From the NCBI GenBank assembly GCA_964019335.1, contig OZ025695.1, forward strand, positions 124,001 to 188,000: a stretch of 64,000 nt of DNA, given 5' to 3'. This document shows, piece after piece, positions 1-64,000 of this stretch. Below the pieces are notes generated by a model. It had not been told where the DNA came from. It saw only the letters and a list, made by a program, of their open reading frames with translations, and did not search any database. Each line of letters starts with the position of its first letter. Position 1 is the stretch's first letter. The position numbers and the translations under genes were made by a program. The stretch comes from Diplonema japonicum (lineage: Eukaryota; Protista; Euglenozoa: Diplonemea).

Positions 1-1860
1 AGGGTTGGAGGTAGCACTCTCTTGCTTTTTTCCGCTGCTCTGGCGTCACGGACCGTCACTACTTTCAGGAGGTATTGTTGCACGTTCTTTCCCTGCTTTG
101 TCGGCCCCTCTTGGGACTATCTCGTGAAGGGCTGTGGCAGCTGGGAGGACTTCTCGCTTCACCTCTGCGTATTGCTCGCTTTCCAACACACTCCTTGCCG
201 GCTCGCACTCCCACAGTGCATGCTCCGTCATGCTGGTCGTTGTCTGGGACCGGTGGTCGCAAACGTCACACGCTAATGCTGGGTTTTCCACACCAGGGCC
301 ATCCAATTTTCTCCCCCACACCCTCCCCTCGGGTGAGTCGTGCACACTGCACCACTAATGATGCGCCGCAACCTAAAGGACACCAACGGTCTTCGGGCCT
401 GGAGCTTTTTCCACCAATAGTTCGTGGACGGGCACGCCCCTGCCTCCATCCCCACGAACTCTTCTCGATCAGCCTCTTCGCAACTGCCGGTCTGATGGCT
501 TGCCTCACTTTGTGAGCCACCGCTGTATCTCCGTGCAGGTCGGCCACAAAGGACCATCCCTTCCCCAGAAAGGGGAGCCATCTGTTCCGCAGGACCCATC
601 ACCTCATCGTCATCGCGGTCCTGGTATAGACCAATGATCTCACCAACACGCTGCCGCAAACGCGGAGAGGCCAGGCTCTCCCGGACCAAGCTGTTTATCG
701 TTCCGTAGATGACCTTCGACAACGGATGTGCCGTATGCCCTGGCAGCAGAACGTTCGGTACAGACACGGGGTTTCTCATCCCGAACTGGGGGCCCCACAA
801 GGAGATCACTGCCGCTGTACACATCTTCTTCAGCTGGTCGTCCGAGGGTGCCGCATACGTCGCTCCGTACAGACACGACGGTGGTACAGTGCTCGTCAAC
901 ATCGTCGACTTGTTCTCAAACCCTAGTGGCAAAGCTCCGAGACGGGTCAGGCGTCCCTCCGCTGCGTCCAGCTTGTCCAGCCTGTGATTCCCATCCATGT
1001 TCAGGGTCACGCCAAGTGATTTGATCTCCCTAGCTACCTTGAACTAGGAACCGGTGCATACTAGACTAGGGCCGATCTCGTTTTTCGTCGAGAATCCCTG
1101 CGACTTCTTTCCATTCAGGCGCATCTCTGTCCGGTCCCCGTACTCGATCACCTTGTTGGTCGCCCTTGTCAGGACCTCCGCTAAACGCGCCAGGAGGTAC
1201 ACGTCATCCGCGTACGAAAGTGACCAAGCTCCTGGTACTTCCGTCATCACGCACTTCACCATCACCGACACCAAGGCGTTCACCATGATTACCGAGATGG
1301 GGCACCCTTGCAGGATACCATTCGTCACCCGGAACTCTGAGCCAAAACCTGTCGGGAAACGGAATCGCCGCTTCAGGTTCGCATACATAGCTTTCAAGGG
1401 GGTCAGTATCCGCTCGTGCAAACCGAGATCTTGCATCAGGCCAAAAGCTATCTGCTGTGGGACTCTGTCGAAACACTTGACAAAATCCAACGCAATGCCG
1501 TTGAGAGGGGTGCCTGTCAACAGCGCCTCTTCAAGCTGTGTACTGAGCTCCATCAGAATGCTATCCGTGCCTCTCTTCGGTCTGAACCCATGCTGAGAGT
1601 CGTCGATCCACTTCTCTTGCGCGTGATGTCACGCAGCCTCGCACATGCCCACAGCCGATAGACCGCGCTCGTGACTGTGATCGGCCGATGGTTCAAAGGA
1701 GTTCTCTCGCCACCCTTCGGGATCAACGTCACCAGCGCTGTCAGGAGTGCTTTCGGCCACTTCCCTGTCGTCTCGATCGCGTTGAACAGCTCGGCCCAAG
1801 CATCCAGCAGTACAACTGGCATGGCACGCAGTTCCGTCATCCTCCATCCATCCACCCCTC
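1..1860 (-). mobile_element. Decayed, 5'-truncated non-LTR retrotransposon (LINE) with reverse transcriptase and C-terminal Cys/His motif; continues past the window start
   Basis: RT motifs across broken frames: DGWRMTEL, VTLIPKG, HRPITVTSAVYRLW, ALDFVKCFDRVP, GILQGCPIS, SYADD, LNGKKS. Downstream CDVC...EHALWEC. Frame breaks near 1553-1600, 1040 and 300. Confidence 0.92.
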
Positions 1861-2797
1861 GAAAATATTTGTGACGGTTTGTAGCCTTACTTCATGAGAA
1901 AAAAAAAAAAAAAGCTATCTCTGTGACACGGTGTAAATGGTCGGCTATGGACCGTTCACCAGGTTCACGGAGGCTCGCTTGTCCAGGGAACACCGGTTCA
2001 TAATCATTTCTGGTATCGTTTCGATTGAAGGGTTTCGCAATTCGCTCAGTCCTGTACGCTCGGCCTGCCTACGAGCCCACGAGGTCATCGCGACCAGCAT
2101 CTTCCGAAGAAGTGCTTCCCTCAGCAGGGTACTTAAAAGAGTCCATTATTTATCCCAGGATTTATGCTGTGCGGATGAGATTCCTGTGATTGTATTAGGC
2201 AGTACTAGAGACAGGCCCACGGAGTACTAAGTTGATAGCTTTGTTTTTCCTTTCAATAATAAAAAAATAAAAGGGGGGGGAGAGTGTAATTCATGGGAAA
2301 TAAAAAAAGAAAAAAAGAAAAAGCAGAGGAATAACAAAAACCTTTGTGTGTTTTTTTCATTCCTCCGGGGGGGGGGAAAAAAAATAGAAAAATTTCACTG
2401 TTGATTGAGCGTGTTAGCAACGACCCGGAGCCACAGGAAGCTTAAAATAGTCGGAAAAAAAAAAAAGAAGAAGAAGAAAGAAAAAAAGTGGAAACAATCA
2501 CCAACACCCTTCCGAGGTAAGCCAGAGGGCGTCGTTGGTCACTGTTTGGAGAGGAAGTATGTACTAATTAGGCTTTTTTATATAAAGGTTTTCAGCACTT
2601 TGGTTTTAAAGAATTTGTTGTTTTCATTCCTTGTTTTTAAAAACATAGAAAGCAGCTCCAGAAGAGCAAGAGCCATTAAACGCCGGCTCCCTTTTTTATT
2701 TAAGCTGTGCATTTACATCTTCTGGCTGCCAAGAAAGAAACGAGAGGAAGGAAGGAAGAAGAAAAATAGATAATGAAAAGACTCAACTCTTGATTCA

Positions 2798-3835
2798 TCA
2801 CAAGCAGACACAGGGTCTTTGGGGCCCGGTGGTGCCAGCAGCAACCTTCCTGGGGCACCAGTCGCCGACGGGACCAGAGGAGGTGAAGACGGCGGTGTGC
2901 GGAGCGTTAGCAGAGAGGGGGATGGTGAGCTTCTCGCCAGGGGCGAAGGTCTTCTGGAACACGGTCATGGTCTGTGCCTGGTTGGAGCCTGAAGGGGAGA
3001 AGACAGGGGAGCACGAGGACCCCTGCCAGTCGTTGTTGGCAAGGTACATAGGGATCCCACCGTTCTGTCCCTTGGAGCAAGGGGGGCAGTGGTAGACCGC
3101 CACGAAGAAGTTGCAGGGGGCCTTCTTCTTCGAGCAGCACTCGAGCTTGATCTCGTCCCCAGCCGCGAGCCCCGGAAGGCTGTGCACCACTGCGTTCTCG
3201 AGAGCAGTGGGAGGGTTCGCAAGAGTCCTCTCTGCCGTCGTGAGCTTCCCGTTTGTGAAGGCCATGGGCGGCTGGGGCATCGCAACCCCTGACTTCACTG
3301 CCGTCACAGCAGCACAGGTGGTGCAGCAGTCCGCCCTGTGGTGCAGCAGAACAGGGTCGATCTCAGGGTGCATCGCCCTGCAGTTGTTCAGCCCGCACAC
3401 CAGCCCATCCCCGCACTGGTCATCGTTGTCACAGTCCCCGATCCCGAACCCGCACCCGGGGTTCTTCATGCAGTAGTCCAGGTGGAACGGCTGCATCACC
3501 TCACAGCAGTCAGCAAGCTCCTCGTAGTTCGCTGCATCCATGGGGTGCATCGCCTTGCAGTTGTTGTGCCCGCACGCCAGCCCAGCCACACACTCGTCAT
3601 CCGTGTCACAGTCCCCCTCTCCGTGTTTGCACGCAACGGTCTGGCACTTGTCCCAGCTCCACCCCCCAGTCCTCAGGGTCTGGCCCCCTCCCCCCATCGC
3701 CATCAGCTGCTGCGTCTCCGCGTTCGTGTCCTCGTCGTTCGTCTCCCCGGAGTTGTCCGTCCCCTTCGTGGGGTCTGCTGCATCCACTGCCGCCTGCATC
3801 GCAACCAACACAACCAGGGCAATCTGGAGCTTCAT
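2798..3835 (-). CDS. Secreted Cys-rich protein with two C-x2-G(E/I)GDCD-x-D-x2-C-x2-GL-x-CG-x-NNC repeats and a Cys-containing C-terminal domain
   Basis: 345-aa ORF with signal peptide MKLQIALVVLVAMQAAVDA, duplicated Cys module and GC3-rich codons. Confidence 0.85.
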   Translation of the reverse strand: MKLQIALVVLVAMQAAVDAADPTKGTDNSGETNDEDTNAETQQLMAMGGGGQTLRTGGWSWDKCQTVACKHGEGDCDTDDECVAGLACGHNNCKAMHPMDAANYEELADCCEVMQPFHLDYCMKNPGCGFGIGDCDNDDQCGDGLVCGLNNCRAMHPEIDPVLLHHRADCCTTCAAVTAVKSGVAMPQPPMAFTNGKLTTAERTLANPPTALENAVVHSLPGLAAGDEIKLECCSKKKAPCNFFVAVYHCPPCSKGQNGGIPMYLANNDWQGSSCSPVFSPSGSNQAQTMTVFQKTFAPGEKLTIPLSANAPHTAVFTSSGPVGDWCPRKVAAGTTGPQRPCVCL

Positions 3836-3992
3836 TTTACTTTTCTTCGTTTCTTTCTTTTTGTGTAGAGGTAAATCTGTGTTGGTAATCAGTCTATGCA
3901 GTGTCCCTCCCCTTTGTTTGGATGTTAGAAAAAATAAAGCTTCTGACTCTGTTGAAAAGCGGGGGCTAAAAAAACACTGCAGTTTCTCATAT

Positions 3993-4034
<42 letters not shown>

Positions 4035-4036
<2 letters not shown>

Positions 4037-4963
4037 ATCCCTCAAGAAGGGTCACGAGAAATTCTATGTTCGTGGTTAAGAAATACGCGGCGCTTGCCGT
4101 GGTTGCGAGGCAGCAGGCCTTGGCGGAGAGGGTGGAGGGGGGGCTGGCAGGCGCGGTGCCGAGGTCGTCGAGTCGACGGAGGAAAAAGGAAAGGGAGTAA
4201 ATCTCGAAGTAACGCTGGCGGATCCTTTCCATGTAATCAACAATAACAGGGTAGTCGGAGATGATAAAAGATGCGGGCTTCCTGGGCACACCAGAGGGGT
4301 ACAGGATGCTGCCCACGAACCCGAAAACAACTGCATCTACCACTGTGGGCGCAGATGTCCCGAGAAGCCAGTTTTTGCTGCCGAGCTGGTCCGCAATTGC
4401 TTGGCAGACGTGATCCACGATTTTCAGAACCTTCTCCAGCGTCACGTTGTCCTTCGCCAGCTCGGTGTGGCTTCGTGTTAGTTCAGACTCGACACTTGGG
4501 AGCAGATATTTTCTGAAAAAGGAGAAGAATTTTCTATATTCCACCTTAGTATTGCTCTGCGAGGAAATTAAAAAAAAAAAAAAAAGAGAGAAAAAAGCGG
4601 GCACACCAGTGAGGTTTCTTTCCCAACTAGCAGCCACTGCTGCACCACCGAAAGTTCTTTTTCGCACAGGGCGATGAACGCCTTCTTCAGCACTCTCTGC
4701 CCGTCCGTCAACGCCGCCTCCTCCTTCGCGAATGGGCTCCTCGTCACCAACACCGTCTCGTTTAAAATGCGCTCGAACCCATCCTTCGCATTCCACACAC
4801 CTTTGTCGCTGCTCAACCGCGGGACCGATCTTTCCGTCACCTCCACTTCTTTATTGAATTCCACATGTCCCATCCTCAGAGCCGCCTCTGCCGCCAAACA
4901 GTACGGCTGTGCCACAGGCATCTTGTAGATGCCCGGGGAGGTGATCATCACGATATCGCTCAT
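4035..4963 (-). CDS. Metaxin/FAX-like GST-fold protein (2 exons; intron 4557-4606)
   Basis: PYCLAAEAALRM N-domain and LGSKNWLLGTSAPTVVDAVVFG C-domain. A phase-0 GT-AG 50-nt intron joins the two ORFs. Hydrophobic C-terminal tail. Confidence 0.82.
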
Positions 4964-5080
4964 TTTCCTTTTCCCCCCTTTCTCTTTTTAAAAGTATAGA
5001 GATTCGTTGTTTCTTTAGGCGAATTCTTTTGTCCAACTTCAAAGAAAGAAAATTCCAAAAAAGAAAAAGGGCCACCTCAT

Positions 5081-7702
5081 CTAAAGGGGCTGCTTTTCTA
5101 TGGGCACATAACGCAAAGGCACCTCTAGCTTAGTGGGGTGGGTGGTAAACCCCGTGGGGTGGGTGGTCATGGGGTATGCTGTCCCGGGAATGGGGGGGTG
5201 TGTCAGGGTGGTGAGGTGGCGGAGCGTGGGACGCCCGTGCGGGCAGTTCCACGGGTTTGTCATGGTTGCCATGTGGCGGACAACAGTGGTCATGAGCGAA
5301 GTGTTGAGCGAGGTGCCGATCATGATGGATGAACGGCACGCTCGTGAAGCGAGCATGGCTGTGGTGCGGGTGGGGCGGACCGTCTTTGCACCAGGAAGCT
5401 CCTTGAGAATTGCTAAGACCTCCTGTATGTCATGATCGGTGAAGGTAGTGTTGTACGAGGTGGGCACAGCGGTCACAAGCACACGCTTCATGGGGTCTGT
5501 GGTCTCGTCGTCGTACTTGAAGCGAAAGCCGTTTTTTGTAAACACCTGTTCGTTGTCACGCAGGAGCAACACGTCCCCTGCAGGAAGGGACAGCCCCCTT
5601 GCCTGCACCAACGGCTGCGGCCGTGCGACGTACTGCGCTTTGAGCCTTTCATAATTGTACTTCTCATCCGACGCATGCTGGTCTATGAGAAACAGGTCCC
5701 TCCCCAACCCCGCAATGATGAATCCTTTGTTGAACTGCCCGATGATCCGCATTTTCTTGAAGTCCTCCTTCCGTACCCGTGAGGCAAGCTCTTCCTCGCA
5801 GGTCGCGGACTTCCCAGCATACCCACTCCACTTCACACCATCATTGTCTTCCTGCACAGATGCCTGTAAAAGCCTTTTTTTTATATCGTCAATGTTCACA
5901 TCCACAAACACGTCCTTCTCGTCATCCGGCTTCGTCTCCTTCTCGTCCAGCACCTTCCTCCCGCTGCTGCTAGCAACGGAACTCGCTTCCATCGTGTGGC
6001 GTATGTCCACTGGCTCCGGAGTAGGTTCTCTTTGTTTGGTCTTTTTCTCCTTTTTCATCCGCTTCTTCGGGGGGGTGTCCTCTTGCTGGATCACCTCTGC
6101 CATCTCGGAGTTCCTTTTATTACCGCTCTCAACAAGCTTCTTGAATGGGTTAACAGCTTTCTTTGGAGGGGTTGTGGGGTTGGGGGCTGCGACAGAGGTG
6201 GGCGGAGACACCGCCGTCTCTGACTGCACCTCCTCGACGTCTACCGAATGCCTTGACCGCTTGCTGGGAGGGGTGTTGTCGGACTCACAAGAGCTGGACG
6301 ACACCGACTCTTCATCGTTACTGCTATCAGGTGCGACATGGATGCAATCGCAACCATCTGCGGGCTCCGACGGATTTGTCTCGCTGGGGATATGCACCAA
6401 CAGAGTACTCTGCTTCTTGACAGGCGGGGCAGCGTTCTCTTCGTCGTCAGTGTCGTACTGAAGAGGCTGCGGAGGAGAATCGGGTTTGGGTGTTTCGGAG
6501 ACTGTCTTGAGCTTGAGGAACGAGTCGACAGTGCGTGTCCCTGTGGCGGGTGTGGTGGGCGTGCCTGGGATTTCCTGCTGCGGGGTAGAAATGACAAGCC
6601 GGTCTGCTTCTTGCTTCTCAAGCTCATCTTCAGTCTCTTCCCAAGAAACGCCTTTGAGAGACATCACAGCAGGGCCTGTCCCGTCGTTCTCCTCCCAAAA
6701 CTGCTTGAACGCATCGAAGACAAGCTCGCAGACAGCGTTGAGCCCCTTCAGCAGTACAGTGCGCTTGTCGGGTGTTACGTTGACATCGAAGTCTGTTGCC
6801 ACGCCGGATATGTTCAAGAAGTACATCGGCTTCTCTTTCATGTTGAAGCGGCGGTAGGCCTGGTTCACTTTGATGCCGAAGGCGGGGATGTCGACCGGAC
6901 GGCCTCTTACATATAGGAACCGAGCGTCGGTCTTAACCCGCCCGCAGCCTTTGATGGGCTTTGAGATGAACCCCGACACGACGAGCTTGTTAGGGAGCAA
7001 CATGTTTACCTTCTGGAGGTTCTTCGTGATCCCGATACCAAAGATCTCATGCACCGACTCGATGAGACTCCTTCCCGACGAGGCCATGATGCACGTGTAC
7101 GGCTTGTCGGGGGTGGCCCTGTCGTAGACCTTGATCCGCACGCCTGTTGACGCGACGCAATATTCTTGGAGGAGTTTTATAGCATGTTGGTAGTCTTTTT
7201 TCCCTGTTTTCTCGAGCTCTTTGCGTCGTACTGGAAGTGTTGTGAATAGGTTGCTCACCTTGATTGTCGTGCCGGGTTTTTGTTGGGAAGTCTGCGTTTT
7301 TTGTGTGATGCGTTGATCGTGGGCGTACTTCAAGTGCGTGCCGTGAGGAGCGGTGGTGTGTTTTGTGGTGATTTCAAGTTCGCCTAAACCGCACAGGGCC
7401 GACAAGGCCTCGCCTCTGAAGCCATAAGTGCCCAGGCCCTTCTCGATGTCGGTGTAGTCATTGATCTTCGACGTGGCGTGGGTCGCCACCACGCGTTCGA
7501 AGTCTTCTTCCGGGATGCCTTTCCCATCGTCTTGTACCAGAAGCTCCTTGACGCCCCACCCTGTAGTCCGCACGATTACCTCTTTCGCACCGGCGTCGAT
7601 GGCGTTCTCCACCAGTTCCTTCAATGCACCCCCTACTGAGGTCACCACTTGCGAGACGCATATCTGCCGCACAGTCTCCTTGTCGATGCCCGCGATCGAC
7701 AT
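5081..7702 (-). CDS. PMS2: MutL-family mismatch repair endonuclease PMS2/PMS1
   Basis: LKELVENAIDAG, DDGKGI and GFRGEAL (GHKL ATPase); DQHASDEKYNYE, ACR and CPHGRP endonuclease motifs. Start taken at MSIAGID. Confidence 0.96.
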   Translation of the reverse strand: MSIAGIDKETVRQICVSQVVTSVGGALKELVENAIDAGAKEVIVRTTGWGVKELLVQDDGKGIPEEDFERVVATHATSKINDYTDIEKGLGTYGFRGEALSALCGLGELEITTKHTTAPHGTHLKYAHDQRITQKTQTSQQKPGTTIKVSNLFTTLPVRRKELEKTGKKDYQHAIKLLQEYCVASTGVRIKVYDRATPDKPYTCIMASSGRSLIESVHEIFGIGITKNLQKVNMLLPNKLVVSGFISKPIKGCGRVKTDARFLYVRGRPVDIPAFGIKVNQAYRRFNMKEKPMYFLNISGVATDFDVNVTPDKRTVLLKGLNAVCELVFDAFKQFWEENDGTGPAVMSLKGVSWEETEDELEKQEADRLVISTPQQEIPGTPTTPATGTRTVDSFLKLKTVSETPKPDSPPQPLQYDTDDEENAAPPVKKQSTLLVHIPSETNPSEPADGCDCIHVAPDSSNDEESVSSSSCESDNTPPSKRSRHSVDVEEVQSETAVSPPTSVAAPNPTTPPKKAVNPFKKLVESGNKRNSEMAEVIQQEDTPPKKRMKKEKKTKQREPTPEPVDIRHTMEASSVASSSGRKVLDEKETKPDDEKDVFVDVNIDDIKKRLLQASVQEDNDGVKWSGYAGKSATCEEELASRVRKEDFKKMRIIGQFNKGFIIAGLGRDLFLIDQHASDEKYNYERLKAQYVARPQPLVQARGLSLPAGDVLLLRDNEQVFTKNGFRFKYDDETTDPMKRVLVTAVPTSYNTTFTDHDIQEVLAILKELPGAKTVRPTRTTAMLASRACRSSIMIGTSLNTSLMTTVVRHMATMTNPWNCPHGRPTLRHLTTLTHPPIPGTAYPMTTHPTGFTTHPTKLEVPLRYVPIEKQPL

Positions 7703-7864
7703 GTTCTTTTTTTCTTTGTTCTCCCCGATCCTGTATTTTGTCGTTTTTCTAAGGGGGGGGAGTGTCCAATAAAAATAAAAGAAATAGATCAAAGGTTAGG
7801 TACAGGTACATTAGATACAAAAAAAAAAAAAATGGTACAAAAAAAAATCTTTTTTTTTTAATTT

Positions 7865-9682
7865 TCAGATATCGCGCTCCAACGGTGTCTTGTATTCCAG
7901 TCCGATGGCGTCGAAGATGGCTTGTTCCGAATCACACGGGATGGGCTCGCCTTCGTGGACCTTTTCGCGTCCGCTCTGACGATAAACACGGACAGCGGGG
8001 CAGAGCGTGCGGTCAGAGAGGGTGAGCCCTTTCTTGTGGCAGAACAACCTCATGGATCTATTAAAGTAGTTAGACCCAGTGAAGTACAACACGGCAAAGG
8101 GGTAGTGCTCCTTTTTGTAGAGCTTCAAATCGATACGACGGTGAACGTGCGCATTGGGGTGGTGAACCGCTGTTTGGTTATCAGCACAAATATCTGAAAG
8201 GTGAGTCAGCTGACAAGTATTTTTGTTATCACAAGGAGGGATCTGACACACGCCAAACCACATATCTGCTTCTCCCGTTTTTGAAGATTTGTATGAAATT
8301 GTCAAGCTGTCGGTGAGGAAGCCGGTACTTTGAAGGTCATCAGCTATGCAAGCAAGCATTCCATCATGGTGTCTTCCTTTTTTATCGCACATCAACACGT
8401 CAACATCCCCGCAGGTGGACTTCCCTCTTCGGTACGACCCACAGACTTCAACTTCGATGTTGGAAGATACCTTCTCCACAGCCTTCCGAACCGTCTCGCG
8501 GATTAGTTCTACCTCAGCGCGGGGGATTCTTTCTTGCAGCTCATCGCAGTATTTCAGACCGATTTTTTGAGGTTTGGTGAGGACCTCGTCTTGTTTTTCT
8601 ATTAGCGTTTTGATGGTTTTGATGCCCATTCTGTAAAGCCGAACAGCGGTGGTGGGGCCCACCCCCCAGATTTTTCCCATGGTGCTCACGACTTGAACTT
8701 CTTCGGATTTTTCCATAACCTGGATTTTCAAACACGTCCCGGTTGAGAGGATCTCCTGGATCTTATCGGCGATCTTTCCCCCGATCCCTCTTGCGCCAGC
8801 GACGTCCTCCTTGCACGTTATTTTCGTCTTCCATCTTTTGATGATCCCGATCGCTTTGCTATAGGCGTACTTCCTCCAGCTGTCGCCCAGGTTCGCGTAG
8901 GTGGTGTGCAGTTTTTCAAGCTCGTCAATCAACGCAGAGTTCGGGGAGGCTTCCTGCATCTTGTTCTTGCCCTTTTGACACGCGAATTCCGAAGCGAAAA
9001 ATACAGGTATAAAACCCTTCTTTTTAAAAGGGGTGGTCTCCGGAGTCGCAACTACCTTCTGTTCATTTTCTGCAACGTCGACCACCGGACCGAAACAGGT
9101 TTTTTTGAACGGCGGTTCCGGTGCAGGTGTTGCAACAACGTCGAAGTCGAACGGTGTGTACACCGCTTCTGGAACAGATTGTTGTGTTACTGGAGCGAGT
9201 TGTTTCGAGCTCAACGACATGCTGACCCATTCAGGTGGGCACATTGCAACCTTGAAAGGAATGGGTTTTCCCAAAGCTGTTTCGGCTCTGTCTCGAGAAT
9301 GATATCCCGTGACGAGGTGTGAGGCTTGTTCCAGGTTATCGGTTACCATCCCACCATGTGTAATTATTAGGTCGCAAATGATTTTTCCGCGGACTTTTCC
9401 GACAGCCCTGTCGCCGATAAGGATGCCTATGTTGCACTCGGCGAAGAGGTCTGTTTTGCGCCTTGATGGTTCCCCCCTCCATCTTAGAAGTTCAGCTTCG
9501 GCTTCGCTGGTCTTATTGCACTCTTTGCCGATTGGTACCGTTTCACCTCTTTCCACCAGATCTCTTTTCCGCCTCGCGGGGGATTTTGAGGGTTGGTGTT
9601 GCGGTTTTGTTACAAAATCTTCTTCGCCCTCTTCGTCGGACGAGGGGAGAAGTACCTCTACTTGGCGTTTAAAGTCATCCAT
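7865..9682 (-). CDS. Family X DNA polymerase, lambda-like, with N-terminal BRCT domain
   Basis: BRCT-like region (HGGMV...ASHLV...PEWVSMSL), HhH motifs GIGGKIADKI and GVGPTTA, GSYRRGKSTCGDVDVL, RRIDL, YFTGS. Confidence 0.92.
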   Translation of the reverse strand: MDDFKRQVEVLLPSSDEEGEEDFVTKPQHQPSKSPARRKRDLVERGETVPIGKECNKTSEAEAELLRWRGEPSRRKTDLFAECNIGILIGDRAVGKVRGKIICDLIITHGGMVTDNLEQASHLVTGYHSRDRAETALGKPIPFKVAMCPPEWVSMSLSSKQLAPVTQQSVPEAVYTPFDFDVVATPAPEPPFKKTCFGPVVDVAENEQKVVATPETTPFKKKGFIPVFFASEFACQKGKNKMQEASPNSALIDELEKLHTTYANLGDSWRKYAYSKAIGIIKRWKTKITCKEDVAGARGIGGKIADKIQEILSTGTCLKIQVMEKSEEVQVVSTMGKIWGVGPTTAVRLYRMGIKTIKTLIEKQDEVLTKPQKIGLKYCDELQERIPRAEVELIRETVRKAVEKVSSNIEVEVCGSYRRGKSTCGDVDVLMCDKKGRHHDGMLACIADDLQSTGFLTDSLTISYKSSKTGEADMWFGVCQIPPCDNKNTCQLTHLSDICADNQTAVHHPNAHVHRRIDLKLYKKEHYPFAVLYFTGSNYFNRSMRLFCHKKGLTLSDRTLCPAVRVYRQSGREKVHEGEPIPCDSEQAIFDAIGLEYKTPLERDI

Positions 9683-10146
9683 TTTCTTTCCCCCTCCCTT
9701 TTGAATGTTTTTTTTTTTTTTTTTTTCGTGTTTTGACGCGACTGCGTCTGCAAAAGGATGTAGGTGGGAAGAGATATAAAACCAATATTAAATAACCGTT
9801 TTAAAAAGAGACAAAAAAAAAAAGGAATAATAAATAAATAAAAATAATTAAAAAAAGGAGTCAATTTTATTCATCGTTTTGTGGTTTAACCTGTGGAAAA
9901 GGATAAGCCCAACAATGCTCACCCCCCCACCTCTTTGTTTTTGGGCAATAAGCATTCATTTTTTTTTTTTTTTTTTTCCCGCTTGCTCAAGCAAAAAAAA
10001 AAAAAAAAAGACAGAAAGAAAGAAAGAAAGAAAGAAGGAAAAAGAAAAGCCGACCCTGTTTGTTCAAAGAAAGCTATCTCCCTTTTCTCTTTTTTTTTTT
10101 TCCTTTCTCGTTTAGCACAAAAAAATAAAAAGAAAAATAAAGGGAG

Positions 10147-10331
10147 AAGGTATTTTTAGAGACCAAAAAAAAAAACTTTTTTGCGTTCGTAGATTGCCCA
10201 AAAAGATTTCACTAAGAAGTGGCTCGCCGCAGGTTCGCATTCCTGTCAGCTTGCCGCTGTCACTCTCAAAAATTTGAACCTCTTGTGGTGAAGGTACCGG
10301 GGTGTTGAATTGAAGAAAACGAACGAATGTA

Positions 10332-10364
<33 letters not shown>

Positions 10365-10389
10365 CAGTTTGGTCTCTAAAAAATACCTT
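10147..10389. mobile_element. MITE-like element with ~21-bp terminal inverted repeats
   Basis: AAGGTATTTTTAGAGACCAAA at 10147 versus TTTGGTCTCTAAAAAATACCTT ending at 10389 (one-base indel). Non-coding interior; no clear TSD. Confidence 0.6.
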
Positions 10390-10399
10390 GTTGTCCCCC

Positions 10400-10433
<34 letters not shown>

Positions 10434-10614
10434 TGAGGGAAATGGATAATAGGTGGAGTTAGACTAGGGAGGTTCTTTCTTCCCGTCCCCTTGTCAAATT
10501 AAACAGGGTGTGGTAAAAGGTCGGACACTCCCTCCTGATGCTCCAAAGAAGAAAAAAAGAGGGGGGGGGAGGGAAAGAAGAAGAGAGGAGAAAAGAAAGA
10601 GGGAGAAAACCACC

Positions 10615-13073
10615 TCACTTTTTTTTCCCTGCTGTCTGCTGGGACGTACGTAGAATTTTGTTTTTTTCTTTCTCTTTCTTGAGATCCTTTTGAAGCTTGT
10701 CACGCTCTTCTTTGACTCGGATGAGCTGTGAGAAAAGAAAAAAAGAAAAAAAAAAGTAAAATAATTTCCGCCCCTTCCCATACTTTCTCTTGGTGCTGAT
10801 CAAGCTGCTTCTTTAAATTGTCCATCTTCGTCTCGTTGTCATGCTTCTCAGGCGAGGCACCGGAGGGATGGTTGTTCTTAAGCTTCTGCTGAAACAACGC
10901 GAGAAGCCTCTTCAGTTCAACATTAGACGCTCGTTCTATTTTTTTTTTTTGTTTTTTTTTTCCCAGACAAACACCTTCTTGAAGATCTTTTGCAAGCCTG
11001 GCCTCGGTAGCAGATACACATTTCCTGCTTCTGATTTTAATTTTTTTTTTTTAAAAAAAAAAAAAAAAAAGCATACTCATCAGTTTCGGTATTGGTACTA
11101 CTGCCCTTATTCGTCATTCCTTGTAGCTGTTTGTAAGCGGTCTCAGCGCGTTCCATATATGTGTCTCGTTTGGCCTCAGCTTGGATGAGGTCTTTCACCG
11201 CTGTTCTGTATTTCTTGTCTAATGAGTCGTTTTGCTTTTCCAGTGCCGCTACTTTTTTGAACAGTTTCTCCTCCGGTGTGTCTTCATGTGGTATGTTGCC
11301 TTCCACCATGTGCACAGCCCGTTTGTGGGCGGTGCGGTCGAACGCTTCGAAGAGCTTTACTATTTTCACCAGTTGCAGGTTTCTCGCTTCTAGTTGTTGC
11401 ATTGACTCGTACCCTTTGCCGAGCTGCTGTTTTAGTTTGTCGTGCTTTTCTTTCCATTCTTTTTCGTCAGATGAGCGTTTTGACGCCATCACCTCCCGCC
11501 CCGCCTTTGCTTTCATTGTCGCCAAGTCTGTCTCTGCCCGTTCCCTGTTCTGCTCCAGTACTTTAACATCGTTGGCTTGCATGTCGTAAGCCTTTTGCAA
11601 TGTTTCCATTTTCGTGTTCAGTTGGCCGTTGCTTTCCTTCAACACTTTCGCGATCTGAGTCAAGTTGTTGATTTGCTCCAACAACTGGTCCAGGCCCTCC
11701 TGGTTTATTTGGGGTTCCGCGGGATATTCGTCCTTTTTGCTTTGTTCTTCAATCACCCGATCGACAACCACCTTCTGTTTTTCAATTGTGCTGTCAGGCT
11801 TAACCTCCGCTTTCTTTGGTGGTTCCGCTTCCTTTGGTGGCGATGTCACCTCACGTTCTGAGTCGTAGCTGTGATGGGTACTTTTTTAAAAAAAAAAAAA
11901 GAAAATTACATACCACCACCCTTGTTTCAAGAAGATGTCAGATGGGTTCAGGTATGCTGGCTGCACTGTGGGTTTGACCACCTCTTCGAGGGTTTGGTTT
12001 AATTCCCGTTCTTTCAGTTTTTCTTTTAGATCTTTTTCGGCAATAATGAGAGTGTCGTGGAGGTCGCGTCGTGCTGCTTCTTGATCCTCGGCGATGGTGA
12101 GGCGTTTAAAGTCCTCTTCAGACCCAAGTTCCATCTCGACTTGTAACATGCACTGCTGGAGGAGGATTTCCAGTTCCTGTTTGTCGTTCTGATAGGAGCT
12201 TTTCATGCCACGTCTCCGTTTGTGTTCCTCCTTGTCGATGGTGGAACGCATGGAGGCCTCTTCTTCGATGATGCCAGCAACGCCTTTACGCTTCTTGCTG
12301 AGTTGTTCCTCGACAAGCTTCGCCTCCTGTTGCTGCCGTCTGAGCTGTTCCTTTTCCTCTTTGGTGTTGCAAGGGGACGGATCGTACGTAACGACGGAAA
12401 TGTTGGTTTCATCGAATAATACCTTTCTGTCTTTGCTCAAGACAGAGTCGGTGCGGAGGAGGCCGCCTGGGATGCCTTCGGTATCGACAGGGTCACACAG
12501 AACCTCGACCGGGCACCGGAAATTGTTTGGTACTTTAATGGAAGAAATGGCAGGGGATTTTGGAGATTTCGGTGCTTCCGGTTGTGGTGCGGTCTTTTGA
12601 AGAGACACACACGCCTCGCGAGGGAACCAACACTCTTCTCCTGTCTCGAATCGTATTTGATATACTCCTTCGTCTTCATCGTTGCTTATTACAACACCTT
12701 GCCTTCCGGCATGCCGGCTTTTTTTGCTATTCCATTTTGGGAGGCTCGGGTGTGTTTTGCATATTTGTTGTAGTTGTTTCGGGTCATCCAGAATTGTCAC
12801 CTTTTCTTGTTGCTGTGCCGCGGGTTCGGTTGCCTGTTCTTTCTCGGCGGGTGGTTCTTGGCTCACCGAACCGTGGTGCCGCACCAGTTGCAGGTTGGCC
12901 GGCTTCAAACTCTTCTCTCCGAACGGCTTCGGGAACAGCACGCCGTACCGCTCCGTCATTTTGCAGATTACTTTTCCACACACCCCGTTTATCTGCGGCA
13001 AGGCCTTGATGTTCTTAGCCATCACCTCGTCGTTTACTTGAAACTGCACGCCATTCCATCCTTGCTCGTCCAT
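10615..13073 (-). CDS. Multi-exon coiled-coil protein with N-terminal SH3-like (Mind-bomb-type repeat) region
   Basis: Exons join in frame through GT-AG introns at 11881-11913, 11031-11076, ~10937-10974 and ~10726-10783. Motif VTILDD...HPSLPKW...GRQGVV...WFPREAC. The 3' end is uncertain. Confidence 0.72.
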
Positions 13074-13195
13074 GGAGACTTTTCTTTCCCCCCCTTCTTT
13101 TTTTTTTTTTTTTTTTTTTTTTTTGCCTGCTGAATCTTGATACGCTCCAATACTAAAAAAGAAAAAAAAAACTTTTTAACGCCAGAAATTTCTCC

Positions 13196-13229
<34 letters not shown>

Positions 13230-13258
13230 CTTTAAATCTTTTATCCACGTCCATGTCT

Positions 13259-14455
13259 TCAGTCCTCGTCGACCCAAGAAGGCGTTTCTTTCAACGGAAA
13301 CTTCCAAAGCCCAATATACGAGAACGAAAAGTCGTGGCTCCAGCAAAGCGGCTGTGGTAGAGAGATGGGCGGCTGTTGCAAATTGAGCTTTCTGACACGG
13401 GTGGAAGACGAAGGATCGAGATCGACGTGGGCCTGCCAGTCTGGGTAGGTGGTGGTAAGAAGGTAAACCGGACGGCCCCGATCCTGCGCGTGTTTGTACA
13501 CATGGCGAAGGACCTTCAGGGCGTCCCTGGTGGTGAGGTGCTGCAGCATATGCCTGCTGAACACAACATCAAAATCCTCACCCTCGGGGAGGCCTTCTTT
13601 TACAACATCACGAGCTTCAAACTCCATGTTATCATTGTTCTTGAACTTCTTCTTATGACTCTTGATGAGCCCTGCAACGATGTCCATCCCTTTGTATTCC
13701 ACACTGTTGGTGTTTGCTTCTACAAATTCAGGCATCCACGTCATGTCTCCACAAGGAATGTCTAAAAATCTGATTTTTTTCCGCCGTTCGTTTTTAAGAA
13801 GATGAGGTATGATGTAGTGCAACACGTTCAGCACCCTATCAGTGGCATCGCCCAGCTCCGAGCCTGTACCGGAGGGGTTGTCGCGGGACCATGCTCCTGT
13901 TTTGGCGATTTTGTCGAAGCTTGACTGCCGCTTGTCATCGGTCTCTTCGTGTAAAGAATCGCCTTTTGAGAATCTTCTCGCCCAGCCTGGGAGCTTCTCT
14001 GGTATCACAACAGCGAAGGGCGTCATGTCTATGTGTTGAAAAGAAAGACATTCTGGCGCGGATACATGTTGCAGCTTTGTCGTTAAAACTTCTCTAACCT
14101 GTTCTTCAGTTGCGTCTTGATCTTCGGAGGAGGAAGATGAGGAGGAGTAGGAGGAGGCACGCTGCTGTTTCAGTTTTTTCTTCAATCGTTTTATCTCGGC
14201 TTTCAGCGCGTCTGTCTCGTCTTCTTGTTCTTCGTCGTCGTCGTTCCGTCTGTTTTTCTCTTGTCCTGCGCTTTTGGCGTTTTTCAGGTCCTCAGTCATC
14301 TTCTCTATGTTTCCCTCGCATTCTCGAAGCTCGTTCTTGTAAGAGGCAATGGCTTCGTCGACAGAAAGCCTTGCCTGCATCGCGTACAGCATAGCCCATA
14401 GACACACCGCCACAGCGGCCAACACAGTGATGACAAGGTACCTCGGGGGGTGCAT
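13259..14455 (-). CDS. Type II membrane SAM-dependent methyltransferase
   Basis: N-terminal TM segment, coiled-coil stem, then SGTGSELG, FLDIPCGDMTWM, YKGMDIV, FDVVFSRHMLQHL. Confidence 0.85.
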   Translation of the reverse strand: MHPPRYLVITVLAAVAVCLWAMLYAMQARLSVDEAIASYKNELRECEGNIEKMTEDLKNAKSAGQEKNRRNDDDEEQEDETDALKAEIKRLKKKLKQQRASSYSSSSSSSEDQDATEEQVREVLTTKLQHVSAPECLSFQHIDMTPFAVVIPEKLPGWARRFSKGDSLHEETDDKRQSSFDKIAKTGAWSRDNPSGTGSELGDATDRVLNVLHYIIPHLLKNERRKKIRFLDIPCGDMTWMPEFVEANTNSVEYKGMDIVAGLIKSHKKKFKNNDNMEFEARDVVKEGLPEGEDFDVVFSRHMLQHLTTRDALKVLRHVYKHAQDRGRPVYLLTTTYPDWQAHVDLDPSSSTRVRKLNLQQPPISLPQPLCWSHDFSFSYIGLWKFPLKETPSWVDED

Positions 14456-14567
14456 GGTCGTGTTGCGTGTACTCTGTAAAAAGATGAGAAGAAAAAAATA
14501 CAAGCTCAAAAAAAAAGAAAATACAACAACTACATATCTCCCCCCCCCTTTTTCTTTTTTAAAAATA

Positions 14568-15089
14568 CTAAATATGCTGAAACAGCTTGGTGGTGTCCAC
14601 TTCGCTGTCGTCTCTTGGAGGGTCCCATGTTGTGATGTTTCGCTCAGAGTTGTAATAATACACCTTGTTGCTGTGCTTATCGAGATATGCTGTCCACGGG
14701 GTGACTGGGGGTTTGCATGAAGGACGGTTTGTAGGCTCGCCTGTGAGGTATCGGTGTTGGATAGCAGAGGCGCGGGCCAGGCAGTCTCCGGAGTAGGTCT
14801 GGAGGGTCTCTTTTCGTTCAGCGTGCTGCAGCATCGCGCCGAGCTGTGCCTCGAACATGCTCTGCGTCCTCATGTGGTTCTCCAACAGAACCCGGTTTTT
14901 CTCCTTTGTGGCGTCCCGCCTTGCTTTTAGTTCCTTCACCGCCCGTTGCATTACCTCCACTTCATCCACTTCGCTTTCCACGTTCCCAGGGGTCATACCC
15001 ACACCTATCCGAGGCGACATCACATCACGAGGCGGTTCTTTAATCAACGGCGACTCACCAGCATCCGAGGCAGGGGGTGTAGGGACCAT
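14568..15089 (-). CDS. WW-domain protein
   Basis: PWTAYLDKHSNKVYYYNSERNITTWDPP near the C-terminus. Confidence 0.82.
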   Translation of the reverse strand: MVPTPPASDAGESPLIKEPPRDVMSPRIGVGMTPGNVESEVDEVEVMQRAVKELKARRDATKEKNRVLLENHMRTQSMFEAQLGAMLQHAERKETLQTYSGDCLARASAIQHRYLTGEPTNRPSCKPPVTPWTAYLDKHSNKVYYYNSERNITTWDPPRDDSEVDTTKLFQHI

Positions 15090-15235
15090 GGTACGCCTTC
15101 CCCTCCCCTACCCCCCTTTTTTTTTGTAGTTAACATCTCCGAGTGATGGGGGAAAAAAAGAATTTTTTTTTTTTTGGGAAAAATTTTTTTTTTCTTTTTT
15201 ATATTTACGACAGAATTTTTTTTTTTTTTTTTTTT

Positions 15236-15805
15236 TTAGTAACATAGGGAACCACCCGCCGCCATGCATAATAGTTGCAGCCCTTCTTTGCCCTCTTTAC
15301 GCGTTTTTGATTGTCTCGATCGTTTTGTGGCCACGGAGCGTGTTTCTGGGTCGTCTTGAAGGTCGTTTGATTCAACAAGCTCTTCAAGGGATTTGGCGGC
15401 CCCCTCCGAAAGGAAGGTATTCGTTGTGTTTAAGTAAAGAAGACACACCCCCTCGCACAGCGCCTTCAGGAACGGGAGCGTCGCGTCCGTGACAGGGTTC
15501 CCCGAAATGTCGAGGCTGGTGATACAGGAGTAATCCTCAAGAATCCGGATAATTGGGATCATGTCGTTGTCCTCTAGAAACGACTGTGCCACGCTCACCT
15601 TTTCCACTCTATCCCAGTGTTCGCCAACTGCTTCCAGCGCTATTCTGCACCCTTTTCCCCCGAGCAGGCATTTCCCAAGGTCGAGTTCGCTGGTGCCCAC
15701 CAAATCTTCCTTCAGGATTTTCACCAACCCGGTGTTCGTTTTTACTCCTTCTGCAGAGCACTTTGCTTTGTAACACTCTACAACTGCATTCATATCGTCT
15801 TCCAT
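15236..15805 (-). CDS. Leucine-rich repeat (RNI-like) protein
   Basis: ELDLGKCLLG, ITSLDISGNPVTD, LYLNTTNTFL; start taken at MEDDMNAV. Confidence 0.75.
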   Translation of the reverse strand: MEDDMNAVVECYKAKCSAEGVKTNTGLVKILKEDLVGTSELDLGKCLLGGKGCRIALEAVGEHWDRVEKVSVAQSFLEDNDMIPIIRILEDYSCITSLDISGNPVTDATLPFLKALCEGVCLLYLNTTNTFLSEGAAKSLEELVESNDLQDDPETRSVATKRSRQSKTRKEGKEGLQLLCMAAGGSLCY

Positions 15806-16423
15806 TTGTGTAAATGTGCTGGAAGGAGGTTTTTTTTTCTTTTCTTTTTCTTTTTTTGTTATTCCAAACAGATTTAAGGGTTTGAGGGGTGAACACAAAT
15901 TCTTTCGAGTTACTCTTTTAAAGATAGATGGGGGGAGGGGGGATAACACAAAAATAAGAAATATATAAAAAAAAAAAAGGTCACTATCGGTTCTTTTTTC
16001 TTTTCTTTTTTTTAAACTTCCCCCCTGCTTTAGTTTTCTCTTTTTCGCCATTTTACCTTTTTAACCTCCCCGTTTCAAAAAATAAAAATAAAAATGAAAA
16101 AAAAAAAACAACCTTTTTCTTACATTCTTTCTTTTTTTTCCTTTTTTTTTTTCCCCACCCATTATTAGCCGACGCCCTTTTCATCTTTGCCGAAAAGATA
16201 TCTTCCTTTTTTTCTTTTCTTTTTTTGTTAAGTCTTCCCCCCCCCCCCCCCCCCCCGGCTTTTACCTTTTTTTTCTTTTCTTTTCTTTTTTTTTGGGGGG
16301 GGGAAATACAACTCAAGAAAAACCAAATCACAGCACATGAAAAAAGGGGGCTGAACAGCCCTTAAAAAAAAAAAAAAAAAAAAAAACACACACTTTTTTT
16401 TTTCTCTTCTCCTTCTCCTCCCT

Positions 16424-16769
16424 TTACGCCACCATTGGAGTTTCCGGAGGGCTAGCATCGCTATGAGGCAATTGTTCGCAAGAATGCTCTGCACTGCCAC
16501 TGCTCTCATGTGGCAGCCCAGAGCCCGGTTTTTGGGTGCTTTTTCGTCGGGCTTTTTTAGAGGCAGCTTGTCGAAGCGCCAGTTTCATCTCTTTCTTCCG
16601 CAGTTGTTGCGTCTCGTACTCTGAGAGAACCCAATCGGGTACGTGCCGCCTGAAGTTTTTTTTTTTTAAAAAGAAGTTTTTTTTTTTTCCCCACACCTTT
16701 TCACCAATGTGATATTGGGCACTTCCATCTTATCTGTTTTGTTCGACCACAAGAGTTGCTGGCTGTGTG

Positions 16770-16808
<39 letters not shown>

Positions 16809-17106
16809 CCCATACTAAAACTGCCCAACGGCACCCTCGAAATCGACTACTTGTCTAGCATTGCCCTCCGATACGCTGAAGAAGAAAAAAAAAAAAAAGA
16901 TTATTATTAAATCCCTCCCCCTCCCTTCATACTTCGGGTCGCACGTGTCTAGACCAATGAAATAGTACCCGGTAATGCCGTTCTCCGGCACAGGGCACGG
17001 TTCGACGTGGTCCTCGTCAGGAGGGGTGGGGGTGGATGCGGCATAATACTCCCCATTCGATGGGGAATTCTCGGTGAAGTGGAGACGTTCAGTGGGTAAG
17101 GCTATG

Positions 17107-17141
<35 letters not shown>

Positions 17142-17796
17142 TAAATATAAACCCATACAATTTTTGAACAAGAAAGGCCACAGCCTAATTTCCAATGATG
17201 CCGTCTTTGCTATGTCAGGAAGCTCGGAGTACTGGTACCACGTCTCGAGGCATGTGACAAGATGGCGCAATTTTGACTCCACGAAAGCCGACAGCGACGA
17301 AAAATTTGGCGCGTCCATGGCGACAACCTCAATCTGCAGGAAAATCTTATACTTCAAGAAGAAGTCTGTCGGTGCCCAAAGGTCCCTCCAGTCCACCGCA
17401 GCGCCTTTACCTTCATTGGACGCAATGATACTCTCGCCCCGTTTGAACTCTTGACATAATATCTTCAGATTCGACCTACCCACGTTGTAGCAGCAGTTCA
17501 TGTAAGGCGGCATTGGTGTGATGACCGGCAACAGCTCGAACTGATGGTTCTTTTTATCCCAGGATTTTTTTCCGATGTCGTTGTGAACATCGAGAGACTT
17601 AGTCAGGTAGATGGGCTGGTTCGGGCTGTTCGGGTCCTCCTTTATGGCCTGACGGTAGTGGGTGAAGAAATGGCTGACAACACCACCAGGCGTGGCGCTT
17701 GGGTACAGCTGGCATATGTTGGCCGTCAATATCGCCCAAGCAACCCCTCCAGGGAAGCCGAAGATATTGCCGTATATACCGCGATCTGTTAGAATG

Positions 17797-17842
<46 letters not shown>

Positions 17843-18638
17843 ATACTTTTCGCCCACAACTTAACCCCCCTCAAGGCCAGTCTGAAGGTGTCGACTGACG
17901 GTACACATCGGAGCAGCTTTTCAGCGACACGGGTCCCGTTTATGCTACGCTGCGACGGGTCGTCCAGGTTGCGAAGGGAGCTGTCGTCGCCGATGTTGAA
18001 GGGAGGCGAGGGGGGGATCTGTAATTTTTTTTTTTTTTTTTTTTTTATTTATAAAAATTATTATTCCACAGTACCTTGTCTAGATCGAGAGCCGAGAAGA
18101 CGAGATCGATTTGGATGTCGAAAAAATTCATTTTTATAACAGGCACGTGCGCGTCCCTCACAGGGTTTAATTCCTTGACCAGCGCGTGCTTCAGGAAGAT
18201 GTTGACAAGGGAGTCGAAGAAGTCCTCTCTGTCTACGTCACGGGGGGCAATGCAGAGGGTGTCGATGTCAGAGCCTGGGAAGTGAACACCCAGTTTGTAC
18301 GAGCCGAAGGTGAGAAGCCTGCCTCCGTGGTCGTCTGGGTTTTTGTACCCTTTCGCCCTCAGCAGTTTCGCCATCCATGTTCGTATCAGCTTTTCTAACC
18401 GCACCAACACCTTTGACCGGACCTCGCCTTTCTTCTCGGATTCCACCGTGAACTGGATCTGCTTCAGCAGCACCTCCGACTGGAGCTTTTCCTCCTCCGT
18501 GGGCAAGTCTTTGAATATCACCTCGTGGTGGCCTACCTCTTCGTTCTCGTCCTCTGACATCGGCTCCGGTGCCGCCGCAGGCTCCACCACCGGCGACATG
18601 CGGGGAGGCTCACTTACTCCCGCTGGAAGCTGTTGCAT
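16424..18638 (-). CDS. PAP: Canonical nuclear poly(A) polymerase (7 exons)
   Basis: FGSYKLGVHFPGSDIDTLC, AHVPVIKM, VKLWAK|NRGIYGNIFGFPGGVAWAIL, LPVITPMPPYMN, VESKLRHLV. Six GT-AG introns restore the frame, including 18019-18074, 17102-17158 and 16763-16815. Confidence 0.94.
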
Positions 18639-18963
18639 ATCATATATTTTATTGTTTTTTTTATTGTTTTTTTTTTTTTTTGGTTTTTTTTTTTTTTTTT
18701 TTTTTTTTTTTGGTTTTTTTTGTTTTTACACACAGGTCCAGGTGTTACGCACCTCTTTCCCCCCCTCCCTGAGTTGTGTTTATTTTTTTTCTTCCCTTCC
18801 CTCTATTTCCATGGTAAATAAAACGAACAAAAAAAATACAAATTGAGGGGATAGGAGATTAGAAGTAAAAGAAAGGGGGGGTGATGGGAACGGGGGTTTT
18901 TTTTTTCTATTTGTTATAAGTTGGTCAGTCCAAAAAAAAAAAAAAAACTTGGTAAGCTTAGTT

Positions 18964-20733
18964 CTAAAACGGCTGGGATTCGTCTCCCGAGCATGCTTCA
19001 GTCTCCGAGGGAGGGGGGAGACTTTCGGGGTGAGACTTCTCTGCGGAGCCTCGTTTTCTGACGTACCACACAAAAGCGAAGATAAGAATGCCCGCAAAAA
19101 CGAGGCAGGCGACGACAATAGGGAGAATAGTTGAGATAGGGGGTTCTGCCTGCGAGGGCCAGCACTCCTCCCCGAGAAAGGCAGGCGGGTAAAGTGCGGA
19201 CATCATCTGCGTCCTCGCCACAACAACAACCTGATACGCCTTGCAAGAGTCCCCTGGAATGGACAACGTGGAAGAGGGCACGGTGACCGTCACCTTCTTC
19301 CTCCAAGGGCGCATCGCAGTCGGCTCAACATGTACTAACAAACCTTTCTTCACCAACTCTTTTTCATCAGTGACAACATCCCCCCACCCCTCCACAGCGT
19401 ACACGTCATAAGACACGACCTGCTCGGTACTCCTTGCTGCGAAGAATTTCACAACCACGCTTTCCGTGATGTTCCGTTTAACAACTGTAACGTTCACAGT
19501 CGGTGTCCCGTAAGCACCGACCCCGCCTACTTGGATATCACGAAGATCCCCTCTGCGAATCCACACAGTAGTCTCGAGATCGGGTGTGAGGTGGTGTGTG
19601 CTGTTACCGGTTACCTTGAAACAGTACCTCCCTAATGGGATTTTTCTTGGTTTGTAAACCCCTGTAGGGTGGGACAAGCTTGATGTTATTGGTGCGTCTT
19701 TATATGCCGCTTGCGAGCATGTTTTGGAATCGCCTACAAAATCGGTGTAGACCATCACCTCTACATCCCCTTTCACCGCTGTGAAAAACTGCAAAAATGA
19801 CGTGTTGTCTTTTCCGTACAAAAGATACGAGAACTCCGCAGTGCCTTCGATGAGGTGTGTGGTGGGGGCCTCCCCGAAGTTGATTTTCTGTTCGGTGCCA
19901 TCTAAGATGCGGGCGTGACGTGGGATTCCTTTTGATGTGACTTCTATTGTCTTCCCATGGGGAAGGCACTCGTGGTGCTTGATGGAGCCGGTTGTGTATC
20001 GAACGCAATGGGTTTTTCCCGGAGTGCTCCATGCCATGACGCCCTTGACGTTGTCCTCCATGATGTGGCAGCCTTTTGCAGACTGCAGTTTCAACCTTCC
20101 GGCGGGGACGGTGATGGTGTGTGTGGCGGAGGTTATTTTCCCGTGTTGAAGCGAACCTTGTTCTCCTGCCTCGAAGTGTATCGTTCTCACAAAAGCATCG
20201 ACCCCGACACCTGCTGGCGTGATGGTCAGTGTTCGGTTAGCTATTAAGTCGTGCGACCCTGCGGGGTAAAACCTTGCTTCAAAAGGGGTAAACTTTACAA
20301 TTTCAACATCTGCGCAGCTCCATAGATATCTATCGATGAAGGTACCACGAGTCGCGAGGGTGTAGCCGCCTGGTGTGATGTCGTGGGGGATGCTCATGGT
20401 GATAGTGGTGAGCCCAGCTTGTATATTCCCCTTGAATATCTTCTCTTGGATCGCTCCGTCTTTGTTTAGGAGGATTACCTCGGCGGTGCCTTCTAGGTTT
20501 GTTCCGTATAGTATTTCTGTCGCTTTACCCGCCTCGTACGTGGCTGTGGGGTCGCCTTGTTGCTTGAAGACATCCCGGCCGCACATGTCGTGTGCTGCGC
20601 CTGCGTTTGTGTCAACATGCAGGCCGTGTGCTCCCTTCCTCGGTTCTGGGTGTCGCAACCGGGCGCGAGACTCCGGAATAGCCGATACCACCACCGCCAG
20701 TGATGCTAACAGTAAGGTTAGAAAGGCACACAT
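18964..20733 (-). CDS. Type I single-pass membrane protein of unknown function
   Basis: 589-aa ORF with signal peptide, beta-rich ectodomain and C-terminal TM (ILPIVVACLVFAGILIFAFVWYV) followed by RKR. Confidence 0.85.
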   Translation of the reverse strand: MCAFLTLLLASLAVVVSAIPESRARLRHPEPRKGAHGLHVDTNAGAAHDMCGRDVFKQQGDPTATYEAGKATEILYGTNLEGTAEVILLNKDGAIQEKIFKGNIQAGLTTITMSIPHDITPGGYTLATRGTFIDRYLWSCADVEIVKFTPFEARFYPAGSHDLIANRTLTITPAGVGVDAFVRTIHFEAGEQGSLQHGKITSATHTITVPAGRLKLQSAKGCHIMEDNVKGVMAWSTPGKTHCVRYTTGSIKHHECLPHGKTIEVTSKGIPRHARILDGTEQKINFGEAPTTHLIEGTAEFSYLLYGKDNTSFLQFFTAVKGDVEVMVYTDFVGDSKTCSQAAYKDAPITSSLSHPTGVYKPRKIPLGRYCFKVTGNSTHHLTPDLETTVWIRRGDLRDIQVGGVGAYGTPTVNVTVVKRNITESVVVKFFAARSTEQVVSYDVYAVEGWGDVVTDEKELVKKGLLVHVEPTAMRPWRKKVTVTVPSSTLSIPGDSCKAYQVVVVARTQMMSALYPPAFLGEECWPSQAEPPISTILPIVVACLVFAGILIFAFVWYVRKRGSAEKSHPESLPPPSETEACSGDESQPF

Positions 20734-20804
20734 GGTGCGCGCGTGTAATCTTTCTGGGTTTTGTGGGTAATTCTTTTCCGTTCATAGTAAAAAAGAAGAA
20801 ATGC

Positions 20805-20966
20805 GTTACACTTTTGGGATAAAAAAAAATAATTCTTTACGACTATATGTTGTTGTTCGCACGAGCAAAAAAAAGGTTTTTAAAAAAGCTGCGAAAGTGT
20901 TTTTTTTGCTCGGCACAAGTTGCATATAGTTATAAAATCATTTTTTGAAAGATAAATATTTGTAAC
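20805..20966. repeat. Degenerate inverted repeat (old MITE or foldback)
   Basis: GTTACA...ACTATATG...CGAGCAAAAAAAA mirrored by TTTTTTTTGCTCG...CATATAGT...TGTAAC. Confidence 0.5.
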
Positions 20967-21090
20967 AAAAAAAAAAAAAAAAAAAAACTCGATAAAATTT
21001 CAGTGTGCATGGGGGTGCTCACTGTGAAAAAAAAAAAAAACCACTTTTGTCCGTCGGAGCGGAATGAGGTGTGTTTGTGTGTGTACTAGG

Positions 21091-22257
21091 TCACACCATC
21101 TTCGGATTGGGGTTCGCTTCGCACGTCTCGAAATGCTTCTTGAGCATGGGGATGGTGGCCATCCCCGTTCCACACCATCTGCACGGGATAGGGCCTGTTG
21201 TAGGGTGCCCTGCTGCCTCGGTAGGGGTGAGGGTCACCTTTCCGTGCGCAGTGAGCCGTGCCTCCACCTCATCAGCGGAGATAAAATGAGGAGGACAGAA
21301 CGACATATAATGCTTTCTAGATTTAAGGCAATCCGACTGCATGTCCGTGGTGATGATGTGCAGGTGGAGCGGCTTCAACGAAGGCACGCAATGGTAGCCC
21401 ATTGCGAAGTCGTAGGCACCATAAGGCCCCGTGGATTTGAGGTGGTTGGCAACAGATTTTGCAAGAAAATGTAATTTCCGGATGTGCGGGAGGTGCTCTG
21501 CCCGTAAATCAGCAACGCGTCCTATCTTTTGATCTAACACAAACCCAAGAAGATGAATAGTGCTCTTCGGGAATGCATCATAAGCTATCAACCGGGCACC
21601 GTTGTTGAAGAAAACACGTGGGTCGTCCGCGTCGGGATTATCTTGAACAGATTTGACGATGGTTGTCAAGGCTTGTGAAAAATGAACTTTTGCGGCGATT
21701 TTCGACCCTTGGTTGTCGTACTGAGGGTAGACAGACCCCTCTGGGGCAGGCGGTGTTACTATGACTGTTGGGTACCTCCCTGACCCGCATGTGGTGCAGT
21801 GCTTGCAGTTGTCGTTCAGCTGTGAACAAGTTCGGCATTCCCACGATATGGGGCTATGGGGCATTGAGGAGTTGGACAGTCTAGAGGACGAACCTGTTGA
21901 GGTGATGCTGACCTCGCAGAGAGTTCTTCCCGCGTTTAAGGTTAGTTTGTCGCCGTTTACAACCTCAGCCATTCCTTCGCTTTCTCCTGGTACGACTCTG
22001 AGCTTCTTCGGGTGGAGGAGGTACGATGTGCTGCGGCCTTGCCTACCGCAGCATCCCCTTAGGACGCCTCTGTCACCGTCCCAGTCCAGGATCAGTTGTT
22101 TTCTGGAGACGCGTTTTCGATTCATGTTCATGCCTGACTCGACCTCACTCCTCCCCACGATGTTTCTCCCTTGTTTCAGTTTTATTCTCCTTGACAGGTA
22201 GCCTCCTGAAAGCCCAACCGCAGCGGCTGGTAGGAGGGTGCAATCGAACCGGTGCAT
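21091..22257 (-). CDS. APTX: Aprataxin-like protein: FHA-like + RanBP2-type Zn finger + HIT + C-terminal Zn finger
   Basis: VGRS...VSRKQ (FHA-like); WECRTC...CTTCG; DAFPKSTIHLL; GYHCVPSLKPLHLHII; CRWC...LKKH. Confidence 0.85.
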   Translation of the reverse strand: MHRFDCTLLPAAAVGLSGGYLSRRIKLKQGRNIVGRSEVESGMNMNRKRVSRKQLILDWDGDRGVLRGCCGRQGRSTSYLLHPKKLRVVPGESEGMAEVVNGDKLTLNAGRTLCEVSITSTGSSSRLSNSSMPHSPISWECRTCSQLNDNCKHCTTCGSGRYPTVIVTPPAPEGSVYPQYDNQGSKIAAKVHFSQALTTIVKSVQDNPDADDPRVFFNNGARLIAYDAFPKSTIHLLGFVLDQKIGRVADLRAEHLPHIRKLHFLAKSVANHLKSTGPYGAYDFAMGYHCVPSLKPLHLHIITTDMQSDCLKSRKHYMSFCPPHFISADEVEARLTAHGKVTLTPTEAAGHPTTGPIPCRWCGTGMATIPMLKKHFETCEANPNPKMV

Positions 22258-23088
22258 TTTTTTTCCCCCCCTCCTCTCTCTTTTTTTTTTTTTAAAAAAA
22301 CAAAAGTTGTACATGAGGGGTAATAGAATATATGGAAGAAAAAAAAATGGGGGGGGAACGGAAACGAGAAAATAAAAATGAAACATGGAAGAAAAAAAAA
22401 GGGGGGGGTGAAATTGGGCATATAAAAAAAAAAAAGAAAAAGAGTGAAGCAATGAAAAAAAAAAAGAAAAAAAAATGAAACAGGAAAGATACAGATAACC
22501 GGTAAAAAAAAAAAAAAAAGCAAGACAAAAAAAAAACACATTTGGGTGAGGAGAAGACTTTTTCTTTTTTCTTTCGTCTTGTATTCTCGCGTACTTGCCG
22601 GCTCAGCTTTCTTCTTTTTCTTTTTTTCCCCCTAAAGAACACAATTAACTATGGAAAAAAAAAAGGGAGAGGAGAGCACAACTTTTCTTTTTTATTTTAT
22701 TTTATTTTTTTTTCTCTCAATAGTTTTTTGGCCCCATTTATTTCCCCAAATTAACCACACGAGACAATCAAAACGACAACAGGTCTCTCTCTCTCTCTCT
22801 CGCTCTCGTACTCTCTCTCTCCTTCCCTTTTTTTTTAAAATTAGTTTTTTCTTTTGCCCCTCTCCTCCCCCCCCCCCCCCCCCCCCACAACACAACAAAC
22901 TTCTAATAAAAGTGCGAACAACAAAAAAAAAGAAGAAAAAAAAAAAAAAAAACGATGGGGGGAGAAATGAGGGAAAAAAAAAAAAAAAAGAAAAAAAAGA
23001 AAAAAAACGCACACTCAAAAAAAAAAAAGAAAAAAAAAAAAAAACATTTCTATTTTTTTTTTTTTTTTTTTTTTTCTGTTGTAGTTGT

Positions 23089-24776
23089 TTAGTCATCATC
23101 GTCGTCATCTCTCCTGCCGTTGCCCTTGCAGCAGCATGGTTTGATCATGAGGTACACGAAGGCAAGGAAACTGAAGATCAAGAGAGCGATCTGGAAGTAC
23201 CGCATGACGTAGCCGATCCCCCTAAGGTTGTTGACATAGGTGCTGAAAAGACTGTCGACAACCGTGTTGGCCGCGTAGTCCCTGAAGGACATGGCGCAGA
23301 ACTGGGAGACTGTGACTGAGGTCAACAGAACAAGGAGAGTGTTGAAGAGGAAGGAGCTCATGAGGGTACCGTTAACCTTTTTTTTTTCTTTTTTTTTCTC
23401 CCCCAAACAAACCTTCATAGGGTGGATCTGAATAATACCGAAGTTGCACCCCACCTTGAAGCACCCCTTCACGGCAGCCCACAGCATCCACAACGCGAAG
23501 ACTGCGTAGCACAGCGTACCAAACAGGGGGAAGAAACTGAAGAAAAAAAAATTGAAAAAAAAAAAATTAATAATACCTGTCCAGCCCTCTGAACATGTTG
23601 TTCAAAAAGGGGCTTGCCTTCGACAAGTTGTAGATAATGATGTGGAGAATCCACATTAACGAGATCACGATCCCGATAATCCCGATGGGCAGCTTTATCA
23701 TGGCGAGGATGACCAACCTGTCCACATCCCTCGAGTCGTTCAATCGCTCCCATCTAGATTTTTTTTTTTCTTTTTTTTTCTTTTCCATACTTCTTCTCCA
23801 TAAGCGTGACCTGTTCTTTGAACTTGTTGATGCGTTTCTTCGTCGATCCGAAGAATCCCTTCTGTCCGGCGGCTTGCTTGTCCTCCAGTGCTTTTCCAGA
23901 TCGAAGCAGTTCTTGAACCTCACCAGCAAGTGCCTGCTTCCGTCGTTCGTACTCAATGGCTGTGAGTTTCTCAGGGCGCATTCGCCAGTCGTTGATAAGG
24001 TCCATGGGAAGTGCAATGATACCGACACCCCCGAACACGATGAAGGAGATCCAACCGATGGCGGTTAAAAGGCCCACGATGTAGACGAAAGCGGAGACTT
24101 TAATAGACAGCGTGCCTGACTGCTTGAAGCACTTGATGTTCGCTTCTGGAACGGTCGCACCGTTCACACAATCATTCGGGTCTGTCGAACAACAGCATTT
24201 GCTTTCCCAAGGATTCATGGTTTCTTTCCTGATGTCCCAGTTGACTGGCGGTGATGAAAATCCTTCAAAGTCAAGGTCGGCGTACCCGGCAGTCAGCCAG
24301 AGGATTGTGAACAACAGGAAGAACACAAATGCTGTCACCAGTGTGTACCCCAGTGCTGGGCGGATTTGATCAAAGTTCGATTTCTGGTTCGGGTCCCACG
24401 CCTCATAGTAAAACGTGGTGAAAGGGGTCACGAACAACACCCATGCTGCGATCGTCCACAGCACCATCTGCCACATCGTCGCGAGGTCGATCCCTCCTGT
24501 GGAGCCATCCATCGTTTCCGGATCCCTTTTATTCGCAACATCGAAGGGAAGCAGCAGCACTGTGAACGCACTCAACGCAAGGCCTATCACGACAATAATC
24601 TTCGGCAGCCACGCCTGGTTGTGATCGTCCTCAGAACAATACAACGCAACAAGGTACATCGCAACAGCGAACGTCAGGAAAAACTGCAAAGAGGGGGAAA
24701 GGGGGGGGATAAAAAAATAAAACTTTTCTCATTTACATACCCCGACGATCGCCAATATAATCAAAAACCAATTCAT
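23089..24776 (-). CDS. LMBR1/LIMR-family multi-pass membrane protein (5 exons)
   Basis: VLLLPFDVAN, PFTTFYYEA, FGGVGIIALPMDLI, IHPMK|VNGTLMSSFLFN. Four GT-AG introns, including 23754-23790 and 23377-23412. Confidence 0.9.
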
Positions 24777-24870
24777 TTTTTTTTTTTTCTTTCTTTCCCC
24801 CTCCCCTGCCCCTGTCTTAGTTTCAAAAACAGAAAAGAATTTGTAAAGAAAAAAAGAAGAAAAAAAAATC

Positions 24871-26415
24871 CTACCGCCCCACAGGCCGAGCAGGTGTTCG
24901 TTTTGTCGGGTGTGAGACTCGTAAGAGCCTCACATGAGGCACGCTGGCGCGCTTACGGAACCTTGGGGAGTCGGCAACCATCGGAAGAAGGCTGGGGTTC
25001 GGAACAGGCGGTGGCGGGGGTTGCAAACGAACCCTCACAGAGCAGGTAGGGGGCCGCGGGTACGCGTGAAAATGCGATTCATACAGCCCTTCAAGAGAAG
25101 AATCCTTAGCACATCGCGCATACATGGCTATACTAGCTGCAGAATGTTCCAACACATGAATGGGTACCTGCGCCCATCGTGGCGTGGGGGAAGGACATCC
25201 AGAAACCTTGTCTATCTTTCGTTTCAACAATTTCAAACTGTCAGTTTCTTTACTTTTCAAAACGAAGAACTTTCTGGGTCCTCCCTCCTGTTCTACCCAA
25301 GCAGTGTCTAGGTATACTGGTTCGTCGTCGGATTCTGTTTCTGAGGAGCCTTCTGTAAGCCGAGGCTTTCGTGGAACGTTTTGTTTCATTCTCCCCCATT
25401 TCTTCTGCTCCCTCACCGAGAGGCAGATGTATTGTTTGTATTCCTTATTTATAATCTCGCTGCGCGTTTCATCTTCCCTGCACAGTGCGTCGAGAATTGC
25501 CTTGGCTACGTGTGATGTGTCTATGGTCTCTTCGGCTGTGTGAACATTTGCGAAAACGGTATTTTTGAAGACGGTTTTCCATTGGAGGGGGACCCTGCTT
25601 AATTTCATCTTGAAAACGTTTCGTAAGGCCTTCAAACAGTCTGTTCTGTTCTTGGCGAGGATTATCCGTTTCGACTGTTCGTTGCACCTTAAAAGGTAGA
25701 ATTGCATGCTGAGCAAACACGTTTTGGAGTCGAAATGCGTGTCTAAATGGTCGGTGAGTTTTGTAAGGCAGTTTGACCTATGGGTGTCTCGTGTTGGGTT
25801 CACCAGTAGCAGAAGGGAGCCGAAGGTTATTTTGAGGTTTTCTAGATTGGTTCTCGCGAGTCGTTTGAGACGCAAGGCGCCTAAGGAATGCTGTCGTTCT
25901 ACAATTTTCCGTTCTTCGGATGTGAGGTAGAGGCGAAAAACCAAGGCACGGACACGCTCTCCGGTATGCAACCGTTTCATGATAAAATTGAGATTTCTCG
26001 AGAAATAGTCTCTTCGCAACCTTGCAACGAGATATCCGCTTCGTTTGGTTTCCAAGCATTTTGCGATGATCCTGCGGGCTTTAACTTTTTTCGTGACGGA
26101 TTGCCTTATGAACGGTATTAGCTGTATCATGACCAAACTAGCCTTTGCTTTCTTCACGGCTACTCTTTGGAGGTGTTTCTTCCATTCTCTCTGTATTTTG
26201 ATCGCTGATCTATTTGTCTTTATGCGGTCGCTTCTTCTCAGAGCTTGCTTTTCGCACTTTTCCATGAATTCTCGAGCGACTTGTTTCAACTTTGCCGTTG
26301 CGGCCTTCGACGTTTTACTGATTTTGCTGGTGTGGCTCATTTTGCGCGGGCTTAGCTTTCTTATGCTGCGCATGCTCTCTTTTACCACTAGATTCCATCC
26401 TGCTAGCCGCGACAT
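24871..26415 (-). CDS. Basic hypothetical protein with an IQ-like motif
   Basis: 514-aa ORF preceded by an A-rich leader; SAIKIQREWKKH. Confidence 0.7.
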   Translation of the reverse strand: MSRLAGWNLVVKESMRSIRKLSPRKMSHTSKISKTSKAATAKLKQVAREFMEKCEKQALRRSDRIKTNRSAIKIQREWKKHLQRVAVKKAKASLVMIQLIPFIRQSVTKKVKARRIIAKCLETKRSGYLVARLRRDYFSRNLNFIMKRLHTGERVRALVFRLYLTSEERKIVERQHSLGALRLKRLARTNLENLKITFGSLLLLVNPTRDTHRSNCLTKLTDHLDTHFDSKTCLLSMQFYLLRCNEQSKRIILAKNRTDCLKALRNVFKMKLSRVPLQWKTVFKNTVFANVHTAEETIDTSHVAKAILDALCREDETRSEIINKEYKQYICLSVREQKKWGRMKQNVPRKPRLTEGSSETESDDEPVYLDTAWVEQEGGPRKFFVLKSKETDSLKLLKRKIDKVSGCPSPTPRWAQVPIHVLEHSAASIAMYARCAKDSSLEGLYESHFHAYPRPPTCSVRVRLQPPPPPVPNPSLLPMVADSPRFRKRASVPHVRLLRVSHPTKRTPARPVGR

Positions 26416-27192
26416 TTCTTTTTTTTAAAATTTACCCCCCCCCCCGTTGAACTCGAGATGGGATTGGGATTTTTTTCAAAAAAAAAAAATGAAATGAATA
26501 AAAAGATTAAAAAAAAAAACACTTTGCATTTTTTTTTCTCTCCCCCCTCTCAAGCCAAAAAAAAAAAAAACAAAAAAAAAAAAAGAGGAAAGAACAAAAA
26601 AAAAAAAAGAAGAAAAAGTCAGGGGGTTTTTGAAACCCTCGATGAAAGAAAAAAAAAATCTTTTTTTTGGCTTTTCGCAGCAGCGCTAAAGGGACACAAG
26701 GTATAAAAAAAAAAGAGACATTTTAAAAAAAAAAAAGAAGAAAAACCTGACCGTTTTGTGTTTGTTACGTGCCGGGATGGGGGGAGGGGGGGTAAAAAAC
26801 CTTGGAGAAGTTTAAACCCCAACGTTCCTCGTTTGTTCAGACAAGCCAAAGACTCGTTCTTGCAAAAAAAAAAAGGTAGTGATTTGAGTAGGGGGGGGGG
26901 TTAAAAAATAAACCAAAGAGCCAAGGACCAGGCCAAAAGCACAAATAGGAAAAAAGTGTAAAGTACATTTTTTTTTTTTCGAAAAAAAAATTTGTGGGTA
27001 GATAGAAAGGGGAGGGGGGGGGGGGGGGGGGGGGTGTAGGGTAAGGGGGCCAAAGTTTCTTTTTTTTTTTCGTTCAAGTTTTCTATAAAAAAAAAAAAAA
27101 AAAAAAAAAAAAAGAGAGAGAGAGAAACACAGTACACGGTATGCAAATAACTTTTTTCCCCACTAAAAGTGTATTACTTACCACTACTTTAG

Positions 27193-27223
<31 letters not shown>

Positions 27224-27735
27224 GTGGCCGGTGCTTTTTTTTGTTTTCCCCCAAAAACAGAAGAAAAAAAACGGAGCTAAAAAAAAAAAAAAAAAAAAAA
27301 AAAAAGCAAAGACAATATAAAAAAAAACCCATTGGCCCCCTTAAACTGGACACCAAGTTATAAAGAAACAGATAACGCACTCAAAAAAAAAATAAAGCAA
27401 AAAAAAGGGGGGGCGGAGGGTGTGGAGAGAGCAAAAGAACAAGAGGTTAAACTGTACATTCTACGCACGTGTTATGTTTTTTCTTTTTTTTTTTTGCTTC
27501 TTTCCGTGCCCAGTTTGTTTGTTTGCCCCCCCCGGTTGTTTGCCATCTTTCCTAGAAAAAAGAACAAAAGAAAACTAATCAATGTGTGTACAAAATGATT
27601 AAGAGAGGGGGGGGGGGGGGGCATTTTATTTTCCCTCGTCTTTTTCTTTCTCTTTTCCTTCTTCTTTTATAGAAAGGTTTTTTAGAAAAAATTGTAAAAA
27701 AAAAAAAAAAATCGGAAAAAAATAGAAAACTGCTA

Positions 27736-27932
27736 ACTAGACCCAAAGTTTGGGAAAATGCTCAAAATCAACCCCTAGAGAAATGCTCGAAGTCGGTTTT
27801 TTAGGAGGAAAAAGTTTCTGGCCCGACCCCAAGGTTCCATACTACTTATTTGAAACTAAGTGGGGGGGGTGTTTGAGCACTTTGAAAACTGAGGGTGCTG
27901 ACTTTGAGCATTTCTAAAACTTAGGGTCTAGT
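27736..27932. mobile_element. ~200-bp MITE with ~40-bp imperfect TIRs, probable TA target duplication
   Basis: TA|ACTAGACCCAAAGTTTGGGAAAATGCTCAAA ... TTTGAGCATTTCTAAAACTTAGGGTCTAGT|TA. Confidence 0.75.
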
Positions 27933-28291
27933 TAGCACACCACCCCAACAAAAAAAAAATAACCGGGGGAAAGGGAAGACAAAAGATAAAGTTAGCCAGA
28001 GGCTTTCTTTCTTTGTTTTTTTTTTTTTGGGCGAAGAATAAAAAGAGGCCCTTTCTTTTTCACTCCTCTCTTTCACACCACCTACAGCCCAAACGACATC
28101 TCCAGGCAGATCACTAAGCACACCATAATAAAATAATAAAATAACCCCCCTTTCTCTTCCTCCCTTCCCACTATCTAAAAAGGTGCAGGCTTCAAGTATC
28201 TATCTAAGAGTCTTGTATTTTGAACAAAAAGGCGGAGAACCTTCCTTATAAATAATATTTTTTTCATTCATTTCCCCTCCCCTTCTTTTTC

Positions 28292-30661
28292 TTACGCTTC
28301 TGCGAAGCTCTGCAGGACGAAGGGGACTTCCGACTGGCCGGATAGAACATAGCTGTTTTAGTGTCTTTTTTTCCCCCCCTCCCCCTCATTTCTAACCCCT
28401 CCCTGCCACATACGTTGTGTTGACTTTTTTCGAGTTCTCAGCAACGGCACACGTGTCGATTTCCACGTTTTTCACAGTTTTTTTGAAATCAGATTCTATA
28501 CAGTCATTCTGATTTTTTTTTTTTTTTCCCTCCAAAAAAATATATATATATATATATATATTCCGTCACACACCGTAAAATAACACGCAAAATCATATTT
28601 GACGGAATCCGCGTTAATCTTGCGCAATATCTCAGGCAGCACCCTGTCTACGGTGAGGCCTTGCGGCCTGCACTCTATGGACTTGTTGGAGAGCTCCATG
28701 ATGAAGTTGTGGTTGGTGTGGTTCGCGAGGTGGAGGTGCAGCTCCTGAGCCTGCATGGCCCCGAACTCTGTGTCTGCCCCACGGAAGTTCCACATAAGAG
28801 TGGACTCCTTCCCCTCAAGGCGTCCCTCTATAGATGACCCAGGGGTACGGTCCCTGTAGTACTCGAGCACCTGCAGGATCTCCTCGTACCAGTCCTTGTC
28901 GCCGTGATCGATCCCAAGCTCGCACCATTCCCTTGTGTCGGGGCATTTCACGAAGTACCCGTGTTCCGCAGCGAGCGAAACGTTGCAGATGTTCCCGAAG
29001 AACCTCTCCAGATCATCTTTCTTCCTTCCAGACATTATAATCACATCGGCAGCACCGCTGTTGGCGATCTTTTGCAGGTTGACCAGAACATCTTCCTCAA
29101 TAACACTCGTGCTGGGGACAACCTTGAACTTCGAGAGAACACCGTCAACAGAGAATATAAGCAAACGACGAGTTGCGGTGGAGAAGGTTTCTATAAGCTT
29201 CTTGGCAGATTGCGGGTGGTGCTGGTCGTGCATCGCTGCGGCAGAGACCCTCACGAAATCGTTGACAAAGAGGTTCCCCCAATGGTTAGCAGCGTGGGTG
29301 GAAACGTATCTGAAGAGATGGTTATGTTTCTCCTCACGATCTTTCGCGGACATGGTGATGGCCTTGTCGATAGCGTCCGCAACCTCACCAATGTTCCAAG
29401 GGTTCACACGAAGAGCATGCGCTAAACATCTCGCAGACCCCGCAAACTCGCTCAAAATCAAAACACCCTTATTGTTCTCCTGACACGCGACAAACTCCTG
29501 CGCCACCAGGTTCATCCCATCCCGAAGTGACGTGATAAGACAGATATCTGCCACACTGTACATTGCCAGCAATTCCGGGAAAGGAACCGATTTGTATAAG
29601 TAGTGAACAGGTGTTACGCCGATATCGCCGTAGTGGGTGTTGATGTGTCCAACTAATGTCTCGACCTCCCTTCTGAGCTTTTGATACTCATCGACAACTT
29701 CTCGCGAAGGGACCGCGATTTGAATCAAGGAAACCTTCCCGATGAGCTCCGGCTTCGTTTGGAACAGGCGTTCCAGGGCCTGGAGCTTTTGCGGGATGCC
29801 TTTGATGTAGTCCAGCCTGTCGACGCCGATGATAACTGTTTGGTTGGCGAATCTTTTTTTTAAATCGGCGATTTTCGCGACGACGTCTGCGCTGTTGATG
29901 GACGAGCTGAACTTCTGGAAGTCCATCCCCACGGGGAACACCCCGACGGTGGTTACATTGTTGTTAAAAAACACCTGGTTCGCCGTTGTTTCCAACCCGA
30001 GCACCCTGGTGCACGAATGAACAAAATGCCTTGCGTAGTCGTACGTGTGAAAACCTATCAAATCGGAGTGAAGCACCCCATCTAATATTGGTTCTCTTTC
30101 CGGCAGCACTCTGTACACCTCGCTGGACGGGAAGGGAACGTGAAGGAAGAACGCAACAAACATATCCTTCAGCTTTTTCTTCTCGGCCTCTTCTTTCAAA
30201 AGCTTCGGGAGCAGCATGAGATGGTAGTCGTGGACCCACACGAGGTCCCCAGGGCGCCATACTTCTAAGACGGTTTTACAGAACACCTCGTTGGCGGTCT
30301 TGTAAGACTTCCAGATGCTGGCGTCTTTGAACTCGATGTTCTCCTTGTAGTGGAACAACGGCCACAGGACCTCATTGGAAAAGAGATTGTAATGTTCGTG
30401 TGCTACCTGTTTCTCCAGCCACACCGGTGCGCACTTGCACTCTGACTTGAGTTGTGCTGTTAGTCCAGAGATATCGTTGACCCCGTCTGGTGCGAAGCCT
30501 GGTGACCCGAGCCAAATCATGTCCACCTGTCCTCTCAAACCTGCCAGAGCGGCAACCAACCCTCCACTGCTCATTGTGAAGGCATACTTCCCATCCTTCT
30601 CTTGGATCGTGACAGGGAGCCTGTTGCTCACGACGATCAAGCGTCTTCCTTCGAAGCTCAT
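28292..30661 (-). CDS. TPS1: Trehalose-6-phosphate synthase fused to a degenerate phosphatase (TPP-like) domain (3 exons)
   Basis: VVSNRLPV, SSGGLV, LWPLFHY, VWVHDYHLMLLP, GVDRLDYIKGI, RDGMNLVAQEF, LILSEFAG. Two 3' introns give the terminus EVPFVLQSFAEA*. Confidence 0.95.
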
Positions 30662-30786
30662 ATTTTTCTTTCCCGCTCCCCGCGCCCTTTTTTTTTTTTT
30701 TTTTTTTTTTCCTTCAATTTTTCTTTTTTCTTTTTGTCGGACAAGTCTGTAAAAGAATGCCACGGGCACAGCGCTAGGCAGAGACA

Positions 30787-31182
30787 CCTGACGGCATTGG
30801 TGACACTGATCCCGAAAGGAGGCGAGAGAACCCTCTCAACCACCGCCCCATCATGGTCACGAGCGCGGTCTACAGACCGTGGGCCACGTTGTGTAGCATA
30901 TCGCTGTGGCTGGCAAGAGAAATGGGCAGACGACTGCAGCATGGTTTTCGACTACGTCACGGAACAGCATGGAGCTCAGCAGCGTCGGCGCTGACCAACA
31001 CCCCCCTTAACAGCATCGCATTGGACTTCATCAAATGCTTCGACAGAGTACCACAGAAAGCATCAGAGGATACTGACCCCGCTCAAAGCGATGTACGCAG
31101 GCCTACTGGCGTGGGTTCCGAGTTCCATGTGACAAATGGAATTCTCCAGTGGGACGCTCTGGTGTCAGTGATGGTGAAGTGA
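30787..31182 (+). pseudogene. Heavily deleted copy of the same LINE RT family as 1-1860, in the opposite orientation
   Basis: LTALVTLIPKGGERT, VTSAVYR, PLNSIALDFIKCFDRVPQ, GSEFHVTNGILQ and ALVSVMVK match the first copy with intervening blocks missing. Confidence 0.88.
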
Positions 31183-31859
31183 TTGGTGAGGTACCTGGCT
31201 CACAGAGAAGGCTGGAAGGATGTGATACATCTTAGGACGTATTCAGAAGTGCACAGCAAAGAATGGGAAGAATGCTTTCCGCCAACGCAAAGACAAGGGT
31301 ACACACCCTTCGACATCTTGGGGACCACTCTTCTCGAGCACGACCCAAAGCTATGTTTCTCGCCCAAATGCCGTCCATCTCAACAAATAGCCACCGCAGG
31401 CACCGCAGCACCCATCCGCACACCGAAATTTATCAAATTTCTTTTCTCTCCGTGGGGGAATATAAAAAAAAAAAAACGAAAACTTTAGTTTGGCAAAAAT
31501 GGCCAAAACCCAAAATGGCAACTTCAAGGTCATTTTGGTTGCCCCCCAATATTCTTTTTTTGGAAAATCTTTTTTGGAACTTCCTTGGAACTCACCGTTC
31601 TTTCATGTTCGACATATGGATTTTTTGAAAAAAAAAAAAAAATCAATGAACCTTTAGCCCCCTATAACCCCTTTGGGACATAGGGCGGGTCACTTAGCGA
31701 ATATGGAGCGTAATAAAAAAAATAGTGTAGTACAAGAACTTTCTTTTTTGTCGTTTTTTTGGGGAAAGAAGGGGGGGAGGGGGAGGAGGAAAACAAAACA
31801 AAAAAGGAGGGGTTGAAAAAAAAAAAAAAAGAAGAAAAAAATAAGATACCACCACCCTT

Positions 31860-33202
31860 TTATTTCAACGGAGAAGGCGACCCATAACCGCCATAGAGGT
31901 CCCTCCTCGGTGTGACCTCGTGAAAATTCCCACTGCATTGCTGTGGATTTTTTTATATATATTTTTTTTTTTGATTTTTTCCCTTTCCTCACCCCTTTCT
32001 TCACATACCTCTTTAAGCTCATGCACTCTTCTAAGCGCGCTTTGCACTGCAGGGCCGAGATCTTCTGCTGCGCGGTTTTCCACTCGTTTTGCTGAAAGTT
32101 CCATCTGCAACCGTTTTATAGTGCTGGACTTGTCGATGATAGTTTTTCGTGCGTCATCGTGGAGCTCTCCTTGTTGTGCGGCAGTGGATTCTGCGCGGAG
32201 CCTGGCTTCGATGATTTTTTGCATCTGGGCGCGGAGGGAGCGTCCAACGTCGTCAAGCTGTTCTAAGTTGTTGCACGCGCCCTTCCAACCTGTTTGGGAA
32301 TCGTCAACCATTTCCCACATTATGCCGCATCGATCCTTCCACATCTGTTGCTCGATCAGCTTGCGGTGCTCGATCTCAATCACCTGTGGTTCGGCGTTAC
32401 CCATTTTAAACAATGCCTGCGCTGTCTCAACTCTCCCTGCAAAAAGTTGAGCTCGACGAAGCTGTTGCAACGCTATGGACTGCTGCCACTGTGTGTTGCC
32501 TTCTTCCTGTCCTTTTGACTCGTTGTAACCTGTTGTCGCGTCAGATATTTCGAGATCGTGCTTTCGTTTCATATCATCCATCTCCTCCCGGAGGTTACTT
32601 ATTGTTATCTTCAATTCGTTTATTTGACGTTTCTGGCTGTTCGACGTGTCTGTCAACACATCGATCTTCTTTTCGCAGTGTTCTTTGTCGTTCTCAGCTT
32701 CAAGAAGAACAGTTTTGGTGTCTTCAAGTTCCACGAGTAAAGCGCTTCCAACGTCGGCCATCTGCAGAATGTCGAACTTGCACCGTTCGAGTTCATTTCT
32801 CATGTTTTCAAGTATATATTCTTGGGAGGTGTGTGATGTCATGGACCCTCTCGGTGAACCGCTTGGTGAATTGGATTTTGATTCTGGGATGTCGAAATCC
32901 TCTGTTACCAGGACCCTTGAGGCGCGTCGTCTTGCGCCTTCCATGAACTCCATGAGCTGTGGTGCGGTCCTCGTGTTGACGGGGTTCGGTGCGACGCTGG
33001 ACCGCCTTCTCTCCCAGTTTCTTTTCATCTCGGGGCTGTCCCCGCCCATCACGTTTCTCATCCCCCTCTCCACAATGGGCGACCCTGCCTGTTCATCACA
33101 CGCTATCATTGTCACCTTTCTTGTCCCGCTCCTCGGGGTGATCTCCGGCGTGAAATTCGACACCGACACCGATGCCAGTGACTCGTCATCATCGAAGCTC
33201 AT
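31860..33202 (-). CDS. Coiled-coil protein (2 exons)
   Basis: Long heptad ORF from MSFDDDE. A purine-rich GT-AG intron after ELKE gives the terminus ...YGSPSPLK*. Confidence 0.75.
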
Positions 33203-33210
33203 GCCCAGCA

Positions 33211-33864
33211 CCCTCTTTGAAAAAAAAAAATTTGGGGAAAACAACGTACATGGTAACCAAATAACTTTTTTCCACCGTCGCCTTTAAACCTACAACTTTT
33301 TTTCCACCATCCACGGTAACCTACAACTTTTTCCCCCACTTTTTACTGTAACCACCAACAATTTCCCTTATGCAACCACTAACTTTTTTTCCACCGTCCA
33401 CGGTAACCTCCGACATTTCTATGCCTCATTGGGGTTTGGTACGAAATGTAGCAGGGGGGGGGCAAAACATGATGTCATAGCAAAAGAAAAGGGAAAAAGA
33501 CCTTTTAAGAGAAATGGGTGACTACCCGAGCCCTAGCTGTGCCTGCACGTTTTCCCCAAGTGCACACAGACCTCCACCGTGGACGTTGGAAAAAAAAGTT
33601 GTGGGTTACCGTGGATGGTGGAAAAAAAGTTCTTACTTACATGGTTTAGTGGAAATAAGAATAGATTACCGTGGAGAGTGGAAAATTCTTACAAAAAACA
33701 TTTGAGTGGAAATAAAGTTGTAGGTTACCATAGAGAGTGGGAAAAAAGTTGTGAGTTACCGTAAACAGTGGTGGAAATTCTGCTTACAGACCTGGGTGGA
33801 AAAAAGTTAACTGGTTACCGTGTACGTTGTTTTTCTCAAAAAAAAAATTTTTTTTTTTTGAGGG
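33211..33864. mobile_element. Foldback-type element with long modular inverted arms
   Basis: CCCTC...GAAAACAACGTACAYGGTAACCA...AACTTTTTTCCACC at the left is mirrored at the right, ending GAGGG. GGTAAC/AACTTTTTTCCAC subrepeats recur in each arm. Confidence 0.78.
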
Positions 33865-33960
33865 ATATCGATTGTAGAAAAAAAAAGAAAATAAAAATAT
33901 ATAAAAAGTTTTTTTTTTTTAACACGAGGGGGGGCGTAGAGGGGGAAAGAAAAAAAATTA

Positions 33961-34000
<40 letters not shown>

Positions 34001-34009
34001 AACTAGACA

Positions 34010-34816
34010 TTACAGAACGCGTTGAACAGACGCAGGTGGGGGTCCGTTGTGGTATTTCAGTTGCACGTAGTGCTGTGGTGGGGTGGCGGTGGGCGTACCA
34101 AGGGAGCTGGGGTTCTGTTCAAGGTGTGCTCTGATCGCCGCAAAGCGAGCTTCGACCTCGATGTCCGGGTTGTCGGGGTTCTTCAAGGCGGGGTTGGGGG
34201 GGAGCCCGAGGCGGGCTTCTATCTCATCTAACCGCTGCTTGTCCTGATGGAGGTGCCACAGCTTGGTGAGCGTCTCGTCTCTGACCCTATTCCCCGAGCC
34301 ATCTATGTAGTACACATCTACATCTTGTTCCTCTTCAGCGTCTGTACTTTCGATGTGCTGCCGTTGGGTTGTGTATTCCTTCTCCCTTTCAAACCTTCTA
34401 GCTTGTCTATTCCTTGCCACTTCGAGTTCTTCAAACCTGAACCGATCGGGGCCATGTTGCCACATGTGTGTTAAGCTATCATCTTTCATGGGGACTCCAG
34501 TCCCTCCTGTTACCCATGCCTCGTACCTTGGTACCAATGCTTTTCTCCCGCTAGTCTTGCATGGGGATACTGACCTTCTTCTTTGAACGGATCTGCCTGA
34601 GTGGAATGTGGAGCGGAGGCCGTGTTGCCAGTTGAAGCTGTCTTCCTTCTCCGCGTTGAATTTTGCTCGTTGGGCGCCGGTGTAGAGGTCTGGGTCCGTC
34701 ATTTTATCTGTGATGTCGCCATCGTACGTCCATAGTTTGCCTCCGTGAAGAAACCTTGGCTGCCCAGGGGGCGCGACCCTTCCGGGACTCCTGCCCCTCC
34801 TTGAGCTGGTCGGCAT
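34010..34816 (-). CDS. Hypothetical protein
   Basis: 268-aa ORF with an A-tract immediately before the ATG and coding-like composition. Confidence 0.75.
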   Translation of the reverse strand: MPTSSRRGRSPGRVAPPGQPRFLHGGKLWTYDGDITDKMTDPDLYTGAQRAKFNAEKEDSFNWQHGLRSTFHSGRSVQRRRSVSPCKTSGRKALVPRYEAWVTGGTGVPMKDDSLTHMWQHGPDRFRFEELEVARNRQARRFEREKEYTTQRQHIESTDAEEEQDVDVYYIDGSGNRVRDETLTKLWHLHQDKQRLDEIEARLGLPPNPALKNPDNPDIEVEARFAAIRAHLEQNPSSLGTPTATPPQHYVQLKYHNGPPPASVQRVL

Positions 34817-34956
34817 TTTTTTTTTCTTCTTTTTTCTTTCTATAGTGGGGGGTACTTGAATGCTTGCATTAACAATAGAAAAAAAAAAAAAAAAAAAAAG
34901 ATTTTCTTTTTTTTTTTTTAATTTCTTTGACTGAAACCGAAAGCGAGGAAGGGGGA

Positions 34957-34995
<39 letters not shown>

Positions 34996-36298
34996 AAAAA
35001 TTATATTTATGGGAATGGAGGGGGTAGGATACCTTTTTTTTCGGACTGGGATGGAGTGGTAGCAGTGGGGATAGGATCCGGCAAGGTCACGTACAAGAGT
35101 TGTGGTGACTGCCGGTACACCACGGAATAATTACTTTTTTTTTTTTTTTTTATTTTTATTTTTATTTATTATTTTTTTTTTTTTTTGCGGTTTGTATTTA
35201 TACCACCCTCTCCCTCCCTCCCCCTTTTTGGATGAACCAATAAACGAATAAAAGAAAAAAGAAGAAATTGATTCACGTTCTCATTCTCCTCTTTTTTTTT
35301 TTTTTCCCCATTCAGAGTTGGGTACTCGGCTCTACGCGGTACCATTACCGTTAACATATTACTTGACCATCTCTTGCCTTCCTCTGTCCTCTCACCTTGA
35401 CATGCTAAGGGGGGTCACACCTGCTTCCATCTTTATAAAAACTATTTTATTACCCAACAAGCGAATGAGCCGAATGCGGCCAGCCCTCTCCCCCCCCCCT
35501 CCCCCCAGAGATAAAGAAAATATTAACAAAGAGAGAGCAAATATTATAGACCATTTTCTAGCAGGAAGTCGTTTATTTCATCTCGTCAGTAGAAGTCCTC
35601 ACTGCTGCTTCTCGGGGGGGGGGGGGGGGGACGGGTCGGCTTTTGGTGAGTGACGAAAAAAAAAAAAAAATGACGAAGGGAACGGAATAAACGAAGAAAA
35701 TACTAGATAAAAATTTTCAGCGTGCATTGGGGGGGGGGGGGGGGGGGGTGCTCACTATTCATAAAAAATAAGAGAAGAAAAAAAAAAGAAGAGAAAAAAA
35801 AAAAACACAGAAAACGAATGGCCCAACAGGGTTCACAACAGACATTTTGTATCAAAAAATTAAAAAAAAAAAAAAAAAAAAAAAGCACCACAAAGATCTT
35901 AAGATACTGGATTACCCCTCTTCCCCCCCGTGGGACAATACTTGGATTCTGTGTCTAAAAACTGTGAACAAGGCGAAAAAAGTACATGGGGGGTGGGTGT
36001 TGTTGTTAAACGGCACATCTAGCAAGTTTCTACTAAAATTCTACTGTACGGGCTGCCATAGTGTGCCTCTGGTGTGCAGCGGCGGATTACAGCCAATCAA
36101 AGGCCTTGTGCCTAGATCATGCCCCCCCCCCCCCCCCCCCCCCACCCCAGAAAGTAATATTATTTTCTTCCTCTTGAGACCTCCTCTATCCTCGTCCCCC
36201 TTTGTTGACAACTACTATGTATGTTTCCTCTTTTTGTTTTCTTTCTTTTTTTTTTTCCCTCCTTGTTTCAACGTGAGGGGGGAAAAAACAAAAGTGGG

Positions 36299-36337
<39 letters not shown>

Positions 36338-36688
36338 AAAAAAGAGTAACCGGCTGTTGTTTGTACTAAACCCTCCAGAGGACGCAGTCGAGGCAACACA
36401 AGCGGTTTCCAAAAAAAGAAGAAGAAAAAAAAAAAGGAAGGAAACAAGTAGCGCGACAGAGTTTCTTCCGGAGTGTTGAGGATTACATACTTACACGCTT
36501 GTGAGTATGGCCGGGTTGTTTAACTGAGGCTTCCCTCCTCTTTTTTTTAAATATTGTTTTTTTGAAGAAAATGACGAGAGGGTGAATCATAAAAACTCAT
36601 AGTAAAAGACAACCCCACTGGAGGACAGCCTCTTGTGGTGTGAGTTCCTATCTATTAAGGCTCCCCTTCTGGAGCATAGCCTTCGTTC

Positions 36689-36724
<36 letters not shown>

Positions 36725-37016
36725 ACAGAACGGAAACGGAATATTTAAAAGGAAGAAAAAAAAAAAATATTTGAGTTAAAGGAGGCCGGTGTTGGCGGCG
36801 CCCTGCACAAGAACTGTCTACTTGATTACAGGGGGTGCACCGCGGCCGAGTTGTAGTTCCGCGCCGTTTCCTTAATGCGTGCGGTGTACAGCCTGTTCGT
36901 CACCCTTCCACTCGGGCGCTACCGGTGATAACCGACGAGGAGGTCAACAGCGAACAACACATCTGATGTATTTCTTATATTTCCATGTTATCCCCACCAC
37001 TTTGAAAACCACCTTG

Positions 37017-37062
<46 letters not shown>

Positions 37063-37536
37063 AAGAAAATGGAAATTTTGACCTGTTTCACAGTAGACCT
37101 CCCTGAAGGATTTCAAGGACATACATCCAGCAGGCTAGCGATGCACCATGAAGCCTAAACAGCTCACACCTGTAACACATTTACGCAGATGTCAAGGCGG
37201 TCTTAAGGCAAGCTCAGTAAGGACAGAGAACCGACGTGGAGCATGACTACCATAGGAAAGAGGTCGAACAAAGGGTAAAGGCCTAAAGGCAAGGGAAATT
37301 AAAATCGTTTTCTTTTTCTTTTTTATTGTCTCTTTGCCCCCCTCTTTTTTTTTTCTTTTTTAAATTCCACTTATTTATTCGGCTTCCTAACGCCACACCC
37401 ACTAGGTAAACGGGGCTACCCGTTTGAATTCCTTTTTTTTTTCTCGTTCTCTCTATGCTTTTTTTCTTTTCTCTTTTTTCTTCTTTTTCTTCTTTTCTTT
37501 TTCTTTTTTTTCGTGTTCTCTGTTTTCTAACTCCAC

Positions 37537-37634
37537 TCATTCCATTTTGTTGTTGTCAGCTTGCTCGCGCAACCAAGCGCTCGATTTTTCTCGTTTTTCT
37601 TGTTTTTTCTTCAGCTTCGCCGCCTTGGCTGCCT

Positions 37635-37670
<36 letters not shown>

Positions 37671-38588
37671 ATAACAAACCTGTATTTCATCAACACTTTT
37701 CGCCAAAGTTCTTCGGGTGCACCTTTCCAGCACCTCAGCACAACTAACTGGGATGGGTGCCAACTTCGAAAAGTCCACCGAAGGCCTGTTACGATGTGAT
37801 GAGATAAGCTTGAGCCACGACTTCCGAGGCACCTCCTTGGCCCCAAGCTCAGACTTGTACGCAAGATGCATCCCAAAGTCCCAGTATGTGAAATTAGACT
37901 CCCGTAGAAAAGCACCTAAAACAGCAAGCTGGAGCCACCCAGCCCCGGATTCCTCGGTGGTTCCTGTAAGCGAAGCGTATATGTCCCCAACAGCGTAACC
38001 AGCTTCAGAGGCTGCAAGTTCGCCAGATTCGTTCCAGATACAGATGCAGGTGAGCTTTGTGGAATACTTATCGGAGTTCTTCCACATGTGTGTGAAGCAT
38101 TTTCGAAGGGGATCGCACATCCAGTTTTCGCCTCTATGCCGGACCACGGAGGTCAGAACATCATCCATGTTAGTGTGCATGGTGACGGTGTATTGCTTCG
38201 CCCGTTTGCGGCAGGATTTTGAAATACAATGGTCGTTGAGGTTCAGGACGGACCGTTTCTCGTGGAGTTTTGGTGCGAACACGCATAAGTTGTTTCCCAC
38301 AGGGAATATCGACATGGGGAAGACACCTTTGCTGCAGCATGCGTCGATTAGCGTGCAGTCGAACAGCGGTCCGAAGCCGAATTCCATGTTCTTCTTTATT
38401 TTAGACACGAAGTTCTCCACGGTCTTCTGTGCGTTCTTGCCGTCCTCCGGGGCGCTGTCCACCAGCAGCATCCCGTCGTTGCACAGATAATCCGCTAGGT
38501 CCACTAAAACCTGCTCGCCCCTAGTGGTGCCGACTATAAATTTTAGGTTCATGCGGGTCCATGATAGCCCGCTGGCCTCCTCTGTCAT
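37537..38588 (-). CDS. Leu/Phe-tRNA-protein transferase-like (Aat/ATEL-type) protein (2 exons)
   Basis: PKLHEKRSVL, HCISKSCRKRAK, GENWM, GELAASEAGYAVG..YASLTG, GWLQLAVLG, WDFGMHLAYKSELGA. Confidence 0.82.
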
Positions 38589-38807
38589 GTGCAGACCAAT
38601 TTTTTTTTTTTTTTCTTTTTTTTTCCTTGCATTTTTTTTTTTTTTTTTTTTTGTTTTTGTTTTTGTTTTTTTTTTTTTACAAAACGAAAAACGGGTGTGG
38701 GGAAATGGGGGAAAGAAATGGGGAGGGTTGATTATGCGAACTTCTTTTTTTTTTTTTTTTTTTTTTCTTCGTTTTGTTTCTTCATCTCTTTTTTTTTTTT
38801 TTTTTTT

Positions 38808-39957
<1,150 letters not shown>

Positions 39958-40119
39958 TTTTTTTTTTTTTTTTTTATCTCCCCTCTTTTTTTTTAAAAAG
40001 TTTTTTATGTTTAGGTTTTGCGTGAGGAAATGGCTCGTGAAACACCCTTTCCTGTAGAGATGCCTTGTCACTTTCCCCCCAAAATTGCAACCAGAATTTT
40101 TAGCGCTAAAAAAAAAGAG

Positions 40120-40377
40120 TCAGCTGATTGTTTGTGCAAGCCGGGGGTAGAGCCAACCCATGGAGCCCAGGTCCTTTAGAAGGTGTGCCCCATCCTTCTT
40201 GTGGACCTGCCTGAGACAGGCCTCGTTGCCCAGGCAACCACACCTCGGGCAATGGAAGCCCGTCTTATGTTCCCGGTCGCACCCGGCGGCACAGTCGGGG
40301 TCCGACGGCGCCGTGGGCGCCCCCTCCGGGTACAGTACAACAGACAACTCAGACGGATCGATGTCTATGCAAGCCAT
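40120..40377 (-). CDS. Small Cys/His-rich protein (85 aa), possible metal binder
   Basis: GC-rich ORF between AT tracts with ACAACAATG start; C-x3-C-x3-H-x4-H-C-x2-C-x-C-x5-C-x4-H. Confidence 0.5.
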   Translation of the reverse strand: MACIDIDPSELSVVLYPEGAPTAPSDPDCAAGCDREHKTGFHCPRCGCLGNEACLRQVHKKDGAHLLKDLGSMGWLYPRLAQTIS

Positions 40378-41018
40378 TGTTGTTTGTGCAAGCCCGTTTT
40401 CACCTACAGTAGGGATAAATGGACAAAGCTGCCTCTACTCTTTTTTTGCAATAACAATTCTTTTCAAAAATTTGTTTACTTGTTCCAGCAAAAAAAAAAA
40501 AAAAAAAAAAGAAAACCGAGGGGGAAAAGAGAGGGAAAAAAAAAAGAAAAAAAAGATGTGAAATGGGAAAAAAAAGCTTTAATGAAAATAAAAAAAAAAC
40601 CCCCCAGTTTTTCCCCCCTCTTTTTTTCCCTCTCCACTTATTTATGCAAACTATTTAAAATAAAAATAAAAAATAGGGGAAAAAAAAAAGAAAGAAAGTT
40701 GGAAAGACGAAAAGGAAAGGGGTAAACTAAAAAAGTAACACGGCAGGTGTACAGAAAGGAACAAAAAAAAAGGGGGGGATTCTTTTTCTTTTTCTTTTTT
40801 TGCCCCTCTTTCTTTTGTTACTTTCTATACACCATCCTTTTTTCTTTTTGTTCCCCTTTCCCTTGCCAATCCTCTTGTTAAAAAATCAAATGAAGTCTAA
40901 AGATAAGAAGCCTGGGAAAAAAAAAAGTTTTTTTTTTCTTCTAACCCCTGACTCTGGCAAGCGGTATAAGGTTTTGCCTTTTTTTTTTCTTTTTCCATTG
41001 TTTTTTCGTTTCCTATTC

Positions 41019-41107
41019 GACAACCATCAGTTCCTGGCTGATGCAGAGTTCAAACAAAAATCTTTTGTTTCTCTGTTAAGGGTAGCCAACCAACGTCACA
41101 AGGTGCC
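41019..41107 (-). promoter_or_regulatory. Candidate SECIS element (GUGA-type core) in the PITH gene 3' UTR
   Basis: GGCACC-UU-GUGAC-GUUGGUUGGCU-ACCCUUAA-CAGAG...CUCUG-CAUC-AGCCAGGAAC-UGAU-GGUUGUC, read as helix I, UGAC/UGAU quartet, ~11-nt helix II and an apical extra stem. Folded by eye. Confidence 0.5.
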
Positions 41108-41243
41108 TTTCAGAAAGAAAAATCGCAGCAAGATTTTTTTTTTTTTAAAAAAAAATGAGAATAAAAAAAAAGGACTTTTTTTTTTTTAATTTATGGTTCA
41201 GAGACGACGCAAGACTCTAATTTCCCATGGAAATGAGTCTTGC

Positions 41244-41878
41244 TTAGGCCCCTCAGCCTTGCTTAGGATTCCACTTAAATTGATCGCCGTTAGCAACCCC
41301 GAGAATAGTCTGTGCGCAATTTTTTTTCCCCCCCCCCACCCCACCCCCTCCACATACCAACCCGCTCAAGCAGGTTGTCGGTGAGTCCTCGGTATTCGAC
41401 TTCACGTATAAATGTATTGTGTTCACAGATTGAAATTTCACAAATCGAGTCAAAACAACTGCTTTTTGTACGTCCCCTGCAGGGGACCAGTCAAGCTCAA
41501 TGTCCTGAAGCGCCGGTAGGCTCTCGCAGTCCTCGAAGGCTAGGTTAGACTGGTTGATGAAAACCTTGATCCCGTTCGGCTTCCTCCCGTCGTTTGGTGC
41601 GGTGAACTCCAGCGAATACACCTTCACATTCTGCCTGAATGGGATGTTCAGCAAGAGCTCCTCATCGGTGTCGCTTTCCAGACAGTTCCCGGTGGACCCA
41701 GAGTCTGTTTTTTTTTTCTTTTTTTCTTTTTTTTTTCTTTTTTTTTTTTTTTTTTTTTTTGCAGACCCGAAGTTGGGAAGATATTCGACACTGGACGTTC
41801 AGGGCTCTCATTCAGGCATTCTACATTTCCCCGGTCAATGTGCTCAAAGAGGTCCCCGTAGGGGCACGCTCCAGCCAT
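41244..41878 (-). CDS. PITH-domain protein (3 exons); ends at TGA 41253-41255, or at TAA 41244-41246 if the TGA is Sec
   Basis: ECLNE, CLESDTDEELLLNIPFRQNVKVYSL, PNGIKVFIN, FVKFQSVNTIHLYV. GT-AG introns at ~41705-41766 and ~41309-41356. Confidence 0.9.
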
Positions 41879-42003
41879 CTTTTCTTTTCTTTCTTTTCCC
41901 CCTTATTAAAATAAAGGATAAGCCCACACCAAGGGGGAGGAAATAAATTGACTGTGACACTTCGATTTCCACCCCCCTCTCTCTCTCTCTCGTCCCCGTA
42001 TTT

Positions 42004-44971
42004 TTACCGAGGCAGATCGATATCGATTTGATTCTTCCCCAATCTCTTCCCCGTCATCAGCTGTGTGTTGTCGGCTCTGAATGTGTGTGTTGCGGCTCGT
42101 ACACAGTCGTCGACGAAAATTAACATTTTTTCGGAGGCCTTCAAAGCGGGGCCCTGCATGAGGGAAAGCGAAGGGTCGAGCTGGAAATTCTCCAGCTTCC
42201 AGTGCAGGAACTCGGAGACAAGAAGCCGAGCCTCCAACGGAACCTTTTTTTTTTTTTTTTTTAAGCCATTAAACCCACATGTCATATATATATATGACAT
42301 AAAAAAAAAAAAGAGAAAATCTATAGGCCTTTTGGTCAAATTATGACCTTTCTTTCACTTTTCTGACGCCATTGCGCGATTTTTTCCACTTTGTTTGGCT
42401 AAATGCTGCCCTTTTTCAGCATTATTTTAAGAATTTGAGAGGTCGAAAATCCGGGGGAAAATGATTTGAGAATGAAGAATACTCGACTGGAGCAGAGGGC
42501 TGGTCGTGAGTGATGAAGAATGCTAAGAAATGTCAGAAAATGGTAGTTCTGAGTCTAGTAGTACTTGGGGGGAAAGTGTGGAAGAATTGGAGGAAATGGG
42601 GTGGAAAGAGGCACTGTAATCGAACCAGCAGACGACCCAACAGGGAAGAGCCCTCTCCAGCTTTTTTATTCGTTTTTTACACCATACACCCTCCGATGCC
42701 TGACAGCATTCACAAACAACCACCTGGAGCGCCGCAAAATCGACAAAAGAGTCACGGAAGCCAAAATCTGAGCGTTTCTGGGCCTATGGGTGTTAATGGA
42801 CCTCACCATCCGTCCCAACTTCCGTGACTACTGGAAAACCGATCCTGACTCCATTATGCATACTCAGGGGTTTGCGCGCGTCATGTCCGGAAACCGGTTT
42901 GAGCTGTTCTTTGGAAACATATATCTGTGCAAGGACCCATCCCGGGACCCTGATCGAGATGAGATCAGCCCGGCATGACAAACTCTACAAGGCCCGCTGG
43001 CTGGTTGAAGCTGCGATGCAGCGTTGGGGAAAGGCCTCCCGGACTATCAAGGAACGGGGGCAGGTGATGAAAAGGGGAGAGTTCCGTGTGTTCCAACGAA
43101 ACAGGCCCGGCATGCACTTTTTTTTTGTGGCAGGGCGGAAAGCTTGTGCTTCTCCCCTTTCAAGCCAAAGATGACCGCCACTCGTCAAAGATGGGTCGGC
43201 AAGGCAAAGAAAAAGTCCAGGGTCGCCTTTCCCATTCCAAAGGTCGTTGAAACCTACACCTCCCTTATGGGGGGTGTAGATGGGAACGACGCTGCCACCC
43301 AACGCAACACAAAGTAGTCCAAAGCCGCCGGTGGCAGATGAAAATATTAAGGTTCCTGCTTGACAAAAGCCTCTTCAGCTGCTGGGTACTTGCGAAGAGC
43401 GTCAATTCCCCCATCAAGTTCAATGAACTGGAAGAATGCATCGCACACGGCCTCTGTAAATGCATGGGCAAAGAACTTGCACCATCGAGACCACAAGACT
43501 CGAAGGATGTAAGGTTTGACCGCATCAAAGAGCATTTTCCTGCAAAAATTAGCATAATAGGTGCGTAGTCCATCATTGCATGGGTCCCAGAAGGTCCTCT
43601 GGCTATGAATGTTCCACCTGTGGCAAGTGCCTCTATTCCACACCTTGCTTTTGGCTTTACCACCTGAACGAAGACATCACCAAGGATGATCTTCAGGAGC
43701 CCGAAACACCGACAAGTACCAGAAACTCACTGATGGACCCCCGGACCCCCTCCACTGGCCAGAGGGGTGTGAAACGCAAGCTAAATCTGGGCTAGAATAG
43801 TGTTACAAGGGGTTTTTAGTGCATTTTATTATTATTTATTTTGCACTTTTTTACTCCTCTTCCCCCCCTTACCAAAAAGGGTGTTGGGTCAAAAATCATA
43901 AGTTCAAAAGCCAGTTCAGGGGAACCCTGATACGTGAATGTCTCCAGAGGTCATTTCTCCATAAAAAGAACACTTTGTATGGTTAAATGCTGCCATTTTT
44001 TTGAATTTTTTGGAATCGCCTCAAAGATGGGCTTTTTTCGGTTTTTTGCCTGTGGGCTTAATGGTTAATAAAAAAATTCACTATGAAAGGAACGAAGTGG
44101 TTAGCAACGGCCCGCAAAAAAAAGTTTTTCCCCCCCCTCTCCATACATCAGCATCGTCAATCGTCTCCATAAACATGCATATAGCCGATGCAAAATACCG
44201 TCCCATATCGAGCTCAACAGGGCATGCCCGTGCTAAGAGGTAAAGTGTGGTGAAGTCGGGTGTCACTTTATGCCGTTTAAATGCAAGCTCGAAAATTTTG
44301 CTGATGGTGTCCAAACTTGTTGTCGGCGTCATCGTCATAGGCACCACAGCGTCAAATACACGTCTTCTGATGTAGTTCGGCCTTCTCCGCTCAGCGGCTA
44401 TGAACAAAACCCCACGGTCCAACCACCATTCGTCTTCTTCGGGAGAGTACCCGTGGCATTGTTCCAGCATGATGTTCACGGACTCGGTGTTCGGGATTGT
44501 GATAGTTTTGTTGGTGTGGAGAAGGCTTGTCATCCACAGTCTGTGTGCTTCGTACTCTGAACGGTGTGTCAGGAGCTTCTGTATGTAGACATTGAGAACG
44601 CGTGTGTCATATTCGTGGTGGTAATGAAGCATTCTCCCGTACTCCCGTTTGACCCCGAACAGGGTCGGGACTATCTTCAGGTACATTGCCCACATGTAAG
44701 CTGTGGCGACTAACTCTTGGTCACATACGGTGAAGAGGTCGACCATTTGTACCCAGTTGGCCTCCTTGTCTTCTATCTTTCTGTAAAGTCGGTACATTTC
44801 CGTCTCTGCTCGCACGATGTCCTCTCCTTCTGTTACTGTGGGGTCAAACTTCATCGGTCTGTCGAGGTGGCCCAGCACGACCCAGTCATCTTCTGATGAC
44901 GTCCACCTACATGATGACTTTAAGGGTTTTCTTCCGATGGCCGACCATGCTTTTGAGTTTATTCGTCGCAT
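42004..44971 (-). CDS. Probable mitochondrial PPR-like protein (2 exons; intron 42244-44146 contains the piggyBac)
   Basis: Arg/Ser-rich N-terminus; PPR-like segments RVLNVYIQKLL, PNTESVNIMLEQC, PDFTTLYLLARAC. Phase-0 splice DDAD|VPLEARLL gives 354 aa. Confidence 0.72.
42265..44064 (+). mobile_element. Internally deleted, non-autonomous piggyBac transposon
   Basis: TTAA flanks; TIR CCATTAA(A/G)CCCACA; transposase remnants FRDYWKTD...VMSGNRFE, PKVVETYTSLMGGVDGND and C-terminal YECSTCGKCL...CFWLYH; frameshifts and stops. Confidence 0.92.
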
Positions 44972-45696
44972 TTTTTTTCTTTTTTTTTTTTAAATATAAA
45001 TACTGCAACGGTTGTCGAGAAGCGAAAAAAAAAAAAAAAAAGGACGGCCGGGGGAAAAAAAGATCAAGCCAGATCTTTTGTTTGAAAGACACACGGACAC
45101 GGTCTTTTATATATTCCCTGTGTTCTTAGTTGACATAGAACTTCCACAGACCTGAGCACGAAGGGTGTATGTACTTTGCCCCGCTACCCCGCGGATGGGG
45201 CATCGGAACAAGAAGACGTACGTTTGTTTGAAAAAAACAGGGGGGGTAAACTAAAAAGGTGATTGTGTGGGGGATGGGGGGGGTATGCACGAAGGGGGAA
45301 GTAAAAAAAAAAAAAAAAAAGAATTTGTGTTATGGAAACTAGTTCTTTTTTTCTTCTTCTTTTTTTTTTTTTCCCCATTTTCTTTTGTTTTCTAAAAAAA
45401 AAAAAAAAAAACAAAAAAAAAAGTTGTTAGCGTCACTTTTCAAAAACAAAACAAACAAAAAAAAAAAAAAAAGAAATGCACAATAACAACGAAATCCATT
45501 ATAATAAAAAAAAAAAAACAAAAAAATTCTAAAAAAAAAAGCCAAACTTAAAAAAAACAAGGGCTTAGGGGTTCTTTTTTTTTTTTTTTTTTTTTTCTTT
45601 TTTTGCGTTTTTCACGCGTTCACCTCAATAAGACAACAAACAAAAAAAAAAAACTCGATCTTTAACGACAAGGTGAGTTTGTACCTTGGGGTAAGA

Positions 45697-45727
<31 letters not shown>

Positions 45728-45772
45728 CGGCTAGGGAGAACGCGGACTTTAAAAAAAAAAAAAAAATGATTA

Positions 45773-46552
45773 TCACAGCTCGTCCAACTCCGCAAGAATA
45801 TCGTCTTCGGGGTAATCGCCCACCGTGACCTTGTCAGGAGTGGCAAAACCACCATACTTTGGGAGACACTCGAAGTACCGCTTCCCCTTGGCACAGCCGT
45901 CGTTCTTGCCTACAGGTTCATCGAACTTAACCCCGACCCAGAAGCCAGGCTTGAGCTCCGGGATCTTTCCCACGTAGCCGACCGTTCCTTTCCGGTCTCC
46001 TGGGAAGACGATACACCTGTCGCCGTTTTTAATGCTGGCTGCTTCTGTTGCGAAAGCTTCGGGGTCGACCTCCTTGGGAGGGGGGACAAGACCTTCCTCC
46101 CTCATTTTTTGCAATTGTCGGAGTTTCTGCTGGCGGACGGTATTGTCTCGCTTGTTATAGTCGTCTTCCGACATTTCGTACTTCTCCACAAGGGAAACGT
46201 CTGTCCAGCCTTGTACCTTTTGCTTCGCATTGGGGTCGAGATCAATGGCGTGGATGGTCTGCCCGTCCAAAGGGGAGTAGTATCCAAGCATCTTGTCGTC
46301 CTCCAGGTTGTCGGACAGCAGCTGGCCGTTCTTGTCCTTCAGCTGTAGGATCATCAGAGAGGAGTCCGTGCCGAAATGAGTTTGGATCTTCCACTTCATC
46401 TCGCTGATCGTAACGTGCTTGTCGAACCTCTTCTCCATCACGCTCGAGTTAAAGACGGAGTGCGTGATGTGCAAGATGACCGCGTCTTCAACATTGGTCT
46501 TGATCTCGTCCCCCTCCCTCACGATGCCAAGTTGGTATGCAATAGCCGACAT
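45773..46552 (-). CDS. TBCB: Tubulin-folding cofactor B (Ubl + CAP-Gly)
   Basis: DDKMLGYYSP, VEKYEMSEDDYNKR, GFWVGVKFDEPVGKNDG, DYPE. Confidence 0.95.
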   Translation of the reverse strand: MSAIAYQLGIVREGDEIKTNVEDAVILHITHSVFNSSVMEKRFDKHVTISEMKWKIQTHFGTDSSLMILQLKDKNGQLLSDNLEDDKMLGYYSPLDGQTIHAIDLDPNAKQKVQGWTDVSLVEKYEMSEDDYNKRDNTVRQQKLRQLQKMREEGLVPPPKEVDPEAFATEAASIKNGDRCIVFPGDRKGTVGYVGKIPELKPGFWVGVKFDEPVGKNDGCAKGKRYFECLPKYGGFATPDKVTVGDYPEDDILAELDEL

Positions 46553-47362
46553 TTTTTTTTTTTTTTTCTCCCTTTGTAATTTTTTATTTTTATTTTTTAT
46601 TTATTTTTTTTTTAAAAAACAAAGGAAATCACAAAACAGAAAAAGGATGAAGAAAAAAAAAAAAAAAAAAAATAGGGGCTGTACAAAACCGATTTTGTCC
46701 AAAAAAAAGGGAAGTCCCCCCGCCGCCGCAATCACGAAGAAGAGAAGGGTGGAGGAAAGAGATGGAGAAACAAAAAAAAGAAATAAAAAATAAAAAAAAG
46801 AGTTTTCACTATGTATGGGGAGGGGGGGGGGGGGGGGCACTACGGGGGGAGTGTAGGAACGACCTACTGGAAAAAAAAAAAAGAAAAAAAAAAAGAGGTC
46901 TCTTCGTCCCCTTCCTTGTTTATAAAAAGAGAGGAGAAAAAGCAACCTACTCTTGGAAGAGCTGCTGCTACTACACACGGGGGGGGGGGACGACTATGTT
47001 GGCAAGGAAACGGAAATGGAACAGAAACGCTTTCCCGTATCTTGCCAACATAGCCCTGGGGGGCTAAGTAAAGAGTGCATATATACGGTTGTCGTTTTAT
47101 TTTGTTTACATTCAAGAATTGCCCACAAGCAAAATATCTTCTCTAGCCGTGTTCCACTCTGAGGACCCTGAGAGCGTCGGGCATTGTGCCCACATCATAT
47201 CACATTACAAAGGATCAGATGAGGTTTTCGGAAAAGATGAATTTCTTGATACCACCTGTTGCACACTCATCCCCCCCCCTCTCCATTCAAAGGTACAAAG
47301 ATGCTCTCTCTTCCCTCCCACCCCCTTTTTTTTTTGTTTGACACTCTTTTTTTTAGAAGGAA

Positions 47363-48953
47363 CATAGTATCCAGGGTTAACCGATCACCTTCGGGTTTTA
47401 AAACCCGACCCGAGCAATTTTAGATTTTCGATCACTGTCGGGTTTTTTTGTAATTTCGGATCGGTTTGATCGGTTTTTTTCTAATTTCGGATCGGTTTGA
47501 TCGATCCAAAACCCATATTTCTGGCAAAAAAATACCAAGACCAAAGCTCAAATTCTTTTTTCAGAAACCCTATTTTGACGATCTGAGCCCATTCCAGCAA
47601 TCAAAACCCAAAATAGAGCCTTATTTAAGGCTTTAAATGCAGTTTTGAAAAAACTGGTTTTCAGACTTGTTCTGTACCGGGTCAGGGTCTGTTTATGCGC
47701 ACGAGCGGAATTTTACCTAATAAAAATAGCTCATTACGCTGCCATCAACTAGTTTTTCTAGCGCGGCTTCGCAACGGTACGCGACAGCCTACCTCTGCAG
47801 ACGTGTGAGAGGGGGAATGGCTGTCAAGCCCAAATGGACCACAGCCTTGAGACGACCTCATTCGATATCGAAGCGTGGTTGCTGGCTCAGAAAGCTGCTC
47901 TCCCTGTTTTGCATGACAGGGCCTTGTCGCTGCTGTACACGCAGCCTGTGGTAACAGCCTGTGGTAACAGCCGTGGACGCGGTGTTCTCCTCGATCGACG
48001 CCAAGTCCGGAGAGATACGTCGCGTCCGCCTCACACTAGACGTACGAAGGCAGCTGTTGTTCTTGTACCTGAACCAGGACATCAGCGGTGCTCTGTCTTC
48101 GTCTGACAGGCACCACGTTCTCAGGCACGCCGGGTTGCAAGCAAGGAGGAAATTGGGCGTAAGAAATTGGGCGTTCATCGCTGTGTGCGTGCATGGGTGA
48201 ACATCCCGATTTTCGGGAAAATAATCCTTTTCTAAGTCGTTTCGACGCAGGCTTTGTGTATCTGGGAGGTCCGGGAGACGAATAGAAGGGTCCTCCCGTT
48301 CTAATTATTGATTTTTGATTTCGCTCCTATTTAAACAGAAAAAAGAAGAAAAACCGCCAAAAAAAGGGAAAACCCAGCTTTTCGGGAAAATAATCCTTCT
48401 CTAAGTCGTTTTGATGCTCCCTGGGGTCGGCTTTGTGTATCTGGGGGGGCGGGGGACGAATAGAAGGGTTATTATATGCTTGGTTGCATGCTCTCCTCCC
48501 GTTTTAATTATTGACTTTGATTTCGCTCCCAATTAGGACCCTGCCTGAAACAGGGAAGCACCAGCTTTTCGGGAAAATAATCCTTTTCTATGTCATTTTG
48601 ATGCTCCCTGGGGTCGGCTTTGTGTATCTGGGGGGCCCGGGGGACGAAAAGAAGGGTTTTAAGCATGGTTACATGCTCTCCTGTTTTAACTTTTGATTTT
48701 CGGTTTTTTTTTTTGTTTTTTCGCTTTTAATTAAAAACCCGCCAAAAAAAGCGAAAAAACAGCTTTTCGGGAAAATAATCCTTCTCTAAGTCGTTTTGAT
48801 GCTCCCTGGGGTCGGCTTTGTGTATCTGGGGGGACCGGGATACGAATATAAGGGTTTTAAGCATGGTTGCATGCTCGCCTTTCATTTGACGTCAATTTAA
48901 AACCCGATTGTAATTAAAAACCCGCGGGTGATCGGTTAACCCTGGATACTATG
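47363..48953 (+). mobile_element. Non-autonomous hAT-family element with 27-bp TIR and 6-bp TSD (AAGGAA)
   Basis: CATAGTATCCAGGGTTAACCGATCACC inverted at both ends. Remnant of a hAT C-terminal dimerisation domain (DIEAW...LPVL...ALSLL...VFS...RVRLT...LLFLYLN) at ~47834-48076. Confidence 0.88.
48210..48880 (+). repeat. Four subterminal tandem repeats (~170-200 bp) inside the hAT element
   Basis: TTTTCGGGAAAATAATCCTT...GGCTTTGTGTATCTGGG units start at 48210, 48379, 48566 and 48764. Confidence 0.9.
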
Positions 48954-49196
48954 AAGGAAAGAAGAAAAAAAAAAAGAGAAAAAGATATATTGGAAACGCA
49001 ACAGATTAATTATAAAAAAAATAAAGAAAGGGACCCCCCTCGGCCGAGATGTGGCTTCTTCTGGGTTCCGCGGTTCTTGCGGCACACGGCTCCACTCCAC
49101 CTGGGGGGGGGGGGAGTTTTTTTTCCCCTTTTTAAAAAAAAAATCATGCAGCTTGCCACCTTTTCTTTTTTTCATTTTTTTTTTTTTTTTTTTTTT

Positions 49197-49811
49197 TCAC
49201 CACAACCGTCTGGCATGCAGCCGAGACCGTTCATGTGGGGTAGAAGAATACCCATCAGCTGTTTTCTTGCGGCGCACACAGTGTAGTGCTGCACCAGGAG
49301 CTGGCCGGTGTAGAACAGCAGGTTTAAGAGCAGAAGGCGAGACAGTGCCTCGCGAAGGCCTGGTAGATGTAGGTGTCGATCGAGGAGATCGCATTGGGGG
49401 AGAAGAAGGAGAAGGCGAGAGGCGCACAGGAGTCGATGACCCCTCCTTCAGCCTTTCCTTGTCGCGCTCTTCCCTGTAGCGATCCCGCTCAACCCTAGAA
49501 GGCAGCTCATAGGTATGCATGGCAAAGCTTTCTAAAGGCACCTCCAACAGGTCCATTTTGATGCTCGTCACCAGCAGCACTTCCTCCTCTTCCTTCACGC
49601 TCTCCCCCAAATCTATCTCCCGCACCTCTTCTGGATCCGCAAGTGCGCTCAGTTTCGGTGTGCTTGACCCGTACGCCGAGGCCACCCATCCACTGTCCTT
49701 CAGCCTGATAAAACTCTCCCCATCTCCGTCTTTCGTCACCATGATTACAGGCAGCTTATCTCCTTCTTCGGACTCGTCCGAGCTGTCCCACGGGGATGCT
49801 TCTCTTTCCAT
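49197..49811 (-). CDS. Hypothetical protein with Ser/Pro/Arg-rich C-terminal half; 3' end may be spliced further
   Basis: ORF from MEREASPW after an A-rich leader. Confidence 0.55.
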   Translation of the reverse strand: MEREASPWDSSDESEEGDKLPVIMVTKDGDGESFIRLKDSGWVASAYGSSTPKLSALADPEEVREIDLGESVKEEEEVLLVTSIKMDLLEVPLESFAMHTYELPSRVERDRYREERDKERLKEGSSTPVRLSPSPSSPPMRSPRSTPTSTRPSRGTVSPSALKPAVLHRPAPGAALHCVRRKKTADGYSSTPHERSRLHARRLW

Positions 49812-49949
49812 AGAGATTTTCTTTTTTTTCTTCTTTTTCTTTTTCTTTTTCTTTTTTTTTTCTTCCGGTACCACCCCCTCTCTCCCCCAACTGTGAGGGT
49901 AAACATAAGCGAGAATTGATAAGAATTTAAGGGAGGGGGGGAAAAGCGC

Positions 49950-50900
49950 TCAAAGCACAAACCGTGCACCGCCCCCGTATCTATGGAAGACGTCTGGTCG
50001 CACTCTTTTGATGCTGGCGAGGAGCCGTGCAGCCGCCTCGTAGTTCTGCGTAGTTCTGTTGGCAGCCTCTATGACCTTCTGCAGGCTGTCGGTGTCCATG
50101 GTGTGCAGCACGGCACGTGTTTTCCACAGCAAAAGCGGCGCTTCGACAGGGCACCTTTTGGTAGCAGGGAGGGTCAGCGTGCTCGCGATGCCAATGCCCA
50201 CAGGTCGCACAGAGGGGGCGAAACGAAGCGAGTCCCACAGCCCCCTGACGCAGCAGTGGAGAACAGGGTACTCGGACGAGGGTGAGGGCAGCACAACAGA
50301 CGCCTCGCACACTGCCTTCAGCGGTGTCTTCACTATCAGCTTAATGGATCCTGTCATGGAGGTGAGGAGCCAGAGCTTCAAAGACAACACCGCAGCTAGC
50401 TTTGAGATGAGATAAGAGAAGCTTTGCGATTGCGGGATATGCATTTCGAAGCAAGACGTGAAGCCCGTGGAAGAGATTGCCGGTGTTTGGTGCAATGTGG
50501 GCGTTTTGGCCTCATGTGCTAGGATTTGCGAAAGTTGCAGAGGGGGGTCTTCCGAGATTGATTTAATCTGTAGTTTTTTCAGGGTTCGCAAGCTTGGATC
50601 TTGCGAGCATTGTGCACTGCCGCTAGCAACCCTAGCCTCGCCCCACTCTGCCGCCTCTGCTTCGTAAACAGCGCGTCTGCCTTGCCCCTCTTCTGAGACA
50701 CCTGACTTCATGCCCTCATCACCTCCCAAGCACATCTTCGCTAGGTTCTTTTCAGCCAAAAACGTTATGCTGTCCAACCCCACCACTACGCAGTCGCGCG
50801 CCCCTAAGGCTCTTACCCTTTCGATCGCCTCTGTCGTGAGGCCCACTGTTCTTTCAACATCGTCCTCAGGATGCTTCACAATTAGATGCACCGTTTCCAT
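49950..50900 (-). CDS. Hypothetical protein
   Basis: 316-aa ORF with coding-like composition. Confidence 0.65.
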   Translation of the reverse strand: METVHLIVKHPEDDVERTVGLTTEAIERVRALGARDCVVVGLDSITFLAEKNLAKMCLGGDEGMKSGVSEEGQGRRAVYEAEAAEWGEARVASGSAQCSQDPSLRTLKKLQIKSISEDPPLQLSQILAHEAKTPTLHQTPAISSTGFTSCFEMHIPQSQSFSYLISKLAAVLSLKLWLLTSMTGSIKLIVKTPLKAVCEASVVLPSPSSEYPVLHCCVRGLWDSLRFAPSVRPVGIGIASTLTLPATKRCPVEAPLLLWKTRAVLHTMDTDSLQKVIEAANRTTQNYEAAARLLASIKRVRPDVFHRYGGGARFVL

Positions 50901-51029
50901 TCATTTTTTCGGTCTGTTGGACGGTAGGTGGGAGGGAATATGAGAAAATGAGGGGAAAGGAGGGGTTTTATTTCATTACAAGAATGTGGCAAGCCTCTAT
51001 CTAGGATCTAGAAGTAAAAAAAAGGAAGG

Positions 51030-51096
<67 letters not shown>

Positions 51097-51121
51097 ATCT
51101 AACCTAATAAAAGCTGGAATT

Positions 51122-53720
51122 CTACCACCCTTGAGACTGTCTCTTGCGCATATCGGAGATCTGCTGCCTTAACGCTTGTGCTTTCAGAACATTAACCTTC
51201 TCAGGAGGGAGCGGGTCAGTGTAAGAGGGATGGCTGCTTAGCTGCGGGATAGTTTGAGGACATCAAAAAAAAAAATACCTTTGTCTTGCTGGCACTTGGG
51301 GACCTCGAAGGATGTTTGCCTTTCTTAGGTTTCTGTATTTTTTAATTTTTCTATTTCCCCATTTTTCATTTTTCTTCTTTTAAATGTTTATATCATACCG
51401 GGGCTGGATAAGTACGTTTATTCACCTGCCTCCCTTCTAACAACTCTTTGGTCATCTCTCTCTGCCTCGCTTGTATTTTTTCGTTAAAAACTCTTGCAGG
51501 ATCAGACCCGGGACCTCTATCCTTCTGAGGGTGTTGTTCCTGGGCAGGGTACTCAGGTTCCTGAATAAACCGGCCCAGCTGCCCGTCAGCGAAGAGCATG
51601 AGAAGGGATTCCCAAGTAAATTCTCGATCGGGAGGACCAGGGATGGAGGTGATGAAGGTCTCCAAGGCGAGGTCTTGAGGGAACCAGAAGGTCCGAAGCT
51701 GCATCGCGACCTCTGGGTAACGCTTCAGGGAGCGAAGAAGTTGTTGCCTATTGACAAGGCCCACCATGTTCTTATCTGTGAGGTCGAAGAGCTGCCGCAA
51801 GAGATCCCGCTCAACGTCGCTGAAGTAACTTGCTGGTGGAGGCGAGGGCTCCCGCTTCACCCCGCTGGACGAACGCCGTCGTTGCTGTTGTTGTTGTTGG
51901 CTGTATTTTGAACTGTACGACTGGGTCTGGGAGTATCCACCTGCTTGGTTTGAAGACCCTGAAACGCTCCTAGCTGGTGTAGGTATTCTGTGCGCGCCTG
52001 GTGTGTTTGATCTCTCTTCGTAAAGAAGACCTGCATTGTTGTTGGAAACACCACCACCACCACCACCGCCGCCGCCAAGCTGGGAAACAAGCTCTCTCTG
52101 TTGTTTCTGTAGCTTTTCAAGCTCCGCAAGTTCGTCCTCGTCAAGCGGGAGCTCGTCTTCCAGGTCCAGCACCCTTGGGACTTCTGTCAGCCCTGCGACG
52201 TTCCGAAGGTCCAAATTGTGTATAAAGGGGGCGTAGAGGTTTCTGATGTAGCTCGAGAGCTTCTCGAAGCCCTTCCCGTTGTGCCGCTGCACGTAGACGA
52301 GCTCGTTGACGAGCTTGACCTGCACCTTGCGGTCGAGGAAGTATTCGCTGCTTCCGATCTTATGACAGTCGATGGGAACAGGGCAGTTTATGGACGAAAG
52401 GGTACGGGCGACTGCTTCGTCAAGCAGAACCTCTGCAGGGTCCCTGTGCCGTGTGTCGATGGGTGGGTTGTACTCATATGTCTTTTCAGTCAGTTCTTCG
52501 ATCGTCTCGTTCAAGGCTTGTGTCGCGGCGTCGATCAGCAAGCTGTGGTGCGTTCCCTCCGACACCACGGTTTCCAGCCTCCCTCCTAAAGATGAGATTT
52601 CCCTTTTGTACATTTCTCGTGTTGATTTCAGGGCTTCCCGGAGGGCGGTCACTTCGTCGCGGGTGCTTTGGTTGCTGATAGACATGATCTCTTCAAGTTT
52701 TTCAAGAGTTCGTTTTCTTGACTCGTCGGAGTGTCTTGATTCGTTCCGTACAGCTGCCTGGCGTTCCCTCGCAACGGAGTCGAGCTCTTCTGAAAGCGAG
52801 TTGAGTTTTCGAACGGCGCCTGCGAGCTCGTTGTTGTCAGCGGCGTGCTTTTTATTCCGCAGCTTTTCCTTGAGGTGAGCGTTTTCAGTTTGCAAGGTGG
52901 CGAGCGTGGTGTGGGCAGCGTCGAGATCATCTTGAAGATCGTTCTCTGTTCGGTAAGGAGAGAGGGTGAGCGATGTATCCTTTGCAGCTTGTCGTTCAAT
53001 GCGAACACGCTCGCTGACAAGGTCGTTGATGCGGGCTTCGAGGAGGTCTGGGGAGTCAATACCGAATAGGTCCACTACATCGTCCGTAGTTTGCGTACAC
53101 GACTCTGTAACATGGATGGAACGTGATGGGGAGGCTGCTCGGTTTGTCGCGCTGAGAGCTTTTAACACCTTGGCATCGACTACACTGTCTAACTGCCGTA
53201 GCTTCTCCTCAAACATCGCTTCACTTCTCGATTGCATTTCCTGTCCAGCTGTTGATAAAAGCGACCCGAGCCGGTTCTCCACCTCGGTGTGGATCGCTAC
53301 CTCGTATTTTATTTTATCTTTAATTGAACCGACCACCGGTTCGTCAAGAAGCTCTGGTGACGGCCTTATTTTGTAAGCGTCGTAAACATTTGTTTCTGTT
53401 TCCGTTGCTGCCACCGAGGGGCTTTTTGCCGACACCGATACTCTTATATCGAACCCGAAGTAGCGAAGACTTTCCATTTCCTTTTCGGTAAAGGCTCTGC
53501 CTGTCCTCATTACGTCCCGGTAGCCGAATAGGGTTTCGTCTAGTTCTTTTAGAACTTCTCTGCTTTTTTCGACTGCTGCTGCAATTTCGTTTACAACGTC
53601 TTCGCAGCCGCCTTCTCCCTTTACGCCGGAGAGAGCTTGTTCCAGGGAGTCGATTTCGTTTGAGAATTTTAGTTTCATCGCTACCAGCGCATCCTCTGTC
53701 AGTTCTTGGGGTTCTTCCAT
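51122..53720 (-). CDS. Coiled-coil protein with GAS2/GAR-like segment and EF-hand-like motif (3 exons)
   Basis: HKIGSSEYFLDRKVQVKLVNELVYVQRHNGKGFEKLSSYI; LRQLFDLTDKNMVGLVNRQQL. Two 3' introns give the terminus ...KRQSQGW*. Confidence 0.75.
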
Positions 53721-54277
53721 TTTTTTCCCCCCCTCTCCCTCTCTCTTTTTTTTTTTTTTTGAAAGATATGATATAAAAAAAAAGGAAACAGGACAAAAAA
53801 AAAGGGGGGTAACAATGAGGAATGGGGGGGGAGTGGGAGGGAAAAAAAAAAAAAAAAAAAAAAAAAAACAGGTTTTTTTTTTTTGGTTTTTTTTTTTCTT
53901 TCCCTTTTTTTTTTTTTACCCGAGAAGGCTTACTTTAAAAAAAAAACCCCTCCCCTCTCATATCTTAAAAAAAATGACTTTTAAAAAATCGTAGTAATTA
54001 TTTCAGAGATGGGGGGGGGTTTTTTTTTAAACTATTCTAGCCCGGTTTTTAGTTAGGCTTGCTGAGGTACGAGGGCGAATTTATTTATTTTATTTCTTTT
54101 TCCCCTCCCCTATGAGCGGATCTCTCTTGGCGCGCTTTTTTTTTTTTTTTTTTTTTTTTCTTCGTAAATAAAGAATCTTTCCTCGAAATATGTGAAATAA
54201 CAAAAAAAAAGCCACTAGACAATAGAGATAAAAAGGAAGGGATGCTCAAAAAAGATAAAAAGGAGAAAGGGAAAAAA

Positions 54278-54309
<32 letters not shown>

Positions 54310-54548
54310 AACTAAGACTGGGTGAAGGATTAAAGAAGAACAAAAATAAAATGAAAAATAAAGAATAAAAACGCGACTTCAAAAAGCTGGCGAGCAGGCA
54401 CAAGAGGACAAAAAAAAGAAATTTTTATGGTTAATGGTTTCTGTTACTTCGCAAGAGTAGGAGAAAAATAAAAGAGTCGATTTTTAGCATTTGTGACCAC
54501 AGGAATATTCGATATATATACTATATATATACTGAATGCCACCACTAA

Positions 54549-54590
<42 letters not shown>

Positions 54591-54695
54591 CTTGCGAGAA
54601 ACTAGAGCTGTACTTGCTAGATACACAAAAAAGGAATTGGCTGAAGCTGCTGATTCTTTTTTCCTCTTCTTTCGCTCGGCAAATGCTCCATTAAA

Positions 54696-54726
<31 letters not shown>

Positions 54727-55115
54727 TGTTGACGATGAGGCTCTTCTCGCTCTTTCTTTTTTTTTTTTTTTAATTTTCCCTCCATCTAACAAAAAAAAAA
54801 AGAAAACTTTATTTTTTTTTTTTTTAAAATGACCGAAAAAAAAAAGACTTTTATTCTTCTTTTCTTGTTGCTTGGGAGTTGTAAAGGGGGGAAAAAAAAA
54901 ACAAAAAAAATAACATTCTGACATTCCTTTTTTTTTTTTTTTTTTTTTTTTTTGTTTTTTCCTTTTTCCCCTTTTTGTTTTGCATGTATTCTTTTTAAAT
55001 GTACTGCACACTGCATTGGGTTAAACCTTTTTTTTTGGGGGGGCCCTCTTTAGTACTTAAAAAAATAAGAAGAAGAGAGTTGAACAAGAAAAACAAAAAA
55101 AAAACAAGAGAAAAA

Positions 55116-55195
55116 TCAAGAAGAGTCTTCAGGAAAGGTCAATTTATGCCTTCTGCACAACATGTCGTAAAGTGCTGCCTCAGAGTCTTTGTACT

Positions 55196-55231
<36 letters not shown>

Positions 55232-55909
55232 CTCACACCTCCTCAATAATCAGCTCGACTGACCTTTCCGACTTTTTCTCAGTGTCTATGTAAATCTTCT
55301 TAATTCGTTCGATCAAGATGTGTGTAGGTATCTGGAGGAGAAAAAAGATTTTTATTATTATTATTTTAAAAAAAAAAGTAAAAAGTTTGTTCTCACACCA
55401 TTTTGCTGGGAGATGTTGACCGCCTCCTTGAACGGGCAGGCGAGAGGTGTGAAGTGCTTCTGGCGACATGAGCAGCAGGCGACGATGGGGCGCTGTCATC
55501 CTCCGGGGGCGGGGTCACAGTGGTGGCCACAGTAGGAGCAGCATTCGCCCGTTGCACGTTAACCTTCTTCCTTGCTCCCCCCAGCGGCTTCCTGCTCAAA
55601 GTAGGGGACCCTGTCTCTGACCCGCCACCGCTCTCAGCGTCGCTCTTAATCTCCTCCACCACCCCCGTGCTCCCAGTGGGTGTCGATGGCGTAGATCGCC
55701 CGAAAAGTCGTTTTATAAAAGAAGGTTTTGCAGCCGCCTCCTGCATCGAGGTGTCCTCAGGCACTCCTGTGCATTTTTTTTCTTCTTTTTTTGTTTTTTT
55801 CTTTTTTTCTTCTTCTTTTGTATACCTAAAGCGGCTTCCCATAGCTTTACGTACTCCTTCTCCGTCACTACCGAGGACATGTCTGTCCAGAGGCCCATAA
55901 AGGCGCCCC

Positions 55910-55944
<35 letters not shown>

Positions 55945-58465
55945 TGTTGAATATTGATACCTGAGCGTCTGTCGTGAATATAGACTTGTAGTGTCCGTGG
56001 TTGCCAGTGCAGTGCTCCACGATGACCTGCTGTGTGACGGACTCTGTGCTGGACATGAGGAAGGTGAACATTTTGTCGGGTGCTGTGGGCAAGGCTGTCC
56101 CCATGGTGTTGACGGTTGTGACGGTGGTGGTGGTGGTGGTGGTCGATGTCTCTGCTGCGTCGTAGCTCTCCCTCATGAGGTTCAGGATCTCGTCATCGTC
56201 ATCCTCTAGGCTCTGCCTTGCTGCGAGCTCTCGTTCCTTTTCCTTCTCTTCTCTAGCCTTCTTTGCTTCCTCCTCTTGCTTCTGCTTCAGAACGGCTCTT
56301 CTTTCCCTCTCCTTCCGCTCCCCCTCCGCCAGTCTTTCTTTTCTCTCCTGGTCGGCCTTCTTCCTCTCCTCCTCCAATGCCATCCGCTCCACAACCCTCC
56401 TTGCTTCCTCGTCTGCTTTTTCTTTCTTCTTCCGTTCTACCTCTCTCGCTTCTTCTGCCTTCCGCTCTTCTTCAGCTTGTTTTGCTTCTTTCGCTTTTCT
56501 AGCCTCCTCAGCTTTTTTCGCTTCTTCGGCCTTTCTTGCTTCCTCGGCCTTTCTTGCTTCCTCGGCCTTTCTTGCTTCCTCGGCCTTTCTTGCTTCTTCA
56601 ACCTTTTTAGCTTCCTCAGCTTGTTTTTCTTCTTCGGCTTTGCGGGCTTCCTCAGCTTGTCTTGCTTCCTCGGCTTGCTTTGCTTCTTCTGCTTGTTTGG
56701 CCTCTTCTGCTTGTTTAGCTTCTTCGACCTTTCTTGCTTCGTCCTCTACTTTTAAAGCTTCTGCCGCGAGCCTTGCCTCTTCCTTCCTCTGGGCCTCCTC
56801 AGCCTTCCTGGCGTCTTCAGCGAGCCTGGCTTCCTCCGCCTTGTGCTCCTCTTCCTCCTGGCGCACTTGTTCCGCCCTTCTTTCCTCTTCGAGTCGTGCT
56901 TCTTCAGCGAGCCTTTTTTCCCCCTCTAAACGTGCCTCTTCTGCCGCAAGTTTTTCTTCTTCAGCTTTTTTAGACAACTCCGCTTTTTCTCGCTCTTCCT
57001 CTTTCTTAGCCGCTGCCTGCTTCTCGGCTGCCGCTTTTTCTTCTTTTTTTGCCTCTGCTGCCTTCCTAGTTTGCTCGGCTTTGGCCTCAGCAGCTTGTCT
57101 GGCCTCTTCCTTCTTCGCCTGTGCCGCCTTCTTCACTTGCTCAGCTTTGGCTTCGGCAGCTTGTCTAGCCTCTTCCTTCTTCGCCTCGGCCATCTTTTTC
57201 TTTTCAGCTTCGCGTGCTTTGCGCTCCGCCATCTCTTGCTCCCTCTTTTCTGTGGCTTTGGCTTCTTGTGCTTTCTTCTCATCGGCTCTCTGTTGCTTCT
57301 CGGCGAGGAGGCGTTCGGAGCGTGCCTTTGCTTCTTGTTCCTTTTTGGCTTGCGCTGCTTTTCTCTCCTCCACACGTTTGGCTTCAGCTGTTTTCCGCTC
57401 TTCGGCACGTTTGGCTTCAAGCGCCTTCCGATCTTCTATCTTCTTGTCCTCCACCGTGCGGGTCGGTGACTCTGCTTTGAGGTCGTCAGCGTTCATGACA
57501 AGGGGTATGGGGGCAATGTCCCTCAAGGAGACGCGGTTGGGGTCGGCGTAGGAAGCCTTCTTTGCGGAGCCGAGGGAACCAGAGCGGGGGGGCTTGGGGT
57601 CAGGTGAAGGCCGCTTCTCCGGGGTGCGGGGCCCGCTTGGTGCTGGAGAGAGGGAGCGGCGGGGGGTGGACCGACCACGGGAGATTTCATCAAGGGACTT
57701 GTTGAGGTCAGGCTGGAAAGGGAAATCGTAGAGTGCCTCGAGTCTCACGGCACGCTTCTGCCTGCGGATCTCAGCGTCCCCGTAGAGCCGTTCCACTGCA
57801 GACTCCATTCTCGCCCTTGTTATCCTCCCTCTTGCGATGGCCTGGATTTTCACAGCTGCATCATGCGCCTTCTTCGGATCGATGTAACTGAGTCTATCAA
57901 ATACCGCAGGCGACGTTGCCTGTGGTGTGCTGTCTCGCCTCTTCCTCCTGCCGGTGATGACAGGGTGGTATGTACACCCTTTGAGTGAAAGCTCGTCGGA
58001 TTTCTTGTGTAACGTTTCCAGACGAGCGTTGCGCTCCTCACTAGCGATGGTGCCCCCCATCCTCTCCCAAAACGGAGTGTTGTCACGGTCCTTCTCCATC
58101 CGTTTGCTGGCCTGTGTCAGCTGCGGCTGGAATGTGCATTTCTGCAGTTCCTCTAGCTCATGTGACGTGAGGTCGTCCCGACGACGCTCACCCATTTTGA
58201 GAACCCCTGCCTCGTAGAGGTGCACAACCCTTCGTGGTGTGTTCGGCTTGCTGCCTGTTCGTGGCGCGTGCTTCGCATCAGAAGAGCTTCTCTTTATCTT
58301 CTTCGTCGCAAGCATGGGGACCTTCTGCGTGACCCCTTGTAAGTTCAACGCCTTCAACTGTTCCAACAGCTGCGGCGGCAGCGTGGCCTGCCCTTTAACC
58401 ACCGCAAGGAGCACGGCGCTTATTGCCTCTTCAAGCTGCTGGACCCTCCCATCCCCCGCTCCCAT
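55116..58465 (-). CDS. Large charged alpha-helical protein with IQ motif and (AEEARK/AEEAKQ)n repeats (5 exons)
   Basis: AAVKIQAIARGRITR, CTFQPQL/CTYHPVI repeats and an E/A/K hexad array. Introns including 55911-55960 and 55194-55238 join the exons in frame. Confidence 0.82.
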
Positions 58466-58626
58466 TAGTTCAATTTATTTTTTTCTCCCTTTTTTTTTTT
58501 CTTCTTTTCTTCTTCCTTTTTTTTTCCCCCTCTTACTTCTTCGTTTTCTTAGCACACACCCCTCCCTCCCCTCCACCTAAATGTACTTTTTTTTGTTGCT
58601 TTCTTTTTCGCTTAAAAAAAAAAAAA

Positions 58627-59751
58627 TCAAACTCCGACTCTACCGTGCATCTTCACGTGGTGCGCGTCGGATGTGAGTTGTGCAGCAGTACGAAGCAGCC
58701 CGGACTGCGGTGTGGCGATTTTTTTGAAGATTGAAACAGCTTTGATCCCCGCCTCGTACGCCCCGTCGGTGTCCTCAAGATACCACTTCAGCTTCGCGAT
58801 GTTAAGGTAATGACACGCAACGGAAGGGTGCAGCTCGGTGTTGTACAGCACCATAAAGGGGAGCAAGGACATCGACTTGTCCAGCGCAGCAGGGTACTGT
58901 GCAGAGGCGATTAAATTGACAATCTCGATGTTCCCGTCTCGCAAGACGCAAGGTGGGTACTTGTCGGTAAGAGCAGTCTCGGAAGCCCCACAACGCGAAC
59001 AGGTACAAGCAAACCCATACCTATCAGACAACTCCGCATTTCGCTCCTCCTTAGTAGAAGCTAGCTCAACGTAAGATATTGTGAGCTCATCGCCTTTCTG
59101 AATGGGTTTGATAGCCATGAAGTGGACAGTTTTGCCTGTGAATGAAGCTGTCATGTTTGGGACGCACGAATGGTTGATTTTGCTCGATGTTGAATAGATG
59201 GTGTAGGCTGCTGTTTCCATGTCGTCGTTGGTCACGCTGAAGGTGTTTGCCTCGCACTTGGCAAAAACCGATAGCAGGAAGTTCAGTTCTTGTTCGGGTT
59301 CGCCGGCCTTGCGGAGTAAAGAGTTCGCCAGAACCGACATTTGTACGTACATTTCTCTTCTCTCCTTCTTGATGCTGTTGAGGTGTGATGTGAGCCCGTT
59401 TAGAAACGTCTCGCGGTTTTTAAGCAGTAGGACCCTGAAGACTAGGACGAGTGTGGGTGTTGGGGTGATGTTGTCCTCTTCGAGGGTTTTGAACGCCTTG
59501 CACTCTTTCTTGTGCCAGCCCTTCCACGCTTTCTTTTGACATGCCTGACCGCAGTAGTGGGTTTTTTTGCAGGCGCCGCACCTTAGCAAATCCTCGCTGC
59601 TCGCCTTTAAGCAGGTGTCGCATACGTCCTTCGTGGCGGCGTGGGCCACGCTGTCCTCTGTAAGGACGGTTCCCTCCTTGATATCGCTGGCTGCCATCAG
59701 CGCCTTCCCCTTCCCCTCTATCGTTGCCGTTTCGTACAATGCTGATGACAT
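58627..59751 (-). CDS. SMYD-family SET/MYND lysine methyltransferase
   Basis: GKGKALMA, MYND finger CDTC...CGAC...YCGQACQKKAW...HKKEC, INHSCVPN, ELTISY, YGFACTCSRC. Confidence 0.93.
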   Translation of the reverse strand: MSSALYETATIEGKGKALMAASDIKEGTVLTEDSVAHAATKDVCDTCLKASSEDLLRCGACKKTHYCGQACQKKAWKGWHKKECKAFKTLEEDNITPTPTLVLVFRVLLLKNRETFLNGLTSHLNSIKKERREMYVQMSVLANSLLRKAGEPEQELNFLLSVFAKCEANTFSVTNDDMETAAYTIYSTSSKINHSCVPNMTASFTGKTVHFMAIKPIQKGDELTISYVELASTKEERNAELSDRYGFACTCSRCGASETALTDKYPPCVLRDGNIEIVNLIASAQYPAALDKSMSLLPFMVLYNTELHPSVACHYLNIAKLKWYLEDTDGAYEAGIKAVSIFKKIATPQSGLLRTAAQLTSDAHHVKMHGRVGV

Positions 59752-60147
59752 TTTCTTTTTTTTTTCCTTTTCTTCGAATTGTAAAAAAAAAAAGGGGGTG
59801 CGACATTTGTACACAAGGGAGGGAGGGAAAAAAAAAAAAGAAGAAGAAGAAGGAAATCGTGAAAAAATTATGGAGAGGAAATGGGGGGGGATTGAGTTGT
59901 GTTCTTTTTTTGCCCCCCTCTTTTTTTTTTGCGACAATGTCAACATCATACTCTCTTAAAAAGCATTTTGTGTCGGTCTCTTTTGAGCATTGTCAGAGGG
60001 GGGGGAAGGGGAAATAAAACAGAAGGTATCACGCTAACCGATAAAGTTGGGTGACTTCCAAACAATGAGAGCGAGAAGAGGGAAAAAAGAAGAAAAAATA
60101 TATGAGTTAAAGGAAGTCTTTGTGAGACGCCCCCTTGTTCTCATCCT

Positions 60148-60460
60148 CTACCTGCACCTATCCCATTTCAGCAGCGGTTTCTCCTCCTTTGGTGGTCTTG
60201 CCGGCCTTCTCCCCAGCCTGGCCGCTCTTTCTCTTCGTTCTCTTGCCCATTGTCCTTTCAACGCCTCTAGGTCATGCTTGGTCTTCGGTGATGCAAATAT
60301 CGCCCTCCTGTTCCATCCGATCACCGCCTTTGTCCTCCCGATGGATCGTAGTGTGTGCACCCTTGTGCACGGCTCAGCTGGGAAGGCCCTCCTTCCTTTC
60401 ACCTTCTTTGAAAAAAAAATGTCAATCAGGGGAATTCCTGAGAATTTTAGTCGCTCTCAT
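60148..60460 (-). CDS. Small basic protein, probably mitochondrial, with an apparent one-base frameshift near 60430-60436
   Basis: MRATKILRN joins PLIDIFFSKKVKGRRAF...WDRCR* if one base is removed. Confidence 0.4.
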
Positions 60461-61553
60461 TAGTGAGTAAAAAGAAAGAGGAAGGAGATTGAGAGGAAAT
60501 GGCTTTTTTTTCATGTTTCTTTTTTTTTTTTTTTTCCGCTGTTATTAATTTTTCTTTTTTTTTAATAATTCTTTCCGAGAAGTGTGTGGAGAAAGGGAAA
60601 TAGAAGATGACCGCAGTGCGGCATATGTGTTGTGAATTTGGAGAGAATACGCTTTTGAGAAGGAGGTGAACGGGGAGGGGATTTTCTTTTTTAATAGTTT
60701 TTTTTTTTTTTTTTTTTTTTTTTTTCTTTCTTTCTTCCTCTTTTTCCTTAAACTTATCGTAGTCTCGGGCTGCAAATAAGCAAGTAAACTAGACCTTTTT
60801 TTTTGTTTTCCCCACGAAGGTACCCTAATAAGATTGCCTTTTGGTGGAGAAAAGAAGAGTAGAATAGAAAAAAAAGAAGGATATTATGGCACACCTTTGT
60901 CATTTTTCATTTTTTTTTCTTCGTGTCACTCATGGCCATACCATGAGAGCAGCGAGTGATTTCAATGATGAAAAGTGGAATAAACTACATACTTAACCGC
61001 CGAAAAAGCCGTTGGTTAAGTTCTTTTTTCTTTTTTTTTTTTTTTTTTTTTTTTTTTGCACGAGGGGCCATATAAAAAAATATTTAAAAAAAAAAAAAAA
61101 AAAAGCAAATCGGAAGCTATTCTTACAGTAAAATAGCTTTTTTTTTTTCTTATTACCTTGTTTTTTTTTTTCTCTCCTTTTTTTATTTTTTTCTTTACTG
61201 TAAAACGAAAGGGAAAAAAAAAAAAAAAAAAAAAGAAAAGCAAAAATACTCACACGAGAATGGCCTGTGACGGTATGAGCACCCACGTGGCTCCTCATCA
61301 TCAGGATATTGCTGGTTCCATGTGCAGGACTGGCATCGTGGGGTGAACCGAGAGCTGACTTAGCCCGCAAACCCGGGTTCATCCAGACAGCAGGACGGTG
61401 GCCATGGAAGTCAAAACTGGTTTTTCTTTTTTTTTTTTTTCTCTTTCGCTTTACAGTACATAAGCGTCGACCAAAGTTATTCTTTTATTAATTGAAAGTA
61501 GTGCAAGGAGAACAAGAAGCTTTATTTAACAAAATGAAAGAGAGAGGGCCAAC

Positions 61554-61589
<36 letters not shown>

Positions 61590-62240
61590 ACAGAAGGAAG
61601 GAACTCCCCTGTAAAAAAAAAAAAAAAAAATAACAAATTCTTCTGAATTTTCGTTTTTTCTTTTTCTTTTTTTTTTTTCCTTCTTCCCTCTCCCTTTCAT
61701 TTTCTTAACTTCTTTCATTCCATTGCAATCTTTTCTTTTTTTCCTTCTGTTTGTTTGCGTTCGTCTTTTCTTATTCTTCAAAAAAATATTGGGACATAAC
61801 AAAAAAAAATATAAAAAGATTATGAAACCACCAAGGTTTAGTTTCCTTTTTTTTTTACTTCTTTTTTTTTTTATACAAATAGAGAGGGGAAGGGGTAAAG
61901 AGAGAGAAAAATCGAGTGTGTATCTTACTCCATTCAGGGATATTTCAAATAAAAAGACGGGTTTTTGACATCTTTTTTTTTTGTGTTTACACATTCGATA
62001 TACGTAAGGAGGGGGGATGAGCGAGAAATAAAAAAAAAAAAAGAGGGGGAGAAAAAAAAGAAGAAGAAAAAAAACCGTCACCCTCCTGCTCCCCTTCCCC
62101 CTCCGCGCGATCTTGCAAAGGATTGATAGAAGAGGTACAGGGAGGCGAGGGGGGGGAAAAAAAAATGGTGGGAAGTTTAGAAAAAAAAGAGAGAAAAAAA
62201 AAGAAAAATTTGTGTTTTTTTTCTTTTTTTTCCCCTCCCC

Positions 62241-64000
62241 CTAGAAGCAGTTCTTCCAGGGTTTGTAGCAAATACTATCGTCTCGATCCCCTTTGCACAT
62301 TTTGACCTTCATGTTATATGTGTTGCCGCCATTCCTCCATTTGCTCTTTCTGGAATACTCAACCTGGCCCACCCACTTCCCGTTGGCGTGGTAGTAGGTC
62401 GGGTAGTCATGGCACTCACTGTAGAACTGACACTCCTCGTTGAGGGCACCCTCGAAAACAGCAGCTACCTGAGGGATCACCTCGACTGCGTTCATTTGAA
62501 CTGCAGCTAGGTTGTGGGTGTGCGCATAGCCAGCCAGCCACAGCATGTAGGTTACCGCTGCGTCTTTGACCTGCTGCTCTGTCTTCCCATTCTTGGTCTC
62601 GATGCGGCTGTAGCACTCCCAGTTGGTGAAGCAGTCAGTGTCATCAAATATCACGCCATCGCACCCAGCCGCGGCTGCTGCGTCCACCCTCGGTCCCACC
62701 GCTGCCTGCACGCCCTGTAAATCCGTCACGTCGATCCACTCTGAGCTCCACCCGTCTATGGGCCCCAGCGCCACAGCATCCCACGCTGCCTGGTTGTCCA
62801 TCACATCCTGCGCCCCGTACGACATCATCCCAGCGGAGAACTTGCACAGCACGATCTTATCTTGTGCTTTGTATGCTGCGATGTCCCCTGCAGGCAGGGT
62901 GGCAGGCACTACCACGATCTTCTGCCCAGTAGGATCATCGCTGCCACCCGAGTAGAAACCAAAGGCAAGGTTTGCCCACCCGTACTCAGGGAGCAAGGCT
63001 GTGATTGAGCCAGATGGCGGTTGGGGTGTCGGCTGAGGAGTGGGCACAGGAGTAGGTTCGGGTGTAGGCACGGGCGTGGGTTCAGGAGTCGGTACAGGAG
63101 TAGGCCCGGGAGTAGGCACAGGCGTGGGTTCGGGAGTCGGTGCAGGTGTAGGCTCGGGAGTGGGCACAGGGGTAGGTTCGGGAGTAGGCACGGGCGTGGG
63201 TTCGGGAGTCGGTGCAGGAGTAGGTTCGGGAGTCGGCACAGGAGTAGGTTCGGGAGTAGGCACAGGGGTAGGTTCGGGAGTAGGCACAGGGGTAGGCACA
63301 GGAGTAGGTTCGGGAGTCGGCACAGGGGTAGGTTCGGGAGTAGGCACAGGAGTAGGTTCGGGAGTAGGCACAGGGGTAGGTTCGGGAGTAGGCACAGTAG
63401 TAGGTTCGGGTGTGGGCACAGGCGTGGGCGCGGGAGTAGGCACAGGTGTAGGGTTCTGCCCCCATGGCACGACCACGTCGTCGTCAAAGGTGTCAATCCA
63501 GTTGCCGTTTTGGCAGAGCCCGTTGTTGTTGCTACCGTCGCAGTACTTGGTGGCCATTTTGTAAGTATCGTGGCCTTCTTCCCAATTACTATTGTCACTA
63601 TACTCAATGTTTCCGACCCACTTCCCTTGCTGGTGGAAGTAGTTGAGGTAGTTGCTGCACTCGTCGTAGTACTGGCACTGCTCGTTGACGGCACCATCGT
63701 AGAGGTGCGACATAGTGGGGATCAGGTCGATTGCGTTCTTCATGACAATGGAGAGACCAAGGCCGTGGGCGTAGTTGATTTGCCATTCATTGTAAGCAAT
63801 CTGCGCGGTCTTGACCTGCGCCTTGGTGTACCCGCTGATCTGATTGTAACAGGCACTGTTGTCGTAGCAGTCGATGTTGTCCGGCTCTATCCCGTGGCAT
63901 CCCTTTGCCTGTGCGGTATCGAAGCGTGGTGCCATGAGGGCACTCACGGCGGATAGTTTCGTGACGTCGATCCATTCCTCGTCCCAGTTGGACATGCTGC
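62241..64000 (-). CDS. Tandem GH114-like (endo-alpha-1,4-galactosaminidase family) protein with Pro/Thr/Glu linker; 5' end lies beyond the window
   Basis: Two domains: EWIDVT...[19 protein letters not shown]...KNA...AVNEQC and EWIDVT...[11 protein letters not shown]...ALNEEC. Confidence 0.85.
63015..63455 (-). repeat. Coding 24-bp tandem repeat (PTPEPTPV)n linker
   Basis: Repeated GGAGTAGGTTCGGGAGTAGGCACA-like units on the + strand. Confidence 0.95.

What the first reader, a model, noticed from the sequence alone, without database searches (positions are those of the whole stretch)
41019..41878. Candidate new selenoprotein: PITH-domain protein with C-terminal G-U-G-A* and a SECIS-like 3' UTR element
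Seen: the frame ends AAG CAA GGC TGA GGG GCC TAA (K-Q-G-[UGA]-G-A-stop). About 150 nt downstream is a fold with helix I (GGCACC/GGUUGUC), a G-UGAC/UGAU non-Watson-Crick quartet, an ~11-nt helix II (GUUGGUUGGCU/AGCCAGGAAC) and an apical mini-stem (CAGAG/CUCUG). Known: near-terminal Gly-Sec-Gly tails occur in SelK, GUGA-type SECIS cores exist in some protists, and kinetoplastids have Sec machinery. Inference: the UGA is Sec, giving a PITH selenoprotein, a family I do not know of. The N-terminal MAGACPYG Cys could be a redox partner. Caveat: the apical AA lies ~18 nt from the core, with ACCC at the usual position, so the SECIS is non-canonical.
Basis: partly seen in the sequence, partly recalled or inferred. 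Interest (0 to 1): 0.88.

Follow-up and report, generated by a model that had tools for sequence, protein, structure and literature searches.

The report
Selenocysteine-tailed PITH protein in Diplonema
A small proteasome-associated (PITH-domain) gene of the marine protist Diplonema japonicum very probably reads its apparent TGA stop as selenocysteine, giving a G-Sec-G-A tail; such PITH selenoproteins are named in algae but have not been described in this lineage.

Summary
A three-exon, minus-strand PITH gene (171 codons) ends GGC TGA GGG GCC TAA. A SECIS-like hairpin with a GUGA core lies 154 nt downstream.

The fold alone is not significant. What counts is its match to this genome's own SECIS style:
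- The genome (Diplonema japonicum) has tRNA-Sec, SepSecS and a Sec-containing SPS2, plus Sec forms of SelT, SelK, three GPx genes and ten GILT genes.
- Rfam SECIS models miss the proven SelD and SelT genes too.
- Nine of 12 independent Sec-gene groups carry UGUGAC within 560 nt after the stop.
- In 277 kb scanned, only SelD, GPx1 and PITH combine U-GUGA-CG and C-UGA-W with both helices.

SelK in the same genome ends A-G-U-G-A-stop, the same tail that PITH gets on read-through. A close relative's spliced mRNA keeps the TGA, changes GGG to GGA (synonymous), and carries the hairpin with changes only in loops.

Five diplonemid orthologues, and about 25 of the 150 PITH clusters listed, stop at this same Gly.

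I put Sec decoding at about 0.8. It is unproven: no orthologue DNA was reachable and there is no protein evidence. An algal paper already names a PITH selenoprotein family, so this is a new member of a known kind. The proposed N-terminal Cys partner is not conserved.

The parts
41767..41878 (-). Exon 1 of the PITH gene (ATG 41878-41876; encodes MAGACPYG...PTS plus the first base of Asp)
   Evidence: Sequence. Pfam PITH positions 7-45. Exact match to transcriptome protein P0001. RNA contig pieces cover 41769-41897.
41705..41766 (-). Intron 1 (62 nt, GUCUGC...ACAG, almost pure poly-A)
   Evidence: P0001 reads ..PTSDSGSTGN.. across it. X2 and X3 contigs skip it, leaving 8 unaligned letters that equal GG+ACTCTG.
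41358..41704 (-). Exon 2 (core of the PITH beta-sandwich)
   Evidence: Pfam PITH positions 57-155, 85.2 bits. RNA contigs cover 41358-41698.
41310..41357 (-). Intron 2 (48 nt, GUAUGU...CACAG, G-rich; in frame, so it looks like coding sequence in the raw ORF)
   Evidence: Joint 41309/41358 skips 48 nt in runs X2 and X3. P0001 reads ..CLSGL|TILGV...
41256..41309 (-). Exon 3 coding part: TILGVANGDQFKWNPKQG, the flexible C-terminal tail
   Evidence: AlphaFold pLDDT is about 50 for residues 160-171. The tail aligns with the TXNL1 tail around Phe278.
41253..41255 (-). TGA, proposed selenocysteine codon (residue 172)
   Evidence: Unchanged in the relative's mRNA contig. Same context as the SelK Sec codon.
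41244..41252 (-). GGG GCC TAA: Gly-Ala-stop after the Sec codon
   Evidence: The relative has GGA at 41250, which is synonymous. SelK has GGT GCC TAA.
41108..41243 (-). 3' UTR spacer with A/T homopolymer runs between the stop and the SECIS
   Evidence: The X3 mRNA contig runs to 41198 plus 40 unaligned letters. The next contig has 29 unaligned letters before 41127. Together these span the 70-nt low-complexity gap.
41019..41107 (-). SECIS element, house type. Helix I is 41107-41102 with 41025-41019. The 5' core U-GUGA-CG has GUGA at 41099-41096. Helix II is 41094-41084 with 41039-41030. The internal loop ACCCUUAA is 41083-41076. The long apical stem is 41075-41044. The 3' core is C-UGA-U, with UGAU at 41029-41026.
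   Evidence: Folds. The core is identical to the SelD and GPx1 SECIS. UGUGAC is enriched behind Sec genes. The element is covered by an RNA contig in X3, with all 7 substitutions and the 5-nt indel outside the helices.
40977..41018 (-). Distal 3' UTR, with the probable poly(A) region near 40977-40990
   Evidence: The X3 contig ends at 40979, at an A-rich run. Contigs cannot prove an RNA end, so this is an inference.

Best explanation
The gene encodes a stand-alone PITH-domain protein, the proteasome-binding domain of TXNL1. Its mRNA is decoded through UGA 41255-41253 as selenocysteine. The product is 174 residues and ends ...F-K-W-N-P-K-Q-G-Sec-G-A.

Recoding is directed by a SECIS hairpin in the 3' UTR (41107-41019). 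This hairpin is of the lineage-specific type used by Diplonema japonicum: a GUGA rather than AUGA core, a long helix II and an extended apical stem.

What is shown:
- the gene model
- the PITH fold with a flexible tail
- the hairpin and its match to the SECIS of proven Sec genes in this genome
- the Sec machinery
- transcription of the element in a close relative

What is inferred:
- Sec is actually inserted.
- The tail works like the TXNL1 tail. That tail lies in the catalytic groove of the proteasomal deubiquitinase Rpn11 and ligates its Zn2+ through the terminal His. Here the selenolate would take the role of the His, as a metal ligand and/or a redox-reactive group.
For: 1. Sec machinery and Sec genes are present.
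- tRNA-Sec scores 72.9 bits with anticodon TCA.
- SepSecS has E 1e-113.
- SPS2 carries an in-frame TGA in ELKG-U-GCK.
- A probable EFSec scores 170 bits.
- Sec forms exist for SelT, SelK, three GPx genes and ten GILT genes.

2. The hairpin matches the house SECIS.
- UGUGAC lies within 560 nt after the stop in SelD, GPx1, SelK, SelT and 9 of 10 GILT genes. That is 9 of 12 independent groups.
- Background is 12-13 per 64 kb per strand.
- Among 65 loose SECIS-like folds in 277 kb, only SelD, GPx1 and PITH have U-GUGA-CG with C-UGA-W.

3. Read-through gives G-U-G-A-stop. SelK of the same genome ends A-G-U-G-A-stop (TGA GGT GCC TAA). The pattern TGAGGNGCCTAAGC occurs three times in 62.5 Mb: PITH, SelK and one chance site.

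4. A spliced mRNA contig from a relative about 97% identical keeps the TGA. It has GGG>GGA and CCT>CCC, both synonymous. A second contig covers the SECIS at a third of the CDS depth, and every change lies in a loop.

5. The protein family points the same way.
- Orthologues in D. ambulator, Rhynchopus euleeides, R. humris and Lacrimia lanifica all end ...NP(K/Q)QG.
- About 25 of the 150 PITH clusters listed (a euglenid, an amoebozoan, MMETSP algae, metatranscriptomes) end at the same Gly.
- Other homologues end in Cys (..KKC..KGC..EKC) or in His-rich tails.

6. PITH is listed as a selenoprotein family in algae (PMC7539508).

7. The tail is flexible in the model (pLDDT about 50). It aligns with the TXNL1 tail, whose terminal His289 binds the Rpn11 Zn (PMC12700817). 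Rpn11 also recognises exposed Cys (PMC13648738).
Against: - There is no direct evidence of Sec insertion.
- No nucleotide sequence of any orthologue beyond a roughly 97% identical relative could be obtained, so use of TGA in the other species is unknown.
- The Paradiplonema papillatum homologue ends WDPSQQQPGM, with no Cys or Sec.
- Homologues that continue past the Gly have E, H, K or N there, not Cys. The Cys-ended ones cannot be aligned residue for residue in a flexible tail.
- TGA is an ordinary stop in this genome, used by 12 of 31 long ORFs.
- The fold is no more stable than shuffled sequence.
- Rfam SECIS models give no hit.
- A single-sequence SelD model does not find the element, though it also misses GPx1.
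- The AA motif lies 19-20 nt after the core rather than 11-12.
- The 3' halves of the SelT and SelK SECIS could not be resolved, so the house model rests mainly on the 5' core plus three or four complete examples.
- The SelK-tail match was noticed post hoc.
Confidence: 0.8

Rival explanations
1. Ordinary gene. TGA is the true stop and the protein ends at Gly171. The downstream hairpin with UGUGAC and the GA-stop extension are coincidences.
For: - TGA is a common stop here, used by 12 of 31 long ORFs.
- The fold energy equals that of shuffles.
- Loose SECIS-like folds occur once per 4.3 kb.
- Rfam gives no SECIS hit.
- A stop within two codons after a stop is not rare.
- No Cys is seen at the aligned position in homologues that continue.
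- P. papillatum has a different, Sec-free tail.
- A conserved C-terminal Gly could be functional in itself.
Against: Several coincidences would have to occur together:
- UGUGAC 154 nt after the stop, about 0.06 by chance for 300 nt.
- A fold that passes the descriptor, which about 3% of [AG]UGA sites do.
- An extended core identical to the SelD and GPx1 cores.
- A read-through tail identical to that of SelK.
- Loop-only changes in a relative.
- PITH being a reported Sec family.
Confidence: 0.15
2. The hairpin is a real structured 3' UTR element, for example a K-turn protein-binding site or a stability element. It is unrelated to recoding and the protein still ends at Gly171.
For: The helices are conserved in a close relative and the region is transcribed. 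GA/AG tandem motifs also occur in other K-turn RNAs (general knowledge).
Against: In the DNA examined, the same core was found complete only behind Sec genes. This reading also leaves the SelK-like tail unexplained.
Confidence: 0.03
3. Stop-codon read-through occurs but is not Sec-specific. A near-cognate tRNA would insert Trp, Cys or Arg at the UGA, giving a minor GA-extended isoform.
For: The short in-frame extension and the synonymous change in the relative fit any kind of read-through.
Against: A SECIS of the house type is present. A two-residue extension has no obvious use without Sec. SelK uses the same tail with Sec.
Confidence: 0.02

Closest known systems
TXNL1 / TRP32 C-terminal PITH domain (PDB 1WWY; proteasome-bound structures such as 9E8G)
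   Same: Same fold and family: phmmer E 2e-25 to 1WWY and Pfam PF06201. Same architecture of a beta-sandwich followed by a flexible C-terminal tail with a conserved Phe..DQFKW.. against ..NDFKR... In TXNL1 this tail lies in the Rpn11 groove and its terminal His289 ligates the catalytic Zn (PMC12700817).
   Different: There is no N-terminal thioredoxin domain. The tail lacks the terminal His and would carry Sec eight residues after the Phe. Proteasome binding was not tested for this protein.
PITH selenoprotein family listed in 'The algal selenoproteomes' (Jiang et al. 2020, PMC7539508)
   Same: A PITH-domain protein counted as a Sec-containing family that lacks a thioredoxin fold. MMETSP algal PITH proteins in the database stop at the same Gly, for example P0170 ..LKKTG.
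   Different: The paper's held text does not give the Sec position or the SECIS, and it does not cover Euglenozoa. I could not confirm that the algal Sec sits in the same tail position.
Selenoprotein K (and SelS): Sec near the end of a Gly-rich disordered tail
   Same: D. japonicum SelK ends A-G-U-G-A-stop. PITH would end Q-G-U-G-A-stop, with nearly the same nucleotides (TGA GGN GCC TAA GC). Both have UGUGAC about 155-185 nt downstream.
   Different: The proteins are unrelated. SelK is a small membrane protein of the ER-associated degradation pathway and PITH is a soluble beta-sandwich. The resemblance is in the tail only.
Canonical eukaryotic type 2 SECIS (Rfam RF00031 and relatives)
   Same: Helix I, a tandem G.A/A.G quartet (UGA opposite GA), helix II, an internal loop with unpaired AA, and an apical stem.
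   Different: The core is GUGA, not AUGA. The AA lies 19-20 nt after the core, against 15-17 in SelD and about 11-12 in the canonical form. The apical stem is long. No Rfam score was obtained, not even for the SelD and SelT 3' UTRs searched in this genome.
Kinetoplastid selenoproteome (SelK, SelT, SelTryp; Lobanov et al. 2006, PMC1557815)
   Same: Sister lineage with Sec machinery. It has SelK and SelT, a C-terminal Sec in SelTryp, and atypical SelT SECIS elements.
   Different: Kinetoplastids are reported to have only three selenoproteins and no Sec-PITH. Their selenoprotein genes lack introns.

Membership tests
Eukaryotic selenoprotein gene | In-frame UGA followed by a further open, conserved reading frame up to a true stop | tested here: met
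   TGA is followed by GGG GCC TAA. In a relative's mRNA the TGA, GCC and TAA are unchanged and GGG>GGA is synonymous. Only one close relative could be checked.
Eukaryotic selenoprotein gene | [quoted passage not shown] | tested here: met
   A hairpin at 41107-41019 has the UGA/GA quartet and helices I and II. Its core is identical to the SelD and GPx1 SECIS. An RNA contig in X3 covers it. Continuity with the CDS contig is inferred across a 70-nt homopolymer gap.
Eukaryotic selenoprotein gene | Sec machinery in the genome (tRNA-Sec, SepSecS, SPS2, EFSec, SBP2) | tested here: met
   tRNA-Sec with anticodon TCA, SepSecS, Sec-SPS2 and a probable EFSec. SBP2 was not searched.
Eukaryotic selenoprotein gene | Cys (or Sec) at the aligned position in homologues | tested here: inconclusive
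   Some homologues end ..KKC..KGC or ..EKC, and many stop at the Gly. Those that continue have E, H, K or N after it. Tails cannot be aligned with confidence, and the stop codons of homologues were not obtainable.
Eukaryotic selenoprotein gene | Selenium demonstrated in the protein (75Se labelling or MS) | not testable with these tools
   Needs an experiment.
PITH domain family (Pfam PF06201) | Profile match above the curated cut-off, and the beta-sandwich fold | tested here: met
   85.2 and 28 bits against a cut-off of 23.7. E 2e-25 to 1WWY. The AlphaFold model has pLDDT 85.7 and pTM 0.80 and is all-beta.
TXNL1 proper | N-terminal thioredoxin domain fused to PITH | tested here: not met
   The 171-aa protein is PITH only.
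TXNL1 proper | C-terminal tail ending in a conserved Zn-binding His | tested here: not met
   The tail ends ..KQG(U)GA with no His. The conserved Phe is present.
Canonical SECIS (Rfam SECIS_1 and relatives) | AUGA core, AA or CC 11-12 nt after the core, and a score above the Rfam gathering threshold | tested here: not met
   The core is GUGA and the AA lies at +19-20. There is no Rfam hit at E<=10. The same models find nothing in the whole genome or in the SelD and SelT 3' UTRs, so failing this test does not argue against function.
Diplonema japonicum house-type SECIS (defined here) | U-GUGA-C(G/A/C) 5' core 30-560 nt after the stop, a GA 3' core, helix II of at least 8 bp, and helix I | tested here: met
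   The class rests on 9 of 12 Sec-gene groups for the 5' core, and on SelD, GPx1 and some GILT genes for the whole fold.
Algal PITH selenoprotein family (PMC7539508) | Sec at the family's characteristic position | not testable with these tools
   Neither the paper's text nor its held supplement gives the position.

The most novel reading that the evidence does not exclude
A widespread and largely unannotated subfamily of stand-alone PITH proteins exists in diplonemids, euglenids, amoebozoans and many marine protists. It is truncated in databases at ...K-x-G. In this subfamily the Zn-binding terminal His of the TXNL1 tail is replaced by selenocysteine. The tail's selenolate would plug or sense the catalytic zinc of the proteasomal deubiquitinase Rpn11. 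That would be a selenoprotein acting directly on the 26S proteasome.
Probability: 0.3. Interest if true: 0.8.

Novelty: new member of a known kind. Interest (0 to 1): 0.6.

Why it matters
If true, it adds a selenoprotein to the diplonemid proteome that gene callers and transcriptome ORF callers cut three residues short. It also suggests the same truncation affects PITH proteins of many protists.

It shows that Diplonema uses a GUGA-core, elongated SECIS that the Rfam models miss. Selenoproteomes of this abundant marine group are therefore under-counted.

It places Sec in exactly the tail that, in human TXNL1, reaches into the Rpn11 active site and binds its zinc (2025 cryo-EM work). This gives a concrete, testable idea for what a C-terminal Sec could do at the proteasome.

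Tried and rejected
The DNA of orthologues and of the ...KKxG-ending homologues could not be fetched.
- **Metagenome scans** gave nothing useful. A protein-alignment scan found no relative. A degenerate DNA pattern for FKWNP(K/Q)QG found two ciliate-like chance hits.
- **Genome-contig scans** failed or found nothing.
- **Rfam SECIS models** gave no hit at the locus or in the whole genome. They also gave none in the SelD and SelT 3' UTRs, so this negative is uninformative.
- **MAFFT** could not align the three SECIS elements.
- **A single-sequence covariance model from SelD (R1)** found neither PITH nor the GPx1 SECIS. It is too sequence-specific to be a test.
- **SelT, SelK and two GPx genes (L016, L018):** I could not find convincing 3' halves for their SECIS elements. 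I considered 3' UTR introns, because GTAAGC follows the core in SelT and SelK, but could not show them.
- **Third genome hit of TGAGGNGCCTAAGC** lies antisense inside a coding region and is chance.
- **Second PITH gene on C16** is an ordinary PITHD1-like gene.
It is Val or absent in the orthologues. Conserved Cys residues are C21 and C97, with C149 in most.
- **Kinetoplastid origin** is rejected in favour of a diplonemid.

Full report
**What is there.**
On the minus strand of the window lies a three-exon gene:
- exon 1: 41878-41767
- intron 1: 41766-41705, almost pure poly-A
- exon 2: 41704-41358
- intron 2: 41357-41310, G-rich and in frame
- exon 3: from 41309

The spliced product is identical to a 171-residue transcriptome protein of Diplonema japonicum (P0001). 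Both introns are absent from RNA-derived contigs of public runs. Both ORF pieces match Pfam PITH. The closest solved structure is the PITH domain of human TXNL1 (1WWY, E 2e-25). All long ORFs in the window lie on the minus strand. The homologues are diplonemids, not kinetoplastids.

**Is the hairpin more than chance?**
The hairpin at 41107-41019 folds as described. Its energy is no better than that of shuffled sequence (z = 0.26). A loose SECIS descriptor ([AG]UGA ... UGA with both helices) fires 65 times in 277,184 nt of this genome's DNA. Rfam SECIS models give nothing at E<=10. Taken alone, the fold proves nothing.

The Rfam negative is also uninformative. The same models find nothing in the whole 62.5-Mb genome. 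They also find nothing in the 3' UTRs of two genes that are certainly selenoprotein genes, SPS2/SelD and SelT.

**The genome uses Sec, with its own SECIS style.**
The machinery and Sec genes I found:
- tRNA-Sec with anticodon TCA
- SepSecS
- a probable EFSec
- SPS2 with ELKG-U-GCK
- SelT with CIS-U-GY
- three GPx genes with NVAS.-U
- SelK
- ten GILT genes with FYGES(L/M)-U-PGC

The hexamer UGUGAC lies within 560 nt after the stop in most of these 3' UTRs:

| Gene | Distance after stop (nt) |
|---|---|
| SelD | 220 |
| GPx1 | 115 |
| SelK | about 185 |
| SelT | 441 |
| 9 of 10 GILT genes | 30-558 |

That is 9 of 12 independent gene groups. In the window the hexamer occurs 12-13 times per 64 kb per strand, which is about 0.11 expected per 560 nt. 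By my arithmetic the binomial probability of 9 of 12 is below 1e-6. UGUGAC, read as U-GUGA-C, is therefore the 5' SECIS core of this organism.

For SelD and GPx1 a complete SECIS-like fold can be drawn, with 3' core C-UGA-A/U, helix I directly adjacent, and helix II of 8-10 pairs. Among the 65 loose hits, exactly three combine U-GUGA-CG with C-UGA-W. They are SelD, GPx1 and the PITH hairpin.

SelD also has a GUGA core and a late AA, at +15-17 against +19-20 in PITH (canonical is about 11-12), followed by a long apical stem. Earlier notes from this scan on other parts of the genome independently describe GUGA-type, elongated or giant SECIS candidates. I treated those notes as leads only.

**The tail.**
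SelK of this genome is also spliced. It ends ...G-A-S-A-G-U-G-A-stop, coded GGT TGA GGT GCC TAA GC. Reading PITH through gives ...K-Q-G-U-G-A-stop, coded GGC TGA GGG GCC TAA GC.

The 14-mer TGAGGNGCCTAAGC occurs three times in the genome: PITH, SelK and one chance site antisense to a coding region. If the PITH TGA were a plain stop, the chance that the next three codons spell Gly-Ala-stop is about 2e-4. I noticed this match post hoc.

**RNA and a close relative.**
Run X3 comes from organism B, about 97% identical. It holds a 642-nt contig that lacks both introns and therefore derives from RNA. The contig runs through the TGA to 41198.
- The TGA, GCC and TAA are unchanged.
- The only changes nearby are CCT>CCC (Pro) and GGG>GGA. 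The second is synonymous only if the codon after the TGA is read.

A second contig covers 41127-40979, the whole hairpin, at depth 15.7 against 44 for the CDS. Its seven substitutions and one 5-nt insertion all fall in loops or outside the helices. None falls in the 56 paired or core positions; I estimate the chance of that at about 0.07.

The unaligned ends of the two contigs (40 + 29 nt) add up to the 70-nt homopolymer gap between them. I therefore infer one transcript that the assembler broke. Contigs cannot show RNA ends, so the poly(A) site near 40980 is only a guess.

**The protein family.**
Orthologues from D. ambulator, Rhynchopus euleeides, R. humris and Lacrimia lanifica are 60-85% identical. 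All terminate at ...NP(K/Q)QG. Conservation runs right up to the called stop, which is the usual signature of a missed Sec codon. Paradiplonema papillatum differs (...WDPSQQQPGM).

In a search of 1.8 billion representative proteins, about 25 of the 150 best PITH clusters end at this same Gly. Examples are ..LKKVG..LKKAG..WKPVKG and ..WEPVKG. They include the euglenid Anisonema, the amoebozoan Clydonella, MMETSP algae and many metatranscriptome contigs. Other homologues end in Cys (..EFKKC..KIKGC..LEKC). Sec-free lineages such as fungi and land plants continue with acidic or His-rich tails.

A 2020 survey lists PITH among the algal selenoprotein families, without giving the Sec position in the text held.

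**How it probably works.**
The AlphaFold model is a confident beta-sandwich to about residue 159, followed by a flexible tail with pLDDT about 50. The tail aligns with that of TXNL1 around the conserved Phe.

Cryo-EM work shows that the TXNL1 tail lies in the catalytic groove of the proteasomal deubiquitinase Rpn11. Its Met275 and Phe278 contact the groove and the terminal His289 coordinates the active-site Zn2+ (PMC12700817). A 2026 preprint reports that Rpn11 recognises exposed cysteines (PMC13648738).

I therefore propose that the diplonemid tail does the same job, with a selenolate eight residues after the Phe in place of the His, acting as a zinc ligand and/or a redox-reactive group. This step is inference only.

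Cys5 is not conserved, whereas C21 and C97 are invariant among the six diplonemids.

**Verdict.**
I put Sec decoding at about 0.8, and the plain-stop alternative at about 0.15. TGA is a common stop here, so the plain-stop reading cannot be dismissed.

Because a PITH selenoprotein family is already named in algae, this is a new member of a known kind. What is new is the lineage, the GUGA SECIS, and the position of Sec in the Rpn11-binding tail.

Noticed in passing
G000-wide; examples L012:2774-2858 (+), L015:1112-1254 (-), L032-L040: Diplonema japonicum SECIS elements share a U-GUGA-C core and are elongated. Rfam SECIS models find none in the whole genome, so standard pipelines would under-count its selenoproteome.
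   Followed up: partly
L019 (G000:C111:172684-175899, minus strand), oriented positions about 1500-1810: The selenoprotein K gene has a low-complexity intron (GTGTGG...AACAG). Its last exon ends ..SGASAG-TGA-GGT-GCC-TAA, giving the C-terminal tail A-G-U-G-A.
   Followed up: yes
L010 minus strand about 2142 (SelT 3' UTR); L019 minus strand about 1994 (SelK 3' UTR): Both have UGUGAC followed within 4-9 nt by GUAAGCU (a splice-donor-like GTAAGC), and no nearby 3' SECIS half. The SECIS may be giant, or completed by splicing of a 3' UTR intron. Unresolved.
   Followed up: partly
L015 (C67), L016 (C56), L018 (C106), L017 (C97): There are three glutathione peroxidase genes with an in-frame TGA (NVASK-U-GLT, NVASA-U-GLT, NVASL-U-YLS) and one paralogue with no in-frame stop in the match. 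L016 and L018 have no UGUGAC within 1 kb after the stop.
   Followed up: partly
L032-L042 (contigs C5, C95, C33, C78, C64, C11): Ten GILT thiol-reductase genes, several in tandem or as near-identical copies, all have TGA in FYGES(L/M)-U-PGC.
   Followed up: partly
window 41705-41766 and 41310-41357; L019; L010: The introns seen here are short (48-62 nt in the PITH gene). They are built largely of homopolymer or low-complexity runs (poly-A, poly-G), with GU(A/C/G)UG donors and ACAG acceptors. One is in frame and reads as a Gly-rich insert in the raw ORF.
   Followed up: partly
window 40600-40870: A/T- and G-rich low-complexity inverted repeats give sub-threshold hits to many plant and animal miRNA models (best MIR408, 32 bits, E 1e-5, gathering score 64). 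These look like composition artefacts.
   Followed up: no
L029 (G000:C16:296302-299550), about 1395-2150 and about 2485-2560: A second, PITHD1-like PITH gene has a His-rich N-terminus, introns and an ordinary end (..DGASAGI-TGA). A tRNA-like sequence lies about 350 nt downstream.
   Followed up: partly
L013, L014 (JGI metagenome contigs Ga0314704_10020212, Ga0314686_10176910): These were chance matches to the FKWNPKQG pattern. They appear to be polyadenylated transcripts with in-frame TAA/TAG codons inside an otherwise open frame, as in organisms with reassigned stop codons such as ciliates.
   Followed up: no
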